Positions 1-64,000 of a stretch of 64,000 bases of DNA are shown here, one piece after another. The position numbers and the translations under genes are program-made. The stretch is taken from positions 64,001 to 128,000 of the forward strand of contig CAXXHO010000003.1 of the NCBI GenBank assembly GCA_963667725.2, given 5' to 3'. Every line of letters begins with the position of its first letter. Position 1 is the first letter of the stretch. A model generated the notes under the pieces. The model was not told the origin of the DNA, made no database searches, and saw only the letters and a program-made list of their open reading frames with translations. This DNA comes from Treponemataceae bacterium. Lineage in GTDB: Bacteria; Spirochaetota; Spirochaetia; Treponematales; Rectinemataceae.

Positions 1-1177
1 GCTCGAAGGCGAACTGCAGAATCTTCATGCCCGGAAAACCCAGACGCGTCCGCAGTTCCTGCACCTCGGAAGTCATGAAGCCCAGATCCTCGGCGATGAT
101 CGGCAGATCGCCCAGCTCGGCTTCGATCGCCTCGAACAAGGCAAGCCCCGGCCCCTTCTCCCATCGCCCGGCAGCAGCCGTATCGTCGCCCGCCGGTACC
201 GCCCAGTAATCCACGAACCCCCTGAAATGGTCGATACGCAGAATATCCACAAGCTCGAGCGATGCCCTTATCCTTGAAATCCACCAGGCATAGCCTTCTT
301 TCTCGTTAGCCTTCCAGTCGTAGAGAGGATTTCCCCAGAGCTGGCCAGTCTCGGTGAAATAATCCGGCGGAACCCCGGCGACTTTCTCGGGCTTACCCGA
401 TTCGTCCAGGAGGAAAAGTTCGGGATGGGCCCATGTGTCGGCGCTGTCGTAGGCCGCGAAAATCGGAATGTCGCCGATGATTCTCACGCGCCGTTCGTTC
501 GCGTAGGCGCGCAGCGCGCCCCACTGGCCGTAAAAAAGAAATTGGGCGAATTTGTGCCTTTGCATCCTGTCGGCGTTTGCTCTCCTGAAATCGGCCAACG
601 TTTTTTCTTCTCTCTTTCTCAGGGAAGCCGGCCACCGGTCCCATGATGAGAAGTTGCGCGATTCCTTTATGGCCGAGAACAGGGCGAAATCGTCGAGCCA
701 AAAGGCTTTTTGCTGCGAAAAGGTCGCGAATTCCGCCGCCAGGTCAGGGTTCCCGGCGCCGATTTTCCCGCCGGTCCCGGAGGCGGCCTCGGAGCCGCCT
801 CCAAGGCCGCTGCCTGCCTTAAAATTCTCCCAAGCCCTGTCGATAAGCCGGTTCTTTTCCAGAAAAAGCCTGCCGAAATCGATCCGTCCCGTGTTCGGCG
901 TCCTGCATGCTGCCGCCTCTTCGGGACTCAGCAGCCCCAGCGCCGCCAGCTCATCGGGATCGATGAAGTAGAGATTGCCGGCGAAAGCGGACAGGCATTG
1001 GTATGGTGAATCGCCGTAGCCCGTCGGTCCCAGCGGAAGAATCTGCCAGAGCCCCACGCCTGCTCCGGCCAGGAAATCTATGAAATTTCTCGCTTCCCTC
1101 CCAAGCGTTCCTATGCCGAAAGGTCCCGGCAGGGAACTGGGGTGGAGGAGAACGCCCGCGCTTCGCTGAAAATTCAT
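1..1177 (-). CDS. malQ: 4-alpha-glucanotransferase (amylomaltase, GH77), C-terminus runs off the window
   Basis: Not in the ORF track. Manual minus-strand reading from ATG 1177 gives MNFQRSAGVLLHPSSLPGPFGIGTLG..WQILPLGPTGYGDSPYQCLSAFAGN..GDIPIF..AGVPPDYFTETGQLWGNPLY..RIDHFRGF, which are GH77 motifs. Confidence 0.95.
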   Translation of the reverse strand, partial: MNFQRSAGVLLHPSSLPGPFGIGTLGREARNFIDFLAGAGVGLWQILPLGPTGYGDSPYQCLSAFAGNLYFIDPDELAALGLLSPEEAAACRTPNTGRIDFGRLFLEKNRLIDRAWENFKAGSGLGGGSEAASGTGGKIGAGNPDLAAEFATFSQQKAFWLDDFALFSAIKESRNFSSWDRWPASLRKREEKTLADFRRANADRMQRHKFAQFLFYGQWGALRAYANERRVRIIGDIPIFAAYDSADTWAHPELFLLDESGKPEKVAGVPPDYFTETGQLWGNPLYDWKANEKEGYAWWISRIRASLELVDILRIDHFRGFVDYWAVPAGDDTAAAGRWEKGPGLALFEAIEAELGDLPIIAEDLGFMTSEVQELRTRLGFPGMKILQFAFE

Positions 1178-1182
1178 GTCGC

Positions 1183-2052
1183 CTAACCTTTTACGGCGCC
1201 GGCCGCGATGCCCTTGATTATGTATTTCTGCAGGGACAAGTAGAAAATGATGATCGGTGTCGCCGATAGCACGAGGGAAGCCGTGAGAGGGCCGTATTCC
1301 TTCAGGAACTGTCCGTAGAACTGCATCTGCGCCAGCTGTATCGTCCCCTGCTTTATCACGAGGAGGGGCAGGAGGAAGTCGTTCCATATCCAGAGCGCGT
1401 CCAGAATCGCGATGGTCGCCGTTATCGGCTTCAGCAGCGGGAACACGATCCTGAAGAAAATGTAGCTCGTCCCCGCCCCGTCGATGGCCGCCGATTCCTC
1501 CAGCTCCCTCGGCACGCCCTTGATGAAACCGTGGTACATGAAGACGGCCATCGGCGCGCCCAAGCCCCAATACAGGACGACAATGCCCGCCGGATTCGTG
1601 AGGTGAAGGTCGGAGGCTAAAACGGCCAGCGGCACCATGATGATCTGGAAGGGGATCACGAGGGCGAAGGCGAACAGCGAATAGATAAGCCATGAATAGC
1701 GTTTTTCCGTCCGCGCCAGCATCCAGGCCGCCATAGAGCTCGTCAACACTATCCCCGCCACGCCGGCAGCGGAAATCAGGAAGGTGGTCGCTACCACCCT
1801 GGGGAATTCCATAACCTTCCATGCCTTGATGAAGTTGTCGAGAAACAGCTTCGAAGGCAGGGCGAGCGGCTTGAGCATGATTTCCGCGTCCGGTTTCAGG
1901 GCGCTCATCAGCACGAAGAGCGCGGGATAGATGTAGAGGAAACCGAAGATGATCATGAAGGCTTCCAGGAAGTGCAGCGGCCGCAAACGCCACCGAGGCC
2001 GCTGCGGCTGCCAAGACCGCCGTCGCAGTCGAGCCTCCAGCGTGGATTTCAC
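1183..2052 (-). CDS. carbohydrate ABC transporter permease (MalG-like)
   Basis: EAA loop ELEESAAIDGA and WIWNDFLLPL. Start moved to GTG 2052, which overlaps the upstream TGA. Confidence 0.9.
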   Translation of the reverse strand: MKSTLEARLRRRSWQPQRPRWRLRPLHFLEAFMIIFGFLYIYPALFVLMSALKPDAEIMLKPLALPSKLFLDNFIKAWKVMEFPRVVATTFLISAAGVAGIVLTSSMAAWMLARTEKRYSWLIYSLFAFALVIPFQIIMVPLAVLASDLHLTNPAGIVVLYWGLGAPMAVFMYHGFIKGVPRELEESAAIDGAGTSYIFFRIVFPLLKPITATIAILDALWIWNDFLLPLLVIKQGTIQLAQMQFYGQFLKEYGPLTASLVLSATPIIIFYLSLQKYIIKGIAAGAVKG

Positions 2053-3581
2053 AGCTGCACCTCCTTTCGCTTCATGATGATGAGCTGAGCGCCCGTCAGG
2101 AGGAGAATGGCCAGGAAGAGCAGGGTGGCCTTGGCTGTGGCCAGCCCGGCTAACTTGCGCGCGAAGGCGTCGAAGAAGATGTCCATGACGAAGGGGACGG
2201 TTCCCACCGCGTAGCCCGAGGTTCCCACCATGGCATAGACGAGATCGAAGCATTTGAGGGCGTTGGCGATGGAAATGAAGAAGCACACGGTGAAGGCCGG
2301 CATGAGGAGAGGTAGCGTTATGCGTTTTAGTCTGTTCCAGAAACCCGCGCCGTCAATCATCGCCGCCTCTATCACGTCGGGCGGAATGTTCTGCAGACCC
2401 GCGAGGTACACGACCATGTAATAGCCAGCGGCCTGCCACACAGAAACGCCGACCAGAAGCCAGGGAGCCTTGGACGAATCGCTCATCCACGTCTGAATGC
2501 CCGTCAGCCTCGGCAGGAGATGAAAAAAAATAAAGGACCATATCAAGGCGACTACGATCATGGACAGAACGTTGGGCAGAAAGAACACCGAGCGCAGTAC
2601 GTTGCGCGATTTTATCTTCCTGTCCAGCGCCATCGCTATCCAGAAGGCGAGGAGGTTGGCGAGGACGACGTTGCCCACGGCAAAGAAAATCGTGAAGCCG
2701 ATGACGCCGAGGTCGAATTTCTTAGCCGTCCATGTCGAGGCGAGGAGGGTCTTGAACCTGCCTATCTCGAAGAGCCTGTCGGCGTTCCGGTCGATGCCCG
2801 CTTTCTCAATATCCGAAAAGGGCGCCATAACCGCGAGCGCCTTCGCCACGAAAGCCTGAACGGCGGCCTCGAGAGCCGCCCTGTCCTGGGCGAGGCCCGC
2901 CTTCTTGGCCGATGCGAGGAAATCGTCCACGGCTCCCGAATCGAGATCGCCCGACTCCACCTGGGGCAGGGTCCAGAAAGCGTCCTCCACGACGAATTCG
3001 TCCATATCCGGCGCAAGACGGTACGCGCCGCCATCCGCCACGTAAAATTTGGCCGCCAAAGCCGCGCTCTGAGCATTCAGCTTGGCGAGGAAATTCTTCT
3101 CGTAGCTTGCGGTTTCCACTTCGGCGGGCAGGGCTGAATTGGCGTTGAAGTAATTCTCCTGAAAGGCTCGCGGGTAAAAACGTTGATCGACTTCGCCCGT
3201 AAAGATGGACCTGTAATTCTCGACGCCCACATCCCTGTATTTATCGGGCGCGTATCCCGCGGCTTTGAGGATTCCCTCTAGCCTGTAGCGCTTCAGACCC
3301 GAAATCGACAGCCGCGCGTACTGTTCCCCGGCCGCGTCCAGCTCGTACAGCGAAAGCAGAAATTCGCGGTCAGGCGCCCTTTTAACCTTGCTAAGGATCT
3401 TGGCCTCGAACTCGGCCTTGTCCATGCTTATCGGCGTTTTCGGCGTCAGCCCATCCCAGTTCGTCGTGGATATCCGCAAGCCCTGGCCGAAAGGCAGGAG
3501 AAAGAAGAGGGCATAGAGCAATAGAGCCGGCGCGACGAATAGAATGAAATTCATCCGTCGCGCGGAAGATTTTTGAACCAT
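2049..3581 (-). CDS. carbohydrate ABC transporter permease (MalF-like) with a large extracytoplasmic insertion
   Basis: FFLPNVLS and YLAGLQNIPPDVIEAAMIDGA motifs; about 240 hydrophilic residues follow TNWDG. Confidence 0.9.
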   Translation of the reverse strand: MVQKSSARRMNFILFVAPALLLYALFFLLPFGQGLRISTTNWDGLTPKTPISMDKAEFEAKILSKVKRAPDREFLLSLYELDAAGEQYARLSISGLKRYRLEGILKAAGYAPDKYRDVGVENYRSIFTGEVDQRFYPRAFQENYFNANSALPAEVETASYEKNFLAKLNAQSAALAAKFYVADGGAYRLAPDMDEFVVEDAFWTLPQVESGDLDSGAVDDFLASAKKAGLAQDRAALEAAVQAFVAKALAVMAPFSDIEKAGIDRNADRLFEIGRFKTLLASTWTAKKFDLGVIGFTIFFAVGNVVLANLLAFWIAMALDRKIKSRNVLRSVFFLPNVLSMIVVALIWSFIFFHLLPRLTGIQTWMSDSSKAPWLLVGVSVWQAAGYYMVVYLAGLQNIPPDVIEAAMIDGAGFWNRLKRITLPLLMPAFTVCFFISIANALKCFDLVYAMVGTSGYAVGTVPFVMDIFFDAFARKLAGLATAKATLLFLAILLLTGAQLIIMKRKEVQL

Positions 3582-3591
3582 CGGTGTTCGG

Positions 3592-4824
3592 CTACTTTTT
3601 TCTGTTCGCCGCCCACTGCTTGTCGATGTCGGCGATCACGGCCTCGGCTGTCTTCTTGTTGAAAACATACTGCTGGGCGCCGTTCTTGCACGCGTCCTCG
3701 AACACCGCGGTCGGATAGGAGGCGAATGCCCAGGGATAGGCGCCGTTCTTCTCGACGCCGCTCATCAAATCGACGAAGGGACCGCCGAGCTTGGACACAT
3801 CGGCGCCCTTGAACGACAGCGTGAGCTTGTAGTCTTCCACCCATATCTTCTGAGCCTGGGGCGTGGCCAGCCACTCGAGGAACTTGAGGGCCGCCGCCTT
3901 CTTGTCGGCGGGGGACTGGGCGGACACTCCGAAGCAGGAATCCACGTCGGCGTAGAACTTGTTCATCTTGGCATCGTTGAAAACGGGGAAGGGCGCGAAG
4001 CCGCAGTTGAGTTTGGGGTTCGTTCCTATGGCGGCGCCATAGGACCAAAGTCCCTGCACCATAATCGCCGCCTTGCCTTCGGCGAAAGCCGCCTGCTGCT
4101 CGTTCCAGTTCCATTCCTCGGCGTTCTTGTCCATGTTCGCTCGATAGAAGTCGATCACGGAGAAGAGCTTGTCGGTGTCCACGACGCCATAGCTTGTCTT
4201 TCCGGCGTTCATGTCGGCCACGAATTTGGCTGGCGCGATCTTCTTTTCGGCGAGGAGATTGGTATGGACGAGGGTGATGAAGTGTCCCATCGACCAGTTT
4301 TCCTTCAGAAGACCGGCGAAGGGCGTCACATTGTTCGTCCGCAGCGTCCGGGCGATCCTCTCCAGATCGCGGTAGGTGGCGGGAGGCTGGAGCCCGAATT
4401 TCGCGAAAATGTCCTTGTTGTAGATGATGCCGATCCCGGCGAAATCCATCGGCAGACCCCATAGTTTGCCGTTCCAGGTGACCGATGGTTTCGCGCTGTC
4501 GACTACTTTGCCCAGCACAGGCTGTTTGCCAAGGTCAACCAAATAGCCCTTCTCCGCGTATTCGGCGACGCGGGAATAAGATTGCATCTGCAGGATATCG
4601 GGCAGCTTGCCCTGGGCGGCGCGCGCCGACATCGTGGCGTCGGCGTCGTTCGGCACGATCAGCATATCGATCGATATGCCCGGATTTTCCTTCACGAACT
4701 GGGCCACGAGCTTCTTGAGCCCTTCCTGATTTTCCTGTTTATAGTAGTACAGCTCGAGTTTCTGGGCCTGTACCATTCCGGCCAAAGCGAAGAGCACGAG
4801 GAGAAGGGATAGGATTCTCTTCAT
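3592..4824 (-). CDS. sugar ABC transporter substrate-binding protein
   Basis: Signal peptide MKRILSLLLVLFALAGMVQAQ; GKLPDI, GIIYNKDIF and FAEGKAAIMVQGLW motifs; GGAGG upstream of ATG 4824. Confidence 0.9.
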   Translation of the reverse strand: MKRILSLLLVLFALAGMVQAQKLELYYYKQENQEGLKKLVAQFVKENPGISIDMLIVPNDADATMSARAAQGKLPDILQMQSYSRVAEYAEKGYLVDLGKQPVLGKVVDSAKPSVTWNGKLWGLPMDFAGIGIIYNKDIFAKFGLQPPATYRDLERIARTLRTNNVTPFAGLLKENWSMGHFITLVHTNLLAEKKIAPAKFVADMNAGKTSYGVVDTDKLFSVIDFYRANMDKNAEEWNWNEQQAAFAEGKAAIMVQGLWSYGAAIGTNPKLNCGFAPFPVFNDAKMNKFYADVDSCFGVSAQSPADKKAAALKFLEWLATPQAQKIWVEDYKLTLSFKGADVSKLGGPFVDLMSGVEKNGAYPWAFASYPTAVFEDACKNGAQQYVFNKKTAEAVIADIDKQWAANRKK

Positions 4825-4834
4825 AAATTCCTCC

Positions 4835-4852
4835 ATGTAAACCGATTTACAT
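4835..4852. promoter_or_regulatory. probable LacI/GalR-family operator
   Basis: Near-perfect palindrome ATGTAAACCGATTTACAT with central CG, located between the -10 box and the RBS of the sugar operon. Confidence 0.75.
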
Positions 4853-4854
4853 AA

Positions 4855-4882
4855 AGTGTATCATGAAGGCTAAGGTTGTCAA
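4855..4882 (-). promoter_or_regulatory. sigma70-type promoter of the sugar ABC/malQ operon
   Basis: TTGACA-N16-TACACT with TGn extension on the minus strand. Confidence 0.6.
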
Positions 4883-4904
4883 GTGAGAAAAATTAAAGTG
4901 GCGG

Positions 4905-5882
4905 TTACTGCGCGGTCACCGTAAAGGAGATGGAATCCGAATACTGGCCGGCTGTGTAATCTTGGATGTTCCCTACAGTGATCGACGCCGCGTACTCACG
5001 TGTGCCTGTTCCAGTGGGGCGTTCCATCGATGCGACCGTGTAGGGAGCGCTACTCACCGTGATCGGCGATCCGCCGATAGTAAAAGTGTAGGGGATTGTC
5101 TCGGTGACATTGGCGTTAACATGTTTGAGTTCGCCGCCATGTCCGGTCGGGGAACTCACGCTCAGCGAGTAGCGGAAATTGGATTTTACGCTCACCCTGA
5201 AGCTGCTGGTCGTCGTCGACGCCACATCGTTGAAGACTACCGATGAGATTGTCGTGCTTCCGGATGTGCCTGAAAGGAAGCCAATCGTCGCCGAGGGGGC
5301 CACGACGAATTTGATATAGACCGTCTGCGTATCAACGGGCTGCGTACTAGGATTTCTGTAAGATCTGAAGCGCTCGTTTCGGACTCGGAAGGTGATCGGA
5401 AGTTGATAAGTCCCCGCCGACAGCGAGGAATTGTTCCAGAAGACCGCGTAATACTGGAATGATGTGGTGGAACCGACAGTCGCGGATCCATTTGGAAATG
5501 CGTAGGTATACACATTGCTGCTACCGACGCCGATGTCCGATCCCCACATTTTTATGACATTCCCGCTGGTGGATTGGCTAAAGAAGACTTCAGAGTTGTC
5601 TATATACGTCGAGCTGTCACTACTCGTCCCTATATAAATCCAATCGGAGTTGCGAGGGTAGGGAGAGTCGGCTTTCGGGGAGAGGTCCACGGTGATATTC
5701 GTTACCGTGGAATAGTTTTTAGTCACGGTGATAGTACCCGTGACCCAGGTTGGGGTTCCCGCGTTGTCGTAGATGACGATGGCTGGGCTCTCTGCCGAAA
5801 GCAGAACGGTCTGCGCCCCCGCTGTCCAGGTCGCTGTCGCGATCATCATCGCGATTAGCAAATACTTTTTATATATGGTCAT
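4905..5882 (-). CDS. putative two-domain fimbrial tip adhesin
   Basis: Signal peptide, S/T-rich beta sequence, internal AGTYQLPITFRV and terminal AGQYSDSISFTVTAQ pilin-type strand; last gene after the usher; AGGAG before ATG 5882. Confidence 0.7.
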   Translation of the reverse strand: MTIYKKYLLIAMMIATATWTAGAQTVLLSAESPAIVIYDNAGTPTWVTGTITVTKNYSTVTNITVDLSPKADSPYPRNSDWIYIGTSSDSSTYIDNSEVFFSQSTSGNVIKMWGSDIGVGSSNVYTYAFPNGSATVGSTTSFQYYAVFWNNSSLSAGTYQLPITFRVRNERFRSYRNPSTQPVDTQTVYIKFVVAPSATIGFLSGTSGSTTISSVVFNDVASTTTSSFRVSVKSNFRYSLSVSSPTGHGGELKHVNANVTETIPYTFTIGGSPITVSSAPYTVASMERPTGTGTREYAASITVGNIQDYTAGQYSDSISFTVTAQ

Positions 5883-5956
5883 AACAGCTCCTTGCCCGCA
5901 TTTCATACTTAAAATAAGCCCATTCCCCCAAATAGACAATATGCTTGCCCATCGGT

Positions 5957-8440
5957 TCACCCTCCCGAACCGATGGTCGCGACGACGTCGCCCAATTCAA
6001 GTGTTCCATCGGGCGCATCCGTGAGCGTGAGAACCGTCGTACCAATGGCGTCCGGCCAGAGTATCTTGTACTCGCCTGGAGAAAGTCCGTAGATTTGGAA
6101 ATAGCCGGTATCGTCGGTGAAGGTCTGATCCGAGAACGATCCATCCGATTTCTCGACATCACCCGCCGTGTAGGTAATCGGGTCGCCTGCTTCGTTGACC
6201 AGCCTGCCTGTCACATAGAATCGTTTCTCGAGTCCCGCCTTGAAGAGGAAGCCAGTTCGATACCCCGAGGAAAGGGCGATTTGCGGTATCGTCGCCGATA
6301 CGTCGGCATCGGCTTCCGGGAAGTCCATGGAGGCACGCGCTTGATGATAGGAACTGAGCGGGGATGCCACTGGCGTTCCATAGCTCATGAACTTTGTTCC
6401 CGAATCGACGGCGAAGGCTACCGCCATGCCTTTTGTGGACTTGTCCGGATTGAAGATGATGAAGGAATCATAGATAGGTTTCGAAATCGCGAAAGACCCG
6501 TCAGCGAACGCGAGCGCCGTTGCCAAGCCCAGGTTAACGGTGCCCATCGGAGACGCGAGCTTGGAGCCGTAGCTTATGCCGCTGCCTCCCGAAACTGAGA
6601 AATAGGGCGTACTGAAACCGGAACTGATAGAGATCGAGGATGGGTCGTCCACGCCTCCCGCCAGATTGGTTCCCTGTATCCCAAATCCTATACCCCCGAG
6701 CGGTGGATAGACATCGCTATAGGTAACCGTATTGCCCCCTTCCGCCGACTGAGTCAGCCCGATCTGTCTTCCGGATTTCTGCGGATCCGAGGCGGTGAGG
6801 GAGAACGACGCTGTCAACGCGGGGCTTTTGCCTGTGGCAAATTCCATACCTGAACTGATGCTGAATGACGCGTTCTTGGCGGTGGAGAACCCAAGATTGA
6901 GAGAAGCGACTCCTCTGTCGGCTACGGTGCCCGTCAGCGTACGATTCCATTGGCCCGAGAGCCCAAAGGAGATATTCTTTGAAATTGATCCGCCGATGCT
7001 GCCCGACACGTTCACGTAGGCTTCGGGCAGGACGACCGTGGAGAGAGGTTGCGGCGCGGTGAATCCCTCCGAAGCGTAGGCGAAGGAGAGCCCGAAGGCT
7101 GGGGTGCTGGTCTTCCCTGGTTTGGAAAAATGATATTCCATATTCGCGGCGAAGGCTATCGGCTTCGATCGTCCATCCCAGGCGTAGAGGGAATTGGCGC
7201 CCAGTATGAACCCGCCAATATCGGTGCCTACCACAGCGCCCAGCCCTGCAAGCAGCGAGCGGCGGTCCGCTTGGAGGTTGGTAGAGAGGGTGAGTGCCGA
7301 GGCAAGGCCGTATCGGAAATAGACTGAAGCGATAGGTTGGTCAATTTCGGAACGTCCCACGCCCGCGGAAAGGCCGTAATCCCATTTACCGCCGACGAGG
7401 AGGCCGGTTTCCGCTGTGATGTATTTGGTTACTGGCTTATAAATCGCGACCCCGTCGTTAGTCTCTCCGTCCTGCACCTCGAGTTCGAACTGATTGAGGC
7501 CATACGCGAAAGGAAGATCGTATATCCTGTAATTGCCCCTATCCAGTTTCAGAACTCTTATGACCGACCCGTTTATCCTGAATCTCACCGTCGAGGGTTT
7601 CTGCAGCGTGAAAGCCACAGAAGGCGAATAATTTCTGTCATAGCGGCTGAAGGTTTCAACATTATGCAGTGATACGCCGTAGATTTCCGGTCTCGATTGC
7701 TGGGCGGTACCTTCGCCCGATATCATTCCGGCATAAAGCCGGCCTTCGATTTTGGGGAAGTCGTAAACTGCGCGGGCGCTGTTCAGCGACCATGAATACG
7801 ATGGGGCCGAATAGGACATCGATCCGCTCGATTCGAGCGCCAGTGACCAGAGGTTGAGAAGACCATCGGCGGTTATTGATACCGGCAATGTGGATCCGGT
7901 ATTTTTTATCGTGGCTGTACCGCTCGCGTTGAAATTGATGACGCCGGCGATAGATGCCGGTTTCAGCCAATTCTTATCTTCAAGGACAGTGTTGGGCGAA
8001 AAATCTAATTCCCTCAGAGAGGAATACTCTCCTGGCGTTACAATGGAGTAGCTGAGCGTTTCCATCTCCCAGACGCCCTTAAGTCCAGCTGCTTCAAGAT
8101 CGGCAATTCCAGCCCATTCCAGCTTCGAGAGAATGATGTTGAATATTCTATCTTGCTGGGTGACTGACAGAGCCTGTGAAAGAGCTTCGTGGAGTACCGA
8201 GACCCTTATGAAAGGATCCTCCATATCTATTTTCGCCTCAACATCGCCGTAGCGTTTTCCGTTGACGTTGAGCGCGACGATAGCTTCGCCCTCCGGAATG
8301 GGATTTAGGTTTTGTTCGAGGGGCAAAATCGCGGAAGACTCTTGCTGCGTGGCTGCGTCCGCTTCGAAAGACCCCGCTATGAGGAGTATCGCGGCGAACA
8401 AAAACGGTAAAAAGCTATTCGATCTCCGCATCGAAGGCAC
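5957..8440 (-). CDS. fimbrial outer-membrane usher
   Basis: 827 aa beta-rich protein; plug-like FTLQKPSTVRFRING..GNYRIYDLPFAYGLNQFELEVQD, GLLVGGKWDYGLSAG, YFRYGL; C-terminal FTDDTGYFQIYGLSPGEY; adjacent to a chaperone. Confidence 0.85.
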   Translation of the reverse strand: MPSMRRSNSFLPFLFAAILLIAGSFEADAATQQESSAILPLEQNLNPIPEGEAIVALNVNGKRYGDVEAKIDMEDPFIRVSVLHEALSQALSVTQQDRIFNIILSKLEWAGIADLEAAGLKGVWEMETLSYSIVTPGEYSSLRELDFSPNTVLEDKNWLKPASIAGVINFNASGTATIKNTGSTLPVSITADGLLNLWSLALESSGSMSYSAPSYSWSLNSARAVYDFPKIEGRLYAGMISGEGTAQQSRPEIYGVSLHNVETFSRYDRNYSPSVAFTLQKPSTVRFRINGSVIRVLKLDRGNYRIYDLPFAYGLNQFELEVQDGETNDGVAIYKPVTKYITAETGLLVGGKWDYGLSAGVGRSEIDQPIASVYFRYGLASALTLSTNLQADRRSLLAGLGAVVGTDIGGFILGANSLYAWDGRSKPIAFAANMEYHFSKPGKTSTPAFGLSFAYASEGFTAPQPLSTVVLPEAYVNVSGSIGGSISKNISFGLSGQWNRTLTGTVADRGVASLNLGFSTAKNASFSISSGMEFATGKSPALTASFSLTASDPQKSGRQIGLTQSAEGGNTVTYSDVYPPLGGIGFGIQGTNLAGGVDDPSSISISSGFSTPYFSVSGGSGISYGSKLASPMGTVNLGLATALAFADGSFAISKPIYDSFIIFNPDKSTKGMAVAFAVDSGTKFMSYGTPVASPLSSYHQARASMDFPEADADVSATIPQIALSSGYRTGFLFKAGLEKRFYVTGRLVNEAGDPITYTAGDVEKSDGSFSDQTFTDDTGYFQIYGLSPGEYKILWPDAIGTTVLTLTDAPDGTLELGDVVATIGSGG

Positions 8441-9167
8441 CCTCGTAGGTTGCTCCTATCACCGCAGCCTCCCAGGGCACGAAAAAAGTTCTCTCCGACA
8501 AGGCCAAAATGTTCTGCCCGTCGATGCCGGCGGCAGCCTCGCCAGAAAACTCCCTCGGGGTCGATCCCGAGCTTTCATTGATACGGATCATAGGATTCGA
8601 GAGAAGGGCATGTTTTGTCCCTTCGTTTTTAACGGTCACCTGAAGTCCGGCTTTTCCGTCCTTCTGGGCGCCGACAGCTTGCGAAAAAATGAGTTTGGGC
8701 GACGCGTTCTTCGGCGTCACGTACAGCGCGGCCACGTAAGTCAGCAGAATGCTCACTCCCGAAGTCGCCGACTTGGTGAAATCGACCGGCAGCTGCTCGG
8801 CGATGACCCTGAAGGCGCTTTCGCTGGCGATGGCGGGACTGCCTCGGTACTGCACCTTGACGTTCTGGGAGCTATTGGCTTTCAGCACCACGCGGGAAGG
8901 GAACACCAAAAAGAGTTTGTCGGCGGGTTCGTTCTTCTCGACGCCGGAAGCGTCGATCGTTCTCGTGGTCACCTTTATGGATACAGCCGTTTGCTGGTCC
9001 GATTCGTTCGTCACTTTATAGGTCATTACGGCGTTCGCGCCCGACGGAGCTATCGACACCGTCATCGGCGAAAAGGAAAACGCGGCTGCCGTGGCAGCCG
9101 CGCTCACCAGAAACACAGCCACAATGATGAATGAACGAAGCTGTTTTGCCGTGTTTACGTTTTTCAT
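8415..9167 (-). CDS. periplasmic fimbrial chaperone (PapD-N-like), copy 1
   Basis: FSFSPM..VFPSRVVLKANSSQNVKVQY..ESAFRVIAEQLP..LYVTP..VKNEGTKHA. Confidence 0.85.
   Translation of the reverse strand: MKNVNTAKQLRSFIIVAVFLVSAAATAAAFSFSPMTVSIAPSGANAVMTYKVTNESDQQTAVSIKVTTRTIDASGVEKNEPADKLFLVFPSRVVLKANSSQNVKVQYRGSPAIASESAFRVIAEQLPVDFTKSATSGVSILLTYVAALYVTPKNASPKLIFSQAVGAQKDGKAGLQVTVKNEGTKHALLSNPMIRINESSGSTPREFSGEAAAGIDGQNILALSERTFFVPWEAAVIGATYEGAFDAEIE
8416..9096. repeat. 681 bp direct repeat, copy 1
   Basis: Matches 10512-11192 (offset 2096); translations in three different frames in the ORF track are identical. Confidence 0.95.
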
Positions 9168-9186
9168 TGCGATCCTCGTAGAAAAA

Positions 9187-9726
9187 TCAGTTTGCAGCGA
9201 CAGTCACGTGGAGAACGTCCTGGTAGTTAGCGGCATCCCAATCGGCACCGGCAGCGATACCAACAACATTCACGCCGTAGACAAATGCCTGGCCGCTCAC
9301 GCCGCCAGTTGTCTTCGCAGTGAACGTCGCGGTGAGCGCAGATCCAGCGCTTATCGGAACTGTTTGCGCGACGATTTTCTCGGCAGCAACCGTTGCAGCG
9401 CTGTTGAACGTGAAGGTGTAGGGGATCGTCGTCACATTCGCGCCGGTAACGTAAGTAGTTCCGTTCCACTGCGTAAGAACGCCCTTTTCCGCATACACTT
9501 TAAACGTCCACGAAGAATGGTTGCTTCGGATCATCGCCGTATCCGAGTCTGACCCGCCGGTCACCACATCGAGAGTACCCAGCGCGAGATTAGGAGCGGA
9601 AAGAATATACACGTGCTTGCCAACATTGGCAGCAACAGTGATATCCTGGCTCTGCGTCGCCGTCTGAGCGCTCACGAAACCGAACCCTGCAAGAACCAAA
9701 AGACCTACGATTACCAACTTTTTCAT
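9187..9726 (-). CDS. fimbrial subunit (spore coat U/Csu-like)
   Basis: Signal peptide, IPYTFTF, terminal AANYQDVLHVTVAAN; close paralogue of 9899-10438. Confidence 0.75.
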   Translation of the reverse strand: MKKLVIVGLLVLAGFGFVSAQTATQSQDITVAANVGKHVYILSAPNLALGTLDVVTGGSDSDTAMIRSNHSSWTFKVYAEKGVLTQWNGTTYVTGANVTTIPYTFTFNSAATVAAEKIVAQTVPISAGSALTATFTAKTTGGVSGQAFVYGVNVVGIAAGADWDAANYQDVLHVTVAAN

Positions 9727-9819
9727 ATGAGACTCCCTTGCTGCCGCGGCTTTGCCGCGACGTACTTTTTTATCAGGGCAGTTCCTTTTAAAGGGAACAG
9801 ACCCTAATTTATTACTTAC

Positions 9820-9848
9820 ATAATACTTATCGGGCTGATGATTGTCAA
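9820..9848 (-). promoter_or_regulatory. sigma70-type promoter of pilin 9187-9726 and downstream genes
   Basis: TTGACA-N17-TATTAT. Confidence 0.7.
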
Positions 9849-9898
9849 TACTGAGAAATTATGAAAAAAGTGACGCTTTTAAAATAGGAACAGGCTTT

Positions 9899-10438
9899 TT
9901 AATTGACGCTAAGAGAAACGTGGAGGACATCGCGATAGTCGCCGGCGCCCCAATCGGAACCTTCGGCTATTCCTGTCACTTCGACGGAATAGTCGAATGG
10001 CTCCCCGTTGGCGCCATATTTTGTTTTCTCGCCGAAGGTGGCGACAAGTTCAGTTCCAAGCGCAGTTGGGACGGTTTGGGCAATTATTCTCTCCGCAGGA
10101 TTGGCCGCCGTGCTATTGAACGTGAAGGTATAGGGAATCAAATCCCCGCCGGATACATAGCTCGAAGTGAGCGCATCCCATTCCGCGAGCGCCCCCTTTT
10201 CGGCATAGACCCTGAATCGCCAGGAAGAATGATTGCTTCTGATAACGATGGTTCCGGTGGCCGTATTCAAGCCTGTGGTGCTGAGCGGACCGAAAGAAAG
10301 ATCCTGAAGCGATAGAATGTAAATATGCTTTGAGACATTGGAAGTAACCGTTATATCGGTATCCTCGGAGGCTGTCTGAGCGCTGAGATATCCAACACAA
10401 GCCAGACACAGAAAAAACCACACCATCAACTTTTTCAT
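9899..10438 (-). CDS. fimbrial subunit (spore coat U/Csu-like)
   Basis: MKKLMVW signal peptide; IRSNHSSW, VYAEKG and IPYTFTFNS shared with its neighbour; terminal AGDYRDVLHVSLSVN. Confidence 0.75.
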   Translation of the reverse strand: MKKLMVWFFLCLACVGYLSAQTASEDTDITVTSNVSKHIYILSLQDLSFGPLSTTGLNTATGTIVIRSNHSSWRFRVYAEKGALAEWDALTSSYVSGGDLIPYTFTFNSTAANPAERIIAQTVPTALGTELVATFGEKTKYGANGEPFDYSVEVTGIAEGSDWGAGDYRDVLHVSLSVN

Positions 10439-10510
10439 ATAGAGCCCCTTTTCGCGGCGGCATCGCGACCACATGCTACATATGTTTTGTTTTCGTCAAC
10501 CATGACGGCA

Positions 10511-11257
10511 TTATTCGATCTCCGCATCGAAGGCACCCTCGTAGGTTGCTCCTATCACCGCAGCCTCCCAGGGCACGAAAAAAGTTCTCTCCGACAAGGC
10601 CAAAATGTTCTGCCCGTCGATGCCGGCGGCAGCCTCGCCAGAAAACTCCCTCGGGGTCGATCCCGAGCTTTCATTGATACGGATCATAGGATTCGAGAGA
10701 AGGGCATGTTTTGTCCCTTCGTTTTTAACGGTCACCTGAAGTCCGGCTTTTCCGTCCTTCTGGGCGCCGACAGCTTGCGAAAAAATGAGTTTGGGCGACG
10801 CGTTCTTCGGCGTCACGTACAGCGCGGCCACGTAAGTCAGCAGAATGCTCACTCCCGAAGTCGCCGACTTGGTGAAATCGACCGGCAGCTGCTCGGCGAT
10901 GACCCTGAAGGCGCTTTCGCTGGCGATGGCGGGACTGCCTCGGTACTGCACCTTGACGTTCTGGGAGCTATTGGCTTTCAGCACCACGCGGGAAGGGAAC
11001 ACCAAAAAGAGTTTGTCGGCGGGTTCGTTCTTCTCGACGCCGGAAGCGTCGATCGTTCTCGTGGTCACCTTTATGGATACAGCCGTTTGCTGGTCCGATT
11101 CGTTCGTCACTTTATAGGTCATTACGGCGTTCGCGCCCGACGGAGCTATCGACACCGTCATCGGCGAAAAGGAAAACGCGGCTGCCGTGGCAATAGAAAC
11201 GATAAGATAGAAAGCAACCGCCATGAGTGAACGTTTGCCCAAAGGGAATCTTCTCAT
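10511..11257 (-). CDS. periplasmic fimbrial chaperone, copy 2
   Basis: Mature region identical to 8415-9167; different signal peptide. Confidence 0.85.
   Translation of the reverse strand: MRRFPLGKRSLMAVAFYLIVSIATAAAFSFSPMTVSIAPSGANAVMTYKVTNESDQQTAVSIKVTTRTIDASGVEKNEPADKLFLVFPSRVVLKANSSQNVKVQYRGSPAIASESAFRVIAEQLPVDFTKSATSGVSILLTYVAALYVTPKNASPKLIFSQAVGAQKDGKAGLQVTVKNEGTKHALLSNPMIRINESSGSTPREFSGEAAAGIDGQNILALSERTFFVPWEAAVIGATYEGAFDAEIE
10512..11192. repeat. 681 bp direct repeat, copy 2
   Basis: Matches 8416-9096. Confidence 0.95.
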
Positions 11258-11361
11258 AATAAATCCTTTTAAATCTCTACCTAATGCCTAATCGATTTTA
11301 CCCATGATGTCAATTATCTGGCGCTAGTTATTTATCGGATCAATGAATGTAAAAAATTATG

Positions 11362-11390
11362 AAAAAAGCGGCCACGATAAGCGGCCGCTT
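11362..11390 (-). terminator. intrinsic terminator after pilin 11415-11987
   Basis: Minus strand AAGCGGCC-GCTTATCGT-GGCCGCTT-TTTT. Confidence 0.65.
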
Positions 11391-11414
11391 CGAAGAAGGC
11401 TAAAGGGGGTTCAA

Positions 11415-11987
11415 TTAATTAGTCGTAATCTTGACGTTTACAGTGTCGGTGTACACGCCGGCGTCCCAGAATTCTTCAGCATCTTGGGCGGTGATGGCTA
11501 TTTTCATGTCGACCGCTTCGCCAGCTATTAATGTTTTGCCAGTCTTTTCATAATATCCATCGCCGGAAGTAGGATAATTGTCATCAGGAAGGGTGACATA
11601 TCCCTCATTCCAGTCATGGGCTCCGGAGACTTTTACAAAGGCGAAGGTGTAGGGGATATCGACAGTCATCGTTGCGCCCACAGGATCATCACTTGTATCA
11701 CGAACTAACTTGCTTCCATTATCAGAATAGACTTGAACAATCCACTTCTTGTAGTTCGTCGTAATGGTAGCGGTGGCAACTTTATGAGCAGATACACCAG
11801 CTGATAAAAGGGTAAACTCGTTTCCGTCAGTGCCAGTAACGGGATCAATCGCTAATGCAACGTATTTGTTTACATGAGCGGTAAGATCAAGAGTATCGCT
11901 TGCTGTGGTGACCGGTGCCGCAGGCTGGGCAAAAGAAAAACCAACGGCGATTAAGGTAAAAAGAAACACAATACCAAACTTTTTCAT
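11415..11987 (-). CDS. fimbrial subunit, candidate major pilin
   Basis: MKKFGIVF signal peptide, IPYTFAF, terminal AGVYTDTVNVKITTN; has its own promoter and terminator; AT-richer codons than its neighbours. Confidence 0.75.
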   Translation of the reverse strand: MKKFGIVFLFTLIAVGFSFAQPAAPVTTASDTLDLTAHVNKYVALAIDPVTGTDGNEFTLLSAGVSAHKVATATITTNYKKWIVQVYSDNGSKLVRDTSDDPVGATMTVDIPYTFAFVKVSGAHDWNEGYVTLPDDNYPTSGDGYYEKTGKTLIAGEAVDMKIAITAQDAEEFWDAGVYTDTVNVKITTN

Positions 11988-12077
11988 ATAACACCTCTTT
12001 TGCGGGTTAATCCGCAAACTTACTTTTTTCGGATAGGTTATCCAAAAATGGGTAGCCAATCCTTTTTCTTTGCAGTT

Positions 12078-12106
12078 ACTATAATTCCTACACATAAAAC
12101 TGTCAA
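12078..12106 (-). promoter_or_regulatory. sigma70-type promoter of pilin 11415-11987
   Basis: TTGACA-N17-TATAGT. Confidence 0.7.
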
Positions 12107-12152
12107 TACTCAAGCACAAAAAAATTGTTAAAAACAAATAATTCGAAAAAAT

Positions 12153-12656
12153 CTACGAAATCGTCACCGTGATCGTCACGATATCGCTGTAGGTGTCGGC
12201 GACGACTGGTTGGTCAAGATCTTCAAGTCGAGTGTAGCTTATGCTTACCGGGTATTCCACGGTCGCTTTCGCCACGAGCGTGGAGTAGGTCATCTCAAAG
12301 TCGGATGACAGGTCGATTCGGTCAACTGTCCCGAATCCCATTGTATACGGATAAAGATCGTTGTTTCCCGGGGTTTTTCCCGACAGTTTGCCGGCATTTT
12401 TGGAGTTGATGCTTATCGTCCAGATACCCTTCGTATTCGTGTAGACAATCACTTTGCCGAGATAAGCCGTGTTGGCGTTGACCAAATCCACAGTTTCTAT
12501 GTCGGTCATATCGGTGCTTAGCGTGAATACGGTCGGGACGATGCCCTGTATTTCCGTGGTCAAAACTTTAGTGGTCTGGGAATATGTCCCAAACGCGGCA
12601 GCGAGGAAAAGGAAAAACGCCAATACTTTTTTTATTGTCATAGTTGTTATACTCAT
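12153..12656 (-). CDS. fimbrial subunit
   Basis: Signal peptide, WTISINSKNAG, YPYT, terminal ADTYSDIVTITVTIS; start could be 12641. Confidence 0.75.
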   Translation of the reverse strand: MSITTMTIKKVLAFFLFLAAAFGTYSQTTKVLTTEIQGIVPTVFTLSTDMTDIETVDLVNANTAYLGKVIVYTNTKGIWTISINSKNAGKLSGKTPGNNDLYPYTMGFGTVDRIDLSSDFEMTYSTLVAKATVEYPVSISYTRLEDLDQPVVADTYSDIVTITVTIS

Positions 12657-12740
12657 TGATAGAAACTTCGAATCGATTCATCCAGAGGGGCGATAATCAA
12701 CTGGTGAGTGTCGCCCCTCTCTTTGTCACCCTGAGACTTC

Positions 12741-13199
12741 TCAGAGGGTGGCAACTGTGATGGTAATCGTGTCCTTGTAGGTATCCGCCGCGAGGCCCAG
12801 CGAAGAAGCCGTGGCATAATAAGCGGTCAAGGGATAATTGAGCACGCCGGTGCCAGTGATCGTGGCTGTCCTATCGGCGGAGAGCGACAGGTTGTTAATG
12901 GAGGCGATGGACACTGTGTAGTCGTAGTGATTTGAGAGCGACTCGCCTTTCATATACCCGCCATTAAGAGAGTGAACGGTGATTGTCCAGCTGCCTGTGG
13001 TGTTCGAGGTTATCGTGACTGAACCTAGGCTTGCCTGGGTCGCGGTAACATCGATCGTCGTGGTGGCGGGCAGGTCGCCGGTTACTCCCACGCTCGCTCC
13101 AACGACGGCGATGATCTGGGTGCTTGAAGTGTTGCCTGCAGAAAATACGGGTGTTGACGCAAGAAGGGCAACAATGGCAAACAGTACAAACTTTTTCAT
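12741..13199 (-). CDS. fimbrial subunit
   Basis: Signal peptide, WTITVHSLNGG, terminal ADTYKDTITITVATL. Confidence 0.75.
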   Translation of the reverse strand: MKKFVLFAIVALLASTPVFSAGNTSSTQIIAVVGASVGVTGDLPATTTIDVTATQASLGSVTITSNTTGSWTITVHSLNGGYMKGESLSNHYDYTVSIASINNLSLSADRTATITGTGVLNYPLTAYYATASSLGLAADTYKDTITITVATL

Positions 13200-13245
13200 A
13201 ATACCTCTTTTGGGCGGATTGTCGCCCGACTTTTATCTTTATCAT

Positions 13246-13275
13246 ATAATATGAACGGATGGAGCGATATGTCAA
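13246..13275 (-). promoter_or_regulatory. sigma70-type promoter of the first fimbrial gene
   Basis: TTGACA-N18-TATTAT. Confidence 0.6.
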
Positions 13276-13424
13276 TAGTTCGGATAGTACTTCTTTATGC
13301 TTTTTTCTGAATACTTTGAGCGGCAAGAATGATATATCGAGGAGAAAAACTTCTTGACATGATCGGGGCTGGCAGGATATATCTTCACCGTGTCCTGCCC
13401 GTAAATGGGTAGCTTTAGGGATTT

Positions 13425-13498
13425 GGGCGGTTAGCTCAGTTGGTTAGAGCACCAGTATGACACGCTGGGGGTCGCAAGTTCGACTCTTGCACCGCCCA
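13425..13498 (+). tRNA. tRNA-Val(GAC)
   Basis: GGGCGGT..ACCGCCC acceptor stem, D arm GCTC/GAGC, anticodon arm CCAGT-ATGACAC-GCTGG, T loop GTTCGAC; CCA not encoded. Confidence 0.95.
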
Positions 13499-13506
13499 TA
13501 ATCGTC

Positions 13507-13543
13507 AAAGGCCGTCAACGATGAAATCGCTGACGGCCTTTTT
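13507..13543 (+). terminator. intrinsic, possibly bidirectional, terminator
   Basis: AAAGGCCGTCA..TGACGGCCTTTTT between tRNA-Val and the convergent OmpA-domain gene. Confidence 0.75.
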
Positions 13544-13550
13544 CTATAAT

Positions 13551-16500
13551 CTACTTTTTGATCAGCACGAATTCCACACGTCGGTTCTTCCACCTGTTCT
13601 CCGCATCTTGGAATTCCACTACGGGTCTGCTCGAGCCAAGGCCGACGACGCTGAGGAGCTTGGCGTCAACGCCGTTCCGCACCAGCATGTCTCGTACCAG
13701 CTCGGCCCTGCCGGCGGACAAGGGAATCAGCTCCCTGCTTTCTTCGATGTTGATTTTCGCCTGCGACAAACCCATAATCTTGGCCGCGCTGTTCGCGTGG
13801 CCTTCAATCCTGATTCTATAGTCCGGGTATTTGTTCAATATCTGGGCAATTCTCGCTACTACTTCCTCGTTCCGCGCGACAATCTCGGGCGATAGGTTGA
13901 GGAAATCCGCGAAGTTAGCCCTGAACACGATCGAGGGAACCTTGATCATGAACCGGCTTCCATCGCGTATCACGAGGACGTCGACCGCGATGACGCCTGA
14001 GATGGTCGTACTATTCCCCAACGCATCATGGGCCACGAATTTGAAAGGATAGTCTGTCGCCGACTCGACAAGAGCGCCGCTGGCCGACTTTCCATCCCAG
14101 GCGATCGTGGCTGGAGGATTTCCCTTGCCGCTCCATTCCGTGAATCGTCGCTCGGTTGCCGCAGTCCTGGGGCTACTCGATTCAACGGTGGCGGTCTCGA
14201 ACACCTTCAGGTTCCAATCGACGATTCCCGCCTCCGCGTCCGCGCCGATGTGGAAGTTCAACGTGTCATCTACCCCATCCCCATCGGGGCTGAAGCGTTG
14301 TACATCGACGCCGACGGTCATAGCGGGCGGAGAGGCGTCGACGAGAACCGACGCGCTGGACGCCTGAGCAAAGTCGCCCTTCGCGTAGAAGACGCTAAGT
14401 TTACCTATAAACTTGCCCCGAACCACCTGACCTTGGAGATCGCGACCGTCCCATACAATTTGCTCGGGCAATTCTGAACCCGTGCCGTCGAAGAAGCGCT
14501 TCTCCGTGCCCTCTTCATCGACAAGGGAGAATCTCCAGGACTCGATTCCTTCCCGCCGCTCGATGCCGATGGAAAAGGACAGCTTGTCGTGTATTCCGTC
14601 GCCGTTGGGTGATATGCCAGTATTGGAGGCGGTCACCTTTACTTTTGGTATTGTTCCGTCCACCGTGATGGCGGGAATATTGGCCGATGAGGTGTTGCCC
14701 GCAATATCAGCAGCTTTCACTTCATAGCTATAGACGCCATCTTCGACGATCGATCCAGCCGAGTCCCTTCCATCCCAGGTGAAGTTTTTGGCTTCGGATT
14801 TCCATGACCAGGACCGAACGATCGCACTCGAGGCATTCCTTATGAGTCCGGTCCAGTCGTCGCCTATGGAGGAATTCTGAGCGATGACTACCGTATCTTT
14901 GTTGCCGTCGCCGTTGGGAGAGAAAAGAATAGGCGAAGCCTCGACCGAGATCCTCGGGGCTTTCGTGTCGAGCATGATCGCTGGGCTGAGGGACGAGAAT
15001 ACTTCGTCGTCGCTGAACCGAACATTCAGCGCGACTTGGTAATCGCCATCCGGGGCGCGGGCGCCATAATCTGTGCTGCCATCCCAAGCATAACTATCGC
15101 TGGTGCTCATCGAGCCCTTCCATGACTTAATAGGGGCGGAGTCGCGATTCCCTGACGCGTCGAGGCCGTAAATGACAACCTCGTATTGCCTAATCACCGG
15201 GATCGCCGGCACATGCGTACGAATATTCATTATATCCCGCATGCCGTCGCCGTTCGGGCTGAACGCCTTCTGGTCTAGGTTGATAAGAATTGCCTTTTTA
15301 GCGATGGCTTTTTCGACAGAAAGCCGCTCGGCCGCCAGACGATTCGCCTCTCTCAATCGGTCCTGGGTATCGGTCAATTGACGTTCGGCCTCGGCTTTTT
15401 CGGCATTCAAGCGCGATATTTCCGCTTCCTTCGAAGCGAGGTTTGCCGCCAATTCCGCGGCTTGCCTGTTCGCTTCCCTGGCGATGGCGGAGGCCCTGTC
15501 CGCTTCAGCCTTTTTTGCCGCGAGCCTCGCTTCGCCGAGAATCCTGAGCGCCGCTTCGGCAACCGAAGATTTGCGTTCGTCCGCAGCCGCTTTCGCTCGC
15601 TCCAGAGCGAGGCCCTCCGAGAATTTCGCCCAGGCAGCGATTCTGTGGGCTTCCGTAAACGCGGAAGCTGAGGCTTTATAATCCGTCGCGGCGTCGGCGA
15701 AATCGCCGTATTCGCGCTTCTGGTCGCCGTCGGCCATCAAGAAAGAGGCGAGCAAGTATTCTTTTTGGGCATTGAATTCCGCCGATGCGGCGTCAGCGGC
15801 CTGTTTTGCGGTCGTGGCTTGTGTTCTCGTCTCCGAAGCGTACTGTTCCGCACCCCAGGCAAGTATATGGCTGCAGTCGCGCGCCGCAATCTTGAGTTTT
15901 TCCGTTCCCGCCCTGATCGAATCATTGGAACCCGAATCATAGAGATCGCGATCCTCGGCTCTAAGCCTTTCGGCCTCCGCCGCGTGGAAGGGAGAATAAT
16001 GGCCGAAACCGCTTTTCGCGACCTGAGTGTAAAGTGCCTCCACATCGGCTTTCATCGCTGCCGATTCGTAGAGCAGGGAAGCTCGCTTATAGGACGCGAT
16101 GGACGCTCTGTATTCCTTATTGGCATGGAAATCCTGGGCGTAGATCCATTCAGCTTCAGCGTTTTCGAAACGATCGGCCGCTTCGGAGGCCGAGTCGCGA
16201 GACCGAGCATATTCTGCCGCAGCGGAGGCTTTTTCCATTTCGGCCTCTGATCTCAGGGGCAAGCCTTCTTCGAGCAGCGCCTGCAGATCCGCTTCGGCGC
16301 CGCTCAGCATGATAGCGACGTGATAGGCGGAGATCCCGTTGAAGGGAATCTGACGGATCTCAACTTCGTAATATGCTTTTGCGTCCTGAAACCCCTCAAG
16401 GGTTGTCGCCGTTTTCACGGGCAGGATGGTATCTATTCCGTAAGACTTAATTTCTTGAGCGCAGAGGTTGACTATCCCGAACAGATTCCGGAATGCGGGT

Positions 16501-16715
16501 TCTGTTATCGCGGGCTTCGGGATGATGGTAGTGGTTGTCGTAGCCGGCGCTGCTTGAACGATGACGAGAGGCGGCAAGGGTATAATGGTCGACGTCGTGG
16601 TTATCGCGGGACCGGCTTCCGTCGTGATCAAAGCCACATCGGGTTGTACCGCGCAGGAGGCAAGGAAAAGGAGTAACAAAAACAAGGACAAAAAAACAAC
16701 TTTTTTTCTTTCCAC
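13551..16715 (-). CDS. large lipoprotein: helical/coiled-coil N-half, four FlgD-Ig/CHU_C-like repeats, C-terminal OmpA peptidoglycan-binding domain
   Basis: Lipobox FLASC; four (F/I)SP(N/D)GDG..WDG modules; RIEGHAN..LSAGRAE..GLGSSRP..NRRVEF. Confidence 0.85.
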   Translation of the reverse strand: MERKKVVFLSLFLLLLFLASCAVQPDVALITTEAGPAITTTSTIIPLPPLVIVQAAPATTTTTIIPKPAITEPAFRNLFGIVNLCAQEIKSYGIDTILPVKTATTLEGFQDAKAYYEVEIRQIPFNGISAYHVAIMLSGAEADLQALLEEGLPLRSEAEMEKASAAAEYARSRDSASEAADRFENAEAEWIYAQDFHANKEYRASIASYKRASLLYESAAMKADVEALYTQVAKSGFGHYSPFHAAEAERLRAEDRDLYDSGSNDSIRAGTEKLKIAARDCSHILAWGAEQYASETRTQATTAKQAADAASAEFNAQKEYLLASFLMADGDQKREYGDFADAATDYKASASAFTEAHRIAAWAKFSEGLALERAKAAADERKSSVAEAALRILGEARLAAKKAEADRASAIAREANRQAAELAANLASKEAEISRLNAEKAEAERQLTDTQDRLREANRLAAERLSVEKAIAKKAILINLDQKAFSPNGDGMRDIMNIRTHVPAIPVIRQYEVVIYGLDASGNRDSAPIKSWKGSMSTSDSYAWDGSTDYGARAPDGDYQVALNVRFSDDEVFSSLSPAIMLDTKAPRISVEASPILFSPNGDGNKDTVVIAQNSSIGDDWTGLIRNASSAIVRSWSWKSEAKNFTWDGRDSAGSIVEDGVYSYEVKAADIAGNTSSANIPAITVDGTIPKVKVTASNTGISPNGDGIHDKLSFSIGIERREGIESWRFSLVDEEGTEKRFFDGTGSELPEQIVWDGRDLQGQVVRGKFIGKLSVFYAKGDFAQASSASVLVDASPPAMTVGVDVQRFSPDGDGVDDTLNFHIGADAEAGIVDWNLKVFETATVESSSPRTAATERRFTEWSGKGNPPATIAWDGKSASGALVESATDYPFKFVAHDALGNSTTISGVIAVDVLVIRDGSRFMIKVPSIVFRANFADFLNLSPEIVARNEEVVARIAQILNKYPDYRIRIEGHANSAAKIMGLSQAKINIEESRELIPLSAGRAELVRDMLVRNGVDAKLLSVVGLGSSRPVVEFQDAENRWKNRRVEFVLIKK

Positions 16716-16878
16716 ATCGATATCCTATATACTTATTGTAATTAGCCGATGGTTTTTTTCTGGATAAATGATAACAGATAACGGATTTAGGGGCAACAGC
16801 ATTTGCCCGCCCGCGATGGTTTTTTACTATCAGTACTTGACAAAGGAAGATGCTTACGGTAAGAATCATCCCCGAAAC

Positions 16879-16951
16879 GCCGCTGTAGCTCAGTTGGTAG
16901 AGCAATGGACTGAAAATCCATGTGTCATCAGTTCAATTCTGATCGGCGGCA
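16879..16951 (+). tRNA. tRNA-Phe(GAA)
   Basis: GCCGCTG..CGGCGGC acceptor stem, anticodon arm ATGGA-CTGAAAA-TCCAT, T loop GTTCAAT. Confidence 0.95.
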
Positions 16952-16977
16952 AACCACCCCTTAGGGTGGTTTTTTTA
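16951..16977 (+). terminator. intrinsic terminator after tRNA-Phe
   Basis: AAACCACCC-CTTA-GGGTGGTTT followed by a T run. Confidence 0.8.
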
Positions 16978-17046
16978 TGCCCTGAGCCGATCTCTGGCTC
17001 CATCAGCCCGCTTCCGGGATTCATCGTTTCTTAGTATTATAAAAGC

Positions 17047-18024
17047 ATGAAAATACTGATCATTGGCGGAGCCGGCTATATCGGCAGCCACGTGGCGAGG
17101 CTTTTCGCCGACAAGGGTCATAAGGTCGATATCGCGGATAATCTTTCGACGGGCAGCGAGGAAAATCTTTTTCCCGACTACGGGTTTTTCCAGGGCGACA
17201 TTCTCGACTATCCCTGGCTTCTCGGCGTGATGGGGAAGGGCTACGACGCCATCGTTCATCTCGCGGCGTCGAAGGCCGCGGGCGAGTCGATGCTGGCGCC
17301 GGAAAAGTACGCCAGGCAGAATATAAGCGGAACCATCAATATTCTCAATGCCGCGTGCGAGGCGGGCATCCACGCCATCGTCTTCTCTTCCTCCGCGGCG
17401 GTATACGGAGAGCCGCGGTACCTGCCCATCGACGAAGCCCATCCCCAGAACCCGGAAAACTTCTATGGCTTCACGAAGCTGGAGATCGAGAGGATTCTGG
17501 CCTGGTACGATAGGCTGAAGGGGCTGAAATTCGCCGCCCTGCGCTATTTCAACGCCGCCGGATACGATCCCGCCGGCCGCGTCCATGGACTGGAGAAGAA
17601 TCCCGCCAATCTCATTCCCGTGATCATGGAAACCGCGGCGGGCATGCGTCCCGCGCTTAAGATTTTCGGGCTGGACTATGCCACGCCCGACGGCTCGGGC
17701 GTCAGGGACTACATCCATGTCAGCGATCTGGCCGAGGCGCACCTGCTCGCCCTTGAATATATCCTACGCGAGAAGGCCAGCCTCACCGTGAATCTTGGTT
17801 CCGAGGAAGGTCTCTCGGTGCTCGAGATCCTCGAGGCCGCGAGGAGGATCACTGGCGCGCCCATCGCGACCGAGATCTGCGAGCGCAGGCCCGGGGACCC
17901 GGCCAAGCTGGTGGCTTCGAGCGCCAAGGCCAAGAAATTATTAGGCTGGGAAGCGAAGCATTCCGATGTCGAAAGCTTGATCGCGACGACATGGAATGCC
18001 TATCGGCTTTCCTTGGACAAATAA
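17047..18024 (+). CDS. galE: UDP-glucose 4-epimerase
   Basis: GGAGYIGSH, FSSSAAVYG, YGFTK, LRYFNAAG, DYATPDGSGVRDYIHV, RRPGDP. Confidence 0.95.
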   Translation: MKILIIGGAGYIGSHVARLFADKGHKVDIADNLSTGSEENLFPDYGFFQGDILDYPWLLGVMGKGYDAIVHLAASKAAGESMLAPEKYARQNISGTINILNAACEAGIHAIVFSSSAAVYGEPRYLPIDEAHPQNPENFYGFTKLEIERILAWYDRLKGLKFAALRYFNAAGYDPAGRVHGLEKNPANLIPVIMETAAGMRPALKIFGLDYATPDGSGVRDYIHVSDLAEAHLLALEYILREKASLTVNLGSEEGLSVLEILEAARRITGAPIATEICERRPGDPAKLVASSAKAKKLLGWEAKHSDVESLIATTWNAYRLSLDK

Positions 18025-18046
18025 AATAAACCACAAGGAGAACGCA

Positions 18047-19264
18047 ATGAAAGAGAAGATTTTTTCCTACATCGAAAATAGCGTCGACGGCATCATCGAA
18101 CTGGAGAGCCTCCTGACCTCGATCCCAGCGCTGGCGCCGGAATCGGGAGGGCAGGGCGAGCTGGAAAAATCCATCGCCTTGGAGAAATGGCTCAGGGCTC
18201 AGGGCATCAACGATATCTTTCACATGGACGCGAAGGACGACAGGGTGGCGTCGGGCGTCCGCCCCAACTTCGTCGCGACCATTCCCGGCAGGAACGACAA
18301 ATCCCGCCTCTGGATAATGACGCACATGGACGTCGTTCCGGAAGGCGAGCGCTCCAACTGGAATACCGATCCCTGGAAGGTGACGGTGAAGGGCAAGACG
18401 CTCGTCGGCCGCGGCGTGGAGGATAACCAGCAGGGCCTCGTGTCTTCGGTGTTCATGGCCCTGGCCTTCGTCAAGCAGGGCATCGTGCCCGAGCGGACGA
18501 TCAAGTTGCTCTTCGTGGCCGATGAGGAAGTGGGGTCAACGTTCGGGATCCAGCATATCATCAACAACTATTCGCTTTTCGGGAAGGACGATCTCATCAT
18601 CATCCCCGATGGGGGCAATGCCGAAGGCACCGAGATCGAGGTGGCCGAGAAGAATATCTGCTGGCTGCAGGTGAGGACGAAGGGAGTGCAGACGCACGCC
18701 GCTTCGCCGGACAAGGGTGTCAACGCCTTTCTGGCCGCCAGCGACCTGGCCCTGCGTATCCACGGACTCGAGAAAACTGTCTTTACGGCCAGGGACTCCC
18801 TTTTCGAGCCCGATAGGACAACGATCAATCCCACGAAAAAAGAAGCCAACGTGCCGAACGTGAACACGATTCCCGGCGACGATGTCTTCTGCGTGGATAT
18901 GAGGATTCTTCCCCAGTATCCCGTTTCAATCGTTATGGCCGAGGCGAGGAAGGTCGCCGACACGGTGGAGGCCGAATACAAGGTCAAGGTCTCCTTCGAG
19001 GTGCTGCAGAGCAATGAATCCAAGGCTACCGCGGCCGACGCGCCGGTCGTCGGCCACCTGAAGACCGCGGTGAGGGAAGTCTACGGCGTGGAGGCCCGGG
19101 CGATAGGCATCGGAGGGGGAACCGTTGGCGCTTACCTTCGCAAGGCCGGATTCGATTGCGTGGTATGGGCTAAGATGAACGAAACCGCCCATCAGCCGAA
19201 CGAAAGCGCCGAGATCGCCAACGTAATCGGCGACGCGAAGGTATTCGCCAGCCTGGCGCTGTGA
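18047..19264 (+). CDS. M20 family metallohydrolase (DapE/ArgE-like)
   Basis: THMDVVP, GRGVEDN, ADEEVGS, AHQPNE; AAGGAG before ATG 18047. Confidence 0.9.
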   Translation: MKEKIFSYIENSVDGIIELESLLTSIPALAPESGGQGELEKSIALEKWLRAQGINDIFHMDAKDDRVASGVRPNFVATIPGRNDKSRLWIMTHMDVVPEGERSNWNTDPWKVTVKGKTLVGRGVEDNQQGLVSSVFMALAFVKQGIVPERTIKLLFVADEEVGSTFGIQHIINNYSLFGKDDLIIIPDGGNAEGTEIEVAEKNICWLQVRTKGVQTHAASPDKGVNAFLAASDLALRIHGLEKTVFTARDSLFEPDRTTINPTKKEANVPNVNTIPGDDVFCVDMRILPQYPVSIVMAEARKVADTVEAEYKVKVSFEVLQSNESKATAADAPVVGHLKTAVREVYGVEARAIGIGGGTVGAYLRKAGFDCVVWAKMNETAHQPNESAEIANVIGDAKVFASLAL

Positions 19265-19294
19265 GGGTACACTTACCCGCCTAATGGATCTCGT

Positions 19295-20719
19295 TCAGCG
19301 AGCGGGGACTTTCAGTTTTTGGCCGATCCTGAGCGTGCTGTTCACGCTTATGCCATTCCGTTCGGCGAGCGTGTCGGGTTTCACGTCAAAAAGAAGGGAG
19401 ATATCCCAGAGGGTATCTCCCTTCTTTATTGTGTAGAAATCGCTGAACGCGGCGTTTTCGGAACCGGTCGTCTTTTTGGATGCGGAGATTGTCGTGGACA
19501 GATGGGGAATGATGACGGTTTGCCCTATCCGTATCTTGTCCGCCTTGAGGCCGGGATTGGCCTGAAGGATTATGTTGAGCGGCGTCGCGTAACGCTGGGC
19601 TATCGCGCTCATCGTGTCGCCCGATTTTATCTTGTATATTTCGTATTTGAACAGCGGCGAGGAGACATCTTCAAGGATGGCCCGCACCGTTTCCGCCTTG
19701 TCCGCGGGCACCTTCACCATATGCTTCGCGCTGGGGGGCGTTATGTGGTATTTAAGTTCGGCGTTGCCGTCTTTCAGCAGCTTGAGAGGAATGCCCGTTC
19801 GCTCGGCCAGGACGTTCATATCCACCTGACGGGATGTCTCCAGGGCTTCCCATAGGTGCTTTTCGCCCCATCCGGACTGAAAGCCATGGAGTTCCGGATA
19901 GCTCAGTATCGAAGCGACGGCAAGGAATTTCGGGACATAGGAGAGCGGCTCCCTGGACAGTTTTTTGCTTTCGTAAAGATGCCAGAAATCGATAGACTCG
20001 CCGTTCGAGGATCTTATCGCCCTCGTGACGGCACCCAGCCCCGCGTTGTAGGCGGCAATGGCCAACGGCCAGTCTCCGAGCGCCTTATAATTGTCGCGCA
20101 GCTTCCGCAGCGCGGCATCGGTGCTTTTCATGAAATCCTTCCGGTCATCAGTCCATTCCGATATGGAAAGACCATAGCCCGAGATGGAGTTCCGCATGAA
20201 CTGCCAGATGCCCGTGGCCCCGCTTCTCGACACGGCAAAGGGAGAATACTCCGACTCTATGACGGGCAGGTAGACAAGTTCCTTGGGCAGTTGGTATTCC
20301 ACAATCTTCTCTTCGACGTAGGCCAGGTAGGGAAGGGAGCGCTCCATGACAGCCAGGAGCCATTTCTTGCCCCCGGAGGTCATGTAGGTAGCGCGGTAAT
20401 TCTCAAATTCCTCATGTCCCCATGGCATTTCCATATCGAATTGAAGTCCGTCCACCAGGATGCCCGCGGACATGACGATTTCCGGATCGGCTGTCTGGGA
20501 TTCGGCGGGTGGGGCGGCGGGGGGGAGCGAGACTTCGGGAGCAATACTCGCCAGAACCTCTGCGGCGGCTTCCGTCTCGATCTCCGGATCATGCCCTTGC
20601 CCGTAAACGGCGACGCTGAGCGTCAGCATAAAAAGCGCCGGCAGGAAAAAGCGGAGGCGCAAACCTGGGTGGAGACGTCTGTTCGAAACGGATTCAGAAT
20701 ATGGTCTATCATGATTCAT
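19295..20719 (-). CDS. MltD-like lytic transglycosylase with two LysM domains
   Basis: LPVIESEY, SRSGATGIWQFM, AIAAYNAG, YVPKF; LysM repeats YKIKSGDT and YTIKKGDT; ATGA overlap at 20716-20719. Confidence 0.9.
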   Translation of the reverse strand: MNHDRPYSESVSNRRLHPGLRLRFFLPALFMLTLSVAVYGQGHDPEIETEAAAEVLASIAPEVSLPPAAPPAESQTADPEIVMSAGILVDGLQFDMEMPWGHEEFENYRATYMTSGGKKWLLAVMERSLPYLAYVEEKIVEYQLPKELVYLPVIESEYSPFAVSRSGATGIWQFMRNSISGYGLSISEWTDDRKDFMKSTDAALRKLRDNYKALGDWPLAIAAYNAGLGAVTRAIRSSNGESIDFWHLYESKKLSREPLSYVPKFLAVASILSYPELHGFQSGWGEKHLWEALETSRQVDMNVLAERTGIPLKLLKDGNAELKYHITPPSAKHMVKVPADKAETVRAILEDVSSPLFKYEIYKIKSGDTMSAIAQRYATPLNIILQANPGLKADKIRIGQTVIIPHLSTTISASKKTTGSENAAFSDFYTIKKGDTLWDISLLFDVKPDTLAERNGISVNSTLRIGQKLKVPAR

Positions 20720-21876
20720 TGCATCTTTTCTCCAAAATAAATGCCGGCCCATTCCCATTGTCCGTGTACCTTGGGATCGGCCGGAAAGTCGATTTTGCGG
20801 AAATACAGGTACCAGACCTGGACGCGGCCCGTCCAGCCCCATGTCCGCAGATAGGCGTCGTATGGTCCCGACGATGAATGCAGGCTGGCCGCCGATTGGA
20901 TGGGCCGACCCTGCATGAACTGGCTCAAATCGAAGGCGACCTTGCTGTTCGCGTCCATTCCGCTGTCCTGGTACCATGATACCGCAAAAAATCCAGCTTT
21001 CGAGGCATATTTTCGCAGCTGGCGGGCCGAACCGGACGCGAGGGCCTTTCTAACGTTCGCGGTCAATTCGTCCAGACTCTCGAAGGTCCAGTCTTTCGGG
21101 CTGGCATTGAATTCGACCAGCTGTCTGGCATAGGCATGGGCTTCCGGATAGCCCGGAACGCCCGTTCCGAAATAGGGAAGGAAGGCGGCATAATGCTCCA
21201 AGGCTTCTTTCCACGATCCGATTTTTTCGTACTCCTTGGCGAGGAGGAAGTGAGAAGCCCCCACATCCTCGGCATCGGGGAAACGCGCGATGAGATCCCG
21301 GTAATATTCGATCTTCCGTTCAGGCACTTCCGCGCTTCGAACCAGCCGCGCGAGCGATTCGTAGTGAAGGCTCTTTCCCTCGATATTGAGATCGGGGAGG
21401 GTCTTCACGATTCTCTCGTAGAGGAGAATCGCCAGCGGCGCATCGCCCGCCGCCTCGTAGCTCGCGGCGGCGGCGAAGAGATACCAGGCCGCGTATTCAT
21501 CGGAAGGATCGCTCATCCCGACAAGGAATGACGCTGCCTTCGCGTGATTCCCGCCGTCGATCAGTATGGCGGATATTTTCCTCGCGGCGGCATAATGCGC
21601 CACACTGTTGGGTTTGGCCCCATCAGGGCCATGTTCGTCCAAAACCGCGAACAGCGACGATAGCGCCCTTCTCTGCGAAAGGCCGCCTACGATATACAGG
21701 GAATTACCGCCGGAACAGGATGTTACAAAAAAAGAGGCCGCAAGGATAAAAATAACAAATAAAGCCAGCCGGCGCGCTTGAGAGGAGCGCAACCCGGTCC
21801 TCTTTATGCGGGGGGCAGGTGAAAACACAAAAACCAGAGTAACACGCGGTTTTTCCGCTTTGCAAGTACGAACCAT
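20716..21876 (-). CDS. TPR-containing lipoprotein (start uncertain)
   Basis: FVTSC lipobox, helical TPR-like segments, C-terminal GQWEWAGIYFGE; translationally coupled to the transglycosylase. Confidence 0.7.
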   Translation of the reverse strand: MVRTCKAEKPRVTLVFVFSPAPRIKRTGLRSSQARRLALFVIFILAASFFVTSCSGGNSLYIVGGLSQRRALSSLFAVLDEHGPDGAKPNSVAHYAAARKISAILIDGGNHAKAASFLVGMSDPSDEYAAWYLFAAAASYEAAGDAPLAILLYERIVKTLPDLNIEGKSLHYESLARLVRSAEVPERKIEYYRDLIARFPDAEDVGASHFLLAKEYEKIGSWKEALEHYAAFLPYFGTGVPGYPEAHAYARQLVEFNASPKDWTFESLDELTANVRKALASGSARQLRKYASKAGFFAVSWYQDSGMDANSKVAFDLSQFMQGRPIQSAASLHSSSGPYDAYLRTWGWTGRVQVWYLYFRKIDFPADPKVHGQWEWAGIYFGEKMQ

Positions 21877-21919
21877 CTCTATATACTTAAGACCTCATTC
21901 CTTGGAGGAATTGCCACCA

Positions 21920-22309
21920 GTGAAACCCAGAGTATTCCTGACGCTGAGATTTCTCGCCACTTTTCTGATTTTTTCAACCGTGGCGGGGCTTGTAACCTGG
22001 GTCGGCGGGCTGCGGATCGTCCAGACTTGGCCCTTCTTCCTGGGAGCGGCAGGCTTCGCCGGCCTTCTCGCCGGGATAAGGAAACGCCATCGTTTTTCTG
22101 TGGGATTCACCATCCCATCCATGGTTTTTATAGCGCTGTCAGGCTTCTTCTGCCTTTTTTCCTTTCATCTCATCCCCATGCGGCTGAAAGATTTCATTTT
22201 AATGTATTGGCCGGCGATACCTGTCGTCTCCCTGGCATGTTTGTTTTTGAGCGCGTTCTTTTTCGGCTGGCGGCGTCGGGCCGGGCGCGGGAAAAATTCG
22301 GAAAGATGA
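21920..22309 (+). CDS. small four-TM membrane protein
   Basis: GGAGG upstream of GTG 21920; four hydrophobic segments with WP motifs. Confidence 0.6.
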   Translation: MKPRVFLTLRFLATFLIFSTVAGLVTWVGGLRIVQTWPFFLGAAGFAGLLAGIRKRHRFSVGFTIPSMVFIALSGFFCLFSFHLIPMRLKDFILMYWPAIPVVSLACLFLSAFFFGWRRRAGRGKNSER

Positions 22310-22429
22310 ACTTTTAATGCGGAAGTATTCAAGAAAAGAGGAATTTGTTACGATTTTCTATTATAATCACAATGACCAATCCAATAATGAAATGGGAACG
22401 CTTGGCGTTCGCGGCGGGAGAAAAGTGAA

Positions 22430-24385
22430 TTGAATAAAGTCTGCAAGCGTGGAGCGCTGATTGTCTTTCTCGCCGCCATGCTCGGAACCGCCGTTCAGCC
22501 TTTATGCGCCCAGACCAGCATAGCCATGGCCGATCCCGAGACCCTGGCCAGGATGATCGGCAACAAGGCTGAAATCGAACGCAATATTATCTTGGCCACA
22601 CCCGATTCTCTCGTCCTCGCCAGGAATGGGCTCGCCGAATCGAAGGTCCTCGCAGAAGACGACAGAAAAGCCCTGCTGGAAATCGTCCGCGGAATTTCGA
22701 CCATTCTCTATCCCCCGCCCATCGCGGCTCGCGCGACGCCGAAGGTCGCGAAAAACCCTCCCCCGCGCTTCAAGGGGAGTGATGAACCGCTCTCCGATTT
22801 TTTCGTGGATCCACTGCTCAAGAATATCCATCCTATCTATTCCATATGCCTGACCCAGTTGGTGGAAGCTTCCAGCGGAAGAATCTTCGCCGCGCCCAAG
22901 GGTTCAGAGGGCGCTTTCCTGACGGAAATTCTGCCCGCCCTCGCCGTATTCAAGACCTCTGACAGAGATACAGCCAGATCGGCTCTCGCTTATTCCGAAC
23001 GTTTCGAGGCTTCGGGCAGCTATGCCTCGGCCATACCGGGGCTCGTGCAGGCGCGGTCCGCCAGATTGGAAGGCGACTCGCTGAAAGCCTATCATCTCTA
23101 TGGCAAGGTCCTGGATTCCTATCCCGATGTCTGGCCGGCAAGGCTGGAACTGGGGCTGCTTTCCCTGGAAATGGGAATGCCCGTGAACGCGCTGACCTAT
23201 CTTTCCCCCCTCGCCGAAAACAGGCAAAACGATGGCGCCGTCGTCTTGCCCTATGCCATGGCGCTCTATCACAACGGAAGACTGGCGGACGCCGAACCCT
23301 ATGTGCGGAAGGGCCTGGAATGCTATCCCGAATCACCCGCGCTCTCGATTATCGCGGCGCACATTCTGATGGACAGAAATGACTACGCCGCCGCCCAGCC
23401 CCTTATCGATTCCTACGGGAAGAAACATGCTTCGGACAGGATGTACCTGTATTTAAAAGCCCTCCTGGCCAAGGGGCAGAACCGGAACGATGAAGCCCAG
23501 AAGTGGGCGCGCAAAGCCCTGCAGGCATATCCTGAAGACCCCGAAATCATGGTGCTTCTCGCCGGAATCCTTTTTGGCGGACCTGAGGCGGGACACAAGG
23601 AAGCGGCGGCGCTGAGCATCGAAGCGAAGAATCGTTTTGCCGCCGAAAGAACCATGGCGGTCGGGGCAAAGTCGACTCCTTTCAGTCCCTTGATGGAGGC
23701 GATGCGCAAAGAGGCCGAAGGCGAGGCCACGCGCTTCCTGATGCTCGAGGCCTACAACCATCAGGATTGGTACGCGGCCGGCGAGATGCTTGGGTCGACC
23801 TCGACATCGGGCATAGATAAGGCCGTCGTGGCCACGATCCTGAGGAAATCAGGCAGGAAAAAAGAAGCCCTCGCTTTTTCCTCCGAATGGTACAGCGACA
23901 GCCCGCAATCGGAAGCCGCCGCCGAAGCCTACCTCAGATCCCTCGCCTCGGCCAGCACCGGCATTGGTGTGGCCTCGGCGGCCGGCTCCACGGTTTCTGA
24001 CGCCGGCACCGGCCTCATCGGGTTTATGGGCGGCTACGCTCCCGGGAGTTCGGGACCTGTCCTGGATGCGGGACAGCCTTCCATCATCGGCCTCGTGCTC
24101 CAGCTGCTCTCGGGATCCTGTTCGGCCAGCATGCGATCCTATCTCTATTATCTTCGCGGAACCCTGCAGACCGATACCGACGCGGCCATCGACTCCTATC
24201 GGATGGCTCTCCTCGAGCGAGCCGATAACGTGGAAGCCATAGCGGCCCTGGCAAAGGCCTACGCCAAGAAAAACGACGCGCAGAAAGCGCTTTTCTTTGT
24301 CAAGCAAGCCAAGTCGATTGGTATCGACGACGCTGACCTCGCCTCCGATCTGCAGGCGCTGGAAGCGACGCTCGTCAAGGGATGA
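22430..24385 (+). CDS. secreted TPR-repeat protein
   Basis: Signal peptide and multiple TPR-like helix pairs (e.g. ARKALQAYPEDPEIMVLLA). Confidence 0.75.
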   Translation: MNKVCKRGALIVFLAAMLGTAVQPLCAQTSIAMADPETLARMIGNKAEIERNIILATPDSLVLARNGLAESKVLAEDDRKALLEIVRGISTILYPPPIAARATPKVAKNPPPRFKGSDEPLSDFFVDPLLKNIHPIYSICLTQLVEASSGRIFAAPKGSEGAFLTEILPALAVFKTSDRDTARSALAYSERFEASGSYASAIPGLVQARSARLEGDSLKAYHLYGKVLDSYPDVWPARLELGLLSLEMGMPVNALTYLSPLAENRQNDGAVVLPYAMALYHNGRLADAEPYVRKGLECYPESPALSIIAAHILMDRNDYAAAQPLIDSYGKKHASDRMYLYLKALLAKGQNRNDEAQKWARKALQAYPEDPEIMVLLAGILFGGPEAGHKEAAALSIEAKNRFAAERTMAVGAKSTPFSPLMEAMRKEAEGEATRFLMLEAYNHQDWYAAGEMLGSTSTSGIDKAVVATILRKSGRKKEALAFSSEWYSDSPQSEAAAEAYLRSLASASTGIGVASAAGSTVSDAGTGLIGFMGGYAPGSSGPVLDAGQPSIIGLVLQLLSGSCSASMRSYLYYLRGTLQTDTDAAIDSYRMALLERADNVEAIAALAKAYAKKNDAQKALFFVKQAKSIGIDDADLASDLQALEATLVKG

Positions 24386-25236
24386 GCGCTCTTTTCAATC
24401 CGGACATAGCGGAGTTCCTCGAAACCATCTACAACGAATGCAACCGACGGCAACGATTGAACAGGGATCCCCTGGCTATCGTCGCCGGCTACAGCGATAC
24501 TTCCGACAGGGAAGTGGCGGGGCTCATCTGTTCCACCCTCGCTTTCGGCTCGGTAGATCTCATTCTCCGCGCCTGTAATCGCGCGCTCGAACCTCTGGGT
24601 TCCCACCCCGCTTCGGCGCTCGAATCCATGGAAGACAACGATTTGTCGCGGTTCTGGGGCGATTTTCACTATCGCTTCTGTTTTCCTTCCGACATGCAGG
24701 CCCTGCTGCGTTCTATCCGCGCGGCCAGGCGCAGCCATGGCTCCCTTGAGGCATTGTTTCTCGCCGGCGACGCGCCCGGGAACGGGATGCCGGAGACGAC
24801 AGGAACCTTCGTCAGGGCGTTGAGAAGCCTGGGTTCGGACGATTCGCCGTCTGGATCCCGCACATCTGGCTCCTCCGGGCCTGGCATCCGCAAGAACCTC
24901 CTGCCCGACCCCTCCGACGGTTCCGCCTGCAAAAGACTCTTCCTGTTCCTGCGCTGGATGGCGCGTAAAGACGACATCGACCCGGGCGGCTGGGATTCGC
25001 TATCCCCGTCGCGCCTTCTTGTTCCTCTTGATGTCCATATGGTAAAAACCTGCCGCGAAAGATTGGGGTTCTTGGGCAAGGCACGAGCATCGGGTTCCCC
25101 GAATCTGCGCGACGCCATCGAGGTGACGCGCCAATTCGCCCTCTATTCGCCTGACGATCCGGTCAAATATGACTTCGCCTTGACGAGGCCAGGGATCGAT
25201 CCTTGGCCCGGGGACGAAGTCTTTGGCTGTTTCTGA
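24382..25236 (+). CDS. TIGR02757/DUF2400 family protein
   Basis: DREVAG..LAFG, SACKRLFLFLRWMAR, VPLDVH, PDDPVKYDFAL. Confidence 0.85.
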   Translation: MSALFNPDIAEFLETIYNECNRRQRLNRDPLAIVAGYSDTSDREVAGLICSTLAFGSVDLILRACNRALEPLGSHPASALESMEDNDLSRFWGDFHYRFCFPSDMQALLRSIRAARRSHGSLEALFLAGDAPGNGMPETTGTFVRALRSLGSDDSPSGSRTSGSSGPGIRKNLLPDPSDGSACKRLFLFLRWMARKDDIDPGGWDSLSPSRLLVPLDVHMVKTCRERLGFLGKARASGSPNLRDAIEVTRQFALYSPDDPVKYDFALTRPGIDPWPGDEVFGCF

Positions 25237-25291
25237 TTGACATTGGCGAGGCCGCTGTGATAGCTTAGTCGAGCTATCGGTACGGTAGCGA

Positions 25292-25365
25292 CGGGCAATA
25301 GCGCAGGTGGTTAGCGTACGAGTCTGGGGGACTCGGGGTCGCCAGTTCGAGTCTGGCTTGCCCGA
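25292..25365 (+). tRNA. tRNA-Pro(GGG)
   Basis: CGGGCAA..TTGCCCG acceptor stem, anticodon arm CGAGT-CTGGGGG-ACTCG, T loop GTTCGAG. Confidence 0.95.
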
Positions 25366-25367
25366 TA

Positions 25368-25405
25368 GAGAGCGAGTTATCGCGATGCGATGGCTCGCTC
25401 TTTTT
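25368..25405 (+). terminator. intrinsic terminator after tRNA-Pro
   Basis: AGAGCGAG..CTCGCTCT followed by a T run. Confidence 0.75.
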
Positions 25406-25533
25406 GTTTTTAAAAGCTATTACGTATAAAGCGGCTTGACGAAGTCAGTAGTTGATGTAACAATTTTTATAGGATATTGGCATATTGTAAGTGAAAATTT
25501 GAACACATAAGTGTTTTTCGGAGGAGGCTGCGA

Positions 25534-27033
25534 TTGAAGGCAGTTGGCTATGCGTGGCTCATTCAAACGTACCGCCTCGATGTGCTCGAGTCTTCATCAG
25601 TCTCCTATATCCATGAGCGAAGCGATCGCCGCAGTGTGGAACAAGATAGCCGGACCGAGTTGTATTACCCCAGGGGCTATGATCCTGGCGATGGATGGGC
25701 CGGGAACCTAACGTTCGCGTTAAAGTATGAAGGGCTCAATCTTGAGGTAGTGGCAGCGTTGTTCTCAAAGCTCGATTCCTCGGCGGTCGAAGCCTATGTT
25801 CAGGAATCACCGATCGGCAAATATGCTCGGTTTGTATGGTTTTTTTATGAACTTCTAACGAAGCGAAAGCTTGGGATTCCTGATCTCGATACAGGCAACT
25901 ATCTACCCATCCTCGATGAAGAGCGGGAATTTGCCATCCCGGAGGCGGTTGCGCCCAGGGCGAAGCGGCAAAGACTTATTGTAAACCTCCTCGGAGGAAA
26001 AGAGTATTGCCCGCGCATCAGGAAGACCGAAGCGATCGCAGCCTTCCATACCGCCGATGTCGCGGCATCAGTACGAGCCCTTGTAGCCGCCTATCCCGAT
26101 GAACTCATCGGGCGCGCTTCCCGATACCTCTACGCGAAGGAAACGAAATCTTCGTTCGAGATCGAGCGAGAGCGAGCCGACACAAAACGCACCACCAGGT
26201 TCATTGAACTCTTGAAACGAGCGGGGCGTGTCGATCCGTATGGGGAAGAGGAGCTTACGGCGCTGCAGAACGCGATCGTGGAAGAACGATATGCCGTCGA
26301 TGGGTATAGGACGAACCAAAATTATGTAGGCGAGAGCATCGGCCCGACCCGCGAACTCGTCCATTATATTCCGCCCAAGCCGGAAGACTTAGGATTCCTT
26401 ATGGAGGGATGGACTTCCTCCTGCAGGCAGATTCGGTCCAGCGCTCTCGATGCCCTCGTTCTTGCCACCGTAATGGGATTCGGGTTCGTGTATCTCCACC
26501 CCTTCGAGGATGGCAATGGCCGCATCCATCGATTCCTGATCCACGACGCGCTGGTCGCGACGGGATTCACGCCGGAGGGCATGATATTCCCGGTATCCGC
26601 GGTTATGCTCCGCCGGATGAAGGAGTACGATGCTGCTTTGGAAGCGTTCTCCAGGCCTTGCATGGAGCGGCTTCAGTATGCCCTCGATAGCCGGGGAGCG
26701 GTAACGGTGCAGGGAGAGACCAGCGGGCACTACCGCTATCCAGACCTGACGCGGCAGGCGGAAGCTTTAGCTTCATTCGTGCAGGAAACGGCGCAGGTGG
26801 AGTTTTCAGCGGAACTGGAATATCTCTCGCTTTTCGACCAGACAGCCGAAGCCGTTCGCTCGCTCCTTGACATGCCCGATCGAAAGCTCGAGCTCTTCGT
26901 CCGCCTCTGCATCCAGGGCAAAGGGAAGGTGTCGGCATCGAAACGCGGGCTGTTCCCTGAGATCACCGATGGGGAACTTGCCGAACTCGAAAGCGCCGTA
27001 GCCCCAATCATCGCTGGCCAAAAGCAAAATTGA
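25534..27033 (+). CDS. Fic family protein
   Basis: Canonical Fic motif HPFEDGNGRIHR; GGAGGAGG before the TTG start. Confidence 0.9.
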   Translation: MKAVGYAWLIQTYRLDVLESSSVSYIHERSDRRSVEQDSRTELYYPRGYDPGDGWAGNLTFALKYEGLNLEVVAALFSKLDSSAVEAYVQESPIGKYARFVWFFYELLTKRKLGIPDLDTGNYLPILDEEREFAIPEAVAPRAKRQRLIVNLLGGKEYCPRIRKTEAIAAFHTADVAASVRALVAAYPDELIGRASRYLYAKETKSSFEIERERADTKRTTRFIELLKRAGRVDPYGEEELTALQNAIVEERYAVDGYRTNQNYVGESIGPTRELVHYIPPKPEDLGFLMEGWTSSCRQIRSSALDALVLATVMGFGFVYLHPFEDGNGRIHRFLIHDALVATGFTPEGMIFPVSAVMLRRMKEYDAALEAFSRPCMERLQYALDSRGAVTVQGETSGHYRYPDLTRQAEALASFVQETAQVEFSAELEYLSLFDQTAEAVRSLLDMPDRKLELFVRLCIQGKGKVSASKRGLFPEITDGELAELESAVAPIIAGQKQN

Positions 27034-27077
27034 GCGTTATGCGGCAATGCCGCACAGGAAGCGATGTTCAACCTTAT

Positions 27078-30000
27078 TCAGATTTCAAATCCACCCTTGA
27101 TGATGAACCGCTTTAAAAGGTCATGGATCTTGATGTTGATCTTGATCGGGGCAATGGTCGATCCTTCCAGGCCTTCAAAATAAGCCTTGGCTTTTACTTT
27201 ATCGATCGTATCCTTGAGTTCGTCGAAGCGACCGAATTCATTGATGTTCGCTTCGGTAATACCCGAATTCATCATGGCGCGTAGCTTTGCCTCATCCAAG
27301 CCCAAGATCCCGGAAAGCGTGCTGATCTGGTCGTTTTTCGCCGTACATTGATATTCGGTCACGTAATCACGAAAGGTCTTCCCGCTTTCCATGACCGCGC
27401 AACCGCTTTGTACATCGTGGAGAAAGATATTGGCGTATTTTTGTTCTTCGATGGTCAGATACGCGAAGGACTTATGCAAATCGTCCAGGGTTTGCAGCCT
27501 CTGTTCTTCCTCGATGCCGTCCTGATTCAAGGCTTTCAGATATTTATCAAACCGCGAGTTCATGTAGTCGGCATCGATTCTCCCGGTATCGATCTCGGTC
27601 AAGTATCCGTCGATATCATAGGGAACGTCGGGGATGCCGCTTCCGCCGCTCCCCCCACCGCCGCCGGCGAGTTCTTTGTAGCGGAGCGCCAGAACGAGGT
27701 AGTCACTCTCATCGAATCGCATATCGATGATTTTTTTTGGTTTACCAGGGCCATCGCTGAATTCGTAGCTCGACTTGCTCCAAGTAAAGCCCTGGATTTT
27801 CGCCGCCTCGAGATGGAGGCTCAATTCCTTGAATAGCTTGGCGAATTGTCCTCGCTCCGCGCCGTCGTCCGGCAATTTTGAAATATCCGGAACACCGGCT
27901 CGGACGAACAAGTCCACGATGTCCTGGTAGAGAGAGTTCATTGCGCGCAAATTTGAATCAAGCCGATCCACGAACAACCCAAGCGGCATGTCCCCCGAAT
28001 AGAGCTTTACCGCTCTGTTGATGTTCGCTTCCATGGTATGCGGCTTGCGGTAATAGCGGATCGTTCCGAAGGGTTTGTCGGGGCCGAAGAGACGATTGGT
28101 GCGGGAGAAGGCCTGGATGATATTCTCGTACTGGAGCAGCTTGTCCAGATACAAGGTGTTGATCCACATGGAATCGAAACCGGTGAGCATCTGATCCACC
28201 ACGATCAAAAGATCTATCTGTTTCTCCGGGCTTCGCTCCAGGCGGATATATGGTTCTTTATGGGCAAGACGGGCAGCTATGTCTTTCTTGAATTGCGCAT
28301 GGGTAGGTATGGAAAAATCCTGGCCATACCGCGCGTTATAGTCCTCAATGATTTCGACAAGACCGTCTTCTTTGAATTTTACCCCGCCGTTATTGTCGAT
28401 AGTGGGATCAAAGAGAGTCGTAAATTTCAGGTTGGTTTTCTTGCTTTTGATGAGGCGGTAATATTCGATCGCCTCAGCTATGCTCGTGGTGGCGAAGAGC
28501 GCGTGGAATTTTCCGTTCTGGCTCAGGGTGAGCCAGTTATCCAGGATATCCTCGACAACCTTTTCCCGGTGCTCGGTCCGCTCGTATTGTGCCTGTGTCA
28601 GGTAATCCTCGATGCCTTTGACCACGCTGCCGTCGCCCGCGATGGAACCGGCCATGGGCATGTCTTTCATGAATCGGTTAAAGACGGCTTTCTTTTTGGG
28701 ATCGGCAAAGGCTTCAGCCTCATCGCTGGCTTTCGCCTGTTCCAGGGCTATCGCGACGCGCAGATCCTTGTCCTTGTAGGTGAGGACCTTATATGGATCA
28801 AAGCCCAGGACGTTCTTATCCCGAATACCATCGGCGATGCTGTAGCGGTGGAGCTCGTCGCCGAATAGGGAGGACGTGGTATTGAGCTTTTTCTGGTTCT
28901 CTTCATGGATGGGGGTGCCGGTAAAGCCAAAGAGAAGGGCGTGGGGAAAGGTAGCCTTGATCGTGATCAGCATATCCCCAAAGGTTGAACGATGTGCCTC
29001 GTCGACGATGATGACGATACGCTTCGCCTGCATCATGGCGAGGTCATGGGCGTTGATGCCTCCCTCTTCGTCCTTGATGTTGCTCATCTTCTGGATCGAG
29101 GTGACAATCAAAGTGTCGGCCGGGCGCGTGCTTTTCAGCTTGGTGATCAGGACGGCCGTATTCTCGGTGGCCTGAACCTCCTCGCTCTCTTCGGCGAAAC
29201 CACGGTACTCGTTCAGGGACTGGGTGCCGAGCTCGATCCGGTCCATGAGGAAAATGACCTTGTCGGCGTCCTTGGAATTGGCGATGAGTTGGGCCGACTT
29301 GAAGCTGGTCATGGTTTTGCCTGAGCCGGTGGTATGCCAGACATAGCCGCCCCGCCCCTTGTGAGCGCTCCAGTCAATCTTGGAGACCCGGTCGGAGATG
29401 GCGTTGGCCGCGTAATACTGGTAGCTCCGCATCACCTTGAGGATGCCGTCTGAGCCGTCGGCCACGGTGTAAAAGCCGATGAGCTGATGGGCCATGGGTA
29501 TGGAGAGGAGTGAGGAGGCGATATCCTTCCAATCATTGACCGGCTCGTTGTTAAAATCGGCCCAGCGGAAATAGTAATCAGTGTTGAATCTGCCTTCTGG
29601 ACCGGGGTTCGCGAAGTAGCGGGTTTCTTCAGGCTGCATGGCGACAAAGATCTGGACGAGGGAAAAGAGGCTCGTGAAAATGCCCTCGTCCGAATACTTT
29701 TCGATCTGATGGAAGGCCTGGCTCACGGGCACGCCGCTTTTTTTAAGCTCGATGTGGATGACGGGCATGCCGTTTATAAGGAGCATGAGGTCGCCCCGAC
29801 GCTCGTTTAAAATCTTCGATCTGCTTTTAAACTGAGGCTGGCGGGCGATCTGATAGCGGCTTTGCCCGGCGGCGATCTCCCGACGATCGTAGATTTTTAG
29901 GCTTACTTCCTTGCCGAAATGGAGCCGGTCTTCCGGGTTGTCGCGGGTGATCGAGACGGTTTTCCCGTTGATGAAGCCATTGAGTTTGAGGGGCGTGCGC

Positions 30001-30218
30001 AGGGTGGCGATCTGCTCCATGATCTGCCGCATCTCGCCCTCGGTGAGGGGATAGTCGCCGAGGCGATCGATGTCGCGGTTGTTGTCGAAAAGGATGGTCG
30101 CCCAGTTCTTCAGAAGATTCTTTTCGGTAGGGTAATTTATGACCTCCCTCTCCCAACCCTTGTGGGAAAGGATCTCTATGAGCGCGTTTTCAAAGTCGGC
30201 TTCATTGGTAAAGGTCAT
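27078..30218 (-). CDS. hsdR: type I restriction enzyme R subunit
   Basis: GDLMLLINGMPVIHIELK nuclease motif; HTTGSGKT, DEAHRS, FTGTP, LTGFD, QAFSRTNR helicase motifs. Confidence 0.95.
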   Translation of the reverse strand: MTFTNEADFENALIEILSHKGWEREVINYPTEKNLLKNWATILFDNNRDIDRLGDYPLTEGEMRQIMEQIATLRTPLKLNGFINGKTVSITRDNPEDRLHFGKEVSLKIYDRREIAAGQSRYQIARQPQFKSRSKILNERRGDLMLLINGMPVIHIELKKSGVPVSQAFHQIEKYSDEGIFTSLFSLVQIFVAMQPEETRYFANPGPEGRFNTDYYFRWADFNNEPVNDWKDIASSLLSIPMAHQLIGFYTVADGSDGILKVMRSYQYYAANAISDRVSKIDWSAHKGRGGYVWHTTGSGKTMTSFKSAQLIANSKDADKVIFLMDRIELGTQSLNEYRGFAEESEEVQATENTAVLITKLKSTRPADTLIVTSIQKMSNIKDEEGGINAHDLAMMQAKRIVIIVDEAHRSTFGDMLITIKATFPHALLFGFTGTPIHEENQKKLNTTSSLFGDELHRYSIADGIRDKNVLGFDPYKVLTYKDKDLRVAIALEQAKASDEAEAFADPKKKAVFNRFMKDMPMAGSIAGDGSVVKGIEDYLTQAQYERTEHREKVVEDILDNWLTLSQNGKFHALFATTSIAEAIEYYRLIKSKKTNLKFTTLFDPTIDNNGGVKFKEDGLVEIIEDYNARYGQDFSIPTHAQFKKDIAARLAHKEPYIRLERSPEKQIDLLIVVDQMLTGFDSMWINTLYLDKLLQYENIIQAFSRTNRLFGPDKPFGTIRYYRKPHTMEANINRAVKLYSGDMPLGLFVDRLDSNLRAMNSLYQDIVDLFVRAGVPDISKLPDDGAERGQFAKLFKELSLHLEAAKIQGFTWSKSSYEFSDGPGKPKKIIDMRFDESDYLVLALRYKELAGGGGGSGGSGIPDVPYDIDGYLTEIDTGRIDADYMNSRFDKYLKALNQDGIEEEQRLQTLDDLHKSFAYLTIEEQKYANIFLHDVQSGCAVMESGKTFRDYVTEYQCTAKNDQISTLSGILGLDEAKLRAMMNSGITEANINEFGRFDELKDTIDKVKAKAYFEGLEGSTIAPIKINIKIHDLLKRFIIKGGFEI

Positions 30219-31228
30219 TTTTTATTTTTCTCCCATAGACGTTTCTCTATATCTTCCAACTCTTTTAAATCCTCTCTATCGGCGGCCAGCGCTTCTTCGG
30301 CTCTGCGCCTATTGTCAAATTCTTCATACCGTTGTTCGGCAATTCTTTGGGCTACCTCGGCTTTTACTTTTCCGGCATGGGTTAAAAGTTCATGCTCGTT
30401 AAACAACAGAAAAGCGTCGAGTTTTTCCGACCACCGTTCCATGGTAACGGTTTTCCTCAGCCGGGCCTGGCTTTCCGCATAATCAAGATACATGGTCACG
30501 ATTTCGTTGAGGTCTTTGATTTCATCGGCATCCAGGTAATTCTTGGCGATGGCCACATCCTGCTTGCGGACAATAGAACCCTGCCAGGACCTGAGGCCCA
30601 TATTCGGCAGTCCGGGATTGCCACGGGATTCAATCAGCTCGGCGGCGGTGTTGCCGGTGATAGCCCAGAGCATTTTATTCTGGACCTTTTTGAAGAAGAT
30701 CTGGGCCTGTTCCGAGGTTTTTTCGTAATCGACCGCGGTGGCGTAAATGTCCCGTATTTTCTGGTAAAAACGCTTTTCCGAGGCCCGGATATCCCGGATG
30801 CGCGCCAGCCACTCGTCAAAATAGTCCCAGGTATCGGCTTTTTTGAGCCGATCATCATCCATGGCAAAGCCTTTGATTATGTATTCCTTCAGAATACTGG
30901 TGGCCCATATTCTAAACTGAGTGGCTCGTTTGGAGTTGACCCGGTAGCCTACGGCGATGATGGCGTCGAGATTGTAGAAATCTTTATTGCGGGTAACCTG
31001 CCGACCCCCCTCATTTTGGACTGTTTCCATTTTGGAAACAGTTGCTTCTCGGCTCAATTCCCCTTCCTCATAGATGTTGGTCAAGTGCTTGGATATGGCG
31101 GGAACATTGACGTCAAAGAGTTCCGCCATCGCCGTCTGGGGCAGCCAGATGGTTTCATTCCGCAAAACAGTATTAATTTTGATTTCGCCGTCAGGAGTGG
31201 TATACAGGACAATTTGCGATTGGGTCAT
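30215..31228 (-). CDS. RhuM family protein
   Basis: ETIWL..MAELF, YNLDAIIAVGYRVNSKRATQFRIWAT, IRDIRASEKRFYQK, AKNYL. Confidence 0.9.
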   Translation of the reverse strand: MTQSQIVLYTTPDGEIKINTVLRNETIWLPQTAMAELFDVNVPAISKHLTNIYEEGELSREATVSKMETVQNEGGRQVTRNKDFYNLDAIIAVGYRVNSKRATQFRIWATSILKEYIIKGFAMDDDRLKKADTWDYFDEWLARIRDIRASEKRFYQKIRDIYATAVDYEKTSEQAQIFFKKVQNKMLWAITGNTAAELIESRGNPGLPNMGLRSWQGSIVRKQDVAIAKNYLDADEIKDLNEIVTMYLDYAESQARLRKTVTMERWSEKLDAFLLFNEHELLTHAGKVKAEVAQRIAEQRYEEFDNRRRAEEALAADREDLKELEDIEKRLWEKNKK

Positions 31229-31257
31229 ATAGCCAGCTCCTTTTTCATTATGCGTTT

Positions 31258-32274
31258 CTATGCATCCTTCCGGTCCGTTAAGAGCCTTTGCTCCCGTTCC
31301 AATTCCACCACCAACTCTTCCTCGCTGGGTAAAACCAAGCGGTATTTGGATGCGAAAAGCTGTTCGCTTTCTTTCAGGACGGAATACTTCACAACGGTTT
31401 CGTCTTTTTGCGCGCAGAGGATCAAGCCGATGGAAGGATTATCGTCGGCTTGCTTTTTCAGATCATCAAACATGCGGACATACATGTCCATCTGGCCGAT
31501 ATCCTGGTGGGTCAGTTCGGTGGTTTTTAGGTCGATCAGGACAAAGCACTTCAGTATATAGTTATAGAACACAAGATCAATATAGAAGTGTTTGGTTTCC
31601 GTACTGATGCGGAATTGGCGGCCGACAAAGGAGAAACCTCGCCCCATCTCCAATAGAAAAGATTGAAGATGGTCAACAATGGCGCTTTCGATGGATTGTT
31701 CCTTGGGCCATGGGGTTTCCGGGAGGTCCAGGAATTCCAGAACATAGGGGTCTTTGATAAAGTCCCGCGGCTGCATTTTCGCCGCGTCGGTTGGGGCTAG
31801 TACTGCTTCCTGTTTATTCCGGGACGAAAGGAGGCGTTCAAAATGGAGGCTGTTGATGTTCCGTTCCAGCAGCCGAGTGCTCCACCGCTGATCGGCGCAT
31901 TCATGAATGTAAAATTCTCGGGCATCCGGATTCTCGACCCGCATGATCAGGCGGTAATGGGACCAGGTCAATTGGCTACGCACTGCGTAGCTTTTCTCAA
32001 AATTAGGGAATACCTGATAGAACTGCCGGAAATTCTTCAAATTGGCGACGGAAAATCCATTGCCCCATTCGTTTTTAAGCTCGATCGAAAGGCTCTTTAT
32101 CAAGTACTCCCCATAGCCTGCCCGTTCTCGGCCTTCCTGTTCTTGTTCAACGATGCGCTTGCCAATCTGCCAATAGGCTTCCACCATGGCAAAGTTGACC
32201 GCGGTATAGGCTTTCTGGCGGGCCTTGCTCAGGATTTCCCGGATGGAGGAATAGAAATTGTCTAGTTCATTCAT
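31258..32274 (-). CDS. YhcG/DUF1016 PD-(D/E)xK nuclease-like protein
   Basis: YWQIGKRIV, LTWSHY, IKDPYVLEFL, FLLEMGRGFSFVGRQ, YIDLVFY..LIDLK, GQMDMYV. Confidence 0.9.
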   Translation of the reverse strand: MNELDNFYSSIREILSKARQKAYTAVNFAMVEAYWQIGKRIVEQEQEGRERAGYGEYLIKSLSIELKNEWGNGFSVANLKNFRQFYQVFPNFEKSYAVRSQLTWSHYRLIMRVENPDAREFYIHECADQRWSTRLLERNINSLHFERLLSSRNKQEAVLAPTDAAKMQPRDFIKDPYVLEFLDLPETPWPKEQSIESAIVDHLQSFLLEMGRGFSFVGRQFRISTETKHFYIDLVFYNYILKCFVLIDLKTTELTHQDIGQMDMYVRMFDDLKKQADDNPSIGLILCAQKDETVVKYSVLKESEQLFASKYRLVLPSEEELVVELEREQRLLTDRKDA

Positions 32275-32294
32275 AATTCTCTTCCTCCTATTTC

Positions 32295-33530
32295 CTAAAC
32301 AAACATTTTTTCCAGGCAGGCTTTTTTTATGTTTTTCAGCTTGTCCAGCTCACGCTGGTGAAGGGAGATAAGATCATCGAGTTCGCTAAAATATTCTCCT
32401 ATTTTTTTTTGCTCTTCATCTTCTGGAAAAGGAAGACTCATTTCATTAAATACTCCATTTGTTATTTGATTAATTGTGGCTCCCATATTTTTCTCGATTT
32501 CTCTATTGAATTGAGAGGTATTTAATAACGTATTTATAAAGTCAGGGTGCTTATAATGTATGCCCGTCATAAACGCTCCAATAACAGTATTTGGCATACT
32601 TTTCTTTATTTGAGCGTGTTTCCCAATTAATGAACGTGAACCATTTCTAACTACAACAATTATATCGCCAATGTGTACATTTATTGAATTAACGACTTCT
32701 GATCTAACATACACATTGTCCGCATTGATTATTTCACTGTTTTTTACATTTGAGGAACGAAGTACAAGAGTCTCCCCATCTTTAACAACATCATGTGGCG
32801 AATAGGTTAGTCCACTATAGAGTTCAACAGTTTCCCCCAACTTTCTTCTCTCCCACTTTCCGATAAATCCCTTAAAACGAATCTCAGGAACATCGGTGCC
32901 CTCTTTGGGAAACATCTTTTCGAGCATGGCCTTTTTTACTATGGAGAGCTTGTTGTACTTGCGTTGATGCAGGGCGATGAGGGCGTCGAGGTTTTGGAAA
33001 AGATTTCCAATCTTTGTTTGTTCTTCTTTTTTTAATGGAATATTTATCGTTTTTGAAAGAAGTTCCTCTTTAGTTATTCCCTTAATCGAAGTCCCTTGTA
33101 CTGCATGAAGTTCACTTTGGATCTTCTTGTGGATTGAGTACACACCATACCAATTATCGATATTTAATTTGCTTAATGATAAAAAATCTTGACTGGTAGC
33201 ATAACAATATGACATAAAAGCTACTTTCCCGACTCCTACACGTGTTACTATCGCAATAGAGTTTTCAGGTATTAGTTTCGTAGCGGAGGCTGTTATTCCT
33301 TTTTTTGTGATAAATTTTCTAGGAATGATGTTAAATAGCTGTTCCTCTGCTACGTCAGAAGATTGAATCCACGCAATATCTCCATTCCAATACTCATCGA
33401 TAGATGTTTTTGGGGTTCCGCCTCCATAAGTTTCTAAAGCCAAATCCCCCAGCTTTTTTTCTTCCCAATCATCCATGAATCCATTAAATCGCAACTCAGG
33501 CGCTTTTTTCGTCTTCGCCATCTCACTCAC
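32295..33530 (-). CDS. hsdS: type I RM specificity subunit
   Basis: Duplicated conserved blocks PELRFNGF..WEEKKLG / PEIRFKGF..WERRKLG and EEQTKIG / EEQKKIG around two TRDs. Confidence 0.95.
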   Translation of the reverse strand: MSEMAKTKKAPELRFNGFMDDWEEKKLGDLALETYGGGTPKTSIDEYWNGDIAWIQSSDVAEEQLFNIIPRKFITKKGITASATKLIPENSIAIVTRVGVGKVAFMSYCYATSQDFLSLSKLNIDNWYGVYSIHKKIQSELHAVQGTSIKGITKEELLSKTINIPLKKEEQTKIGNLFQNLDALIALHQRKYNKLSIVKKAMLEKMFPKEGTDVPEIRFKGFIGKWERRKLGETVELYSGLTYSPHDVVKDGETLVLRSSNVKNSEIINADNVYVRSEVVNSINVHIGDIIVVVRNGSRSLIGKHAQIKKSMPNTVIGAFMTGIHYKHPDFINTLLNTSQFNREIEKNMGATINQITNGVFNEMSLPFPEDEEQKKIGEYFSELDDLISLHQRELDKLKNIKKACLEKMFV

Positions 33531-36117
33531 CCTTCAAGAGCTGCTGGAATTCGGCCAGGCCTTTGAGGTCGTAGTCGCTGCCCGTAAGCTCGTCGATGAG
33601 GGAGGAAAGGCTCGCTTCGGTTTCGCGCATCTCTTCGACCACTTCCTTGTAGGTGGTCGCGTATTTTTCTGCCAGACCTGAGACCACGCTTGAAATGTTC
33701 GCGATAATTTCGTCCGGCAGCTTGTGGAGGGAAGTCACTAAAGGGGCAATCCACTTCTGTTCGAGGAGCTTCTTCACCTGCTCATCGCTTAAAGACTCGA
33801 TGGTCGATTTCGTCTTGAGATGGAGGGCGGCGTCCTGAGCCTTAACCTCTTTTTTCAAGATTTTTTCTTCCCAAACAAGCTCGTCCGCTTTCAGAATTTT
33901 TGCCTCATAGGAATCTTCATCGAAGGCCTCGCCTTCGGCATCGCCCTTCTTCGTGTCTGCCCTGATCTGCTTGGCTTCCTTGGCGAGTTCCGCGAGGACA
34001 AAGCCATCCTTGTTCTCATTGAAAGCATCGCTCTCTTTATCATCATCGGCAAAGGAGTCGAGAAGCTCGGCTAGCTCGCCGTCTATTTCCGTAAGCCGAT
34101 TTTCGCTCTTTTTAAGCTTCTGATAGTCAGTTTTAAGAAGGTTTTGCTGCACGAGTTCGAAGGGTAGTATTCGGCCTACCCATCCTTCCTGAATCTCTTG
34201 CTCCTTGCCCTCTTTTTTCTTCATGACCATATGTGGATCGACTTTCTTCGTCGCCTCGAAACCCTCGCTCTGGATGATTTCCAGATCCACCGCGATCTTC
34301 GTCCACTCATCGTCCAGGATCTGGTAGGCCTCGTATCTATCGATAAGAGGAATGGTCTCGAGGCGCTTGAAAATCCCCTTGCTGAGAGCCGCTTCTTCCT
34401 GCGAGATGTCCAGATCGAGCATCGTGGTGATAAGGTCTTTTTTAAGCGCCCGGTCAAAGCTGGAAAAAGCGGCTTTAAAGGCGCCAATAAAACCCTGCAC
34501 GTTGGCGTGCTCCCTTATAGTGAGCTTGACGTCTTTCACTTTAAGGGCCGCGTAGGGGCCTGGCTTTTTCGAGAATAGGGCGGAGCGCAAGCTCGGAAAG
34601 GCCGTCCAGTAAGCCTCAAGCGCGTCGATTTCCTTTTTCGGCATTCCGCCGAACATGGAGGCGTAGATATCCCAGCTTTCAGCCCCTTCCGAGGAATCAA
34701 CGTAGCGAGGGATGTTGAGGTTGTAGTCGTTGTCCCGAATTTCTTCGCGGCTCACGACGCGAGAAAATTTCGGCGCCATATCCCGAGCGATCACTGTATC
34801 GGCGATGCGCTTTACGTCCGAGGCGCGGAGCTTATTGCTCTTGCCGACCTTGATGAAGCCCTTCGAGGCGTCGACGATGAGGATGTCGGTATTTTCGCGC
34901 TTCTGCTTTAACACCATAACGATGGTCGGAATACCCGTGCCGAAGAATATGTTGGCCGGAAGCCCGATGATCGTGTCGATGTGGTTCCCCTCGATGAGCT
35001 TCTTGCGTATCTCGCCTTCAACTCCGCCGCGGAAAAGGACGCCGTGGGGCAGAACGATGGTCATGATGCCATCGGGCTTCAAGTGAAAAAGCTCGTGGAG
35101 CAAAAAGGCGTAGTCCGCCTTGGACTTGGGCGCGAGACCGAAGCGAGCGTAGCGGGGGTCGGTTTCCTTATTTGATGAGTCCCACTTCTGGGAATAGGGC
35201 GGGTTCGAGACCACCGCGTCCACATAGAGGGGGCTGTAGGTATTGACCGGATCGTTCTCGTCGAAATAAGGCCAATCGGTTTCGAGGGTGTCGGCATTCC
35301 GGGTCACGATGTTGTCGACGAGGATTCCGCGCATCACGAGATTCATGCGGGTAAGATTGTAGGTATTCTGCTTGAGCTCTTGGGCGTAGTACTTGATGTT
35401 CCGGTCATCCTTCATATGCTTGGCAACGCTGCGCCCGATGTTGATGAGGAGGGAGCCCGAGCCGCTCGTGGGGTCGTAGATCGTTATCTCTTTCTTATCC
35501 CGCAGGTGGTGCGCGACGATCTCCGACATCAGGAGGGACACCTCGTAGGGAGTATAGAACTCGCCAGCCTTCTTGCCCGCGTTGGCCGCGAACATGCCGA
35601 TGAGGTACTCATAGATGAAGCCTAGAACGTCGTAGTCCTGCTTCCCGTCCATGGGGATGTCTTTGATCAAGTGCACGAGAGCGCTTATCGCCTTAGTCTG
35701 GGACGCGGCGCTATCGCCCAACTTGCTCAAGCCCGTCTGCAGGGTATCGAAGATGCCGTTGAATACTTTCTTATGCGCGGTATCGATCAATCGGCTGAAC
35801 GCCGAGAGCGCGTCCCGGACATTGGAAACGTCAAACTCATTCCCCTTGTCGATCCATGTCGAAAACAAGTCTTTATAAGCGATGAAATAACCCAGATTGC
35901 TCTTGAAGTATGCCGCGGTCTGGGCGTCCTCCTCGGAAAGAGACTTAATTTCCTTGGCGGACATGCCTTCCTTCTTGGCGAATCTCAATTCATTGTCCGA
36001 AAGGTATTTGTAGAAAATGAAACCTAAAATATAGTCCTTGTATTCATTGGCTTCGATTTTGGACCGCATCTGGTTGGCCGATTCCCAGATTTTCGCCGCT
36101 AACTGCTGTTTGTTCAT
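33523..36117 (-). CDS. hsdM: type I RM N6-adenine methyltransferase with a long C-terminal extension
   Basis: GEFYTP, YDPTSGSGSLL, VSNPPYS, PHGVLFRG, YNLNIPRYV. Confidence 0.95.
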   Translation of the reverse strand: MNKQQLAAKIWESANQMRSKIEANEYKDYILGFIFYKYLSDNELRFAKKEGMSAKEIKSLSEEDAQTAAYFKSNLGYFIAYKDLFSTWIDKGNEFDVSNVRDALSAFSRLIDTAHKKVFNGIFDTLQTGLSKLGDSAASQTKAISALVHLIKDIPMDGKQDYDVLGFIYEYLIGMFAANAGKKAGEFYTPYEVSLLMSEIVAHHLRDKKEITIYDPTSGSGSLLINIGRSVAKHMKDDRNIKYYAQELKQNTYNLTRMNLVMRGILVDNIVTRNADTLETDWPYFDENDPVNTYSPLYVDAVVSNPPYSQKWDSSNKETDPRYARFGLAPKSKADYAFLLHELFHLKPDGIMTIVLPHGVLFRGGVEGEIRKKLIEGNHIDTIIGLPANIFFGTGIPTIVMVLKQKRENTDILIVDASKGFIKVGKSNKLRASDVKRIADTVIARDMAPKFSRVVSREEIRDNDYNLNIPRYVDSSEGAESWDIYASMFGGMPKKEIDALEAYWTAFPSLRSALFSKKPGPYAALKVKDVKLTIREHANVQGFIGAFKAAFSSFDRALKKDLITTMLDLDISQEEAALSKGIFKRLETIPLIDRYEAYQILDDEWTKIAVDLEIIQSEGFEATKKVDPHMVMKKKEGKEQEIQEGWVGRILPFELVQQNLLKTDYQKLKKSENRLTEIDGELAELLDSFADDDKESDAFNENKDGFVLAELAKEAKQIRADTKKGDAEGEAFDEDSYEAKILKADELVWEEKILKKEVKAQDAALHLKTKSTIESLSDEQVKKLLEQKWIAPLVTSLHKLPDEIIANISSVVSGLAEKYATTYKEVVEEMRETEASLSSLIDELTGSDYDLKGLAEFQQLLKGE

Positions 36118-36336
36118 TTCTTCGATACCTTCCTAATGCTTATAGACACCGTTTTTCTATCCTAATAGAAATTATTTTATCATAGTTTTTCACGATTTCC
36201 ATCAGAATAAGCTACACAGAGAAGGATCGATTTCCGAGACGACTGAAGGCCTGTGAATCCTGAAGATCCTGTTATCTTGTCTCGTTTTTTCACCTCTTTC
36301 GCGCGGCGGAAGAGGAAGCCCGCGGCGGAGAAGGCC

Positions 36337-37149
36337 TCAGCCCAGGGCTACGTCCAGTACCATCATGAGGGCAAAGCCCAGCATGGTGCCGATGGTGGCG
36401 AGATGGCCGTTGCCGCTTCGGTTCGCTTCGGGGAGGACTTCCTCGGCGACGACATAGATCATGGCGCCGGCGGCGAAGGCGAGGGCGTAGGGGAGAATCG
36501 GCCGCATGATGCCGACGAGCAGCACACCTATTATGCCCGCTATCGGCTCGACGATGCCCGAAGCCTGGCCATAGAAGAAACTCTTGAACCTTCCCATGCC
36601 GTCCCGGCGTAATGGGATGGAAACCGCCGCGCCCTCGGGGAAGTTCTGAAGCCCGATGCCCAGGGCGAGGGCTATGGCGCCGGCGAGGCTCGCCGAACTG
36701 ATGCCCGCTCCCACGGCGCCGAATCCGACACCCACGGCGAGACCTTCCGGGATGTTGTGCAGAGTTATGGCCAGCACCAGAAGAGTGCTGCGCTGCCAAT
36801 TCGTCTTGATGCCTTCGGCTTCTTCCCGCTTGTACTCAATATGGACATGTGGAAGGAGCATGTCGACGAGGCGAAGGAAAAGGCCGCCGCCCAAGAATCC
36901 TACGAGGGGAGGAAACCACTTGACGATTCCCATGCTTTCGGCCAGGTCGATGGAGGGCGCGAGGAGGGACCAGAAGCTGGCCGCAATCATGACGCCCGCG
37001 GCGAATCCGAGCATGCCGTCCAGCACGCGCCGATCGATACTCTTGAAAAAGAAGACCATTCCGGCGCCCAGGGCGGTTACGCCCCAGGTGAAGAGCGTGG
37101 CGATTAAGGTCTGGACCACAGGAGACATTGAATTAAGCCAATTCAGCAT
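36337..37149 (-). CDS. ZIP family metal transporter (GufA-like)
   Basis: LHNIPEGLAVG, LQNFPEGAAVS, FAAGAMIYVV. Confidence 0.9.
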   Translation of the reverse strand: MLNWLNSMSPVVQTLIATLFTWGVTALGAGMVFFFKSIDRRVLDGMLGFAAGVMIAASFWSLLAPSIDLAESMGIVKWFPPLVGFLGGGLFLRLVDMLLPHVHIEYKREEAEGIKTNWQRSTLLVLAITLHNIPEGLAVGVGFGAVGAGISSASLAGAIALALGIGLQNFPEGAAVSIPLRRDGMGRFKSFFYGQASGIVEPIAGIIGVLLVGIMRPILPYALAFAAGAMIYVVAEEVLPEANRSGNGHLATIGTMLGFALMMVLDVALG

Positions 37150-37300
37150 CGACTTTTCCTCCGAGAGAAACTGCTCTCAGTATAACAATGAAAAGGAGAG
37201 CCGGGCAATTATTCGGTACCTGCATAAATAAACTTCATCGATCGAAAGAAAATTCATTGACCTGGATTGTTTCATATTCTAGACTGCAAAAACCTGGGAG

Positions 37301-38554
37301 GTGCCATTGGCTTTACACGACCGTGTCCTTCGTCGATTCGTCGCGGCGACTATCATGCTGTTCCTGGTTTTTGGAATTCTTGCCGATGGACCACGGTCAA
37401 GTTTGGAAGGTTTTCTGCGCCTTCAGGTCAGTCCCACCCGTCTCATGAGCGATTTCACCGCCATGGAAGGGACAGGCGCGGCCTTTGTCAACGCCGCTTG
37501 CGTCGGGTTGCTGGGGTTGCTTGTCCTTAGGTTGAACAGGATATCGCTTTCCGGACCTACCACGGCGGCGCTATTCACCATGATCGGCTTCGCGCTATTC
37601 GGGAAAACCCTGCTCAACTGTATTCCCATAATCATCGGCGTCAGCCTGGCCGCCCTCATCGTCGGGAAGCAGCCCAAAGAATATACCCTGATCGCGATGT
37701 TCGGAACGGCCTTGGGGCCCATCGTCAGCTATGTGGCCTTCGAGATGGGGCTTCCCCTCGCGTTCGCTCTCCCCGCATCGATGCTTATAGGCGTGATGAC
37801 GGGCATCCTGCTTCCCCCGCTAGCCCTTACCATGCTGCATCTCCATCAGGGATACAATCTCTATAACGTCGGGCTGACGGCCGGCTTCATCGGGCTTTTT
37901 GCCGCGTCCATACCGAACGCCGGCGGCCGCGACATTTCGACGATCGCGGAGTGGGGCCTGACTGCCGATCCATGGCTGATACTCATCGTACCTATCCTGA
38001 GCGTTTTCGCCATCGCGGCGGCCTTCGTATGCTGCGGCGGCAAGGCCTGGAAGGAATTCCTGGCCATCCAGAAGCTGCCCGGGCGCCTGCCCTCAGATTT
38101 CTGCGACCTGGAAGGACCGGGAGGAGCCCTGCTGAACGCCGGCATTCTCGGCCTCATGTACAGCGCTTACATAGCCATCATCGGCGCCCCCTTCAATGGT
38201 CCCGTCATCGGCGGGCTCATGACGGTGGTGGGCTTCGGCTTTTTCGGTAAAAATCCCAGGAATGTCTATCCCGTCTTTATCGGCCTTCTTCTCGCGGCCT
38301 TGCTGTTCGGCAAGAACTTAACCGAATCCTGGGTCGTGCTGGCCTTTCTCTTCGGGACGGCGCTGGCGCCTCTCGCGGGAGAATTCGGCCTATTCGTGGG
38401 CATCGCGGCAGGCTTCCTTCATCTTGTGATTGTGGAGCGTTCGGGTACCTGGCATGGCGGCATGAACCTCTACAACAATGGATTCGCGGGCGGCCTCACG
38501 GCCACGTTGATTGTCGCTGTCATCGAGTGGTACAAGACCAATGTCCAGCGATAA
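37301..38554 (+). CDS. DUF1576-type polytopic membrane protein
   Basis: Internally duplicated halves: RL.SDF, GF(A/G)(L/F)FGK, FGTAL(G/A)P, H.G.NLYN.G. Confidence 0.7.
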   Translation: MPLALHDRVLRRFVAATIMLFLVFGILADGPRSSLEGFLRLQVSPTRLMSDFTAMEGTGAAFVNAACVGLLGLLVLRLNRISLSGPTTAALFTMIGFALFGKTLLNCIPIIIGVSLAALIVGKQPKEYTLIAMFGTALGPIVSYVAFEMGLPLAFALPASMLIGVMTGILLPPLALTMLHLHQGYNLYNVGLTAGFIGLFAASIPNAGGRDISTIAEWGLTADPWLILIVPILSVFAIAAAFVCCGGKAWKEFLAIQKLPGRLPSDFCDLEGPGGALLNAGILGLMYSAYIAIIGAPFNGPVIGGLMTVVGFGFFGKNPRNVYPVFIGLLLAALLFGKNLTESWVVLAFLFGTALAPLAGEFGLFVGIAAGFLHLVIVERSGTWHGGMNLYNNGFAGGLTATLIVAVIEWYKTNVQR

Positions 38555-38578
38555 AGCGCTTATAAAAGGAAAAGAACA

Positions 38579-38986
38579 GTGAAGCGGAGAGATTTTCTCG
38601 TGCATCTCATCAGCGAAGTGTCGAGCTTCATCCTCCAGGAACAGCCGCGCAAGATGGTCATTTCCCTGCATCAGGAAACCGACGGCATCCATCTCGCGGT
38701 GATAGACGACAGGCAGCGCAGCGACGCGGAAGTCAAGGAAATCGAACGTTCGCTCAACGCCGCTAAAAGGCCGGAACTGGCCGGCTACTATGGGGAGATG
38801 GCGGGCCACGACCTTCTCGGCAGCGCCCGCCTCAATCTTGTCGGCTGGCAGATAAAGCACGCCGACGTGATGAAAACGCCCGAAGGCGGGATCATGCTCA
38901 ACATGTGGATCGGGGGCGAGGGATTCGAATACAAGAAGTTCACGCTGGATTCCGGAAAGGCTGACGGGGGCGGAAAAGGGAAATGA
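38579..38986 (+). CDS. hypothetical soluble protein, likely co-transcribed with the DUF1576 gene
   Basis: 135 aa ORF 24 bp downstream of it with host-like codon usage. Confidence 0.65.
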   Translation: MKRRDFLVHLISEVSSFILQEQPRKMVISLHQETDGIHLAVIDDRQRSDAEVKEIERSLNAAKRPELAGYYGEMAGHDLLGSARLNLVGWQIKHADVMKTPEGGIMLNMWIGGEGFEYKKFTLDSGKADGGGKGK

Positions 38987-39029
38987 CGGCGGTGTTGCCT
39001 GCCCGCGGCTAAGTCATTATAGTCAATGC

Positions 39030-40514
39030 ATGGCTGCGAGCATTTTATGGTACGATCTGGAGACCTTCGGCATCGATCCCCGACATGACAGGATAGCGCA
39101 GTTCGCGTGCATCCGAACGGATGAAAACCTCGAGGAAATCGATGAGCCGGTAAAGCTTTACTGCAAGCCATCCCTCGATTACCTGCCTTCTCCGGCGGCG
39201 TGCAAGGTCCACGGCATCACGCCGCAGACTGCTTTCGAACTTGGGTTGAACGAGTACGATCTGTCGCTTCGCCTTCTGGATGAATTTTCCCGTCCGGGCA
39301 CGACGGTGGCGGGCTACAATTCCATCAATTTCGACGATGAATTCATCAGATTCCTCTTCTACAGAAATCTTCTCGACCCTTACGCGCGCGAGTACGCGAA
39401 CGGGAATTCCCGCTGGGACATCATCAACCTGGCGAGGGCCGCCCACGACCTCCGTCCCGACGGCATCGTCTGGCCCAAGGATAAGGACGGAACGCCCCTC
39501 TTCAAGCTGGAGGTGCTGGCTAAGGCCAACGGACTAGTCCACACTTCGGCGCACGACGCGTTGAGCGATATCCGCGCGACGATTTCGCTCGCCAAGCTCG
39601 TCAGGACGAAACAGGAAAAGCTCTATGCCTGGTATTTCTCGCACCGCAGGCGGGAGAGCCTGAAACCGCTCATAAATCTGCCCGCGCGCAGGATGCTTCT
39701 CCATACGTCGGCTGAATATACCTCCGTGAGGGGCTGCACGACGCTGGTGGCCCCGGTGGGCATCGATCCGGCCAACAGGAATCAGGTCATCGCCATTGAT
39801 CTGCGCTTCGATCCCAGCGAACTGGTTTCCCTTTCCGTGGAGGCAATCAGGCAACGCGTCTTCGCGAAAGCGAGCGAGCGCACAGAACCCAGAATTCCTC
39901 TTTCGAGGATCCTCCTCAATCATTGTCCCTTCCTGGCTCCCTCAGGCACGCTTTCAAAGGAAGCGGGCGAAAGCCTGGGGCTGGACAAGGACCTATGCGG
40001 GAAGCGACTCGCCTTCATCAATGACAATCCGGGGCTCGTTCAGAAGCTCACCGCCGTATTCGACGAACCCATGCCCTCTCCCGCCACCGACGATCCTGAC
40101 GTCTGCCTCTATTCGGGCGGCTTCATGCCCAACGTCGACAGGGAAAAGTTGACCAAATTCCATATGATGCTGGCGGTCAAGCGGATCACGCCCGATGGCC
40201 TGAAGGCCGCCAAATCGTCGCTGCTGAAGATGAAGTTCGTCGACGACAGGATACCCCGTCTCGCCCATAGGCTTTTCGCGAGGAATTTTCCCGAAACCTT
40301 GGGCGACGCCGAACGTTTGAAATGGCGAGACTTCTGCGCCGGCAGGATTCAGCTTCCCGCGAGGGAGGGAACGGTGGAACTTGCCGACTATGCCAGGCTC
40401 GTGGAGACCGAGCTGGCGGATCCGGAGCTTTCAGCGCCGAAGCGGGCTATCATCCATGCCCTCCTCGAATGGAAAAAGCATATCGAGGAAGAGGTTCTCT
40501 CCTGGGGGGGCTGA
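39030..40514 (+). CDS. sbcB: exodeoxyribonuclease I
   Basis: WYDLETFG..DRIAQFACIRTD, GYNSINFDDEF, NSRWD, AHDALSDI, LYSGGF. Confidence 0.9.
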   Translation: MAASILWYDLETFGIDPRHDRIAQFACIRTDENLEEIDEPVKLYCKPSLDYLPSPAACKVHGITPQTAFELGLNEYDLSLRLLDEFSRPGTTVAGYNSINFDDEFIRFLFYRNLLDPYAREYANGNSRWDIINLARAAHDLRPDGIVWPKDKDGTPLFKLEVLAKANGLVHTSAHDALSDIRATISLAKLVRTKQEKLYAWYFSHRRRESLKPLINLPARRMLLHTSAEYTSVRGCTTLVAPVGIDPANRNQVIAIDLRFDPSELVSLSVEAIRQRVFAKASERTEPRIPLSRILLNHCPFLAPSGTLSKEAGESLGLDKDLCGKRLAFINDNPGLVQKLTAVFDEPMPSPATDDPDVCLYSGGFMPNVDREKLTKFHMMLAVKRITPDGLKAAKSSLLKMKFVDDRIPRLAHRLFARNFPETLGDAERLKWRDFCAGRIQLPAREGTVELADYARLVETELADPELSAPKRAIIHALLEWKKHIEEEVLSWGG

Positions 40515-40596
40515 AAGCGGGAAATCGGCTTCAGCCATATGGTTTTCCGAATTATTGCGCTATTGTTATCGTGGGGTTTTATGCCCCAGGCGGTAT

Positions 40597-41109
40597 ATGA
40601 TGAAGAAACGAGGATTTTCGTTCAGCCTTGCGCTGATTTTATGCTTCTCTCTCGGAGGACTGACGCTTCATGCCGAGGCAGGAGCGGCGGCCCCCGGCGT
40701 GAAGCCCGCCCCCGTAGCCATGACAGTCCAGGTGACCAGAAGCCAGATTCGGGAGTCGCCCTCCGTCATTGCCCCCATACTGGCGACCATCGTCTACAGG
40801 AATAAAGTCGTCATGTACGAGAACAAGGACGGCTGGGCTAAGGTTCAGGTGCCCGGCTCCACGAGGTACGGCTATATGTTCATGTCCGCGCTCACGGAAA
40901 AGACGATAAGCTCGACCGATGCGGGAAGGGCCACATCCGGCATCACCGGCAGCGAAATCGCCCTTGCCGGCAAGGGGTTCAGCGAATCGGTGGAAGAGTC
41001 TTACCGCAAGAGTTCGGGCGCGGATTATTCCTGGGTAGATGCCATGGAAGGGTACGCGTATTCCCCCGAAACCGTGGTCGGCTTTCTGGCGGGCGCGCCG
41101 CAGCGGTGA
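40597..41109 (+). CDS. secreted bacterial SH3-domain protein
   Basis: Signal peptide; IRESPS..DGWAKV..GYM SH3b pattern; C-terminal EIALAGKGFSESVE. Confidence 0.75.
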   Translation: MMKKRGFSFSLALILCFSLGGLTLHAEAGAAAPGVKPAPVAMTVQVTRSQIRESPSVIAPILATIVYRNKVVMYENKDGWAKVQVPGSTRYGYMFMSALTEKTISSTDAGRATSGITGSEIALAGKGFSESVEESYRKSSGADYSWVDAMEGYAYSPETVVGFLAGAPQR

Positions 41110-42116
41110 GGTTCATGAAAAGAAGGCCCTGTTCGCTTTTTCCTCATCTCGCGGCAAGCGCCCTGGCTTTCTTGTGCGTTCTATCCTTTAGTTCCTGCCT
41201 GACCCTGGCGGACAGCATGGATCTGCTGGCCTCCCAGGCCGTCAGCCAGGGGCTTTTGAATAATTATCAGGCCACCATGCTCAAGGTGGCGGCTAAAGCC
41301 GCCGCCGAAGCCTCCCGTCGGCTCAGTCCCGAAGAAGAGTACTTTGTGGGAAGGGCCGTGGCGGCCAGCATTTTTTCGACCTATCGTCCCTATGACTGTT
41401 ACGAGCTCAACGCTTATCTCAATAAGCTGGGACAGGGACTTGCCCTGTATTCGTCGCGGCCGGAGATTTACGCCGGGTATCGCTTCATCGTTCTGGACAG
41501 CGGGGAAATCAACGCCTTCGCCTCGCCCGGCGGGCACATCCTCGTAACGAGGGGTCTGCTCGGGAAGGTCCAGAGCGAGGATGAGCTGGCGGCTGTCCTG
41601 GCCCACGAGATCGCCCATATTTCGCTGGGGCACGGCTTGGCGTCGGTACAGGGCGCCAGGATTACGCAGATCGCTTCGGAGTTCGCGATAAGCGCCGGCC
41701 ATGCCTCGGGTGGGGATATCGCGGCATTCACGTCGGCTTTCGGCGATTCCATTTCCGAATTGGCCAAAACCATCGTCATTTCCGGGTATTCGCAGACCTA
41801 TGAATTCCAGGCCGATATCGAGGCCAGGAACATCATTGTCGCGGCCGGATACGATCCGAACGCGTTGTCGCGCCTCATCGGGCATCTGCCCGGACGAGGG
41901 GGCGGGAATGCAGCGGGGTTCGCCGTCACTCATCCTGAACCGCTGTCCCGGCAGGAGGCGCTGCGCGATTCGCCGCTCGAGCCGGGCAAGGCCGCCGCCG
42001 CGAAAAGAGCATGGCCTGTTCCCAGGGAAGAGGATGAAAGCATGAGAGCGGTGAATCTCGTCCGCGCTTCATTCGTGCGCGCCGAACGCTTCGAGACGCT
42101 GAGGGGTTTTTTCTGA
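41106..42116 (+). CDS. M48 family metallopeptidase, lipoprotein
   Basis: SFSSC lipobox, INAFASPGG, EDELAAVLAHEIAH, EFQAD, THP. Confidence 0.9.
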   Translation: MRFMKRRPCSLFPHLAASALAFLCVLSFSSCLTLADSMDLLASQAVSQGLLNNYQATMLKVAAKAAAEASRRLSPEEEYFVGRAVAASIFSTYRPYDCYELNAYLNKLGQGLALYSSRPEIYAGYRFIVLDSGEINAFASPGGHILVTRGLLGKVQSEDELAAVLAHEIAHISLGHGLASVQGARITQIASEFAISAGHASGGDIAAFTSAFGDSISELAKTIVISGYSQTYEFQADIEARNIIVAAGYDPNALSRLIGHLPGRGGGNAAGFAVTHPEPLSRQEALRDSPLEPGKAAAAKRAWPVPREEDESMRAVNLVRASFVRAERFETLRGFF

Positions 42117-42193
42117 AAAGCGATAGCTCCGGGGGCAACGCGGGCCAACGTTCCCCCGCCGAGCGCGGCAGTCTTCCCGAAACCAGGCATGAG

Positions 42194-44149
42194 ATGCCCA
42201 GGCGGCTGCGCTTCATTCTGGCGGCTCTCGCGGGGCTGGTTTTTTCGGCGCTGCTTCTGCTCTCCGGCGCCGTCGAGGGAATCGATCAGACGCTTTACGA
42301 CATGACGGCGCGCGAGAGCGCGAGGATCGACCGCCGCGGGGAAGGGAAGGAAAAGCTCGGGAACGGCGGGGACTCCGGGCGCTTCGCTCCGGACGACGGC
42401 GCGGTGGAACTCATCTATATCGACCAATACAGTCTTGGCTGGGTGGAAGAAAACCTGGGGATAGCCTGGCCATGGCCCAGGGAGCTTTACGGCGTCATCG
42501 CGGCCTTCTGCTCGCAGGCGAAGGCTCAGGCTTTCGATATCATTTTCAGCGAGACATCGAATTTCGGTCCCGGCGATGATCTGCGCTGCGCCGCGGCCAT
42601 GGATGAGGCGGGCAACGTCGTCATCGCGGAGGCTCTCGATTCGCGCGGCGGGGGAAGCTTGAGGCCTCTGCCGACCGCCAAAGTGGATTTCGGCCGCGTG
42701 AAGGGGATTGTGGACAGCGATGGCGTCCTGCGCCGATATGACGTCGGGGCTGTTGAGGCTAGCGGCGGCGAGGGTGAGGCTAGCGGCGTCGAGGGTGAGG
42801 CTAGCGGCGTCGAGGGTGAGGCTAGCGGCGCTAGAAGCGGCGCTGGCGGGCGGGGCGCGGCTTCGCTCGGGCTCGCCATTCTGGCCAAGGGCGGCGATGT
42901 CCCGGCCAAGCTTCCTTCCGGCGATGTCTATCTGCGTTTCGGGGGCGCTTCGCCAACCCTGCCGGCGCGCAACGCGGCGGAAATACTCGCGAGCGCCATG
43001 AGTCTTCGGGAAGGACGCGAGCCGCAGGTTAACCCTGATGAATACGCGGGGAAATACGTTTTTATCGGCTTCTCGGCGCCGGGGCTCCTGGACAGGCAGG
43101 CCGTGCCGACGGATCAAGCGATGCCCGGCGCCGAGATTCACGCCACTTTCGTCGACAACGCGTTGCGGGGTCGGCTCCTCGGCACCCTGCCCGCGGCTAT
43201 AGAGCTGCTGCTTGTCTGCCTTTTCGCCCTGGGCGCCGCCTGGGCTTCCAATTACCTCAAAAAGCCCGCCTTCCTCACCGGCGGCGCTGCTCTTTTCGTC
43301 TTCCTTCCCGCGGCTTCAGGATTTGCCCTGTACAGAGCCGGCTATGTCGCCTCGGCGGGACTCGAGCTCTCCGCAGGGGCCTTTTCCTATGCGGCGGGGA
43401 TCATTCTTTCCTATGTCTCGGAGGGCAGGAACAAGGCCTTCCTGCGCCGCAGCTTTTCCCAGTACCTGGCTCCCTCCGTCATAGAAGCGCTCCTGCGGAA
43501 TCCGGGGCTTCTCAAGCTCGGGGGCGAGGAACGCACCCTGAGCGTGTTTTTTTCCGACATTCAGGGCTTCACCGCCTTGTCGGAGTCCATGAAGCCGGAG
43601 AAACTCGCCGCGTTCATGAACAGCTATCTCGCGATCGTCACGGGCGAAATTCTCGCGGAGGGTGGAACGGTGGACAAGTACGTCGGCGACGCTGTCGTCG
43701 CTTTCTGGAACGCCCCCCTGGACCAAGATGACCATGCCCTCAGGGCAGTCAGGGCCGCGCTCCGCTGCCAGAAAGCCCTGGGCGACGCTCGGGAAGTTTT
43801 CGCGGCCCTTGGCGTTCAGGTTCCCGTGACGCGGATCGGGATACATACGGGTAAGGCCATCGTGGGCAACATGGGCTCGCCCTCGCGCTTTAATTACACG
43901 GCGTTGGGCGATGTTGTAAATACGGCCAGCAGGCTGGAAAGCGCGAACAAGGCGACGGGGACGAATATCCTGGTATCGGGTGACACCGCGGCAGCGGCGT
44001 CCGGCGGCAGCCTCGTGTTTCGTCGTCTGGGCGAGATTCTCGTCCATGGAAAGAAAATCCCGATAGAAGTCTGGGAACCGCGCGACGCGGGAGAAAAACC
44101 CGGCGAAGCATCGCCATGGAGCGGCGTCAAGGACTGCGGCGCTGTCTAG
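42194..44149 (+). CDS. CHASE2-domain class III adenylate/guanylate cyclase
   Basis: CHASE2 motifs WPWPRE, FDIIFSE, DSDGVLRR, PGAEIHAT; three TM helices; cyclase motifs FSDIQGFT, DKYVGD, RIGIHTG, YTALGDVVNTASRLE. Confidence 0.9.
   Translation: MPRRLRFILAALAGLVFSALLLLSGAVEGIDQTLYDMTARESARIDRRGEGKEKLGNGGDSGRFAPDDGAVELIYIDQYSLGWVEENLGIAWPWPRELYGVIAAFCSQAKAQAFDIIFSETSNFGPGDDLRCAAAMDEAGNVVIAEALDSRGGGSLRPLPTAKVDFGRVKGIVDSDGVLRRYDVGAVEASGGEGEASGVEGEASGVEGEASGARSGAGGRGAASLGLAILAKGGDVPAKLPSGDVYLRFGGASPTLPARNAAEILASAMSLREGREPQVNPDEYAGKYVFIGFSAPGLLDRQAVPTDQAMPGAEIHATFVDNALRGRLLGTLPAAIELLLVCLFALGAAWASNYLKKPAFLTGGAALFVFLPAASGFALYRAGYVASAGLELSAGAFSYAAGIILSYVSEGRNKAFLRRSFSQYLAPSVIEALLRNPGLLKLGGEERTLSVFFSDIQGFTALSESMKPEKLAAFMNSYLAIVTGEILAEGGTVDKYVGDAVVAFWNAPLDQDDHALRAVRAALRCQKALGDAREVFAALGVQVPVTRIGIHTGKAIVGNMGSPSRFNYTALGDVVNTASRLESANKATGTNILVSGDTAAAASGGSLVFRRLGEILVHGKKIPIEVWEPRDAGEKPGEASPWSGVKDCGAV
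42754..42830. repeat. 21 bp coding tandem repeat, about 3.7 copies
   Basis: TGAGGCTAGCGGCG(G/T)CGAGGG units at 42754, 42775 and 42796, plus a partial unit at 42817. Confidence 0.95.
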
Positions 44150-44206
44150 GCGAGCTTCGGCGCCGCAGCCTCGAACCGCGGCGCGGCATTCGGCGACGCC
44201 GAATGC

Positions 44207-44962
44207 CTAGATACCCAGGCCGGCCAGCAGGAGGAGCAGGGCTCCGGAAGCGGCTAACGCGATGTCCAAACGAGAAAAATTCCGCAGACTGATGGTCCTG
44301 TCTTCCGAATACCCCCGAAGTTCCATCGACCTGGCCGCGGCCAGGGCTCCCTTTATGCTCATGAAGACGAAGGTCTGAAGCATGGGCAGCATCCCCGCCA
44401 GCCTGTTTCGACGGATTCCATACCCACGGAGTTCGGCCGCTTCCTTCACTCTCCTGTAATTTTCAAACACTCGCGGCAAAAACAGGAGGGAGAGCGACAC
44501 CATCATGCCCGGATCGGAGAGGACGATGGACCTGCCTTCGTTTTTTCGGAAAAAACCGGCGATCCCGCGGGCCGCTGCGCTGAGATAATCCCCGAGTTCC
44601 GATGCCTTCGTGCTTACGTAATAGACGCGCGCGAAGACGAATACGGCGGCCAGCCTGGCCGCGTAGAGGCCTGAATCGGGAAGCGTTTCGACGGCGAAAA
44701 CGCGGCCGTCGCCCGGAAAGATGCCGCGCACGATGGCGGAGAACAGCGCGAGATAGCCTATAGCGGCGCCCGCTCTGCCCATCCCTTTAAAGGGAATGCG
44801 CATGGCGGGCATGAGGAGAAGGCCGCCGACGATGAGAAGGACGAGGGGAATCGGGCTAAAGCTCATGGCCGCCGTGGAGACGCATATGAGGAAGATGGCT
44901 TTGGATGCCGCCGAGAGGTTCGCGAGAGGGCTGTCCAGAGGTTCGAAGGCGAAAGGATTCAT
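44207..44962 (-). CDS. ECF transporter transmembrane T component (BioN-like)
   Basis: EAAELRG and SMELRGY motifs; ATGA overlap with the ATPase. Confidence 0.85.
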   Translation of the reverse strand: MNPFAFEPLDSPLANLSAASKAIFLICVSTAAMSFSPIPLVLLIVGGLLLMPAMRIPFKGMGRAGAAIGYLALFSAIVRGIFPGDGRVFAVETLPDSGLYAARLAAVFVFARVYYVSTKASELGDYLSAAARGIAGFFRKNEGRSIVLSDPGMMVSLSLLFLPRVFENYRRVKEAAELRGYGIRRNRLAGMLPMLQTFVFMSIKGALAAARSMELRGYSEDRTISLRNFSRLDIALAASGALLLLLAGLGI

Positions 44963-45708
44963 GGCTGGGGGTATGTCCAGGGGAAGTGGCCTTCGAAGGG
45001 GCAGGCGAGGCCGTGCGCGGCGAAAAGCTCGGGTGCGGCGGCTGAAGGTTTGCCGTCGAAACAAATCCCGCCCTTGTCGAGAATGATGAGCCTGTGGGCC
45101 AGGAAAAGAATCTTTTCCAGTTCATGCGTCACGATGATGAGGGTGATGCCGCTCTTTTCGAGCTCGCCGCAAATCCTGACGATATCGTTCACGGATTCCA
45201 GGTCCAGGTTGGCGAAGGGTTCGTCGAGAATGAGGCAGTCGGGCCTCATGGCCAGGACGCCGGCGATGGCCAGCCTGCGTTTTTCTCCTCCCGAAAGGGT
45301 TTCGGGCCGGCGTTCCTCAGCGCCCGACAATTTGGCCTCGGCCAGCGCTTCTTTCGTTCTTGTCATTATTTCGGAAGGGGAAAGCTTCAGGTTGGAGGGA
45401 CCGAAGGCGACGTCCTCGGCTACGGTCTGGCCCAGTATCTGGGAGTCAGTATCCTGGAACACGAAGCCTACCGAGCGGCGAAGGGCTTTGACATCGCCGC
45501 GCAGGTCGGCGCCGCGGAAGATGACCTTTCCCTTCGTCGGGGTCGAAATGCCCACGAGATGACGGGCCAGAAGGGTTTTTCCCGAGCCGTTCCTCCCGGC
45601 GATGACGATGAATTCGCCATCGTTTATCGAAAGATCTATGTTACTGAACGCTTCCGTCCCGTCGCGGAAGCTATGGGAGAGCCCCTCGACGCGAAAAAGC
45701 TCAGACAT
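44959..45708 (-). CDS. ECF transporter ATPase (BioM-like)
   Basis: GRNGSGKT, LSGGEKRR, LDEPFANLD. Confidence 0.9.
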   Translation of the reverse strand: MSELFRVEGLSHSFRDGTEAFSNIDLSINDGEFIVIAGRNGSGKTLLARHLVGISTPTKGKVIFRGADLRGDVKALRRSVGFVFQDTDSQILGQTVAEDVAFGPSNLKLSPSEIMTRTKEALAEAKLSGAEERRPETLSGGEKRRLAIAGVLAMRPDCLILDEPFANLDLESVNDIVRICGELEKSGITLIIVTHELEKILFLAHRLIILDKGGICFDGKPSAAAPELFAAHGLACPFEGHFPWTYPQP

Positions 45709-46264
45709 CGGCGTCGCGGCCCGTCAGGATTTCGATCCCGGCGAATAGTCTGGGAGCGAGGAGGGAAGCCAGCGCGATCTTGATGATGTCGCCCAGGATG
45801 AAGGGATAGAGCCCCGCCGCCAAGGCCTTTCCCCACTCGATGTCCAGGACTGACTTCAGCCAGACAATCCCGAAAGCGTACACGATGGTCATGCCGGTCA
45901 GGCAGGCGAAAATGTTGATCGGCACTTTGCGTTTTCCTTTTGTGGCGATGAAGCCCATGACGATGCTGGCCGGAATGTATCCGATAAGATAGCCGCCGGT
46001 GGGGCCGATCAGTTTCGCGATTCCGCCCGCGCCGCCAGAGAAGACAGGCAGCCCGAGAAGGCCGAAAAGCAGGTAGAGGACGGTCGCGAACAGGCCCCAC
46101 TTGGGACCCAGGATGAGGGCCGCCAACATGATGAACATATTCTGCAAGACTATAGGAACGGGGCTTCCGGGCACGGGCAGGGCTATGAAGGCCCCGATGG
46201 AAATCAGCGCCGCGAAAAGGCAGGACAGCACGGCGTTCGTCAGTTCGTTCGATTTGCGATTCAT
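45701..46264 (-). CDS. bioY: biotin transporter S component
   Basis: PVPIVLQ, GLLGLPVFSGG, GPTGGYLIGY, PFILGDIIK; start ATG 46264. Confidence 0.9.
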   Translation of the reverse strand: MNRKSNELTNAVLSCLFAALISIGAFIALPVPGSPVPIVLQNMFIMLAALILGPKWGLFATVLYLLFGLLGLPVFSGGAGGIAKLIGPTGGYLIGYIPASIVMGFIATKGKRKVPINIFACLTGMTIVYAFGIVWLKSVLDIEWGKALAAGLYPFILGDIIKIALASLLAPRLFAGIEILTGRDADV

Positions 46265-46342
46265 TGTTGGCGAACGTACCACCATGGAGAAAACGCGTCA
46301 AGCGGAGGAATGTTGTGGAAACCGGGGGCTCCATGGTAGCCT

Positions 46343-47998
46343 GTGATTCCGATGAGCGAAAACAATCTCCGCGTGACTTTCGTCAGCCTCAATATAAAGG
46401 AAGACCGCGGCACCCTGCCCCTCGGGGCCGGCTGCGCGGCGACTTCCCTCCTGGCCGCGGGGCTGGCGCGCCGCGAAGATATATTCATCCTGGAAGCCTG
46501 CGTCGACGACGGAGAAGACGATCTTCTGCGCAGGATTGTCGAGAACCGCCCCCAGGTCGTGGGTTTTTCCCTCTACTGCTGGAATTCCACGACCTTCGCG
46601 TCGCTGGCTGAGCGGCTGAAGGCCGATTTTCCGGAAATTCTCCTCATCGCGGGGGGGCCGGACGCCGAACGCTTCGTGCCGGAGCGGCTGAAGGCGGAGG
46701 AGCCGGGGCTCTCATGCCGCTTCGACGCGCTCTTCCTGGGTGAAGCCGAGGCGAGCCTCCCCGCGTGGCTGGCGGCGACTGCGGCGTCCAGCCCCTCCAT
46801 CATTCGCGCCAAGCCCTGCGACGCGTCTTCACTTTCTTCTCCCTGGCTGGAAGGAATTCTGGAGCCCCGGCGCGGAGGGGCCGTGGCATGGGAGCTGACG
46901 AGGGGCTGTCCCTTCCGCTGCACCTACTGCTATGAAGGCAGGGGCTTTTCCGGCCTCAGGCACTTCCCCGCCGAAAGGCTGGAGAAGGAGCTGGAGCTTT
47001 TTACGCGAAGCGGCGTCAAGGAAGTCTTCGTCCTGGACCCCACCTTCAACACGCAGGGCAAACGTGCCATGTCGCTGCTGAAGTTCTTCGCGGAGAAGGG
47101 CGGGGATATAGACTGGTATTTCGAGATCCGCGCCGAGCTTCTCGACAGGGCGCAGGCTGAAGCCTTCGCCGCCATCCCCTGTTCGCTGCAGATCGGGCTC
47201 CAGAGCGTTCGTCCCGAAGTGCTGAAAAATATCGGCAGGCAGATGGACCGAAAAAAATTCGCCTCGAAAATCGGCCTTCTCAATCAGACGGGAGCCGTAT
47301 TCGGCCTGGACCTCATCTATGGACTGCCGGGCGATTCGCTTTCGGGTTTTCGCGAAAGCCTCGATTTTGCCCTTTCCCTGATGCCCAACCATCTCGACAT
47401 CTTTCCCCTTGCCGTCCTGCCCGGTACCACCCTCTACGGACAGAGCCGAGAATTCGTCCTCGAATTCGACAGCCAGCCGCCCTATCTGGTAAAAAGCCAG
47501 CCCGGCTTTTCCTCAGGCGATATGGACGCGGCGGCCAGGCTCGCCCGCGCCTGCGGAACTTTCTATACGAAGGGCAGGGCCGTTCCCTGGTTTCTGTCGA
47601 TCCTGAAGCCCCTGCGCATGTCGCCATCGGCCTTTCTGGCCGGATTCGACACGATGGAGACTCGAGGGAAGACGCGCGGGGAGGGACTGCCGTCGGGGCA
47701 CGCGGCGATCGAAGCCCTTCAGTGCGCGTACATTTCGCGGCTCTATGCGCGGCAGGGGAAAGATGACCTCCTGCCCGCCGCCCTGGATCTGCTGCGCTTC
47801 CACGGGGCATGGTCCAGAGCCTTCGCCGATGGCGAAGCGTCGAGGCTGGAGCTGACCTATCCTCTTCACCTGGTGGAAAGTCCGGAGATGCTGGATATCG
47901 AATATTTCCGCAGGCATAACGACCCTCATCCCTGCCGCGTTGCGATCATGCCGACGAAGGATGGCCCTCGCGCAAGAATTCTATCGAAACATGAATAA
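46343..47998 (+). CDS. B12-binding domain radical SAM protein
   Basis: VVGFSLYCWN..IAGGP, GEAE, TRGCPFRCTYC, LQIGLQS, DLIYGLPGD. Confidence 0.9.
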   Translation: MIPMSENNLRVTFVSLNIKEDRGTLPLGAGCAATSLLAAGLARREDIFILEACVDDGEDDLLRRIVENRPQVVGFSLYCWNSTTFASLAERLKADFPEILLIAGGPDAERFVPERLKAEEPGLSCRFDALFLGEAEASLPAWLAATAASSPSIIRAKPCDASSLSSPWLEGILEPRRGGAVAWELTRGCPFRCTYCYEGRGFSGLRHFPAERLEKELELFTRSGVKEVFVLDPTFNTQGKRAMSLLKFFAEKGGDIDWYFEIRAELLDRAQAEAFAAIPCSLQIGLQSVRPEVLKNIGRQMDRKKFASKIGLLNQTGAVFGLDLIYGLPGDSLSGFRESLDFALSLMPNHLDIFPLAVLPGTTLYGQSREFVLEFDSQPPYLVKSQPGFSSGDMDAAARLARACGTFYTKGRAVPWFLSILKPLRMSPSAFLAGFDTMETRGKTRGEGLPSGHAAIEALQCAYISRLYARQGKDDLLPAALDLLRFHGAWSRAFADGEASRLELTYPLHLVESPEMLDIEYFRRHNDPHPCRVAIMPTKDGPRARILSKHE

Positions 47999-48004
47999 AT
48001 ATGC

Positions 48005-48033
48005 TTGACATGCCGTCATACTTTCTGTATCGT
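48005..48033 (+). promoter_or_regulatory. sigma70-type promoter of the Asn leader/asparagine synthetase transcript
   Basis: TTGACA-N17-TATCGT. Confidence 0.75.
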
Positions 48034-48043
48034 GCCTGTATCT

Positions 48044-48130
48044 ATGAAGCGAAACGTGTTTAACGCCAACTCCAATCTTCTCAATAATAATAACGGAACT
48101 GCCGCAGCGGTGCCGGAGCTGTGCGCATAG
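48044..48130 (+). CDS. Asn-rich attenuation leader peptide, MKRNVFNANSNLLNNNNGTAAAVPELCA
   Basis: Manual translation: 8 Asn in the first 17 codons, including AAT AAT AAT AAC; lies between a promoter and a terminator upstream of the asparagine synthetase. Confidence 0.85.
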   Translation: MKRNVFNANSNLLNNNNGTAAAVPELCA

Positions 48131-48151
48131 ATAGATAAAGACTGAAATGGG

Positions 48152-48180
48152 ACCGGCCCTTTATGGGGCCGGTTTTTTTT
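48152..48180 (+). terminator. attenuator terminator (3:4 hairpin)
   Basis: ACCGGCCCT-TTAT-GGGGCCGGT with a T8 run at 48173-48180. Confidence 0.9.
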
Positions 48181-48381
48181 GGTCCGCGTCATTGGCGAAT
48201 GTCCTGAAAGCTTCTTGAAAGGAGGGCGGAGGATGATATTCAGTTATGGCATCCTCATGGGTAATGCGTTTTTTATCCATGACAGTTACCGGGGAATTTT
48301 ATGCGGATCCGTTTTTCGGAACGCATGCCTGATTCCGGCTGGATTAGGCCGGACAATGTAGGATGAAGAATAGGAATAACC

Positions 48382-49641
48382 ATGAAGACGATTAAAAGCA
48401 CGTATGAATATGCAGTTCCCGAAAAAGCCGAAACCATCGGCGCCGCCCTTGCCGATTGGAGGGATAGCCTGAAGGAAAAGGGAAGCTCCTTCAGCGGACA
48501 CCTGGGCAAGTATTATCTCGAAAAATGGAGCGATCCTCTCCTCGCCGATGTCATGGCCATACGCACGAGTTTCATACTCGCCATGCAGGAATTCCTGGCC
48601 GAGCGGGGATTGTCCAACATCGACAGGGTTTCGCTTTCGCCCATCACCGATCCACTCTGCCATGATGTCGAGCACGTGCCCGTCATTCACTACAAGGATG
48701 TGCCCTACCGGACGACGCATTCCATGATCTACTCGAAATTCCTGGCATGCGTGAACCCCGCGGTAAGGGGCGTGTTCATCGATTCACCCAACATCAGGCT
48801 GGAACTGCCTCATGAGGATGTCACCAAGCGGAAAAAGTACCTGATCGACTTTTCCCAGATGGATATGGAAGCGAAGCGTAGCGTCTATATATCGGATGAC
48901 GATTATTTCGACGATCCCGCGAAGGTTACGCTGCTGCTCGAGAAGGAAAGGGACGAGGCCCTGGATTTTTTCGAGGATCTGATCATTTCCGTGGTCAGGA
49001 AAGTGAAGGCCGCATGTCCCGAATGTCTCGCTTCCTTGGGCGTCGCGCTCGACGTTCCGCAGAAACCATTTCCGCGCTTCTATAAAGACGAATCCGGAGA
49101 CGACGAAGGACTCGAGGCGAGGCTTGGCGCCGCGGCGGGCACGCAGTTTTTCTGGGTGCTGGGACTTCTGAGGGAAAACTACGATCTTGTCTATCCCTTC
49201 CTCAAAAGGGACGGCTCGGTCAGTTCGGCCTCATCCATAAGCTCGCGCCAGGTTTTCAACTATGATCTCTGCGCCGCCGCTAAATATCTGGACGGTTCCT
49301 ATGGGGAGGCTTTCGAGGTGCTGTCGGGAGGCTTGAGGGAATGGTTCTATCCGGCGATCATCGCGCGCCTGCTGCAGAACGGCATTCTGTCGCAGGCGCC
49401 GCGCTTTGACGAACAGGGCGATATCGAGAATATCGAAGCCCTGGAAGGCTATGGCCCCTTCCTCTCCGCGGTGGCGGCCCGGACGCCCGAGGGGGAATCG
49501 CTCTTTCCCCAGACCTTCGGCGGCGGCATCGGCATCGAGAGAACCCTTTTCACGCTGCTGCAGGGACCTAAAATACACAGCATCGACGAGACTACGTTCT
49601 TCGGGAAGAATCCCGATCAACCGGGACCCTTCCTGTTCTAG
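48382..49641 (+). CDS. archaeal-type asparagine synthetase (AspRS/AsnRS catalytic-core paralogue lacking the anticodon domain)
   Basis: SPITDPL, THSMIYSK, IDSPNIRLE, DFSQMDME, NYDL, EVLSGGLREW, GGGIGIER; no N-terminal OB domain; the Asn leader upstream agrees with this function. Confidence 0.8.
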   Translation: MKTIKSTYEYAVPEKAETIGAALADWRDSLKEKGSSFSGHLGKYYLEKWSDPLLADVMAIRTSFILAMQEFLAERGLSNIDRVSLSPITDPLCHDVEHVPVIHYKDVPYRTTHSMIYSKFLACVNPAVRGVFIDSPNIRLELPHEDVTKRKKYLIDFSQMDMEAKRSVYISDDDYFDDPAKVTLLLEKERDEALDFFEDLIISVVRKVKAACPECLASLGVALDVPQKPFPRFYKDESGDDEGLEARLGAAAGTQFFWVLGLLRENYDLVYPFLKRDGSVSSASSISSRQVFNYDLCAAAKYLDGSYGEAFEVLSGGLREWFYPAIIARLLQNGILSQAPRFDEQGDIENIEALEGYGPFLSAVAARTPEGESLFPQTFGGGIGIERTLFTLLQGPKIHSIDETTFFGKNPDQPGPFLF

Positions 49642-49661
49642 TCAGTCACTGAATGAGGCTT

Positions 49662-49700
49662 GGAGGATGGGCCGTTTCCGAAGGAAACGGCCCATCCTCC
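49662..49700. terminator. perfect 18 bp hairpin between convergent genes
   Basis: GGAGGATGGGCCGTTTCC-GAA-GGAAACGGCCCATCCTCC; no T tract. Confidence 0.6.
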
Positions 49701-49708
49701 CGGCGCAG

Positions 49709-50965
49709 TCATTCCCAGTCCAGGAGACGGCGCTGCCCCTGTAAGGCCCTGAGCTCGGTGAGGTCCTGACTTACCTCGAGGGTTCCCTTATAGCTGCCGG
49801 CAGCGTCGTACAAGGCATAATATTCGATGAGGATGAAGCGGCCGCCCATCTCTATCCAGAATCTGGCCTTGTCTTTTTCCTTGTTCTTGAACGAGGCGAG
49901 AATCTTGTTCACCGTATCGACCGATTTCTGCGGGTGACAGTTCTGGACGGTCCGTCCTATGGCGGCCGGGCTCCGCGGGAAAATCCTGTGCGGAACATCG
50001 GAATAATAGAGCACCCTGTCGTTCTCGTCGACGATGCTGATGTCGACGGGCATCGTCTTGAGGGCTATATCGAGCAGTTCCTTAGAGACGCGGCCGGTGG
50101 AGAGGTCCAGCAGGTCGGACAGCGCCTCGGGCACGGCCGTTGGCGTCGACGTTGTTGTTGGCGCCGCCGCAGACACCGCTGATATCGCTGACGCCTCAGG
50201 CACCGAATTCGCCAGCACCAGGCCGGCATCGTAGAGCGAAGCCGGATGAATCCAGGCGAAGCCTATGGCCTCCTCCCCCTGACGGATCTCGGCCCATTCG
50301 CGGCTGGTAAGGCGTCGTGTCGCTTCGGGGATAAGGATGTTTTCTTCCATGAAGATCATCTTCCTGATTTTTGAGGCGAGGGCCCTGGCCTGCGCGGAGA
50401 ATTCGCCGGGCATCCGGTCCAGGGCTTGCCTGGCATCCTTGAAGAGGGCCCTGATCTCATCGTGCTTGCCCCACATCACGCGGGAAGGGCCGGTGAAGCT
50501 GTGCTTTTCCAGATAGGGGAAGAGCTGATTTTCTTTCCTGGCGTAATGGATGATGATGGCCGAAAGATCGTCTAGCGCCTTCTGCGCCGTATCCCTGCTT
50601 CCGATCCCCCAGGTCCAGGACCTCGCCGCCGCCTTCAGCGCCGCGGCTTTCTTCTTCGCGAGCTTGTTTTCCTCGAGCATCGAATGAACGGGATGGCCGG
50701 CTATGCCGCTCGGCTTGTCGGCTTTGGCGAGCGAATTCTCGAAAACCTGAACATGTACTTCGCAGAGCCTCTGGACTTCTTCGACGGGCATTCCCCCATC
50801 GATGAGGGATTGTTCCATGGCCGCTACCTCGGCGGCGCTCACCCCATGGATGAGCTTCGCGAATTCTTTTTTGACTTCGGAGACAGGGGTCCCTTCATGG
50901 AGCCTGCCTATGATTTTTTTCAGCTGTACCTGTCGCTCTGGATTAATGGTGACGTATTCGCCCAT
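49709..50965 (-). CDS. DUF438/hemerythrin/PAS domain protein
   Basis: QRLCEVH, GHPVH, HYARKENQLFP, VMWGKHDEIR, IGRTVQNCHPQKS. Confidence 0.85.
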   Translation of the reverse strand: MGEYVTINPERQVQLKKIIGRLHEGTPVSEVKKEFAKLIHGVSAAEVAAMEQSLIDGGMPVEEVQRLCEVHVQVFENSLAKADKPSGIAGHPVHSMLEENKLAKKKAAALKAAARSWTWGIGSRDTAQKALDDLSAIIIHYARKENQLFPYLEKHSFTGPSRVMWGKHDEIRALFKDARQALDRMPGEFSAQARALASKIRKMIFMEENILIPEATRRLTSREWAEIRQGEEAIGFAWIHPASLYDAGLVLANSVPEASAISAVSAAAPTTTSTPTAVPEALSDLLDLSTGRVSKELLDIALKTMPVDISIVDENDRVLYYSDVPHRIFPRSPAAIGRTVQNCHPQKSVDTVNKILASFKNKEKDKARFWIEMGGRFILIEYYALYDAAGSYKGTLEVSQDLTELRALQGQRRLLDWE

Positions 50966-51058
50966 TCTTCCCTCCCGCTATGCAGATAGTATAGACGATG
51001 GCGCGGAAGAAAGCAGTAACAGAGGTTACGGAATGCCGTCAGTTTTCGGAGATGCGGC

Positions 51059-51991
51059 TCAGCCTTTCGAATCGGGTTTCGCGTCGGCCGCGGTGAGCCC
51101 GAACTTTTCATCTTCGACGTTTCCCAGGGGTTCGATATGGACGATGACATCGTAGATGTCGGGAATCGACTCCTTGATGGATTCCTCCACGTCGACCGCT
51201 ATTTTATGGGCATCGCGCACGCTCATGCCGGGTTCCACTTCTATGTCCAGGTCGACGATGAGCATCGAGCCGATGCGCCGCAGCCGCGCCCTGTGGGGGT
51301 TGCCTGCCGCCGGCACCTTGGCTATGGCGGCGAAGAGCTCCTTGTATTGGCCGTGGCTGTTGAGGCCGTCCATAAGTTCGGTGTTGGCTTCCAGGAAGAT
51401 TTCCACGGCGTTTTTGAGAATCCACAGGGATACGAGGGCCGCGAGAATCTTGTCCATGACAGGGATGCCGGTGATATAGGTCAAAATCAATCCGACGAGA
51501 ACGGCCGAGGAAGTCACCACATCGCCCCGCATGTTCTTGCCGTTCGCTATGAGCATGGCCGAACCGCTTTTTTTGCCGTAGTAGAACTGGCTCCACGCGA
51601 GGGCGAGTTTTCCGATTATGGAAGCGACCGTCACCCATATGGCCATCATCGAGGGCATGACGCTTACGGCTCCTCTTGCTATCTGGCCAATCGCGTTTAT
51701 GAGAACCTGGGCGCCCGCGTAGAATACGATGAAGGAGATGAGGGCCGTGGCTATTGTCTCGATTCTTCCGTGGCCATAGGGGTGCTCCCTGTCGCCGGGC
51801 TTAGCCGAAATTTTTCCGGCCACGAGGGTCATGGCGGCGATGAGGACATCGGTAGCCGAGTCGATGCCGTCCGAGAGCACGGCCAGGCTTCCCGAAAAGC
51901 TTCCAATTACGATTTTCAGTATGGCGAGAAGGCTGTTGCCGACGAGGGCTATCCAGCTCGCTTTGCGCAATGAAGCGCTTCTGCTGTTCAT
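51059..51991 (-). CDS. cation diffusion facilitator (FieF-like)
   Basis: SLAVLSDGIDSATD, HPYGHGRIE, DVIVHIEP. Confidence 0.9.
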   Translation of the reverse strand: MNSRSASLRKASWIALVGNSLLAILKIVIGSFSGSLAVLSDGIDSATDVLIAAMTLVAGKISAKPGDREHPYGHGRIETIATALISFIVFYAGAQVLINAIGQIARGAVSVMPSMMAIWVTVASIIGKLALAWSQFYYGKKSGSAMLIANGKNMRGDVVTSSAVLVGLILTYITGIPVMDKILAALVSLWILKNAVEIFLEANTELMDGLNSHGQYKELFAAIAKVPAAGNPHRARLRRIGSMLIVDLDIEVEPGMSVRDAHKIAVDVEESIKESIPDIYDVIVHIEPLGNVEDEKFGLTAADAKPDSKG

Positions 51992-52007
51992 GATGACTCC
52001 GCTTGTT

Positions 52008-53306
52008 TTAGAGGGACTCCAGAATCCCGTCGGCCGCGCGCAGGCCTGAAGCCCATGCCGCGGTTATCCCCCTGCTCGTGCCCGCGCCGTCGCCCACGAG
52101 GTAAAGGCCTTCGGCAGCCCTGAAATGGTTGTCGTCGAAGGCGGGCCGATTCGCGTAGAGCTTGATCTCGGGGTAATACATGATGGTGCTCGGGTGGAGG
52201 AGGCCTGGGACTATCGAATCGAGCAGCTTCATCCCGTTCCATAGCGCGTTCAGAATCTTGGCCGGCGCCGAGAGGCCTATGTCGCCGGGGGTGCATGAGG
52301 GCAGGGTGGGCTCGAAATCGTAGAGGTCTCCCGAAAAGGATTCGGCGAATGAACGCTTGCCGAGCCTGAAGTCGCCGATCCTCTGCATTATCGGTCTGCC
52401 GCCGCCGAGGAGGGCGGCCTGCATGCCCAGCATCCTGGCGTAGGCCTGGCCCGAGGCGAGGGGAGCGGTGAGGGTGACCGTCTTCAGGATCGCGAAATTG
52501 GTGAGACCGTTCTCGGGGCGGGACGATGACCAGGCATGGCCGTTCACCGAATACCAGACGCCCGATTCCTGGTCGCCGTATTTTTCCTGCACCACATAGG
52601 CCGACCGCGAATTGGTGCAGAATGTCCTCGTCTTTTTCGGGAAAAGGAACTTGGGATCGTAGTAATCCCTCACGATGGGATAGCGTTCTTCCTTTGTCTC
52701 CACCCGCACGCCGATATCCACGACGTTGTCGCGATAGGATATGCCGGCGCCGTTCATCATCTGCTGGAGGAAGGCGAAGCCTCCGCGCCCCGGCGCGATG
52801 ATGAGGTTTTTGTAGGCTATTTCCCTTTTGTCAGTGGTTACTATCTTTCGCTCGGCGTCGAGGCTCAGCATTTTCTCGCCCAGGGAAATCTCGGCGCCGA
52901 GATTTCCGAGGCGGGCGACGAGCGTCTTTATCAATTCGAGGCCGCCGTCGGTGCCCAGGTGGGACTGTCGGATTTCCAGGAGCTTAACGCCCAGCTTTTC
53001 GGCCCTGTGAAAATAGACGCCGACGTTCTTCTTGTCCATGATGTCGGGAAGGAGGAATTCCTCGACCCTGCGCAGATAGTATTCGGCCAGTTCCCTGTTC
53101 CAGCAGACTTCGGGAAAACCGATGGGCCAGGAGAAGTTCATTTTGCAGTCGTTGCGCAGTCCGCCGGAGGATACTTCGTTTTTGTCCAGGATGAGAAGGG
53201 ATAGGTCGGATTTGCCGACTTTTGGTCCATGATCCTCGAGAAGGCCGAATGCCGCTCCCAGACCGGCGGGACCAGTGCCAATTATCAGTACGTCGACTTT
53301 GTTCAT
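52008..53306 (-). CDS. FAD-dependent oxidoreductase
   Basis: IIGTGPAG, RTFCTN, VNGH, YYPEIK, GDGAGTSRGI. Confidence 0.85.
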   Translation of the reverse strand: MNKVDVLIIGTGPAGLGAAFGLLEDHGPKVGKSDLSLLILDKNEVSSGGLRNDCKMNFSWPIGFPEVCWNRELAEYYLRRVEEFLLPDIMDKKNVGVYFHRAEKLGVKLLEIRQSHLGTDGGLELIKTLVARLGNLGAEISLGEKMLSLDAERKIVTTDKREIAYKNLIIAPGRGGFAFLQQMMNGAGISYRDNVVDIGVRVETKEERYPIVRDYYDPKFLFPKKTRTFCTNSRSAYVVQEKYGDQESGVWYSVNGHAWSSSRPENGLTNFAILKTVTLTAPLASGQAYARMLGMQAALLGGGRPIMQRIGDFRLGKRSFAESFSGDLYDFEPTLPSCTPGDIGLSAPAKILNALWNGMKLLDSIVPGLLHPSTIMYYPEIKLYANRPAFDDNHFRAAEGLYLVGDGAGTSRGITAAWASGLRAADGILESL

Positions 53307-54358
53307 CGTTTTGCCAGGTATTTCCTTATGTCTACGGCGACAGCCGCTATGATGATAGCGCCTTTGATGATTTGCTGCCAGTAGGGGTTCATGTTGATGA
53401 AGGTGAGTCCATAGGAAATGATGCTGAAGATGAGGACGCCTATGACCATGCCCGGAACCGTGCCGATGCCTCCCGAGGTCGATACGCCGCCGACGACGCA
53501 GGCCGCGATGGCGTCCAGTTCATAGCCGTTGCCGTAGTTGTTCGTGGCGCCGCCCGTTCTGGCGGCTTCCAGCGTGCCCGCGAGGCCGTAGAGGGCTCCC
53601 GCTATTGTATAGACGGCGAGGAGGCTTTTCTGTACGGGAACGCCTGACACCTTGGCTGCGTCGGGGTTGCCGCCGATGGCGTAGATGTTCTTGCCGAACC
53701 TAGTCTTGTTGTGGATGACCCAGACGATAGCGGCGACGACAAGAGCGATGATGACGATGTAGGGTATCGAATAGGTGCCATCGAAGCCGACATAGCCCGA
53801 GCCGAGGGTGGTGAGGTCCTTCCTTAAGCCTCCGATGGGCTGGGCGCCATAGGGCGGCCTGTCGAAGTAGATCGAGGTGACGCCGTACGCCGCTACCATC
53901 ATGCCGAGGGTGGCTATGAAAGGGGGAACCTTGAGATAGGCGACGATCATCCCGTTGAGGAGACCCAGGAGGGCACAGGCCAGGATGGCTATGAGGATGG
54001 GGATCCAGATGGGGAGCTCAGGAATGTTGGGATACATGCGCCTGGGGTAGGACATGAACTGGAGGAGGGAGGCCGAAACGACGGCAGCGAGGCCGACCTG
54101 GCGGCCAGCCGAAAGGTCGGTGCCTCCGGTGATGAGGATGCCGCCTATGCCCATGGCGATGATGATTCGCGTGGCCGACATCGAGAGGATATTTCTCAGG
54201 TTCTGGAGGGAAAGGAAGGCCGGCGCCTTGATGGAAATAGCCACCACGAGGGCGAGAAACACCAGGTAAATGGCGTATTTTATGGAAAAGTCTTTTATCG
54301 CCTTCTGCCGCGTCATTGATCGGGTCTGAAAAACTTCTGTATTCTTGTTTTCTGCCAT
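53303..54358 (-). CDS. mglC: galactoside ABC transporter permease
   Basis: GTDLSAGRQVG, PFIATLG, IGGNPDAAKVSG, GATNNYGNGYELDAIAACVVGGVS. Confidence 0.85.
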   Translation of the reverse strand: MAENKNTEVFQTRSMTRQKAIKDFSIKYAIYLVFLALVVAISIKAPAFLSLQNLRNILSMSATRIIIAMGIGGILITGGTDLSAGRQVGLAAVVSASLLQFMSYPRRMYPNIPELPIWIPILIAILACALLGLLNGMIVAYLKVPPFIATLGMMVAAYGVTSIYFDRPPYGAQPIGGLRKDLTTLGSGYVGFDGTYSIPYIVIIALVVAAIVWVIHNKTRFGKNIYAIGGNPDAAKVSGVPVQKSLLAVYTIAGALYGLAGTLEAARTGGATNNYGNGYELDAIAACVVGGVSTSGGIGTVPGMVIGVLIFSIISYGLTFINMNPYWQQIIKGAIIIAAVAVDIRKYLAKR

Positions 54359-54369
54359 TTTTTCTCTCC

Positions 54370-55884
54370 TCACATGAACTGTGTTGCAAGCCGCATGATG
54401 GTTTCCTGATCGGCTGTCTTTCCGTCGAGGATGCCGGTGAGCCGGCCATCGCACATGACCATGATCCTGTCCGACATGCCTATCAGCTCGGGCATTTCGG
54501 ATGAAATCATGATGATGCTTTTCCCTTTTGCGGCGAGGTCGGCGATGATGGTATAGATTTCGTACTTTGCGCCCACGTCTATGCCCCGGGTGGGTTCGTC
54601 CAGTATGAGGATCTCGGGTTCGGTGAGAAGCCAGCGGGCGAAGAGCACTTTCTGCTGATTGCCGCCCGAAAGATCTTTGATCCGCGTCTTCGATGAGGGG
54701 GTCTTCACCCTGAGCTGGTCGATGCTCTTGTCGACATCGATGGAGCAGCGCTTTTCGTCGATCAGTCCGCTTCTGCGGATATAGCGCGGCAGGCTGGCGA
54801 GGATCGTGTTCTCGAGGACGGAGAGCATGGGCACGATGCCCGTGGCGCGCCGTTCTTCGGTGAGGAGGGCCATGCGTTTTGTGATGGCGCTTTCGGGAGA
54901 GCTGATGACGACGGCCTTGCCGTTCAGTTCGATGCTGCCCGATTCGATTGGTCTCAGACCAAAGATGGATTCGACGAGTTCCGTGCGCTTGGCGCCGACG
55001 AGGCCGCCGATGCCGAGGATTTCACCGCGGTGTAGATCGAAGGACACATCGCGAAAGGATTTGGTCTCGGCCGATGTGAGGTCGCTCACCTTGAGGATGA
55101 CGTCACCCGGCGTATTGGAGCGTGGCGGGAATCGGTGGGTCAGGTCTCTACCGACCATCTTCGAGATGATCGTCGCCATCGTCAGATCCTTCGCCGCGTA
55201 GGTGCCAACCTGCCTGCCGTCGCGCATGATTGTAACTTCGTCCGAAATCTGAAGGATTTCTTCCATTTTATGGGAGATGTAGATGATCGCCACGCCCTTC
55301 TTCTTCAGCTCGTTGATGATCCTGAAAAGCTGCTCGACCTCGTTGGAGGTGAGCGAGGAGGTGGGCTCGTCCATGATGATAACGCGCGAATTGTTGGAGA
55401 CAGCCTTGGCTATTTCGAGGGACTGGATCTTGGATACCGAAAGGTTGCGAACCCAGATTTTCGGGTCAATGTCCATCCCCAGCTGGGCGAAGAGTGTTTT
55501 TGTCTCCTCAAGCATCTTTTTATTGTCGACAAACTTGAAAGGTCCATAGCGCTTGACGGGAATCCTACCCAGCCAGAGGTTTTCCATCACTGGTCTGAAG
55601 GGAACAGGAAGTAATTCCTGGTGTATCATCGAGATACCCGCGTCGAGGGCTTGTCGCGACGTGGCGAACTTCACCGGCTTTCCGTCGAATTGGACCTCCC
55701 CCTCATCGGGGACATAGATGCCGAAGAGGCATTTCATGAGGGTGGATTTCCCGGCGCCATTCTCGCCCATCAAGGCATGTACGCTTCCAGGTCGGACCTT
55801 GATGCTGACGTCGTCGAGGGCTTTTACCCCGGGGAAACTTTTCGAGATGTGGTTCATCTCCAGGACGTACTCAACGTCGCTCAT
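54370..55884 (-). CDS. mglA: galactoside ABC transporter ATPase (two fused domains)
   Basis: GENGAGKSTLMKCLFG, DEPTSSL, LSGGNQQKV, DEPTRGIDVGAK. Confidence 0.85.
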   Translation of the reverse strand: MSDVEYVLEMNHISKSFPGVKALDDVSIKVRPGSVHALMGENGAGKSTLMKCLFGIYVPDEGEVQFDGKPVKFATSRQALDAGISMIHQELLPVPFRPVMENLWLGRIPVKRYGPFKFVDNKKMLEETKTLFAQLGMDIDPKIWVRNLSVSKIQSLEIAKAVSNNSRVIIMDEPTSSLTSNEVEQLFRIINELKKKGVAIIYISHKMEEILQISDEVTIMRDGRQVGTYAAKDLTMATIISKMVGRDLTHRFPPRSNTPGDVILKVSDLTSAETKSFRDVSFDLHRGEILGIGGLVGAKRTELVESIFGLRPIESGSIELNGKAVVISSPESAITKRMALLTEERRATGIVPMLSVLENTILASLPRYIRRSGLIDEKRCSIDVDKSIDQLRVKTPSSKTRIKDLSGGNQQKVLFARWLLTEPEILILDEPTRGIDVGAKYEIYTIIADLAAKGKSIIMISSEMPELIGMSDRIMVMCDGRLTGILDGKTADQETIMRLATQFM

Positions 55885-55910
55885 GAGATGCCTCCCTTCT
55901 GGCGCAGAAT

Positions 55911-55959
55911 AAAAAAAGAGGGTGCATGTAGTATACATACACCCTTTTTGCCTTCAAAG
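55911..55959 (-). terminator. intra-operon terminator-like hairpin after mglB
   Basis: Minus strand AGGGTGTATGTA-TAC-TACATGCACCCT followed by C and T7. Confidence 0.65.
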
Positions 55960-55978
55960 AAAGCGATACCTGCAGTGC

Positions 55979-56974
55979 TTATTTGAACTGGGTGTAATTT
56001 TCCTTGGTCACCATCTGGTAGGGAACCCAGACATACTTGCCGTCGGTGATTTCCCAGCCGGTCTTGGTGACATCTTCGCCCTTGGCGACGGCGAAGGCGA
56101 GGTCGAAGGTGGCCTTGCCCTGGTTCTTCGCGTCGTTGAGGACGGTGCCCAGGAGGGTGCCTTCCTCGACAGCCTGGAGAGCGGGAGCGGTGGCGTCGAC
56201 GCCGACCACGACGATCTGCTTGGTGCCGGCGAAATAGCCTTCGGACTTGAGGGCTTCGATGGCGCCAAGAGCCATGTCGTCATTGTTGCAGAGCACGACT
56301 TCGATCTTGTCGCCGTTCGCGGCGTAGAAGGCCTTCATCTTCTCGAAAGCCTTGGGGCGGTCCCACATGGCGGTGTCTTCGGCGAGTTTGTCTACGCCGA
56401 TACCAGCGTCGGTGATGGCCTGGATGGAGAACTGGGTGCGGAGTTCCGCGTCCTGGTGTCCCGGCTCGCCCTTGAGCATGATGTACTGGATCTTGCCGTC
56501 CTTGTTCTTGTCGGCAGCGGGGTTGGCCTTCCAGTAGTCGACGACGATCTGGCCCTGCATGGTGCCGGACTGCTCGGCCTTGGCGCCGACATAGTAGACC
56601 TTATCCCAGGACTTCATGTCGTCGGCGAGGGGCTCGCGGTTGAAAAAGACGACAGGGGTCTTCTTGGCCTTGGCCTTCTCGATGATGGCGGCGGCGGCCG
56701 TGCGGTCAACCGGGTTGATGGCGATCGCTTTCATTTTCTTGGAGAGGAACGCGTCTACCTGGTCGTTCTGGGTGGGCTGGGCGTTCTGGCTGTCCACGAC
56801 TTCGACTTCCGCTTTGTCCGTGGCGTTCTCGGTGATGGCGTTGCGGACATAGGACATGAATGTGTCATCGAACTTGTAGATCGCGACACCAATCTTGGGT
56901 TTTCCACTTGCAGAGCCGCCGCAGCTGGCGAGTAAGACTGCAAGTACGGCAAAGGCGACGAGAAGTTTTTTCAT
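55979..56974 (-). CDS. mglB: galactose/glucose-binding lipoprotein
   Basis: LLASC lipobox; IYKFDDTFM, PVVFFNREP, Ca loop DKNKDGKIQY, GEPGHQDAELRT, NNDDMALGA. Confidence 0.9.
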   Translation of the reverse strand: MKKLLVAFAVLAVLLASCGGSASGKPKIGVAIYKFDDTFMSYVRNAITENATDKAEVEVVDSQNAQPTQNDQVDAFLSKKMKAIAINPVDRTAAAAIIEKAKAKKTPVVFFNREPLADDMKSWDKVYYVGAKAEQSGTMQGQIVVDYWKANPAADKNKDGKIQYIMLKGEPGHQDAELRTQFSIQAITDAGIGVDKLAEDTAMWDRPKAFEKMKAFYAANGDKIEVVLCNNDDMALGAIEALKSEGYFAGTKQIVVVGVDATAPALQAVEEGTLLGTVLNDAKNQGKATFDLAFAVAKGEDVTKTGWEITDGKYVWVPYQMVTKENYTQFK

Positions 56975-57103
56975 CTTCTTCCTCCTGTGAACTTTGTGCA
57001 TTTACAAATGCACGCCCAAAAGTTTATCGGTTAACCACTCATATGTCCATATCCCATCCCTGTCAAACTGACCGGAAAGTTGATTCTCCATGGCGGAATA
57101 AAA

Positions 57104-57132
57104 TTGACAGCGCCCTGAACTCGCTCTACTAT
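57104..57132 (+). promoter_or_regulatory. sigma70-type promoter of the liv operon
   Basis: TTGACA-N17-TACTAT. Confidence 0.7.
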
Positions 57133-57185
57133 CTGAGACGTCCACTCAACATTTGAGAGGGACGAGAGAAATCAGGAGGATTGTA

Positions 57186-58331
57186 ATGAAGCGAATCGGT
57201 ATTGCTGCACTTGCAATCGCGGTACTTGCCCTGCTTTTCGCCTGCGGCCCCGCGGCCCCGAAAACAGTCAAGTTCGGCGTGTTCGAGCCTCTGACCGGCG
57301 CCAATGCCGGCGGCGGCGCGCTGGAAGTCGAAGGCGTCAAGCTAGCCAACGAACTGTATCCCACGGTTAAAGTGGGCGACAAGGAATACAAGATCGAGCT
57401 TGTGATCTCCGACAACAAATCGGACAAGGTCGAAGCCGCCAACGCGGCCCAGCGCCTCGTCGACAAAGATAAGGTCCATGTGGTTCTCGGATCCTGGGGA
57501 TCCTCGCTGTCCATGGCTGCCGGTCCCATCGTGAAACAGGCCAAGACCCCGGCGATCGGACTCTCCTGCACGAACCCCCTTGTCACCAAGGGCAATGAAT
57601 ACTACTTCCGCGTCTGCTTCCTCGATCCCTTCCAGGGCACCGTCATGGCCAACTACGCTTTCAAGGAAGCTAAAGCCAGAAAAGCCGTCATCATTCGCGA
57701 AGTGTCGAACGACTACTCCGTCGGCCTCGCGAAATTCTTCGCCGACGCCTTCGAGCTGCTCACCGGCGACACTTCGTCCATTCTCGCCGAGCTCAACTAC
57801 AACACCGGCGACACGGATTTCTCCGCCGCCCTCACCGAGATCAAGAAATTCAAACCCGACGTCATTTTCGCCCCCGGCAACTTCACCGAGAGCGCCCTCA
57901 TCGTGAAACAGGCCCGTGAGCTGGGTATCACCACTCCCTTCCTCGGCGGCGACACTTGGGAAACCCCCGAGTTCCTCGACGTGGGCAAGGCCGCTGTCGA
58001 AGGCGTCGTCTTCTCGACCTTCTTCGCCACCGAAGTTCCCATCACCGAGACGTCCAAGGTATTCCTCGACGAATATCGCAAGAAGTACAGCAAGGAACCC
58101 GCCGCGGTCACCGCTCTCGGATTCGACGGTTACCTCGTCGCTCGCGCCGCCATCGAAAAAGCCGGCAGTCTCGACAAGACGAAGATCCGCGATGCCATCG
58201 CCGTGACCAAGGATTTCCCCGGCGCGGCCGGCCTGATCACCCTCGACGCCGAAGGCGACGCCGTGAAGAGCGCCGTCATCAAGACGGTCAAAGACGGTAA
58301 GTTCTCATATCTGACGACTGTACAGCCCTAA
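57186..58331 (+). CDS. livK: branched-chain amino acid ABC substrate-binding lipoprotein
   Basis: LFAC lipobox, EPLTGANA, YFRVCFLDPFQG, NDYSVGL, TDFSAALT. Confidence 0.85.
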   Translation: MKRIGIAALAIAVLALLFACGPAAPKTVKFGVFEPLTGANAGGGALEVEGVKLANELYPTVKVGDKEYKIELVISDNKSDKVEAANAAQRLVDKDKVHVVLGSWGSSLSMAAGPIVKQAKTPAIGLSCTNPLVTKGNEYYFRVCFLDPFQGTVMANYAFKEAKARKAVIIREVSNDYSVGLAKFFADAFELLTGDTSSILAELNYNTGDTDFSAALTEIKKFKPDVIFAPGNFTESALIVKQARELGITTPFLGGDTWETPEFLDVGKAAVEGVVFSTFFATEVPITETSKVFLDEYRKKYSKEPAAVTALGFDGYLVARAAIEKAGSLDKTKIRDAIAVTKDFPGAAGLITLDAEGDAVKSAVIKTVKDGKFSYLTTVQP

Positions 58332-58491
58332 GACTGTTTTTCCGGGATCGGCGGATGGGGCGTGGCCTCGTCCGCTGGTCTAGCTTCATACTTCGACAAA
58401 AGCCAGATTGAAACGCGCTCGGCGAAAGCCGGCAGGAAATGTACGGCGCCCGCCGGATATTCCTTCCGCGTTCAACCGGAATCGAGGACGA

Positions 58492-59385
58492 ATGACCCTC
58501 GCACTATTTCTGCAGCACATCGCCAATGCCCTGTCGCTTGGCAGCCTTTACGCCCTCATCGCCATCGGCTACACGATGGTGTATGGAATTCTGCGTCTCA
58601 TCAATTTCGCCCATGGCGACGTATTCATGCTGGGAGCCTACATAGCCTTTTACGGGACGGCGCTGCTTCACCTTCCCTGGTGGGCTTCCCTCGTTCTGGC
58701 AATTCTCTGCACCTCCCTCTTCGGGATTGGCCTGGAAAAAATCGCCTACAGGCCCCTGCGGGATTCACCGAAAATCTCCATCATGATCAGCGCCATCGGC
58801 GCCTCCTACCTCATCGAAAATCTCGCCGTCCTCCTCTTCGGAGGAAGGCCCAAGGGCGTTGAAGTGCCCGATATCCTGGGAAAGGTCATCTCCTTCGGAT
58901 CGGTGTCCATCGTGACGGTGAGCCTCGTCATCCCCGTGTTCACCTTCGCCCTTCTCGCCATCCTTCTCTGGATCGTCAACAGGACGAAGACGGGCATGGC
59001 CATGCGGGCCGTATCCACCGATGTCGAGGCGGCGCGCCTCATGGCCATCGACGTCAACGGGATCGTTTCCATAACCTTCGGGATTGGTTCTCTCCTCGCA
59101 GCCTTCGGGGGCATCCTCTGGTCCTTCAAGTATCCCCAGCTCAACCCGCTCATGGGCGTGCTGCCGGGCTTGAAATGTTTCATCGCCGCCGTCATCGGCG
59201 GGATAGGAAGCATCAGCGGGGCGGTGCTGGGGGGATTCCTCCTCGGCCTCATCGAGATTATGACGGTCGCTCTCCTGCCCACCCTGTCGGGCTACCGCGA
59301 CGCCTTCGCTTTCGTCCTCCTCATCGTGGTGCTGATCGTGAAGCCCACGGGCTTGCTGGGGAAACGGCAGGCGGAGAAGGTGTAA
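58492..59385 (+). CDS. livH: branched-chain amino acid ABC permease
   Basis: GSLYALIAIGYTMVYGILRLINFAHG, GMAMRA, AAVIGGIGS. Confidence 0.9.
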   Translation: MTLALFLQHIANALSLGSLYALIAIGYTMVYGILRLINFAHGDVFMLGAYIAFYGTALLHLPWWASLVLAILCTSLFGIGLEKIAYRPLRDSPKISIMISAIGASYLIENLAVLLFGGRPKGVEVPDILGKVISFGSVSIVTVSLVIPVFTFALLAILLWIVNRTKTGMAMRAVSTDVEAARLMAIDVNGIVSITFGIGSLLAAFGGILWSFKYPQLNPLMGVLPGLKCFIAAVIGGIGSISGAVLGGFLLGLIEIMTVALLPTLSGYRDAFAFVLLIVVLIVKPTGLLGKRQAEKV

Positions 59386-59388
59386 ATC

Positions 59389-60489
59389 ATGAAAATGACG
59401 AAAAACTACACGTTCAGCCTGATCGCCATTGCCGTTTTCGCCGTCTTCCTGGTAGTGGCCAATACGTTCTTCGACGCTTTTACCCTGAGAGTCATAAACC
59501 TCTGCGCGATCTACATCATCCTGGCGCTTTCGCTCAACCTTTTAAACGGCTTCACGGGGCTGTTCTCCCTCGGGCATTCGGGGTTCATGGCGGTGGGAGC
59601 CTATGTGTGCGCGCTGCTCACGATGTCGCCCGAACTCAAGGAAATGAACTTCTTTCTCGTGCCCATCATTCCCGTGCTCAAGAACCTGACGCTTCCCTTC
59701 ATTCCGGCGCTGATCTTCGGCGGATTGGCCGCGGCATTCGTGGGGTTCCTGATCGGCGCCCCCGTACTAAGGCTTAAGGACGACTACCTCGCCATCGCGA
59801 CCCTGGGTTTTTCCGAGATCATCAGGGTGCTCATCACGAACGCCCAGACGATCACCAACGGGGCTCAGGGGCTCAAGGGGCTGCCGCGCTACGCTTCGAC
59901 CTACGTCGTATGGATAACCGCCGCTCTTGTCACGCTCTTCATGGCCCTTCTCATGCGTTCGAGCTACGGCCGAGCGATGAAGGCGGTGCGCGACGACGAG
60001 CTGGCAGCCGAGACGATGGGCGTCAACGTGTTCAGGGTGAAGGTGACATCCTTCACGGTTTCGAGCTTTATCGCCGGCGTGGGAGGAGCCCTCCTTGGCC
60101 ACATGATCACAACCATCGACCCCAAGATGTTCACCTTCCTCCTCACCTTCAACATCCTTCTTATCGTGGTTCTGGGCGGCACCGGTTCCATTTCCGGATC
60201 GGTCATCGCTGCCATCGTCGTCACCATCCTTATGGAAGCCCTCCGCTTCCTCGACGAACCGATGAATCTGCTGCTATTCAAGACCCAGGGCCTGCCGGGC
60301 CTGCGCATGGTCGTCTTTTCGGCGATGCTGATGCTCGTCGTCATATTCCGCCAAAGCGGGCTCATGGGAAACAAGGAATTTTCCTGGGGCATGCTCAAAA
60401 ACGCGGGCGCGGTTTTCTCCCATTTGGGAAAGAACAAGGGTTCGCCCGGAGGAGGCCGACGCGGCTCCAGAGGAGGCCGCGATGCCTGA
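59389..60489 (+). CDS. livM: branched-chain amino acid ABC permease
   Basis: GLFSLGHSGFMAVGAY, LRLKDDYLAIATLGF, VRDDELAA. Confidence 0.9.
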   Translation: MKMTKNYTFSLIAIAVFAVFLVVANTFFDAFTLRVINLCAIYIILALSLNLLNGFTGLFSLGHSGFMAVGAYVCALLTMSPELKEMNFFLVPIIPVLKNLTLPFIPALIFGGLAAAFVGFLIGAPVLRLKDDYLAIATLGFSEIIRVLITNAQTITNGAQGLKGLPRYASTYVVWITAALVTLFMALLMRSSYGRAMKAVRDDELAAETMGVNVFRVKVTSFTVSSFIAGVGGALLGHMITTIDPKMFTFLLTFNILLIVVLGGTGSISGSVIAAIVVTILMEALRFLDEPMNLLLFKTQGLPGLRMVVFSAMLMLVVIFRQSGLMGNKEFSWGMLKNAGAVFSHLGKNKGSPGGGRRGSRGGRDA

Positions 60490-61249
60490 AACCATGCTCT
60501 CCACCGACAAGGTGGTGATGAAATTCGGCGGCCTCACCGCCGTGTCCGATTTCAACATCCAGATCGACAAGAACGAGATCGTCGGGCTCATCGGGCCTAA
60601 CGGCGCCGGCAAAACGACGGCCTTCAATGTCATAACAGGAATGTACACGCCGACGGAGGGCAAGGTCCTCTATAAGTCGCGGAACATCACCGGCTACAAG
60701 CCGCATTCGATCACGGAACTCGGCATAGCGCGAACCTTCCAGAACATTAGGCTTTTCAAGGAAATGAGCGTGCTCGAGAACGTCCTCGTAGGTTGCCATC
60801 TCGGCATCGGCACGGGGATTTTCGGCGCCACCCTCCATCTGCCGGCCTACCGGAAGAGGGAAGCGGAGGCGCGCGAGTTCGCCATGAACCTGCTGGCCCA
60901 GGTGGAACTCGACAAGGCGGCCGGCGAAAAGGCGACGAGTCTTCCCTATGGAAAACAGAGGCGGCTTGAAATCGTGCGCGCCCTCGCCACGAAGCCGACG
61001 ATGCTTCTGCTCGACGAACCCGCCGCGGGCATGAACCCGCAGGAATCCATGGAGCTCATGAGCCTGATTCGCAAGCTTCGCGACGAATTCGACCTGACCA
61101 TTTTCCTTATCGAGCACCATATGCAGGTGGTCATGGGCGTCTGCGACCGCATGTACGTGCTCGACTATGGCCTTACGATAGCCCAAGGCGATCCGGCTTC
61201 GATCCAGAAAAACCCGAAAGTCATCGAAGCTTATCTGGGGGTGGACTGA
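60482..61249 (+). CDS. livG: branched-chain amino acid ABC ATPase
   Basis: GPNGAGKTT, RTFQNIRLF, LPYGKQRRLEI, LDEPAAGMN. Confidence 0.9.
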   Translation: MPETMLSTDKVVMKFGGLTAVSDFNIQIDKNEIVGLIGPNGAGKTTAFNVITGMYTPTEGKVLYKSRNITGYKPHSITELGIARTFQNIRLFKEMSVLENVLVGCHLGIGTGIFGATLHLPAYRKREAEAREFAMNLLAQVELDKAAGEKATSLPYGKQRRLEIVRALATKPTMLLLDEPAAGMNPQESMELMSLIRKLRDEFDLTIFLIEHHMQVVMGVCDRMYVLDYGLTIAQGDPASIQKNPKVIEAYLGVD

Positions 61250-61959
61250 TGCTCGAGATTCGCAACCTTTCGGTGCACTACGGCGGCATCCACGCGCTCC
61301 AGGGAATAGACATCGACGTGCCGGAAGGAAAGATCGTGACGCTCATCGGAGCCAACGGCGCCGGCAAAAGCACGACGCTTCGGAGCATCGTCGGCCTCGT
61401 CAAATCCTCGGGGGGGAGCGTCGCGTGGAACGGAGAGACCCTGACCGGCCTGCCCACGAAGGATATCGTGTCCAAGGGCGTCGTCCTCGTGCCTGAAGGG
61501 CGGAGAATATTCCCCAATCTGACAGTGGAGGAAAACCTGAAGCTGGGCGCCTATGCCCGAAACGACAAGGCCGGCATCGCGGCCGACGAGGAAAGGATTT
61601 TCTCGCTTTTCCCGAGGCTCAAGGAGCGCATTCGCCAGAAGGGAGGCACCCTTTCGGGCGGCGAGCAGCAGATGCTCGCGGTGGCCAGGGCTCTCATGAC
61701 AAAGCCCAAGCTTCTCATGATGGACGAGCCTTCGCTTGGCCTGGCGCCGCTTTTCGTCAAGATGATTTTCGAGATCATACGGACGATCAACAAGGAAGGG
61801 ACCACCGTGCTGCTCATCGAGCAGAACGCCAAGGCCGCCCTCGAGATAGCCGACTATGGCTATGTCCTGGAGACGGGCAGGATCATCCTCCAGGGCAAGG
61901 GCAGGGAGCTGCTGGCGAACGACGGTGTGAGAAAGGCGTATCTGGGCGAGGGGCAATAG
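61249..61959 (+). CDS. livF: branched-chain amino acid ABC ATPase
   Basis: GANGAGKST, VPEGRRIF, LSGGEQQMLA, DEPSLGLAP. Confidence 0.9.
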   Translation: MLEIRNLSVHYGGIHALQGIDIDVPEGKIVTLIGANGAGKSTTLRSIVGLVKSSGGSVAWNGETLTGLPTKDIVSKGVVLVPEGRRIFPNLTVEENLKLGAYARNDKAGIAADEERIFSLFPRLKERIRQKGGTLSGGEQQMLAVARALMTKPKLLMMDEPSLGLAPLFVKMIFEIIRTINKEGTTVLLIEQNAKAALEIADYGYVLETGRIILQGKGRELLANDGVRKAYLGEGQ

Positions 61960-61996
61960 GGAGACTAAGGCAATAGAGCGGCCGGCAATGGGCGGC

Positions 61997-63511
61997 TCAG
62001 CCGTGTTCCAGGTGATAGAACCATAACAGTCTCGTCACGTTCCTCAAAAAGCCGGCGATCATCGCGATGACGAAGAAGGCCGTTCCTCCTGGTTCCATGG
62101 TCATGAGGTCATGGTATTCGATCGGTCTTCCGATGAAGAGGCTGACGAGGAAGGGAGCGGCAAAGAGCAGCGCCGCCCTTACTATCGTCCCGAACAGCGT
62201 GCGCGACATTATGAAATTCTGGTATAGGTTGCCGCGCCCCGTCTCCCTGCGGTCCCTCAGGGTCTTGGTCCACGAAAGAGCCGTGGCCGTCTGGAGAAGG
62301 AGGCTCATCACATAGACCATGAGCGATATGCCGGCTATGAACATCAACCTGCTCAAGGGGAAGAGTCTCGGGCTGGAACCGGTGAAAAGCAGTTTTTCAG
62401 CCGCCGAAGTCAGGAGGGGCAGCACCACGTTCGACTGAAGCACGCCGCCCTGCGCCGAAAGAATGGCGATGCCGGCATTCCTCTCCGGCCAGATGACCAC
62501 TCTCGAGGAAAAACCCTCCACCGATCCGCCCTGGAATACGAGACGGTTGCCTTCCTCGGCCACGATGCGCCAGCCGAACCCCGTGTCGCCGCCGGGAATA
62601 AGGGGTTGATAGAGACCGGCCACCGCTGAGGAGGGAAGGCTCGCGATGCCCTTCTTGGGAGGCGCGGTGATGTATGAAAGGAACCTGGCGATGTCTTCGG
62701 CCGTTGTCACGATGCCGTCGGCCGGAGCCGCTATGTAGGGAACGCGGGAATCATAGGGAAAGGAGAGGCCGAAAAAGAGGCCGGAACCGATGGCTACATC
62801 CCGGAGGGAATCCGGCCTGGACGTGGTGCCGTGCATCCCCAAGGGAATGAGGATGCGCGTCTGCAGCAGCTCGTCGAAACTCGTTTTTTCGGCGTTTTCC
62901 ATGGCCGTGCCCAATATCCTGTAGGTCAGCCTGCTGCGGGCGAGCGCTCCCGGCTTGAGCCTGGTTCTCAGGAATTTTTCCGGATCGAGCACGCCGGCTT
63001 CCAGACCGGAAATCTTCGATCCGAAATCCTTGAGATCCTGATCGCTGAGGCTTACGGAATGGGAGGCGAGCTGGCGCACGGTGACGAGCTTTTTCTGCTC
63101 CGGGGCAAGTCCGCTGTCCAATGCCGGCGCCGTCTTGATGTTTCTCAGCCCATAGATGGGGATCTCGGGGAGGTAGATGCCGATGTCATCGTCGAGCGAT
63201 ATGCGTTTCTGGAGCGTGAGCGAATAGAGGAGGGCGCCCGAGAGGATTTCAGAACTCGGGCCCAGATACATAGGCGTATCCTTGGCCAATGCATGTCCCA
63301 ATCCGTCATGGCCGAATGATTCCTGGTAGAAAATGGATCCGTTCCTGCAAATGGCTACCGAATAGCCCGCGTTGGCCTGCCTAGAACGCTCGTGCCTGAA
63401 CATCGTGGAAAAATCGTCGTATTTTTCCGGACCGAGGTCGGGCAGATAGACAATGACCGCCATGGAAGCGGCGATGATTATCCAGGGAATAAGTTTTCTT
63501 AGCCAACGCAT
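61997..63511 (-). CDS. membrane-anchored beta-lactamase/serine-hydrolase-fold protein, catalytic motifs degenerate
   Basis: Scaffold motifs SLDDDIGIYLPE, TVRQLASH, ILIPLGM and TTAEDIARF are present; SxxK, YxN and HxG are replaced; three C-terminal TM helices. Confidence 0.8.
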   Translation of the reverse strand: MRWLRKLIPWIIIAASMAVIVYLPDLGPEKYDDFSTMFRHERSRQANAGYSVAICRNGSIFYQESFGHDGLGHALAKDTPMYLGPSSEILSGALLYSLTLQKRISLDDDIGIYLPEIPIYGLRNIKTAPALDSGLAPEQKKLVTVRQLASHSVSLSDQDLKDFGSKISGLEAGVLDPEKFLRTRLKPGALARSRLTYRILGTAMENAEKTSFDELLQTRILIPLGMHGTTSRPDSLRDVAIGSGLFFGLSFPYDSRVPYIAAPADGIVTTAEDIARFLSYITAPPKKGIASLPSSAVAGLYQPLIPGGDTGFGWRIVAEEGNRLVFQGGSVEGFSSRVVIWPERNAGIAILSAQGGVLQSNVVLPLLTSAAEKLLFTGSSPRLFPLSRLMFIAGISLMVYVMSLLLQTATALSWTKTLRDRRETGRGNLYQNFIMSRTLFGTIVRAALLFAAPFLVSLFIGRPIEYHDLMTMEPGGTAFFVIAMIAGFLRNVTRLLWFYHLEHG

Positions 63512-63564
63512 TGGGCAAAGTATAGCAGGCTATGGTCTTCTATGCCAGCTTGGGCTGCCGGGCG

Positions 63565-63602
63565 AAAGAAAAACCGCGCCATGTCGACGGCGCGGTTCTT
63601 TC
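63565..63602 (-). terminator. intrinsic terminator after glutamine synthetase III
   Basis: Minus strand AACCGCGCC..GGCGCGGTT-TTTCTTT. Confidence 0.7.
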
Positions 63603-63627
63603 CTTTGTGGAAGGGTTCGGGGAAGCG

Positions 63628-64000
63628 TCAGAGCGAGTAGAGGAGATCCTCGTAGCTCGGGATGGGCCAGTCGAATTTGGGCATAAGCCTTTCAAGTTCG
63701 TCGCAGACGTTGCGCAGGGAATCCATCCTCGGCACCACCGCGTCGCGATAGGACTGCGCGCTCGCCAGCGGATCCTCGATCCGCTGCGCGTCGCTTAGGG
63801 CGATCTCCAGCCTGTCCGATTCGTCTATGAGATGACCTGTGAGCGAGGCGATGCGGCGGGCCCGCTGCTCCTGAGCCACGCAGGGCGCCCCGACGGCAGC
63901 CAGGCCCGCCGCCTCGCGGGCAAAGGTTTCGGCGCTTTTGGACGCGGCGGGGAAGATGTAGCGTCGCGACATATCCATGGCCACGCCAGCCTCGATATTC
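63628..64000 (-). CDS. glutamine synthetase type III, C-terminal fragment
   Basis: YRDAVVPRMDSLRNVCDELERLMPKFDWPIPSYEDLLY resembles the GSIII C-terminus; the frame is open to the window edge. Confidence 0.8.
   Translation of the reverse strand, partial: NIEAGVAMDMSRRYIFPAASKSAETFAREAAGLAAVGAPCVAQEQRARRIASLTGHLIDESDRLEIALSDAQRIEDPLASAQSYRDAVVPRMDSLRNVCDELERLMPKFDWPIPSYEDLLYSL

Follow-up and report, generated by a model that had tools for sequence, protein, structure and literature searches.

The window analysed here (the whole 64,000-nt stretch of DNA under study) carries at 46343..47998, on the + strand, a B12-binding radical SAM gene that serves as context only, other genes standing in its place in relatives, and at 48382..49641 (+) a gene for a 419-aa protein with a class II aaRS-like catalytic domain but no anticodon domain, which most closely resembles archaeal asparagine synthetase A (AsnA); the gene is probably monocistronic, the next one being convergent. 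Between them, on the same strand, lie a predicted sigma70-type promoter, TTGACA-N17-TATCGT (48005..48033), with 10/12 of the consensus, in an 800-nt scan that returned 2 promoter-like sites against 0.8 expected; a 28-codon ORF with eight Asn codons (48044..48130), which lacks a Shine-Dalgarno (SD) sequence, starts 10 nt past the -10 box and would therefore be nearly leaderless; and an intrinsic terminator (48150..48180; stem 48150-48175, T8 at 48173-48180). Asn occupies leader codons 4, 7, 9, 11 and 14-17, the last four forming a run of putative control codons, AAT AAT AAT AAC (48083..48094), that ends 11 codons ahead of the stop. A 1:2 (anti-antiterminator) hairpin is predicted at 48094..48115, and segment 2 (48109..48116), the candidate 5' strand of an antiterminator, can pair with 48153-48159, which is segment 3 and the 5' arm of the terminator. 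The sequence-only reading had placed the promoter, ORF, Asn run, hairpin and terminator just so, and all of these positions hold; it had made no mention of the missing SD or of the short distance from the -10 box to the leader. It had also described a complete attenuator, a reading that is supported, but the attenuator does not account for all of the 5' region, which contains a second conserved element (48221..48265, +), considered below.

Six nt past the radical SAM stop, the -35 box supplies a TTG that shares the reading frame of the leader, so that read-through transcripts could load leader ribosomes by a second route; this in-frame TTG is not kept in divergent-neighbour contexts. The terminator is the one terminator-like site found in 47600-48400 and therefore probably also ends radical SAM read-through here. 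Farther upstream, an adenylate cyclase-like ORF (42194-44149) contains a short repeated Gly-Glu-Ala-Ser-like motif (window 42700-42800).

The Asn-rich leader at 48044-48130 is not a chance feature. Among the 79 short ORFs found ahead of 277 terminator-like sites in this genome it ranks first for Asn enrichment and third for enrichment in any single residue (binomial p 7e-7), and neither the leader nor the second element was found in further copies in this genome. Asn-rich upstream ORFs in relatives, which the sequence-only reading had proposed as a test, do occur: the gene is present in 25 of the 101 genomes searched, and in 23 of these related genomes the leader, together with promoter and terminator, recurs ahead of it, the other two being cut off upstream. 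The 22 genome-collection loci comprise 15 with a leader, one cut off and six distant ones (49-52% identity) without, and the best 80 of 380 metagenome loci, duplicates included, comprise 41 with a leader (one having only the second leader of a tandem), six that are too short and 33 without. In more distant Spirochaetota the enzyme stands without a leader in all 29 loci fetched, one of them with just 179 nt upstream. Seven metagenome loci with near relatives named Holophaga/Holophagaceae form the sister clade of the enzyme, the joint clade having a support of 0.993 in a tree rooted at its midpoint, where many '_no' labels within the leader clade mark duplicates or truncated loci and not losses. 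The leader of the sister clade differs in sequence, and in 5/7 of these loci antitermination was modelled to be highest with the ribosome on the Asn run; one more leader, L097, lies outside that clade.

An alignment of 26 distinct leaders (A1) carries a translation signature. Asn accounts for 156 of 680 leader residues (22.9% vs 2.9% in the genome, a 7.9-fold enrichment), and AAY triplets fall 156 times in the leader frame against 5 and 12 times in the other two. The leaders are 25-29 codons long and vary in length by whole codons, end in TAG (20), TAA (5) or TGA (1), and all 26 keep a distance of 10-13 codons from the end of the Asn run to the stop. None of the 26 is preceded by an SD-like word, and the -10 box lies 6-11 nt from the leader start. 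TTGAC stands 35-40 nt 5' of the start in every case; it was the anchor of the leader search, with its spacing constrained only to a range of 30-70 nt.

The secondary structures differ in how well they are supported across A1. The terminator is 97.8% paired, with 25 two-sided changes spread over 6 of its 11 pairs, a level matched by 0/500 shuffles, while the covariation of the antiterminator is modest, with 18/500 shuffles equally high and the sequences related to one another; the stem covariation for which the sequence-only reading had proposed a test is thus strong for one stem and limited for the other. The antiterminator register itself is conserved: 90.4% of it is paired, whereas slid registers reach 27-57%. 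Its CCGG:CCGG core is almost invariant, one A:U/G:C exchange occurs, and the duplex beats shuffled sequence (p<0.05) in 12 of the 26 leaders. The pairing of segment 2 with segment 3 forms in modelled nascent RNA when the ribosome-covered part is blocked, as had been proposed, but shuffled sequence pairs as strongly as the window's own duplex (p 0.38); judged from its sequence the window's antiterminator is weak, and it is conservation that argues for it. The 1:2 hairpin appears in the unconstrained fold, followed by the terminator (z -2.9 for the whole region), but there it is nested within a larger 5' domain that closes through pairing of 48042-48051 with 48122-48130 (the start-codon region with the ORF end), and the hairpin is 73.7% paired across A1, where a slid control scores similarly. 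On the modelling, the off state is better described as this larger 5' domain burying segment 2 than as the short 1:2 hairpin.

When the full-length RNA was folded to equilibrium with the ribosome region blocked, the terminator was present in nearly all states listed. Such folding cannot show the switch, and we therefore folded nascent RNA, that is, RNA reaching as far as the terminator loop, with the ribosome footprint blocked. Because the terminator wins at full length, the switch must be kinetic, as it also is in classical attenuators. With a stall on the Asn codons, the median probability that the terminator arm is captured was 0.85-0.87 over the 26 leaders, 20-23 of which exceeded 0.5 over three footprints; in untranslated leaders the median was 0.11, with 20 of the 26 below 0.5. 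The corresponding values for the window are 0.64-0.77 with a stall and 0.11 untranslated. Five leaders (L006, L007, L041, L046 and L047) showed low modelled antitermination on the main run at the +13 footprint. Capture stops about 4-5 codons past the Asn run in the model; the zero capture at the stop codon follows from how the RNA was blocked and is not evidence. The modelling thus agrees with the earlier proposal that a stall on the Asn run frees segment 2, but stalling at any other point within the first ~20 codons would likewise permit the antiterminator, which means that specificity would come from codon content and not from a geometry specific to the run.

Past the terminator, the second conserved element consists of an SD sequence, GGAGG (48221-48225), a 7-bp stem (48229-48235 with 48250-48256) around an ATG (48233), and in-frame Gly-Asn codons at positions 10-11 (48260-48265) of an ORF that reaches 48361 in the window and whose end is not conserved (12 to >55 codons). 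GGAGG, the 7-bp stem enclosing ATG or GTG and the in-frame Gly-Asn at codons 10-11 recur at 17 of the 26 loci, in a search that did not require Gly-Asn; at seven the enzyme starts directly after the terminator, and at two a second full leader with terminator stands in place of the element, L089 being a third tandem. The motif is absent from one close relative, L067. In 30 second-element sequences, chosen by a pattern that requires the motif, 96.7% of the stem is paired; its one A:U/G:C exchange (15 vs 15) probably reflects a single event. Their Asn codon is AAT in 23 and AAC in 7, and where 3 nt are deleted the frame is retained. Folding gave no support to the idea that the element switches the enzyme start site: accessibility of that site changed inconsistently in the seven sequences folded, going up in three and staying flat or going down in four. 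At the tandem loci (L046, L047 and L089) the second Asn-rich ORF is longer and has an SD and its own terminator, and these second leaders gave low antitermination on Asn codons in simple folding. The second element may be a second sensor or a relic of a tandem leader.

The 419-aa enzyme matches no Pfam family and scores below the NCBIfam cut-offs for archaeal AsnA (PRK06462; 111 vs 309 bits and 59 vs 368 bits), yet archaeal AsnA is its best sequence match, and its predicted fold (pLDDT 87.8) has 3reu, 3rex and 3rl6 as top Foldseek matches (E 2-4e-19). S114, K119, R139, E141, F157, Q159, D161, D268, E312, R319 and R387 are invariant in 52 homologues, in keeping with retained active-site motifs. 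Pyrococcus asparagine synthetase A (PDB 3p8t/3reu/1nnh) is, in the passages of PMC3532385 that describe it, likewise a class II aaRS-like domain without an anticodon domain, with conserved motifs, but it has 294 residues, ~125 fewer than the protein here, to which it is 24% identical with a query TM-score of 0.57. The asparagine synthetase label given on first reading is thus favoured by fold and remote homology while falling short of the family cut-offs, and on sequence and predicted structure the enzyme is probably, not certainly, an ammonia-dependent Asn synthetase. It represents a separate bacterial subfamily, with 965 matches among the 7997 candidates scored, more distant relatives included. 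At four leaderless distant loci (L019, L100, L101 and L103) the AsnA-like gene lies, by eye, directly 3' of the end of a gene that looks like glutamine synthetase, a neighbour that would fit a role in nitrogen assimilation.

The host genome encodes AsnRS over cut-off and GatB not over cut-off, from which it follows that charging of Asn-tRNA should track free asparagine; a partial gatB-like match, under cut-off, lies within a 692-codon frame (G000:C5:129523-130317). An E. coli-type asnA and two asnB genes lie on another contig of the genome (contamination estimate 6.3%), so the cell may not depend on the AsnA-like gene. No Asn leader was found before any of these three genes, nor before the genome's asnS and aspS.

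A covariance model of A1 matched 42 of the 69 family genomes, and 20 of the listed matches were opened. In all four genomes of one genus (G007, G026, G037 and G045) a homologous Asn leader precedes gatC-like/gatA/gatB/aspS genes (L205-L208, L225-L228); gatB is over cut-off there and gatA just under it, and the last gene of the set had the score of a non-discriminating aspS in the two genomes, of the four, in which it was tested. The AsnA-like enzyme is absent from all four genomes, which also have AsnRS. A tandem pair of Asn leaders stands before a second asnS at L223 (G041), and in three sister-family genomes Asn leaders precede aaRS-like genes (L234-L236; G098, G089 and G531), the one tested being closest to asnS; those at L234 are apparently also tandem. 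Genes over cut-off downstream of a homologous leader are thus gatB, non-discriminating aspS and asnS, and the presence of the leader on gatCAB-aspS and on a second asnS points independently to Asn as the signal. That the same leader occurs on the AsnA-like gene in most genera, and on gatCAB and aspS in a genus without it, suggests that these are probably interchangeable routes of Asn-tRNA supply.

Weaker matches of the model were His leaders (hisG), Ile/Val leaders (ilvB, ilvC) and two non-leader terminators. This genome has a His-rich leader before hisG (G000:C3:1496139, L058) and an Ile/Val-rich leader before ilvB (G000:C5:1110621, L059). Both look unannotated and lack an SD; TTGAC lies ~40 nt upstream of each and a terminator follows, and other family members have homologues. 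The screen of 79 short ORFs picked up both of them, with the promoter spacing of the Asn leader, so leader-peptide attenuation seems to be in general use in this organism. Also among the weaker matches, a Leu-rich leader and terminator precede a gene that reads as leuA-like in another family of the order (L237, G377). Two Ile-rich leaders stand back to back on divergent ilvB and ilvC at L209/L210 (G036:C4:15666-16094). The SD-less attenuators with Asn, His, Ile/Val and Leu codons, in single and tandem designs, would form a natural set for direct tests.

Taken together, the element is very likely a ribosome-mediated transcription attenuator that senses Asn-tRNA(Asn) supply through a leaderless or nearly leaderless peptide, and on the modelling the enzyme would most likely be turned on when charged asparagine tRNA is short. 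Judging from the spacing, transcription would begin only a few bases ahead of the leader AUG, on which a ribosome would initiate without an SD. With plentiful Asn-tRNA, the modelled ribosome proceeds to the stop and covers segment 2 (48109-48116), so that the terminator at 48150-48180 would form and transcription would end. With Asn-tRNA short, a ribosome waiting on the Asn codons would open the 5' domain and leave segment 2 free to capture 48153-48159 before the 3' arm of the terminator is made, a kinetic step after which polymerase would enter the AsnA-like gene. An untranslated leader would keep segment 2 buried and terminate. Charging that tracks free asparagine would close the feedback loop. 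Three RNA runs of doubtful value yielded scattered contig pieces only, which speak neither for nor against this scheme.

Several other explanations bear on parts of this reading. The leader could be translated and switch the terminator while the signal is the decoding speed of AAU, set by queuosine or another modification of tRNA-Asn or by the general translation rate. AAT does make up 107 of the 156 leader Asn codons, with AAC the other 49, against an AAT share of 39% in the genome's long ORFs, and the modelled antitermination by any stall within the first ~20 codons would suit such a signal; but AAC is freely used in the leaders, A/U-rich codons may be kept so that the region stays unstructured, and the genes controlled serve Asn or Asn-tRNA supply in every case examined and are not modification genes. 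We therefore regard decoding speed as an improbable signal. A different doubt concerns the enzyme, which might be another amide ligase or an Asn-consuming enzyme, in which case the switch may run the opposite way. Its sub-threshold scores, its extra length and low identity relative to archaeal AsnA and the presence of other Asn synthetase genes in the genome would allow this, but the top sequence and fold matches are to archaeal AsnA with the matched motifs invariant, the GatCAB route is under the same leader in genomes without the enzyme, and folding ties read-through to stalling, not to passage. Such a function seems quite improbable.

The (AAY)n tract might alternatively be the site of an RNA-binding regulator, with the ORF incidental. 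Consistent with this, the tract is single-stranded in the folds and an SD is lacking throughout A1; against it, start, frame and stop are kept, length changes come in whole codons, AAY is concentrated in one frame, and these spirochaetes have similarly built leaders for His, Ile/Val and Leu, all of which makes a protein-binding tract very improbable. The last alternative, which the sequence-only reading had itself named as a refuting outcome, is that the hairpin does no more than terminate the radical SAM gene, the Asn run being a matter of chance. It has almost no probability left: although the hairpin is the sole terminator-like site in 47600-48400, the element has its own promoter and persists in 7 of the 26 aligned leaders where the neighbour is a divergent bioY gene, with no same-strand gene upstream, and behind unrelated same-strand genes elsewhere, so it is not just a radical SAM terminator, and as a sole explanation this one is refuted by conservation in relatives and in divergent contexts.

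Returning to attenuation by a ribosome on the Asn-rich leader, we consider it possible, though doubtful, that the 5' region as a whole is a two-stage Asn sensor, in which a second, different checkpoint read by ribosomes comes after the leaderless Asn-run attenuator. This checkpoint would comprise a start codon hidden in a hairpin and, at a set distance from it, a single Asn codon, while lacking a conserved stop or terminator; its mechanism would be undescribed, and some relatives would have a second full attenuator in its place. If the attenuator is what it appears to be, classical attenuation extends to asparagine, and to Spirochaetota and Holophagaceae, and the leader annotates an uncharacterised bacterial enzyme subfamily.

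Control that matches Asn or Asn-tRNA synthesis to supply has the same purpose in Asn T-box riboswitches and in AsnC/Lrp regulation of asnA. The present element differs in that it has no T-box match in Rfam and that sensing would be done by a translating ribosome. Neither the leader region nor any of six related loci scored above the cut-off of an Rfam family (the best leader match being Thr_leader, 17 vs 55 bits), nor was the gathering threshold reached for the Trp, His, Thr, Leu or Phe leader families or the T-box. Lopatovskaya et al. 2010 reportedly list no asn genes or spirochaetes. The sequence-only reading knew of no characterised Asn leader-peptide attenuator on this enzyme type, and the openly available literature searched yielded no Asn leader attenuator either. 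The main texts of PMC2965389, PMC8632094, PMC11109978 and 10.1101/834739 contain neither Asn nor asparagine, and that of PMC4833913 does not contain Asn; their supplements could hold such a motif. A 2010 survey (PMC2965389) placed amino-acid leader peptides in Proteobacteria and Actinobacteria, with Firmicutes as a new addition, and in no other phyla.

The mycobacterial polycysteine leaderless ORFs (Ms5788A), as the main text of bioRxiv 10.1101/834739 describes them, resemble the Asn element in having a sensor ORF at or near the 5' end, no SD and a readout of charged tRNA; they act on translation by hiding a downstream SD, while the Asn element has a covarying intrinsic terminator. The closest likeness in architecture is to the classical leader-peptide attenuators trpL, hisL, thrL, leuL, ilvL and pheL/pheM (mechanism in the main text of bioRxiv 10.1101/834739), which share a short ORF rich in codons for the product of the pathway, competing pairings (2:3, 3:4 and, as a putative feature here, 1:2), an intrinsic terminator and a biosynthetic gene downstream. 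The defining features of this class that can be tested, namely a leader enriched in Asn codons, a terminator, an antiterminator (conserved in its complementarity and formed in the modelling, though weak in the window) and an Asn-supply gene (for the homologous leader by scores over cut-off, for the window's gene probably, by fold and remote homology), are present, in agreement with the trp/his-type architecture first proposed. The differences are the Asn control codons, the missing SD, the spirochaete and Holophagaceae hosts, and the second Gly-Asn element or second full leader past the terminator. The mechanism is thus very likely the textbook trp/his switch, and what would be new is its specificity for Asn.
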